NCBI GenBank assembly: GCA_965224245.1
Contig: CBDCYW010000011.1
Location: forward strand, 1 to 13,778
Length of the DNA: 13,778 nucleotides
Direction of reading: 5' to 3'
Source of the DNA: Candidatus Eiseniibacteriota bacterium
GTDB lineage: Bacteria > Eisenbacteria > RBG-16-71-46 > CAZAMP01
Within the stretch, counting starts at the first letter, position 1, and each line of letters begins with the position of its first letter. The notes beneath the pieces were generated by a model. That model searched no databases and was not told the DNA's origin. It saw only the letters and a program-made list of their open reading frames with translations. This document shows, piece by piece, positions 1 to 13,778 of the stretch. Position numbers and translations under genes: made by a program.

Positions 1-2717
1 ATGTCCTTTCGGATCTTGATGAGTGCCTCGATGACTGCGGCCGAGTCGATGAGCCGGTTGTGGTACTTCTGGAGCGTCTCTTCGAGCATCTCCCGGAAGG
101 ACCGGGCTCGGGCAACGTTGTTCCGTGTCCTGAGCTTGATGGCGTCCCGGACGAGCTGCTCGAGGAGCTTAAGGCGAAGGTTCTCATGCGGCCTGTTCTT
201 GAAGGTCTGAAGGAACCCCTCATCGAGGATCGAGATGTCCGGCTTCTCGATCCCTGCGGCGCTGAAGATGTCGACCACGCCGGCGGTGTCCACGGTGTCG
301 TCGACGAGGTCCCGGACTGCACGGTCGAGCTCGCGCCGCGGCACGCTCTTTCCGGGGAGTGCTTTCGAGATCTGCTTCCGGACCCGCTGGTAGAAGATCA
401 CTTCGTCCGCGTGTTTCCGGCAGTCGTCGAGGTGCTTCACGAGAAGGAATGCGGAGGTGAGCCGTAGCTCGGCCTGGAGGAAGTGCGAGCGGAGCTCGTC
501 GTCCTCCGCGATGTGGCCATAAGCGAGCGCGTAGAGGTCCTCCATCTCGATTCGGCTCATGGTGCGCCACCCGGCGTAGTCCCCGCCCTCAGGCATGAGG
601 GCACGGACCTGCTCGAGGCACTCGAAGAAAAGCGGCCGGGCCGTGTCCTCGATGTCGGGTGCGGGCTCGCCGGAGCCGCCGCCCTTCGTGTAGCGGCTCG
701 TGGCTTCCTTCAGCTCATCGGCGATCCCGATGTAGTCCACAACGAGCCCATGGGGCTTGTCGCGGAAGACCCGGTTCACGCGGGAAATCGCTTGGATCAT
801 GCTGTGCCCGCGCATGGGCTTATCGACGTAAAGCGTGTGGAGACAAGGGATGTCAGTACCGGTGAGCCACATGTCGCAGACGATGACGATCTGGAGCGGG
901 TCCTCGTGGTCGATGAGACGCTGCTTGATGGCGTCCCGCTGGGCCTTGGTCGTGAGGTGCCCAGCTTCGCTCCATTCCGGGGGGTCCTCCGAGAGGTTCC
1001 CGGTCATGATGACCTTGACCTCGGGGCAGTTGGGGAGGGCCGTGAGTGCTTCGTAGAGCCTGACGCAGTTCTCCCGCGTCATGCAGACCACCATGGCTTT
1101 GCCCTTCAGGGTCTCGGTGCGGTCGAGGAAGTGAGCGAGGAGGTCCTCGGCGAGGTCGGCAAGTCGCTCCTTGGTGCCGGCCGCCCGGGCGAGTGCTGCC
1201 CAGCGGCTCTTTCGGCGCTCGAGCTCCGAGGGGTCATGCCCTTCGGCGAGCTCCGCAAGCGCGCCGTCGACGTCGGCTTGCTTCAAGTGGAGCTTCACCT
1301 GCCTTGCTGAGTAGTAGATCGGCACCGTGGCGCCGTCGTCCTGGGACTGCTTGATATCGTAGGTGTGGATCTGGTCCCCGAAGACCTCGTACGTGTCCGC
1401 AGCGCTGAAAGAGATGGGGGTCGCGGTGAACCCAAGGCGGCGTGCGTTCGGGAGAGCGTCTGCGAGGTAGCGTGCGTAGCCCTCTTTGAAGCCGTACTGC
1501 GAGCGGTGGGCCTCGTCGGCAATGATGAGGATATTGTCCCGCTCGGAAAGGACGGGGTGGGTGACCTCGCCCTCGTCGGTCTTAAGACGGAACTTCTCGA
1601 TGGTCGTGAAGATGACCTCCCCGCCTTCGGTCTTGAGGAGCTCCCGGAGGTCGTCCGTGCTCTCAGCCTGCTTCACCTCCCCGACGAGCGCCCGGGCAGC
1701 CACGAACTGGTCGTGGAGCTGGTCGTCCAGATCGGTCCGGTCGACCTGGATGACGAAAGAGGGATTCCCAAGGGTCTTCTCGCGCCGGAGAATCCCCACG
1801 AGGAAGAGCATGGAGAGCGACTTCCCGGAGCCTGTCGTGTGCCAGATGACACCCACCCGCTTGTCGCCCCCGTTTGTCATGGTGTCGAGGGTCTTCTCGA
1901 CGGCGAGGCGGACCGCAAAGTACTGGTGGTAGCGGGCTCCCTTCTTCGTGATGACGCCCTTCACCTCTTCGAAGACGATGAAGTTCCGGATGTACTCAAG
2001 GAGCCGGTCCTTCCGGAAGAGACCCTCGACAAGCGTCTTCATGGTTCCGGTGGTTGTCGGTTCGATGGCGAAGCCGTCGATGGAGACCCACGGCGCAAAC
2101 CACTCCATGGAGGAGGTCCACATGCCGTGGAGAGTCGTCACCCCGTCGGAAACGACGGTGATGGCGTTGTAGTCAAAGATCTGCGGGATGTCGTTCCGGT
2201 AGTGCTGGATCTGGTTGAAGGCGTCGTCGACGGTCGGCTTCTCCGAGTAGGGGTTCTTGAGCTCGAAGAGGACAAGGGGGAGCCCATTCACGAAGATGAT
2301 GACGTCCGGCCGGCGGTCATTCTGGGGGCCTCGGATAGGGAGCTGGTTCACGACAGCGATGTCGTTGTTCTGGGGGGCGTCCCAATCGACGGCGTAGATG
2401 TGTTCGTGGGTGACCCGGCCATCGGGAAGCTCGACCCGGAGCTCGAGGCCGCGGGTGAGAATGCGGTGGAAGTTCATGTTCCGGCGGAGTGTGTCGGCGC
2501 CCTCGGGGCGGGCGAACTGCCGGACGGCGTCGTCGAGTGCGGCCTCGGGAAGGTCGGGATAGCGACGGGTTAGGTAGGTTCGCAGGGTGGGGCGGAGGAC
2601 CACTTCTTCGTGGTCGCGCGCCATCTCCTCGCCGTGCTCGTAGCGGTAAGCAAGGAGCTCGAGGCGCTCGATGGTCGTCAGCTCGAACTCGGTCTCAGTT
2701 CCTCGTTCGCGGCCCAT
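1..2717 (-). CDS. hsdR: Type I restriction enzyme R subunit (3' end truncated by window edge)
   Basis: Not in the ORF track because it has no stop inside the window. Manual translation from ATG at 2717 (2 nt after the hsdS stop) gives MGRERGTETEFELTTIERL..., with nuclease motif RPDVIIFVNGLPLVLFELKN, Walker A WHTTGSGKS, DEAH box (IIADEAHRSQY), GFTATP, DMWLTGTD and QAISRVNR. The frame is open to position 1. Confidence 0.96.
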   Translation of the reverse strand, partial: MGRERGTETEFELTTIERLELLAYRYEHGEEMARDHEEVVLRPTLRTYLTRRYPDLPEAALDDAVRQFARPEGADTLRRNMNFHRILTRGLELRVELPDGRVTHEHIYAVDWDAPQNNDIAVVNQLPIRGPQNDRRPDVIIFVNGLPLVLFELKNPYSEKPTVDDAFNQIQHYRNDIPQIFDYNAITVVSDGVTTLHGMWTSSMEWFAPWVSIDGFAIEPTTTGTMKTLVEGLFRKDRLLEYIRNFIVFEEVKGVITKKGARYHQYFAVRLAVEKTLDTMTNGGDKRVGVIWHTTGSGKSLSMLFLVGILRREKTLGNPSFVIQVDRTDLDDQLHDQFVAARALVGEVKQAESTDDLRELLKTEGGEVIFTTIEKFRLKTDEGEVTHPVLSERDNILIIADEAHRSQYGFKEGYARYLADALPNARRLGFTATPISFSAADTYEVFGDQIHTYDIKQSQDDGATVPIYYSARQVKLHLKQADVDGALAELAEGHDPSELERRKSRWAALARAAGTKERLADLAEDLLAHFLDRTETLKGKAMVVCMTRENCVRLYEALTALPNCPEVKVIMTGNLSEDPPEWSEAGHLTTKAQRDAIKQRLIDHEDPLQIVIVCDMWLTGTDIPCLHTLYVDKPMRGHSMIQAISRVNRVFRDKPHGLVVDYIGIADELKEATSRYTKGGGSGEPAPDIEDTARPLFFECLEQVRALMPEGGDYAGWRTMSRIEMEDLYALAYGHIAEDDELRSHFLQAELRLTSAFLLVKHLDDCRKHADEVIFYQRVRKQISKALPGKSVPRRELDRAVRDLVDDTVDTAGVVDIFSAAGIEKPDISILDEGFLQTFKNRPHENLRLKLLEQLVRDAIKLRTRNNVARARSFREMLEETLQKYHNRLIDSAAVIEALIKIRKD

Positions 2718-2719
2718 GC

Positions 2720-4045
2720 TCAGACGGCCTCCTCAACGAGGTTTTCGGCCTGGCGGACCCGGATATCGCCGGAGAGAAGGCGCGGAAGTAAAGTCCTGTG
2801 AAGCGCCGTCAGGGTGCGCGTTTCCGCGGCGTGGGTTGCGAAGCAGTCCTCAACGCGACGTGCAACGCGAGTGAGATGGACCCGGATTCGATCGGGGGGA
2901 ATCGCGAAAGCGTACCGGGCCATGTCATGCCATGATGTTCGGGGTTGGCGTGTCCCCCCAGCCGTCCCGTCAGCGTAGTCCACGAACTCTCGGCTTGAGA
3001 GCGTGCCAAGCAAGAGTCCAAAGTCGTGTTCCTGCTTGGCGGCGACAACCACAACGTCGGTGGAACAGATCCCGTCACAGAGAGCTACGCCGACCTTGTG
3101 GAAGTACGGACGCAGCTTGCCGAACAGTACTTCTCCACGCCGGAACTCCCACTTGGCGCTAGTGACTGCGGCTGCCTCGCCCCAAGCGTCCAGCACGATA
3201 GATCCCTTGGGTAGATGCTCCAAGCCAATGTATGGCGTACTGGGCACGACCGCGGTGGGGTCCGCCTTGCGCCGCGGGTTATCGGCGATGTCTCCGACAG
3301 TACCCGGTTCCCACCCAGCCGGCACGGGCCCGAGCGTGGAGTCCTCGAAGCGATCGGGGAACAGCGCCGCCACCTCGTCAGTCAGGTGGGGGGGGCGGCG
3401 ACCCTCGCTCTTCGCTACGACAGGGTCGAAGTCTACGAACCAGGACCGGAAAATGGCTTGGCACGTCGTTTCGAGTGTCTCGTTAAGCTGCCGATTGGCC
3501 TCGATCTTGTCGTCCAGGGCTCCGAGTACGGACGCAATCGCGCGCTGTGTGGTGATCGGAGGGACGACGACGGGTAACTGGCGTTGTGCTGTGATGCCAA
3601 GGTACGCTCGCGTCGATCCTGAGTTTGCCCAGGCGTCGAATAGAGCTTGGAAGTCGTACGAGTCGAAATAGATACGAAGATAGCTCGGATTGAGGAACTC
3701 GTGGTCCAGCACACGGTAGTACGTAACCTGCGGTGTGAGTACAAGATAGTCTTCCGGTATCTCTCCGACAATGGCTGTGCGCCCAATGGTTCCTTTGTGA
3801 GAGATCAGCACGTCTCCAGTCCTGGCAAACCCCTTGCGGAGCCCCTCGGCTTGCTCAGGAGAAATTCGAGCACATCCGCGAAGGTCTACTCTTCCGCCCT
3901 TGAGGTCGGATGCCATGATGAATGGCACCCCGGTGGGGACAAAGTCGCTGGCCTTGGGATGTATTTCTCCATGGTTGCCGTCCATCGGTGGAGCGAGCAC
4001 ACCCTGGTCAACAAGCTGCTGGACGGTATAGGTAGAATCACTCAA
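2720..4045 (-). CDS. hsdS: Type I RM specificity subunit (two TRDs)
   Basis: 441 aa. TTG start overlaps the hsdM stop by 8 nt, with GAGGT upstream. Typical central conserved region PPITTQRAIASVLGALDDKIEANRQLNETLE...FPDRFEDSTLGPVPAGW and C-terminal LLPRLLSGDIRV. Lies between hsdM and hsdR. Confidence 0.96.
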   Translation of the reverse strand: MSDSTYTVQQLVDQGVLAPPMDGNHGEIHPKASDFVPTGVPFIMASDLKGGRVDLRGCARISPEQAEGLRKGFARTGDVLISHKGTIGRTAIVGEIPEDYLVLTPQVTYYRVLDHEFLNPSYLRIYFDSYDFQALFDAWANSGSTRAYLGITAQRQLPVVVPPITTQRAIASVLGALDDKIEANRQLNETLETTCQAIFRSWFVDFDPVVAKSEGRRPPHLTDEVAALFPDRFEDSTLGPVPAGWEPGTVGDIADNPRRKADPTAVVPSTPYIGLEHLPKGSIVLDAWGEAAAVTSAKWEFRRGEVLFGKLRPYFHKVGVALCDGICSTDVVVVAAKQEHDFGLLLGTLSSREFVDYADGTAGGTRQPRTSWHDMARYAFAIPPDRIRVHLTRVARRVEDCFATHAAETRTLTALHRTLLPRLLSGDIRVRQAENLVEEAV

Positions 4046-5651
4046 CGGTCGTTACCTCACCAAGTAATCTGCGGACCTCGGACTCGAGCCGGCGAGCATT
4101 GGTGAACTGTTCCTCGAGGCGCGTGAGAAGGACAGGGAAGCGCTCCTCAAAGGGATCGTCATCGTCGAGCGCCTCCTCGTTGCCGACGTAGCGTCCGGGC
4201 GTGAGAGCAAATCGGTGCTCGGCGATATCGTCGCGACTGGCTACCGAGGCAAAACCAAGAACTGCCTCTGGCACCTGCTCGTGCCTGAATGTTCTATAGA
4301 CGGCTGCGATTCGCTGGATTTCCTCGGGGGAGAGCGCCTTCTGTTTCCGCGAGCCCTCGATCAGGGTTCCCAGCTTGCGGCCGTCAATGAAGAGAACCTC
4401 GCCGTTACGTTTGCGATATCCGTGCGACCCGCCCCGATTCTTTGAAAGGAACCAAAGGGCACAAGGTATCTGAGTGTTCGCGAATAGCTGTCCGGAAAGC
4501 TGAACTACGCAGTCGACGCAGTCTGCGTCTAGCAGGGCTCTTCGAACGGCGAGGCGCGCGGTCTCCCCGTTCGAGAGCTCACCGGTCGCCATGACGAAGC
4601 CGGCCGTGCCGCCGTCCTTTAGGTGATGGAGAAAGTGAAGCATCCACATCGTGTTGGCATTGCGTGGCGCAAGCGGCATGCGTTCGTCCCCAATCCGGAG
4701 ACGGGGGTCCTTGTCCACGATGCGATCAGCACCCCAGCCCTCACTGCTCCTGGAGCCATCGTTGAAAGGCGGATTCGCGAGAATGTAGTCGGCTTGGAGG
4801 TCCGGGTGCTTGTCGTCGAAGTAGGAGTTCCCAGGCTCAATCTTGCCGTCGATGCCATGGATGAACATGTTCATCCGGCAAAGCCGGTAGGTGAAGTCGA
4901 TGCCCTCCTGGCCATAGAAGGAGAGGCGCCGATTGTGCTTCGTGAAGGCATCCGACTGAACGAACATGCCTCCGGATCCGCAGCAAGGATCGAACACGAC
5001 GCCCCGTTCGGGCTCGAGCATGGCGACGAGGAGGCGCACGATGCTGAGGGGCGTGTAGTACTGGCCACCTCGCTTCCCTTCTGAAGAAGCGAACTCCCCG
5101 ATGAAGTACTCGTAGACCCGGCCGATGAGGTCCTCACCTCCGTGGTCGTCTTTGAATGCGTCACGAGAGAAGAGGTTGATGAGGCCAGTCACGTTCTCTT
5201 TGGCGAGGTTCGAGCCAGCGTAGATCTTCGGAAACAATCCACGTAGGCGCTCCGGGTAGGCGTCTTCGAGGAGCTCCAGGATGTTGTCGAGCCGGATCTT
5301 GATGTCGTCGGCCTGGGCGTGCTTTCGAATGTTGTCCCAGCGGGCCTGCTCCGGGACGATGAAGGCACCGGCGCTTCGGTACTCATCCGGGTCCTCGAGG
5401 GCGTCGGGGTCCCCGTAGTAGTCGCTCTTCGGCTCCCGGACCAGGCCTTCGAGCTGGGAGCGCCGGCGTTCGTAGCGGAGGGAGAGGAAGCGAAGAAAGA
5501 TGAGGGGCAGCACGTAGCGCTTGTAGTCGGACGTGTCGATGGTGCCCCGGAGGTTCACCGCTGCTTCCCAGAGCTCCTTCAGGAGATCTGCGATGCCGTT
5601 GGACTTCGGGGTCTTCTTTCCTGCCTTCTTGGTGGTCTTTTTCTTCGCCAT
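4038..5651 (-). CDS. hsdM: Type I RM N6-adenine methyltransferase subunit
   Basis: 537 aa. N-terminal LWEAAVNLRG...YKRYVLPLIFLRFLS, then GQYYTP, SAM-binding FDPCCGSGGMF, catalytic ANPPFN, LFANTQIP and LTPGRYVG. GGAG upstream of the ATG. Confidence 0.97.
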   Translation of the reverse strand: MAKKKTTKKAGKKTPKSNGIADLLKELWEAAVNLRGTIDTSDYKRYVLPLIFLRFLSLRYERRRSQLEGLVREPKSDYYGDPDALEDPDEYRSAGAFIVPEQARWDNIRKHAQADDIKIRLDNILELLEDAYPERLRGLFPKIYAGSNLAKENVTGLINLFSRDAFKDDHGGEDLIGRVYEYFIGEFASSEGKRGGQYYTPLSIVRLLVAMLEPERGVVFDPCCGSGGMFVQSDAFTKHNRRLSFYGQEGIDFTYRLCRMNMFIHGIDGKIEPGNSYFDDKHPDLQADYILANPPFNDGSRSSEGWGADRIVDKDPRLRIGDERMPLAPRNANTMWMLHFLHHLKDGGTAGFVMATGELSNGETARLAVRRALLDADCVDCVVQLSGQLFANTQIPCALWFLSKNRGGSHGYRKRNGEVLFIDGRKLGTLIEGSRKQKALSPEEIQRIAAVYRTFRHEQVPEAVLGFASVASRDDIAEHRFALTPGRYVGNEEALDDDDPFEERFPVLLTRLEEQFTNARRLESEVRRLLGEVTTVE

Positions 5652-5718
5652 GCGGCGGCGTCTCCATTCCTAGGCGGTTTCGTATACCCACCGATTTAGA
5701 ACCACTTCGGCGTGATCG

Positions 5719-6826
5719 TCAAACTGGAACATCATGTGAGGCGCTCTCCTTCGTGGTACGTCTGCGCTTGTCGTAAATCTGGGTGGTGGTTACGTGCCGG
5801 TGGCCGAGAAGCTCCTGTACCTTCGTGATGTCCACGCCGGCATCGAGGAGAAGTGTTGCCGTCGTCGCCCGTAGGGAGTGCGGGGTGTAGACCCGCCAGC
5901 GGGTAGTGACTTCGACCGAGCCGTCGAGCTCTTTCGTCTCCTTCATCGCACCCGGGAGCTGGTCGAGGTAGCCCTGGACGATCCGGTACATGGAGGCGGG
6001 GGAGATGCGCTTCTTCCCAAGCTTCTCGCTCCTAGGGTTCAGCCGGGCGCGGAAGAGCGGCCCGTGCTCGATGCCGGCGACATCCATGTACTCCCGGATT
6101 GCCTCGGCCGCGGCGAAGTGAATCCCGATGGTCCGGTGCCGGTTGCCCTTCTCGTTCAGGCGAAGTGTGGCCTCCTCGCCGTCCGCGTGGAAGTCCGAGA
6201 CGTTGAGGCGGCAGCCTGTCCCGAGCCTGATTCCTGTATAGATGAAAATCTTCAGAATCGCCCGGTCCCTGGAAGGAATTGGGCCTTCGCCTCCGGGCAA
6301 CCCCATGAGCTGGCGGGCCCCGGGTGGCGGTGAGCGCTCGGCGTTCGTAGATCGGGTCCTGGGCGGCGCGGCTCACGAACTGCGCGTGGGCAGGGTTTGG
6401 GACGGTGATGGGCAGCCTGAGCTCGGCGGCGGCGCCGGCGAGGTACTTGAAGAAGCTCGAGACGGAGGAAACCCGGCGGTTCATGGTCTTCGGGGCGAGC
6501 TCGAGCTCGGCCATGTCGTCCCGCCAGGCGAGGACGTCGCCGACTGTGACCTGGAGCATCCGGAAGGACTCGTCCGGCCACCGGAACCCATCTGGCCACC
6601 GGCGCCCGAGGAACTCAACGAGGCTCATGACGTCCCGGCGGTACGCGCGCTGGGTGTGCGGGCTCTGGCGCCGGTGAACCCACTTCTCGAAGATGTCGGA
6701 GACCGACAGGTAGAAGCCTTCGACTCGCCGGCGGACTTCGGGGGTGTCCCGGCCGGCGAGGATCGGGGGCAACTCCTGGGCACTTCGGATAGCTGGCAAA
6801 CGGTCTGACAAGCGGTTCTCCCCCAT
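5719..6826 (-). pseudogene. Tyrosine recombinase (XerC/XerD/phage-integrase family) with a +1 frameshift at ~6318-6321; true pseudogene or sequencing error
   Basis: The upstream frame (from 6826) encodes the N-terminal SAM-like domain (QSPHTQRAYRRD...APKTMNRRVSSVSSFFKYL...NP). The downstream frame (ending 5719) has the catalytic set RDRAIL...TGIR, EKG, HSLRAT, LGH, TTQIY. Deleting one base of the CCCC run at 6318-6321 joins them as ...RALTATRARQLMGLP..., about 368 aa. Confidence 0.9.
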
Positions 6827-6842
6827 CGGTTTTTTCGGCTCC

Positions 6843-6878
6843 GACTATGCTTGATAACAAATTTTATCACTCACAGTC
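6843..6878. promoter_or_regulatory. Putative tyrosine-recombinase core site / autoregulatory operator (dif/loxP-like palindrome)
   Basis: GACTATGCTTGATAA-CAAATT-TTATCACTCACAGTC: 15-bp arms matching 12/15 as an inverted repeat around a 6-bp asymmetric spacer. It sits 16 bp upstream of the recombinase ATG and overlaps a minus-strand TTGACT (-35-like, 6875-6880). Confidence 0.7.
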
Positions 6879-6919
6879 AAGGCGGTGGGAGAGGCCCCAA
6901 GAAAAGCCATCGTTGGTGG

Positions 6920-6958
6920 AAAAAAACGGGGACCTCGACTTGAAGCCGTGGTCCCCGT
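6920..6958 (-). terminator. Intrinsic terminator downstream of the HTH-TPR gene
   Basis: Minus strand reads ACGGGGACCACGGC-TTCAA-GTCGAGGTCCCCGT followed by a T6 run: a GC-rich stem plus U-tract. Confidence 0.85.
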
Positions 6959-6959
6959 C

Positions 6960-7025
6960 GGAAGAGCCAGAGTCTCTATCGGAGTCAGTTCTTCCTTCGG
7001 CTCTTCCAGGAAGAAGGAGTCTCTA
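6960..7025. repeat. Interleaved inverted and direct repeats between the regulator stop codon and the terminator
   Basis: Inverted repeat GGAAGAGCC (6960-6968) / GGCTCTTCC (6999-7007) with a 30-bp spacer; inverted repeat TTCTTCCT (6989-6996) / AGGAAGAA (7008-7015); direct repeat GAGTCTCTA (6970-6978 and 7017-7025). Confidence 0.7.
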
Positions 7026-8165
7026 GTTGCAGGACTTGGCGAGAGCGGTCGACGTTCCGCCGTCCAGGAGCATCATGCCCATGGCGGCGAGTGCGACGAC
7101 AAAGACGAGGACAATCGTCGGGTGCTCTCCGAGGAAGAGCATGGCCTTGTAAACGAGGTTGCGGAAACCGAACTTTTCGGCCGCTTCCTTAGCCTTGCGC
7201 GCCAGGTCCTTGTCGTCGGTGAGGTCGGCCAGAAAGTAGGTCGACCAGGCGAAGGTCTCCGGGTCGAGCAGCTCGTTCGGGCGCGACGGATTCTGGCCAG
7301 GGCCGTACTTCTCGATGAGTTCTTTGAGCACCTTCTCGTCCTTCTTGGCATTGGCCAGGTACATGGAAATCCAGTCCGCGAGGTTGTGGTTCCCCAGCTC
7401 CGCGTAGGCCTTGCGGCCCGCCCTGAGGTTTCTGGCGGCTTTCACCAGCTCACCACGTTCCGCCTGAACACGGCCACGAACGAAGTACGCGTGTGCGCGC
7501 ACCTCGGGGAGCAAATCCTTGGGACGCTTGAGGAGGCTGTCGGTCAGGGCTTCGGCGATGTCGGCCCGGTGGAGCTCGAGATGCAGCTCGGCGAGGTTGA
7601 CTGTCACCTTGGCGCGAATCTCCCTCGCTTCGACGGAGTTATCACCATTGAGGAACGAGAGAGCGTTGTGGAAGTGAGCCTCGGCCGGACTAGCGAAGCG
7701 GTTGCCGACCTCGAAAATCCCGAGGTCCTTGGCCCGATTCCCCATGAGGAGCGCCGCGTATGCCTTCTCGAGAGGGGTCTTGGCGAGCTGCTCGAGTGCC
7801 CGGAGGATGTACCAAGCATCTCGGGAGAGGCCCGCATCCATCTGGCTCTTGGCCTTAGCCTTTGCCGACTCGAAGGACGGGAGGTTCAACTTCGCTGCGA
7901 AGTCGATATCGTGGGTCCCGCCCAGGATGCAGTTCCACAAGAAGCGCTCCTCCTCCGGGTACATGCCCGGAGAGACGACGCGGAGCCAATTGGCAAGCGT
8001 CCGGAGTCGTGGGCTCCGGGTCCCGTTCTCCATCTGCGACAGGAACCCCTGACTCACCCCCATCGCGTCTGCGACGGTCGTCTGGAGGGCGCCCTGGCTC
8101 TCCAGGTTGATGCGAGCCTTCTTGAGCGTCCCGCCAGCCTGTTCGTTCCAGATGACCTCGTGCAT
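7023..8165 (-). CDS. XRE-family HTH + TPR-like helical-repeat regulator with a C-terminal hydrophobic, signal-peptide-like tail
   Basis: 380 aa, with strong SD AGGAGGT before the ATG. HTH: LQTTVADAMGVSQGFLSQMENGTRSPRLRTL. TPR-like helices: AKVTVNLAELHLELHRADIAEAL and AHAYFVRGRVQAERGELVKAARNLRAGRKAYAELGN. C-terminus: TIVLVFVVALAAMGMMLLDGGTSTALAKSCN. Confidence 0.85.
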   Translation of the reverse strand: MHEVIWNEQAGGTLKKARINLESQGALQTTVADAMGVSQGFLSQMENGTRSPRLRTLANWLRVVSPGMYPEEERFLWNCILGGTHDIDFAAKLNLPSFESAKAKAKSQMDAGLSRDAWYILRALEQLAKTPLEKAYAALLMGNRAKDLGIFEVGNRFASPAEAHFHNALSFLNGDNSVEAREIRAKVTVNLAELHLELHRADIAEALTDSLLKRPKDLLPEVRAHAYFVRGRVQAERGELVKAARNLRAGRKAYAELGNHNLADWISMYLANAKKDEKVLKELIEKYGPGQNPSRPNELLDPETFAWSTYFLADLTDDKDLARKAKEAAEKFGFRNLVYKAMLFLGEHPTIVLVFVVALAAMGMMLLDGGTSTALAKSCN

Positions 8166-8417
8166 GGCGACCTCCTGGTCTTAACGCCCCATCTCTAGAG
8201 ACCGAGCTTAGACACTCACCCGCTTCGAGGACAACAGCGGCCGTATTGCAAAAGGGATAACGAGGGCCATCGCAAACCGTGCAACTGCAATGTGCGCGGC
8301 AATGTCCGGTGCTATGTAACTCGTTATTTGGCAGTTATTTACGGGACTTCATGAAGTCGTCACCGTGCCCTCGTTGACCGACCGGTCGACGGGAAATCAA
8401 CTCACGGAGGTGACAAC
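8166..8417. promoter_or_regulatory. Divergent control region with palindromes and short repeats
   Basis: Non-coding and more AT-rich than the flanking genes. Perfect palindrome GACTTCATGAAGTC (8345-8358); GCAATGT twice (8287, 8299); GTTATTT twice; ATTGCA/TGCAAT inverted pair (8245-8250 / 8286-8291); SD sequences pointing outward at both ends. Confidence 0.55.
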
Positions 8418-8963
8418 ATGAAGTTCTTGGTCGGATGGAAGGGCGCGGCGCTTGGCCTGGCGCTCGCGGTTACTGCGGGGGCGGTGCCGGGGATGGCGAT
8501 GGGCTGGGGGCCCGACGAGCTCAGCCCCTCGGACTCGACGCTCGCGGCCGAAACGGCACAGGCGTTTCCGGTGCAGATGGGGTTCGTGCACCTGACGGGT
8601 CAGTTCGAGAAGGTCGAAGAGGCTTGGGCGTCCCGAGACACGACGGCGGCCCGCGCTGCGTATGACAAGATGACGTTGTGCGCGCATGAGCTGGTAACGA
8701 CACTCGAGGTGCTGTCGGGTAGCCGGCTCTCCGGTCGGCGGGCCGCGCTCGTGCGTTGGGTCGCGTCGAGGAACAGCATCCCGCCCGGGCTCATGCTGAT
8801 TGCAGATGTCTTTCCGGAAGCAGAGAGTTCGACGGAGCCCGAGACCACGGACGATGAGGGTGGGTCGACGCTCGGGCGTATCGCAGGGACGGTGCGGGAT
8901 GTCGGCGGGGTCCTGGTGGCGGCAGCAGGGGTTCGCGCAGCTTGGGAGGCGCTCTTCAAGTAG
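8418..8963 (+). CDS. Hypothetical exported protein (Sec signal peptide)
   Basis: 181 aa. SD GGAGG 7 nt before the ATG. MKFLVGWKGAALGLALAVTAGA signal-like N-terminus, helical core, acidic linker and hydrophobic/amphipathic C-terminus. Followed by a hairpin. Confidence 0.75.
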   Translation: MKFLVGWKGAALGLALAVTAGAVPGMAMGWGPDELSPSDSTLAAETAQAFPVQMGFVHLTGQFEKVEEAWASRDTTAARAAYDKMTLCAHELVTTLEVLSGSRLSGRRAALVRWVASRNSIPPGLMLIADVFPEAESSTEPETTDDEGGSTLGRIAGTVRDVGGVLVAAAGVRAAWEALFK

Positions 8964-8971
8964 CCGAGTCG

Positions 8972-8998
8972 CGGGGACGGTGTGCGAGGCCGTCCCCG
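8972..8998 (+). terminator. GC-rich hairpin after the plus-strand gene (possible terminator or 3' stabiliser)
   Basis: CGGGGACGG (8972-8980) pairs with CCGTCCCCG (8990-8998), 8 nt after the TAG. No U-tract. Confidence 0.5.
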
Positions 8999-9045
8999 TC
9001 ACCCCCAGCCACTTCAACGGTGGGCGTACGCATTCTAGGGGCAAC

Positions 9046-9079
9046 AAGAAACGGCCCGCCGACCGAAGTCGACGGGCCG
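9046..9079 (-). terminator. Intrinsic terminator for the two small minus-strand genes
   Basis: Minus strand reads CGGCCCGTCGAC-TTCG-GTCGGCGGGCCG-TTTCTT: 12-bp stem, C(UUCG)G tetraloop and U-rich tail. Confidence 0.85.
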
Positions 9080-9106
9080 CGTCTCGCGCTGCGTTCGGGG
9101 TGGAGA

Positions 9107-9355
9107 CTAGTAGCCGCCGCCGTCGAACATGTCGTTGACCTGGTCGTGGACCGAGATGGTCTGACCCTGCTTGAGGCCCGGAATCTCGGTGGTGACGTGC
9201 CATCCGGGGTTCACCGTCTCGGGGTGAAGCGGCCGGACGTAGCCGAAGTGGCTCGTTCCAGCGTAGCCGCCGACCGGGCTGATTTCGGGCTGCGGGTTGA
9301 ACATCTGGTTGAAGGCGAAGGTCGCCTCCGGGCTAGGGTTGAACTCGTTGTTCAT
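9107..9355 (-). CDS. Small hypothetical protein (82 aa)
   Basis: SD AGGAG upstream. Strong host-like codon bias (all Asn AAC, Phe TTC, Tyr TAC, Asp GAC). Followed by a terminator. Internal FNPSPE/FNPQPE duplication. Confidence 0.8.
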   Translation of the reverse strand: MNNEFNPSPEATFAFNQMFNPQPEISPVGGYAGTSHFGYVRPLHPETVNPGWHVTTEIPGLKQGQTISVHDQVNDMFDGGGY

Positions 9356-9376
9356 GACTGGACTCTCCTGTGTGGT

Positions 9377-9403
9377 GACGGGGGTCGGAGGCCGACCCCC
9401 GTC
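9377..9403. other. Perfect intergenic hairpin
   Basis: GACGGGGGTCGG-AGG-CCGACCCCCGTC: a 12-bp perfect stem between the two small genes, 7 nt upstream of the second gene's SD. Confidence 0.7.
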
Positions 9404-9437
9404 GAGTTGTTGATGTCTCTGGCGTCGTGTTCCGGGG

Positions 9438-9677
9438 CTAGGGAAGCTTCAGGCCACCGGGACCGCAGGCGTCTCGGAGGTTCGCGGTACCTACCGTGTC
9501 GTAGATGCGGTACGAGATGGTCTCGGCCGCCCCGGTCGGCCGCACGTTCAGGTCGATGTGCGGCTGGTGGGCATCGCCGAAATCCGGGTAGGCGGACACG
9601 TACTCCAGGCTACCGTTGAGGTAGTCGTTGCAGACGCGGTCGAGGTTGAAGGGCTCGACCCTGTTGATGGGCTCCAT
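9438..9677 (-). CDS. Small hypothetical protein (79 aa)
   Basis: SD AAGGAG upstream, high-GC3 codon usage, and the same 11-nt leader AGGAGAGTCCA as the 9107-9355 gene. Confidence 0.8.
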   Translation of the reverse strand: MEPINRVEPFNLDRVCNDYLNGSLEYVSAYPDFGDAHQPHIDLNVRPTGAAETISYRIYDTVGTANLRDACGPGGLKLP

Positions 9678-9689
9678 TGGACTCTCCTT

Positions 9690-9789
9690 CGCTCTGGCGC
9701 TGGCCGGGTCGCTCCGTGTTAGGGAGCGGTGGTGGACTGTCCAACCACGATGCAGAGATTAGGGAGGGCTCGTCCTCCGTCCCAGAGCG
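9690..9789 (-). other. Candidate structured 5' leader (multibranch RNA or ssDNA fold)
   Basis: Closing stem CGCTCTGG (9690-9697) / CCAGAGCG (9782-9789) encloses three hairpins (9710-9728, 9728-9748, 9763-9778). TTAGGGAG is repeated at 9719 and 9759. The stem abuts the SD of the 79-aa gene. Confidence 0.45.
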
Positions 9790-9819
9790 GTTAACTTGAA
9801 CGTTCTGGAAAAATCCTGC

Positions 9820-11202
9820 CTAAACGACAACTTCGTAGGTGTTTATCTCGTGCCAGTACCGATGGCGGTCGTCGCTGGCAACGATGAGTTCTCGCTCGTC
9901 GATTAGGGCGCGCAAGTAGTCTTCGTGCGCCCAGACAACGGCGACGCGAAACGGCACGCGCTTGGGTTTCCCAAGTGGACGTAGCTCTGCCCCCGCCCGT
10001 TCGGCTGCCTGGTGGGCCTCCGGAGCCGCGAGGTGAGAGAACTGGATGAAGACGCGCTTTGCGAGCTTGTGCCCGTCGTGGATTACCTCGGAGAGGAGCT
10101 CCGTGCCGGCGACGGTTGATGACATACCGACAGATTCGAAACCGGACAGGAGCGGCAGGTACGGTGGGTTGCACAGCAGTACATCGTAGTGCGGGACCTG
10201 GCCGGCGTGGGTCCAGTTCAATCCGAGCCCCAGGTGTGCGTGCACGCTTGGGCGATTGGTGCGGTGAGCGTTACGCGCCCAGTTCGCCACAGAATAGAGA
10301 AGTGGCGTGAGCAGCCAGTCGGCGAAATCGAGCCGTTGAATGCTCGAGCTCTGGGCAGCGAATGCCGTGCCCAGAACACCTGTGCCGCAACCCACGTCGA
10401 CTACCGACTCTGCTCGGCCAAAGGCTCCATGCTGCTTGAGCTTATCGAGCATCGAGAAAGTGTCTACGGAGGGAGGCCAGAATTCAGGGCCCCGGCGCCA
10501 TAGGAAAGACAGCCTGTTCCACCGGATGTCGACGAGGCCATTCGAGAATGCGGCAAGTAGCTCTTTCTTCGATTCGAACGAGTGAACCGGGCAAGGGACT
10601 GGCTCGCCCATCGGCTCCTTGGGATTAAGGTCGGGAGTATCGCAGTGACAGTCCCAAAGGAGCTGTGGAGATTCGATTGGTAGCTCGAAACCATCACCGC
10701 GGAAGGTGAGCTTTCGGAACCCGGCCGACACCTGAATGACAAGGTCGGGACTGGGAAGCGCGTTGGCGAGCTCCTCAACGGAGGCGGGCTGGTCTATTTG
10801 GTTCAGGAGCTCATCGACCGAGAAACCGGTCTTCACAAGGCCAGCAGTGACGAGATGCTGATACTCACGCATGAGTAGATGCTGGGCGAGATGCCGGTGG
10901 TCGCGTAGCGCCTGAACTATCAGCTGGTCTGTTTCGCTGACCGCACGGAGCAGCTTATCCCACTTGGTCGTAGAACTCGCTGGTGGGTTTTTCAGGAGCA
11001 AGTAAGAGACCTCGCACCCGAGGGCGCGTGCTACTCGGACGATGGTGGAGTCTCGGTAAGATGACTTCTTCGCCTTCTCGATGTTCCAAATGGTCCGAAC
11101 GTCCTTGAGTCCAGCTTTGGCAGCGAGCTCTTCCTGAGTTAAGCCCTTTTCGTATCGAGCTTCCTTTACTCGTTCCGCCAGCGTTTGAGCATCAACCTGC
11201 AT
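9820..11202 (-). CDS. XRE-HTH fused to a class I SAM-dependent methyltransferase (HemK/PrmC/MTS-like, NPPY)
   Basis: 460 aa. N-terminal Cro/C1 HTH (RVKEARYEKGLTQEELAAKAGL...IWNIEK...VRVARALGCEVSYLL). MTase motifs FWPPSVDT, VVDVGCGTGVLG and YDVLLCNPPYLP. GGAGAGG upstream. Confidence 0.88.
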   Translation of the reverse strand: MQVDAQTLAERVKEARYEKGLTQEELAAKAGLKDVRTIWNIEKAKKSSYRDSTIVRVARALGCEVSYLLLKNPPASSTTKWDKLLRAVSETDQLIVQALRDHRHLAQHLLMREYQHLVTAGLVKTGFSVDELLNQIDQPASVEELANALPSPDLVIQVSAGFRKLTFRGDGFELPIESPQLLWDCHCDTPDLNPKEPMGEPVPCPVHSFESKKELLAAFSNGLVDIRWNRLSFLWRRGPEFWPPSVDTFSMLDKLKQHGAFGRAESVVDVGCGTGVLGTAFAAQSSSIQRLDFADWLLTPLLYSVANWARNAHRTNRPSVHAHLGLGLNWTHAGQVPHYDVLLCNPPYLPLLSGFESVGMSSTVAGTELLSEVIHDGHKLAKRVFIQFSHLAAPEAHQAAERAGAELRPLGKPKRVPFRVAVVWAHEDYLRALIDERELIVASDDRHRYWHEINTYEVVV

Positions 11203-11223
11203 CTAAGAGCGCCCTCTCCAGGG

Positions 11224-13050
11224 TTAGAATTCGTCAGGTGCGGTAGCCGCCGCCGTAGCAAACGCCGGGGACTGGTACCAGAGATTGACAGAGTGACCGG
11301 TAACGCCATCGTACCGGTGGCCCTTCACCATCAACCGGATTCTCCCGCCGTCTGGACCTTCCCAGATGGTCTCGGTAGTTCGGCCCGGAGGCGGAAGCGC
11401 GTCTCTTGTTTCCTCGCCCCGCTGCGGAGGGCCGTATCGAGACGTGAGCTCGGACCGAAGCCCGAAGTAGAGGTCGTTGACCTTCTTCTTGAAGCGCTGA
11501 GCCTCGTACCCACCTGTCACGATGTAGTCGCGGAGGTGCAGTCCTTGAAGACCCCCGCGGGGGTCGAAGATGAGGCCTGCGCTCATTTCGTGACCGAGCA
11601 TGTCGGGCCAGTCGCGCACCCCTGAGCGCCGCCAGCCGTCGGGGCAGTCGTCCTCTTTGCCATCACCTGCCTTGCACTCGCTGGTCTTTCTTCCGACGCG
11701 ACCATCGAAGGTTTCGGCCGTGGACTTCGTTTCGTCGTGGGACATGCCCCAGCGAAACCCGCGGGGTGGTGTGACGGCCTGGTCGGCGAGCTGGCTGAGT
11801 CTCTCTTCCTCCCGCGCAATCGCCTCACTACCACCGGTGAGGCATTCGAGGACGGTTCTGTAGGCCTCGGCTCTCGTCCTAAGGTCTGGTGCCTCTGCGT
11901 CGAGCCAGCCGCTAAGGGTGCTGATGGCCTCTCGGTAGCCGGTCGGTAGGAAGCGCCCGTATGCAAGGCGCGTGCGGATGTTGTTGAGCGCCTCGCCGGC
12001 GCGGTTGCTCTCCGCGATGAAGCCGGCTGGGGTCCAAGCGCTCGCGAGGTCGAGGCTCCCATCTCCGCATTCGAGGGAGATGGAACTAGCCGCAAGGAGG
12101 AAGTCGGAACCGCAAACGGATTGCTCAGCCGCCTTTACGAAGTCTTCGCAGGAGTGTGCCTCCAGCACGACGCGGACCCGCTCAATCTCGGCCGCGGCTG
12201 CCGTCGCTTGGGCAAAAAGGGCTGAAGCGCGCTCAGCCTGGGCGATGTCTGGCTGACGGGACTGGTCAAACCCGGCGGGCCGAATCTCCTCGATGTCCAG
12301 GTGGATTGGAATTCCGAAGTCGGCAAGGTCCGGAAAGAGCTTTCCGGGCTCGGGTTCGGGTAGCGACGCGGGCTTTGGCTTGGGCGGTGAGGCCGTCTTC
12401 CCGGGTTCCGGTTCCTCCTCAACGGGCTCGGGCTCTTCGTCCTCTCCCCCACCGAAGAGGTCCCGGAACTGAACGGACACGGTCTCCGTGAGAATCCGGA
12501 GGAAGCCGCGGTCGCGAGAGTTGTCTTCAGTTTCTTCCTCCGGCTCCTCGTGAGCGGGCTCAGGTGCCGGCTCGGGGGTGGGTTCTGGCTCCTCGACCTT
12601 CGCGCGGCGAGCCACTCGCCGGCGCGGGCTCTCGATGACTCGACCGGTGACGGACACGAGCTCACCGCGAGAGAGTGACTCCAAGTGTGCCATGAATTCG
12701 GGAGTCAGGCGGGAGCGCTGCTCCACGAACCGGATGGCGTGTGGGGTGCCGTCGACGCGGCCTTGGAGGTTCACTTGCCCCACAACGCAGAGGCCAAGAA
12801 CCGGGTCGTCCACCGCTCGAAGAAAGCTCAGTTGCCCGAGCCAGCCTTCGAGCATGGTCCCCTTGGGAATGGTGGAACCGAAAGCCTGAAGCTCCTCGGC
12901 GCGATTCGCGCGGCGAAGCTCGTTATCGGCTGCGGCCTGGTACTCCGCATAGGTCTCGTGCCACTTCGTCTCCCACTCGGCCTGATTGACGTTGGCGCGG
13001 GCTGCGAGCGGAATGGACAGTGCGACGAGAATGAGCGCGGTTCTAATCAT
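11224..13050 (-). CDS. Hypothetical exported multidomain protein (608 aa), probably separate from the upstream coupling protein
   Basis: Internal ATG at 13050 of the 843-aa ORF, with AGGA 6 nt upstream, begins a typical signal peptide MIRTALILVALSIPLAARA|N. Then an OB-fold-like segment (LSRGELVSVTGRV), a Pro/Glu-rich tract, a helical region and a C-terminal alpha/beta domain (GFRWGMSHDE...LTSRYGPP...WEG). Confidence 0.7.
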   Translation of the reverse strand: MIRTALILVALSIPLAARANVNQAEWETKWHETYAEYQAAADNELRRANRAEELQAFGSTIPKGTMLEGWLGQLSFLRAVDDPVLGLCVVGQVNLQGRVDGTPHAIRFVEQRSRLTPEFMAHLESLSRGELVSVTGRVIESPRRRVARRAKVEEPEPTPEPAPEPAHEEPEEETEDNSRDRGFLRILTETVSVQFRDLFGGGEDEEPEPVEEEPEPGKTASPPKPKPASLPEPEPGKLFPDLADFGIPIHLDIEEIRPAGFDQSRQPDIAQAERASALFAQATAAAAEIERVRVVLEAHSCEDFVKAAEQSVCGSDFLLAASSISLECGDGSLDLASAWTPAGFIAESNRAGEALNNIRTRLAYGRFLPTGYREAISTLSGWLDAEAPDLRTRAEAYRTVLECLTGGSEAIAREEERLSQLADQAVTPPRGFRWGMSHDETKSTAETFDGRVGRKTSECKAGDGKEDDCPDGWRRSGVRDWPDMLGHEMSAGLIFDPRGGLQGLHLRDYIVTGGYEAQRFKKKVNDLYFGLRSELTSRYGPPQRGEETRDALPPPGRTTETIWEGPDGGRIRLMVKGHRYDGVTGHSVNLWYQSPAFATAAATAPDEF

Positions 13051-13778
13051 CTCGGTTCCTATGTTTCCTGTACCTGGGCTGCTCCGGTTCGGGTGGTGTT
13101 GTCGCTCTCTGGGTTTCGGCTGCTTGGCGGTCTCATCCGGCGGCTGCGGGTCCAGTCCAAGCCGGGCTCGTTCGTCGGCGGTCCACGGGCTTAGTGGTAC
13201 CTCGGCAACGGGGCGGATTCCGAAGTCGCGCTTGTCCCGGTCGCGAGGGCTCGGAACGTCGCGTCGTATCTTGCTCTCGGCCAGGTCGAAGCGCCAGGGT
13301 CGGTCGACCGCCTCGGAAGCGAAGAACCCGCGCAGTCGCCCGCCCTTATTTCTCGCAAGGAGCATTTCGGTTCGGACCACGGCCTCGCGCGAGAACTGTT
13401 CGGACCGACTCTCCTCGAGGTTCATGCGGCTGTATCGCTTCGCCTTCCGCCGAACCTCCCGCTCGCCGAAGAACTTCGAGACCCACTCTGCGGTCTCGGG
13501 ATTGTTTAGGCTGAGGTAACCCTGGTTCCCGACGCTGTTTAGGATGCTGCGCGTCTGGTGTTCGCCGTAGATGTCGTAGAGCGCCTCGATGTCTTGAAAG
13601 CCCAAAAACGTGCATGCGCCATAGCTTCTGCCGGCGCGAATGAGCTCGGGGAGGAGCGGGAGCTTTCCAACGTTGGATACCTCGTCGAGGACAACCCAGG
13701 AGCGCGCGGGGTTTGAGTCCTCGTCGTGCTCGCTGTCTTCGAGAAGCCGCTTCATGATGAGCGTGAGGAGTGCCTTGT
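13051..13778 (-). CDS. Type IV coupling protein (TrwB/TraD/VirD4-like), C-terminal part; 5' end outside the window, no in-frame stop before the next gene
   Basis: Walker B WVVLDEVSNVGKLP, then GRSYGACTFLGFQDIEALYDIYG, SILNSVGNQ and PETAEWVSKFFGEREV, the hallmark C-terminal motifs of coupling proteins. The frame stays open to the window edge (KALLTLIMKRLL). Confidence 0.88.

Follow-up and report, generated by a model that had tools for sequence, protein, structure and literature searches.

An HTH-TPR regulator with a C-terminal signal-peptide-like module: a possible receptor-propeptide fusion in a diderm bacterium

The P0001 gene and its surroundings

The window, by which we mean the whole 13,778-nucleotide stretch from Candidatus Eiseniibacteriota bacterium analysed here, carries the gene of P0001, whose features are collected in Table 1. 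The architecture given in the preliminary description (an XRE-type HTH, TPR-like helices, an 18-residue helix, ALA and KSCN) is confirmed by translation, Pfam, the AF2 model and Kyte-Doolittle analysis, the translated product ending in ...GEHPTIVLVFVVALAAMGMMLLDGGTSTALAKSCN before the stop codon. GC at the three codon positions is 0.64/0.41/0.83 over the ORF and 0.63/0.46/0.83 over its last 35 codons. An antisense ORF of 437 aa (6885..8198, forward strand) gave no match in the Pfam search, and its codon-position GC of 0.80/0.42/0.63 as well as homology speak against its being the real gene. An in-frame Met had also been pointed out 39 codons from the end of P0001. It exists (M342), but only an AAGG at 3 nt precedes it in place of a Shine-Dalgarno sequence, and the Met is missing in the homologues P0002 and P0003 (64% and 55% identity to P0001, respectively), so an internal translation start there is unsupported. 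No separate propeptide gene lies beside P0001 in the window, and the hairpin downstream of its stop codon leaves no space for one before the terminator.

Table 1. Features of the P0001 gene and its flanks
Feature	Position	Strand	Remarks
Whole ORF, P0001	7023..8165	-	380 aa + stop: XRE-HTH, TPR domain, hydrophobic helix, AxA, KSCN
Shine-Dalgarno AGGAGG	8171..8176	-	6 nt 5' of ATG at 8165
XRE-type helix-turn-helix, aa 23-60	7986..8099	-	Pfam HTH_3, E 1.9e-6, 28.2 bits vs cut-off 23
TPR domain, aa 91-345, cytoplasmic sensor part	7131..7895	-	TPR_12, family profile, AF2 model
Hydrophobic h-region, predicted membrane helix, aa 350-367, TIVLVFVVALAAMGMMLL	7065..7118	-	Kyte-Doolittle
c-region-like spacer DGGTSTALA, aa 368-376	7038..7064	-	ends in AxA motif ALA (aa 374-376)
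Terminal tetrapeptide KSCN, aa 377-380	7026..7037	-	LAKSCN invariant in three close homologues
Intrinsic-terminator-like hairpin, 16-nt arms and T-run	6919..6958	-	65 nt 3' of P0001 stop
Divergent intergenic region	8166..8417	.	between P0001 and a 181-aa exported-protein ORF
Perfect palindrome ACTTCATGAAGT	8346-8357		candidate operator only
2-mismatch copy of palindrome ACTTCATGAAGT	8413-8424		candidate operator only
18-nt inverted repeat	8257-8274 / 8310-8327		candidate operator only

P0001 adjoins a tyrosine recombinase, a T4 coupling protein and a type I restriction-modification system, and the genome has 69% GC, in keeping with the proposed placement on a mobile element in a high-GC host; the contig itself has 62% GC. 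In a shuffle control for the palindrome, at least two matches occurred in 5 of 200 shuffles. The host, a diderm, does not belong to Bacillota and has Omp85 and PEP-CTERM proteins; its proteome also contains Peptidase_S26, SBP_bac_5 and Peptidase_M50, the last with four matches, and these together with Omp85 would give it the capacity for the pathway proposed below.

The HTH and TPR domains

The N-terminal HTH of P0001, an effector domain of the kind found in PlcR, NprR, Rgg, PrgX and AimR, has profile matches to HipB, C.BclI and ICEBs1 ImmR-type HTH chains. The TPR domain behind it is of the peptide-binding type (about 5-9 repeats) that RRNPP/RRNPPA receptors possess; TPR_12 matches 9 of 13 family members, and the family profile matches kinesin-light-chain and consensus TPR chains with E values of 1e-7 to 4.5e-12. 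The AF2 model of P0001, built from a 13-row alignment, is all-helical with a pLDDT of 83.4, and the structures closest to its TPR domain are Rap, NprR, AimR and PlcR, in agreement with the RRNPP-like fold suggested at the outset. Membership in the AimR or RRNPP families at the sequence level did not hold up: no curated RRNPP family model was matched, and lysogeny_AimR of NCBIfam, whose cut-off is 70 bits, scored 17.7 on aa 21-86 alone, in the HTH part. PDB profile searches matched PlcR through its HTH only and ranked Rap, at E 7.7e-5 to 8e-4, lower than generic TPR chains. Searches of PHROGs and PADLOC with P0001 gave HTH-level matches only; from the ESM Atlas came nothing but generic clusters of HTH+TPR proteins, belonging to Chloroflexota, Acidobacteriota, Planctomycetota and Actinomycetota.

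Descriptions of RRNPP-type signalling concern Bacillota and the mobile elements found in them, with one gene for a soluble receptor and another for a propeptide, and we know of no RRNPP system described in diderms. Our comparison set consisted of AimR-AimP, PlcR-PapR, NprR-NprX, Rgg-SHP and PrgX-PrgQ, all with an HTH, plus Rap-Phr. P0001 resembles the RRNPP/RRNPPA receptors in its N-terminal XRE-type HTH, its comparably sized C-terminal TPR sensor and its position on a mobile element beside recombination and transfer genes, while its signal-peptide-like module followed by a short C-terminal peptide is built like the propeptides Phr, PapR, NprX and AimP. Unlike them, it belongs to a diderm outside Bacillota, lacks sequence-level membership, has a predicted C-terminal membrane helix where RRNPP receptors are soluble and cytoplasmic, and would yield a putative peptide of only four residues; moreover, its propeptide-like module lies within the receptor ORF, so that the receptor itself would be membrane-anchored. 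RRNPP receptors control transfer of ICEBs1 and pLS20, according to the portion of PMC9765709 consulted. The words fused, fusion and transmembrane have 0 occurrences in the main texts of the RRNPP surveys PMC10075063 and PMC9765709, and no description of a receptor-propeptide fusion or of a membrane-anchored RRNPP-like receptor was found in the open-access literature searched.

Conservation of the C-terminal module

The top Kyte-Doolittle window of 17 residues in P0001 is aa 351-367, with a mean of 2.94, so that one protein contains a DNA-binding domain and at least one predicted transmembrane helix. Past this helix the predicted tail has 13 residues, and an extracytoplasmic sensor domain of the ToxR/CadC type is absent. 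The module has the n-h-c layout of signal peptidase I substrates, with small residues at -3/-1 (the two Ala of ALA), and in the family it resembles Sec signal peptides in this layout, in a helix breaker near -6 and in the small -3/-1 residues. Unlike a Sec signal peptide, which is N-terminal and whose h-region measures about 7-15 residues, the module stands C-terminal behind a 345-residue cytoplasmic protein, and the exported 'mature' part would amount to 4 to 78 residues. With an h-region of 18 residues and a c-region of 9, that of P0001 is longer and more anchor-like than a typical cleaved signal peptide; elsewhere the hydrophobic stretch measures 22-23 residues (P0010 and P0011) or 14-15 (P0012 and P0013).

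Three other kinds of signal were rejected. The lipobox consensus of signal peptidase II substrates is [LVI][ASTVI][GAS]C, and it is absent at Cys379, where the preceding residues are A-K-S. In sortase, exosortase and rhombosortase tags the motif stands before the helix, an order which the P0001 tail does not have. Double-glycine leaders are amphipathic, whereas the segment preceding DGG is a membrane helix.

The P0001 family is very rare, with 16 matches among 1.84 billion representatives. A C-terminal hydrophobic 17-mer with a Kyte-Doolittle mean of at least 1.9 is present in 12 of the 15 relatives examined (P0001-P0005, P0007, P0009-P0013 and P0017), the helix-less members being P0006, P0008 and P0022. 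In a tree of 14 members these three are scattered rather than forming one cluster, although the deep nodes are weak (51/55). In the 12 sequences one arrangement is kept: positive charge comes first, then a hydrophobic stretch, then AxA, frequently with Pro at -6, and finally a short tail of variable sequence. In nine of them Lys and Arg are commoner in the 15 residues preceding the helix than in those following it. Pro or Gly/Ser stands about six residues ahead of AxA, as in ...SLPTQAQA/M (P0004), ...VAPHSASA/R (P0005), ...ALPIATAWA/K (P0012) and ...ALPSLAWA/V (P0013), where the slash follows AxA. The motif occurs at most 12 residues past the hydrophobic window in 8 of 12 sequences, or 7 of 10 lineages, compared with 524 of 3413 hydrophobic segments (15.4%) in host ORFs and 25 of 245 (10.2%) of the C-terminal ones; the binomial P of 1.6e-4 against the host background measures conservation and not independent events, because the lineages are related. 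P0002 (VLA), P0009 (GWA) and P0010 (SVA) have non-strict variants. The combination of helix, AxA and short variable tail is kept in homologues, the test that the preliminary description had suggested.

The tails themselves differ by subfamily (KSCN, KGLVKIYGDGLRY, KDLM, KSGLEKIPM, VGAWEF, HICPIDW), and conservation of the tail is specific to its sequence. Among P0001, P0002 and P0003, 2 of 18 positions are invariant in the h-region, 119 of 255 in the TPR domain and all six in LAKSCN, together with D368 and G369. P0004 and P0005 have FSDNGPE in common at the extreme C-terminus while the rest of their 78-aa tails has diverged, which recalls propeptides with a C-terminal active part. Several points speak against the propeptide reading. 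RRNPP pheromones have 5-8 residues, and the KSCN tetrapeptide is shorter; LAKSCN is identical at 55-64% receptor identity, unlike the divergence seen among RRNPP pherotypes; the h-regions of P0001, P0010 and P0011 are long, and AxA is non-strict in some members; the tail is undocked in the AF2 model; and the host is a diderm.

The main alternative is a plain one-component regulator, in which the helix would do no more than hold the HTH-TPR protein to the inner membrane and no peptide signal would be involved: the TPR domain would sense some ligand or partner, in the cytoplasm or close to the membrane, and the tail would either be a passive stub or serve docking or stability. The anchor-length h-regions of P0001, P0010 and P0011 and the generic TPR sequence favour such a tether, as does the AF2 monomer model, in which the tail is undocked from the TPR domain (pLDDT below 50 for aa 368-380). 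In the part of PMC10269533 consulted, single-pass HTH membrane regulators are common, the HTH being the most frequent DNA-binding domain, 56% of them single-pass. P0001 is like the transmembrane transcription regulators treated there (ToxR, TcpP and CadC) in joining a DNA-binding domain to a single predicted membrane helix with the N-terminus inside, and differs in its XRE-type rather than winged-helix domain and in that its sensor, the TPR domain, would lie in the cytoplasm with about 13 residues outside, whereas theirs lies outside the membrane. It is also like the bacterial tail-anchored proteins described in the portion of PMC3087755 consulted, in having no N-terminal signal and one hydrophobic helix in the last 30 or so residues; that portion mentions no HTH-TPR member. 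Tail anchors are not known to be followed by a conserved AxA and a conserved exported tail. A tether leaves unexplained why AxA occurs in so many lineages, why LAKSCN is invariant beside a drifting anchor and why P0004 and P0005 keep only the tips of their tails, and three members manage without an anchor. We regard it as a doubtful explanation.

The hydrophobic C-terminus might instead lie outside the membrane, where it could fold into the concave TPR groove as an auto-inhibitory pseudo-ligand or drive oligomerisation. RRNPP-type TPR grooves bind hydrophobic peptides, which would suit such a fold-back, and a TetR regulator predicted to be tail-anchored, SCO4008, proved soluble (PMC3087755, in the portion consulted). 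The Kyte-Doolittle mean of the P0001 helix, however, is far above that of soluble helices, AF2 assigns the helix a pLDDT of 56-59 and no confident packing, the flanking positive charges and AxA suit a membrane topology, and the h-region is the least conserved part of the protein, contrary to what would be expected of a specific ligand. This explanation is very improbable.

A split relative and the distribution of the family

The preliminary description had asked whether the tail occurs as a separate gene in some homologue, and genome G243 (L035) provides one such case, the only genome from which the arrangement is known. Its helix-less receptor ORF (1471..2472) stops with TAG TGA directly past the TPR domain; GAGGAG and a gap of 6 nt then lead to the start codon, ATG, of a small ORF (2488..2610) that encodes 40 aa of hydrophobic character in the same frame as the receptor, and the family profile alignment runs across the stop codons. 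The first terminator-like hairpin (2641-2667) lies 3' of the small ORF, so the order of receptor, small ORF and terminator is that of a canonical RRNPP layout. AxA is missing past the hydrophobic stretch of the small ORF, a point against the propeptide reading. We read this pair, from its sequence, as a split form of the fused HTH-TPR/tail gene. A plain tether does not explain a hydrophobic module that forms an ORF of its own with a Shine-Dalgarno sequence; as a separate product, the module could also bind a TPR groove in trans, as the fold-back explanation would have it.

Further relatives are few. Protein searches with the family alignment and with the TPR+tail alignment found nothing beyond P0022 among the matches listed. 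Neither DNA nor protein searches of the plasmid collection gave a match, nor did viral contigs with alignments A2 and A3. Among genome contigs, A2 gave 24 pattern matches with no relative among them and A3 the P0013 locus only; among metagenome contigs, A3 gave the P0010 locus only. A profile scan of 206 genomes of the host phylum, including G000 and the unpublished G072 (HTH-level match only), found full-length matches, two in number, only in G000, and 178 of the 206 had HTH-only or TPR-only matches. In the class of G206, 2 of 285 genomes were matched.

Proposed function and significance

P0001 may be a tail-anchored HTH-TPR regulator that carries, in one polypeptide, the propeptide it would export; this is the reading we prefer, though tentatively. 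It would be a DNA-binding one-component regulator of the mobile element, and the fused form of a two-gene cassette of HTH-TPR receptor and small hydrophobic propeptide. The last 35 or so residues would serve for export and have the build of a Sec signal peptide, with an h-region, a polar c-region, AxA and then KSCN. Because the large N-terminal part is unable to cross the membrane, the helix is expected to enter the membrane in N-in/C-out orientation and act as a tail anchor, which would place DGGTSTALA-KSCN in the periplasm. Signal peptidase I could then cleave after [A/V]-L-A and free KSCN (about 450 Da), a C-terminal processing protease being an alternative cutter, and the size of the peptide would fit porins and Opp/Dpp-type uptake. 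It had been suggested that this cleavage also frees the receptor; a cut after ALA, however, leaves the helix on the receptor, and release would additionally require an intramembrane protease. The receptor would thus either remain tethered by its helix or be freed afterwards by an M50 site-2 protease, a class of enzyme that acts on N-in/C-out helices whose periplasmic stub is very short. Site-2 protease substrates have type II helices, a size filter acts against large periplasmic parts, and cleaved signal peptides are cleared, as set out in the part of PMC10470546 consulted; the remnant of P0001 would resemble an RseP substrate as portrayed there and in the consulted part of PMC8144685. The re-imported peptide would be bound by the TPR domain and alter HTH activity at the divergent promoter, perhaps also at the adjacent integrase.

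Regulated intramembrane proteolysis would put the same features to another use. P0001 would be held inactive at the membrane until, on a cue, its tail was cut by signal peptidase, an S41 C-terminal processing protease or a DegS-like enzyme and an M50 site-2 protease freed the HTH-TPR part, the clipped peptide being a by-product and not a ligand. The predicted N-in/C-out topology and the 13-residue stub suit site-2 protease substrates (type II, with a PDZ size filter, in the same part of PMC10470546), the host has its Peptidase_M50 proteins, and the conserved AxA and tail could serve as a site-1 recognition element. Against this, signal peptidase I is constitutive, so that release of the receptor would be unregulated; so short a stub may need no site-1 cut; the window contains no protease gene linked to P0001; and the split form in G243 would be senseless for a tether, since the G243 receptor has no anchor. 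We consider this route quite improbable.

The fused propeptide could, in its furthest extension, make P0001 a one-gene peptide communication system, with receptor and pheromone in one polypeptide and the shed peptide setting receptor activity; we think this unlikely. The two would be translated in a strict 1:1 ratio, and the C-terminal module would export and shed a tiny peptide while tethering the receptor, which a site-2 protease would then free. Taken up again, the peptide would govern, through the receptor, how a conjugative or integrative element behaves in a diderm host, and gain or loss of a stop codon would interconvert fused and split forms.

A receptor with its own export-and-cleavage module would, if true, be a new wiring of RRNPP logic. 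Signal and receptor would be fixed at equal amounts, receptor localisation would be coupled to signal release, and peptide-controlled decisions of mobile elements would extend to diderm bacteria, while the fused/split pair offers a simple, testable evolutionary route. Should the helix prove to be a tether only, P0001 would still be a membrane-bound regulator of an unusual kind, whose sensor is cytoplasmic and whose 13-residue outer stub is conserved. The family is very small and its ecological weight therefore low; its value lies in being a clean model for experiments.

Gene and predicted fold of P0001

P0001 is a 380-aa HTH-TPR regulator whose translation ends ...GEHPTIVLVFVVALAAMGMMLLDGGTSTALAKSCN and whose ATG is preceded, 6 nt upstream, by AGGAGG. 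The HTH, hydrophobic helix, ALA and KSCN named in the preliminary description are all present by Pfam, hydropathy and translation: HTH_3 covers aa 23-60 (28.2 bits; cut-off, 23), and the top 17-residue hydrophobic window is aa 351-367, with a Kyte-Doolittle mean of 2.94. The codon-position GC of the ORF is 0.64/0.41/0.83, and the last 35 codons are still coding-like (0.63/0.46/0.83); an antisense 437-aa ORF overlapping P0001 has values of 0.80/0.42/0.63 and no family match in Pfam. A hairpin with a T-run (6958-6919) lies 65 nt past the stop, leaving no space for a further gene between.

AF2 modelling of the single sequence was poor (pLDDT 54); supplying a family alignment of 13 rows raised the model to pLDDT 83.4 and pTM 0.71, giving an HTH, paired helices at aa 98-345, a helix at aa 349-367 and a tail of pLDDT <50. 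All ten Foldseek matches of this model to the PDB at E<=1e-3 belong to AimR, PlcR or phage phi3T Rap. The TPR part has a generic sequence (consensus TPR, E 4.5e-12; kinesin light chain, 1e-9; Rap, only 7e-4), the NCBIfam AimR model aligns to the HTH only (17.7 bits; cut-off, 70), and HTH+TPR regulators are widespread across many phyla. On the strength of these structural matches the modelled P0001 looks like an RRNPP-type HTH-TPR receptor; because of the generic TPR sequence and the HTH-only AimR alignment, its membership in any RRNPP family is not demonstrable. The earlier designation of an RRNPP/AimR-like receptor is supported by the fold and not by matches to the sequence families.

The C-terminal tail across the family

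When 1.84 billion representatives were scanned exhaustively with HMMER, 16 matched at E<=1e-3, and eleven of these are real relatives at 27-39% identity (P0004-P0013 and the fragment P0017); a word-based search gave the close homologues P0002 (64%) and P0003 (55%). One further member, P0022, came from 285 genomes of the class holding the Ignavibacteriales MAG with P0013, and the clusters of the family are all of 1-3 sequences. Among 206 scanned genomes of the host phylum, a count that takes in the source genome and the unpublished genome G072 (match at HTH level only), full-length copies are found in the source genome only: P0001 and the chromosomal paralog P0007 (408 aa, 29% identity; G000:C1:4596461-4597684, L002), in which the helix is likewise followed by AAA and a tail of 13 residues. 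The P0001-type architecture is real, conserved and very rare.

A strongly hydrophobic C-terminal stretch is present in 12 of the 15 relatives examined, while the chains of P0006, P0008 and P0022 end directly past the TPR domain without it. Among the tailed members the stretch is 14-23 residues long, with K/R commoner in the 15 residues preceding than in those following it in 9/12; it is followed, in order, by often Pro or Gly/Ser, a small-x-small motif and usually Lys. Examples, with a slash after the motif, are ...ALPIATAWA/KSGLEKIPM (P0012), ...ALPSLAWA/VGAWEF (P0013), ...SLPTQAQA/MPP... (P0004), ...VAPHSASA/RPR... (P0005), ...WAGDAAA/KGLVKIYGDGLRY (P0007) and ...TSTAAA/HICPIDW (P0017). In this n-h-c order of features the family tail is built like a signal peptide. 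One automatic rule, a strict AxA <=12 residues past the best hydrophobic window, was used throughout and found the motif in 8/12 sequences and 7/10 lineages, missing P0002 (VLA), P0009 (GWA), P0010 (SVA) and P0013 (AWA straddling the window edge); in the host's own ORFs it found 524 of 3413 hydrophobic segments (15.4%) and 25 of 245 C-terminal ones (10.2%). As the lineages are kin, the binomial P of 1.6e-4 for the lineages measures conservation and does not demonstrate independent origin; AxA is kept as a motif among tails that otherwise defy alignment. The proposed check of whether homologues retain helix, AxA and a short variable tail came out in favour.

Across P0001-P0003, 2 of 18 positions are invariant in the hydrophobic stretch, 119 of 255 in the TPR domain and all six in the terminal LAKSCN; fully invariant seven-residue windows number only 5/374 over the whole protein. 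Apart from one short motif in their middle and FSDNGPE at the extreme C-terminus, the 78-residue tails of P0004 and P0005 have diverged, and the tails of different subfamilies are unrelated in sequence. The sequence of the tail is itself constrained; a specific peptide or a docking element should show this pattern, and a passive stub should not.

That some homologue might carry the tail as a separate gene was also seen, once. In genome G243 (locus L035) the receptor ORF of P0022 (1471..2472, 333 aa) stops at TAG TGA directly past the TPR domain, followed by GAGGAG, six bases and the ATG of a 40-codon ORF in the same frame (2488..2610), MNSLIWRIIGATTGERSCLILRTVASVAIAVVLMDKGGFL. The family profile alignment runs through both stops up to profile position 347, and the first terminator-like hairpin lies downstream of the small ORF (2641-2667), the same order as in the canonical RRNPP layout of receptor, small hydrophobic ORF and terminator. 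No AxA was found in the small ORF. In this single case, a stop codon is what separates the split form from the fused one. The three helix-less forms do not make up one group in a tree of 14 members, the deep nodes of which are weak; P0008 falls in the P0001-P0005 clade with support 93/95. Downstream of the split cassette, repeats at L035:2700-3250 encode almost the same peptide strings in several ORFs and are probably a short interspersed repeat.

Genomic setting and host

Features of the contig carrying P0001
Feature	Position	Strand	Remarks
hsdM, hsdS, hsdR	3..5651	-	type I restriction-modification operon, complete-looking; hsdR runs off contig end
Tyrosine recombinase, frameshifted	5719..6826	-	adjoins P0001; SAM-like N-domain 6032..6844, catalytic domain 5719..6372, in two frames
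TTGACT...TATCAA	about 6848-6880		promoter-like pair upstream of recombinase
P0001	7023..8165	-
Palindrome ACTTCATGAAGT	8346-8357		divergent promoter region
181-aa orphan	8418..8963	+	signal-peptide-like N-terminal start; GC3 0.80; divergent from P0001
Terminator-like hairpin	9051-9080		13-bp stem
Orphan ORF, 82 aa	9107..9355	-	GC3 0.90, coding-like
Perfect hairpin	9377-9403		12 bp; between the two small orphan ORFs
Orphan ORF, 79 aa	9438..9677	-	GC3 0.89, coding-like
HTH-methyltransferase	9820..11202	-	460-aa fusion, XRE HTH and small-domain methyltransferase
T4 coupling-protein (TrwB/TraD/VirD4) fragment	11224..13755	-	match over aa 13-129 only; N-terminus cut by contig end

The ~700 residues after the coupling-protein match have no Pfam or PADLOC match, the HTH-methyltransferase gives weak PADLOC matches to the mad2, CapH and RmrA models, and the two small orphan ORFs match no family. 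The 181-aa orphan, a possible regulatory target, matches no family of Pfam, PHROGs or PADLOC, and the source genome holds no paralog of it; the palindrome beside it has a 2-mismatch copy, which 5 of 200 shuffles equal. A 268-aa ORF on the opposite strand (8397-9203, -) is Arg-rich with GC3 0.65 and probably spurious. Since the two recombinase frames overlap around 6330-6372, a single frameshift separates them; the gene is a pseudogene, or else the assembly is in error here.

The window is one complete contig of 13,778 bp (G000:C12). Its GC content is 62.4%, and that of the 6.45-Mb main contig of the 6.9-Mb genome is 69.1%; 26 small contigs (2.8-74 kb), all but C20 (69.0%) at 57-66% GC, probably represent pieces of a plasmid or island pool. 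P0007 lies in an ordinary chromosomal context, flanked by a PEP-CTERM protein and a PLD-like exported protein, and neither the P0013 nor the P0010 locus resembles a mobile element, so the family is not strictly bound to mobile elements. Gene content (Omp85, 3 strong matches; Peptidase_S26, 3 loci; SBP_bac_5, 4; Peptidase_M50, 4) describes the host as a diderm with the machinery that peptide export, cleavage and uptake would need.

Possible roles of the tail

We propose that the helix inserts N-in/C-out, since the folded 345-residue domain would be unable to cross the membrane, and that signal peptidase I, or alternatively an S41-type C-terminal protease, would cut past [A/V]LA to free KSCN. 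The peptide would re-enter by an Opp/Dpp-type system and bind the TPR groove; targets may include the divergent promoter region with its palindrome and perhaps the neighbouring integrase. The chain as a whole (membrane insertion, cleavage, release, re-uptake, TPR binding, targets), each step of which we infer, is tentative and falls somewhat short of an even chance. Against it, the 18-residue h-region and 9-residue c-region of P0001 are long for a cleaved signal, and the AF2 monomer leaves the tail undocked on the TPR domain. Known RRNPP pheromones are longer than four residues, and KSCN is shorter than these; unlike RRNPP pherotypes, which diverge, the P0001-P0003 tail is identical at 55-64% receptor identity.

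A helix that only tethers P0001 to the membrane is an unlikely but serious alternative. In its favour, single-pass forms and HTH domains dominate among transmembrane transcription regulators (PMC10269533); against it, the invariance of LAKSCN is not what a passive stub would be expected to show. Contrary to the earlier idea, signal peptidase cleavage would not by itself set the receptor free, as the receptor would retain the helix; an M50 site-2 protease would be required as well. Proteases of this class are described as cutting type II helices whose periplasmic parts are short and as clearing cleaved signal peptides (PMC10470546, PMC8144685). A tether gated by proteolysis is improbable. A pseudo-ligand that never enters the membrane is more improbable still. 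A TetR regulator predicted to be tail-anchored was found soluble (PMC3087755), which speaks against the peptide reading.

As for precedents, full-text searches of a library of open-access papers did not turn up a receptor-propeptide fusion. The words fused, fusion and transmembrane have 0 occurrences in the main texts of the RRNPP surveys PMC10075063 and PMC9765709, as have XRE, TPR and tail-anchored in the main text of PMC10269533. P0001 would be a variant of two known kinds, the RRNPP-like receptor and the membrane-tethered regulator.
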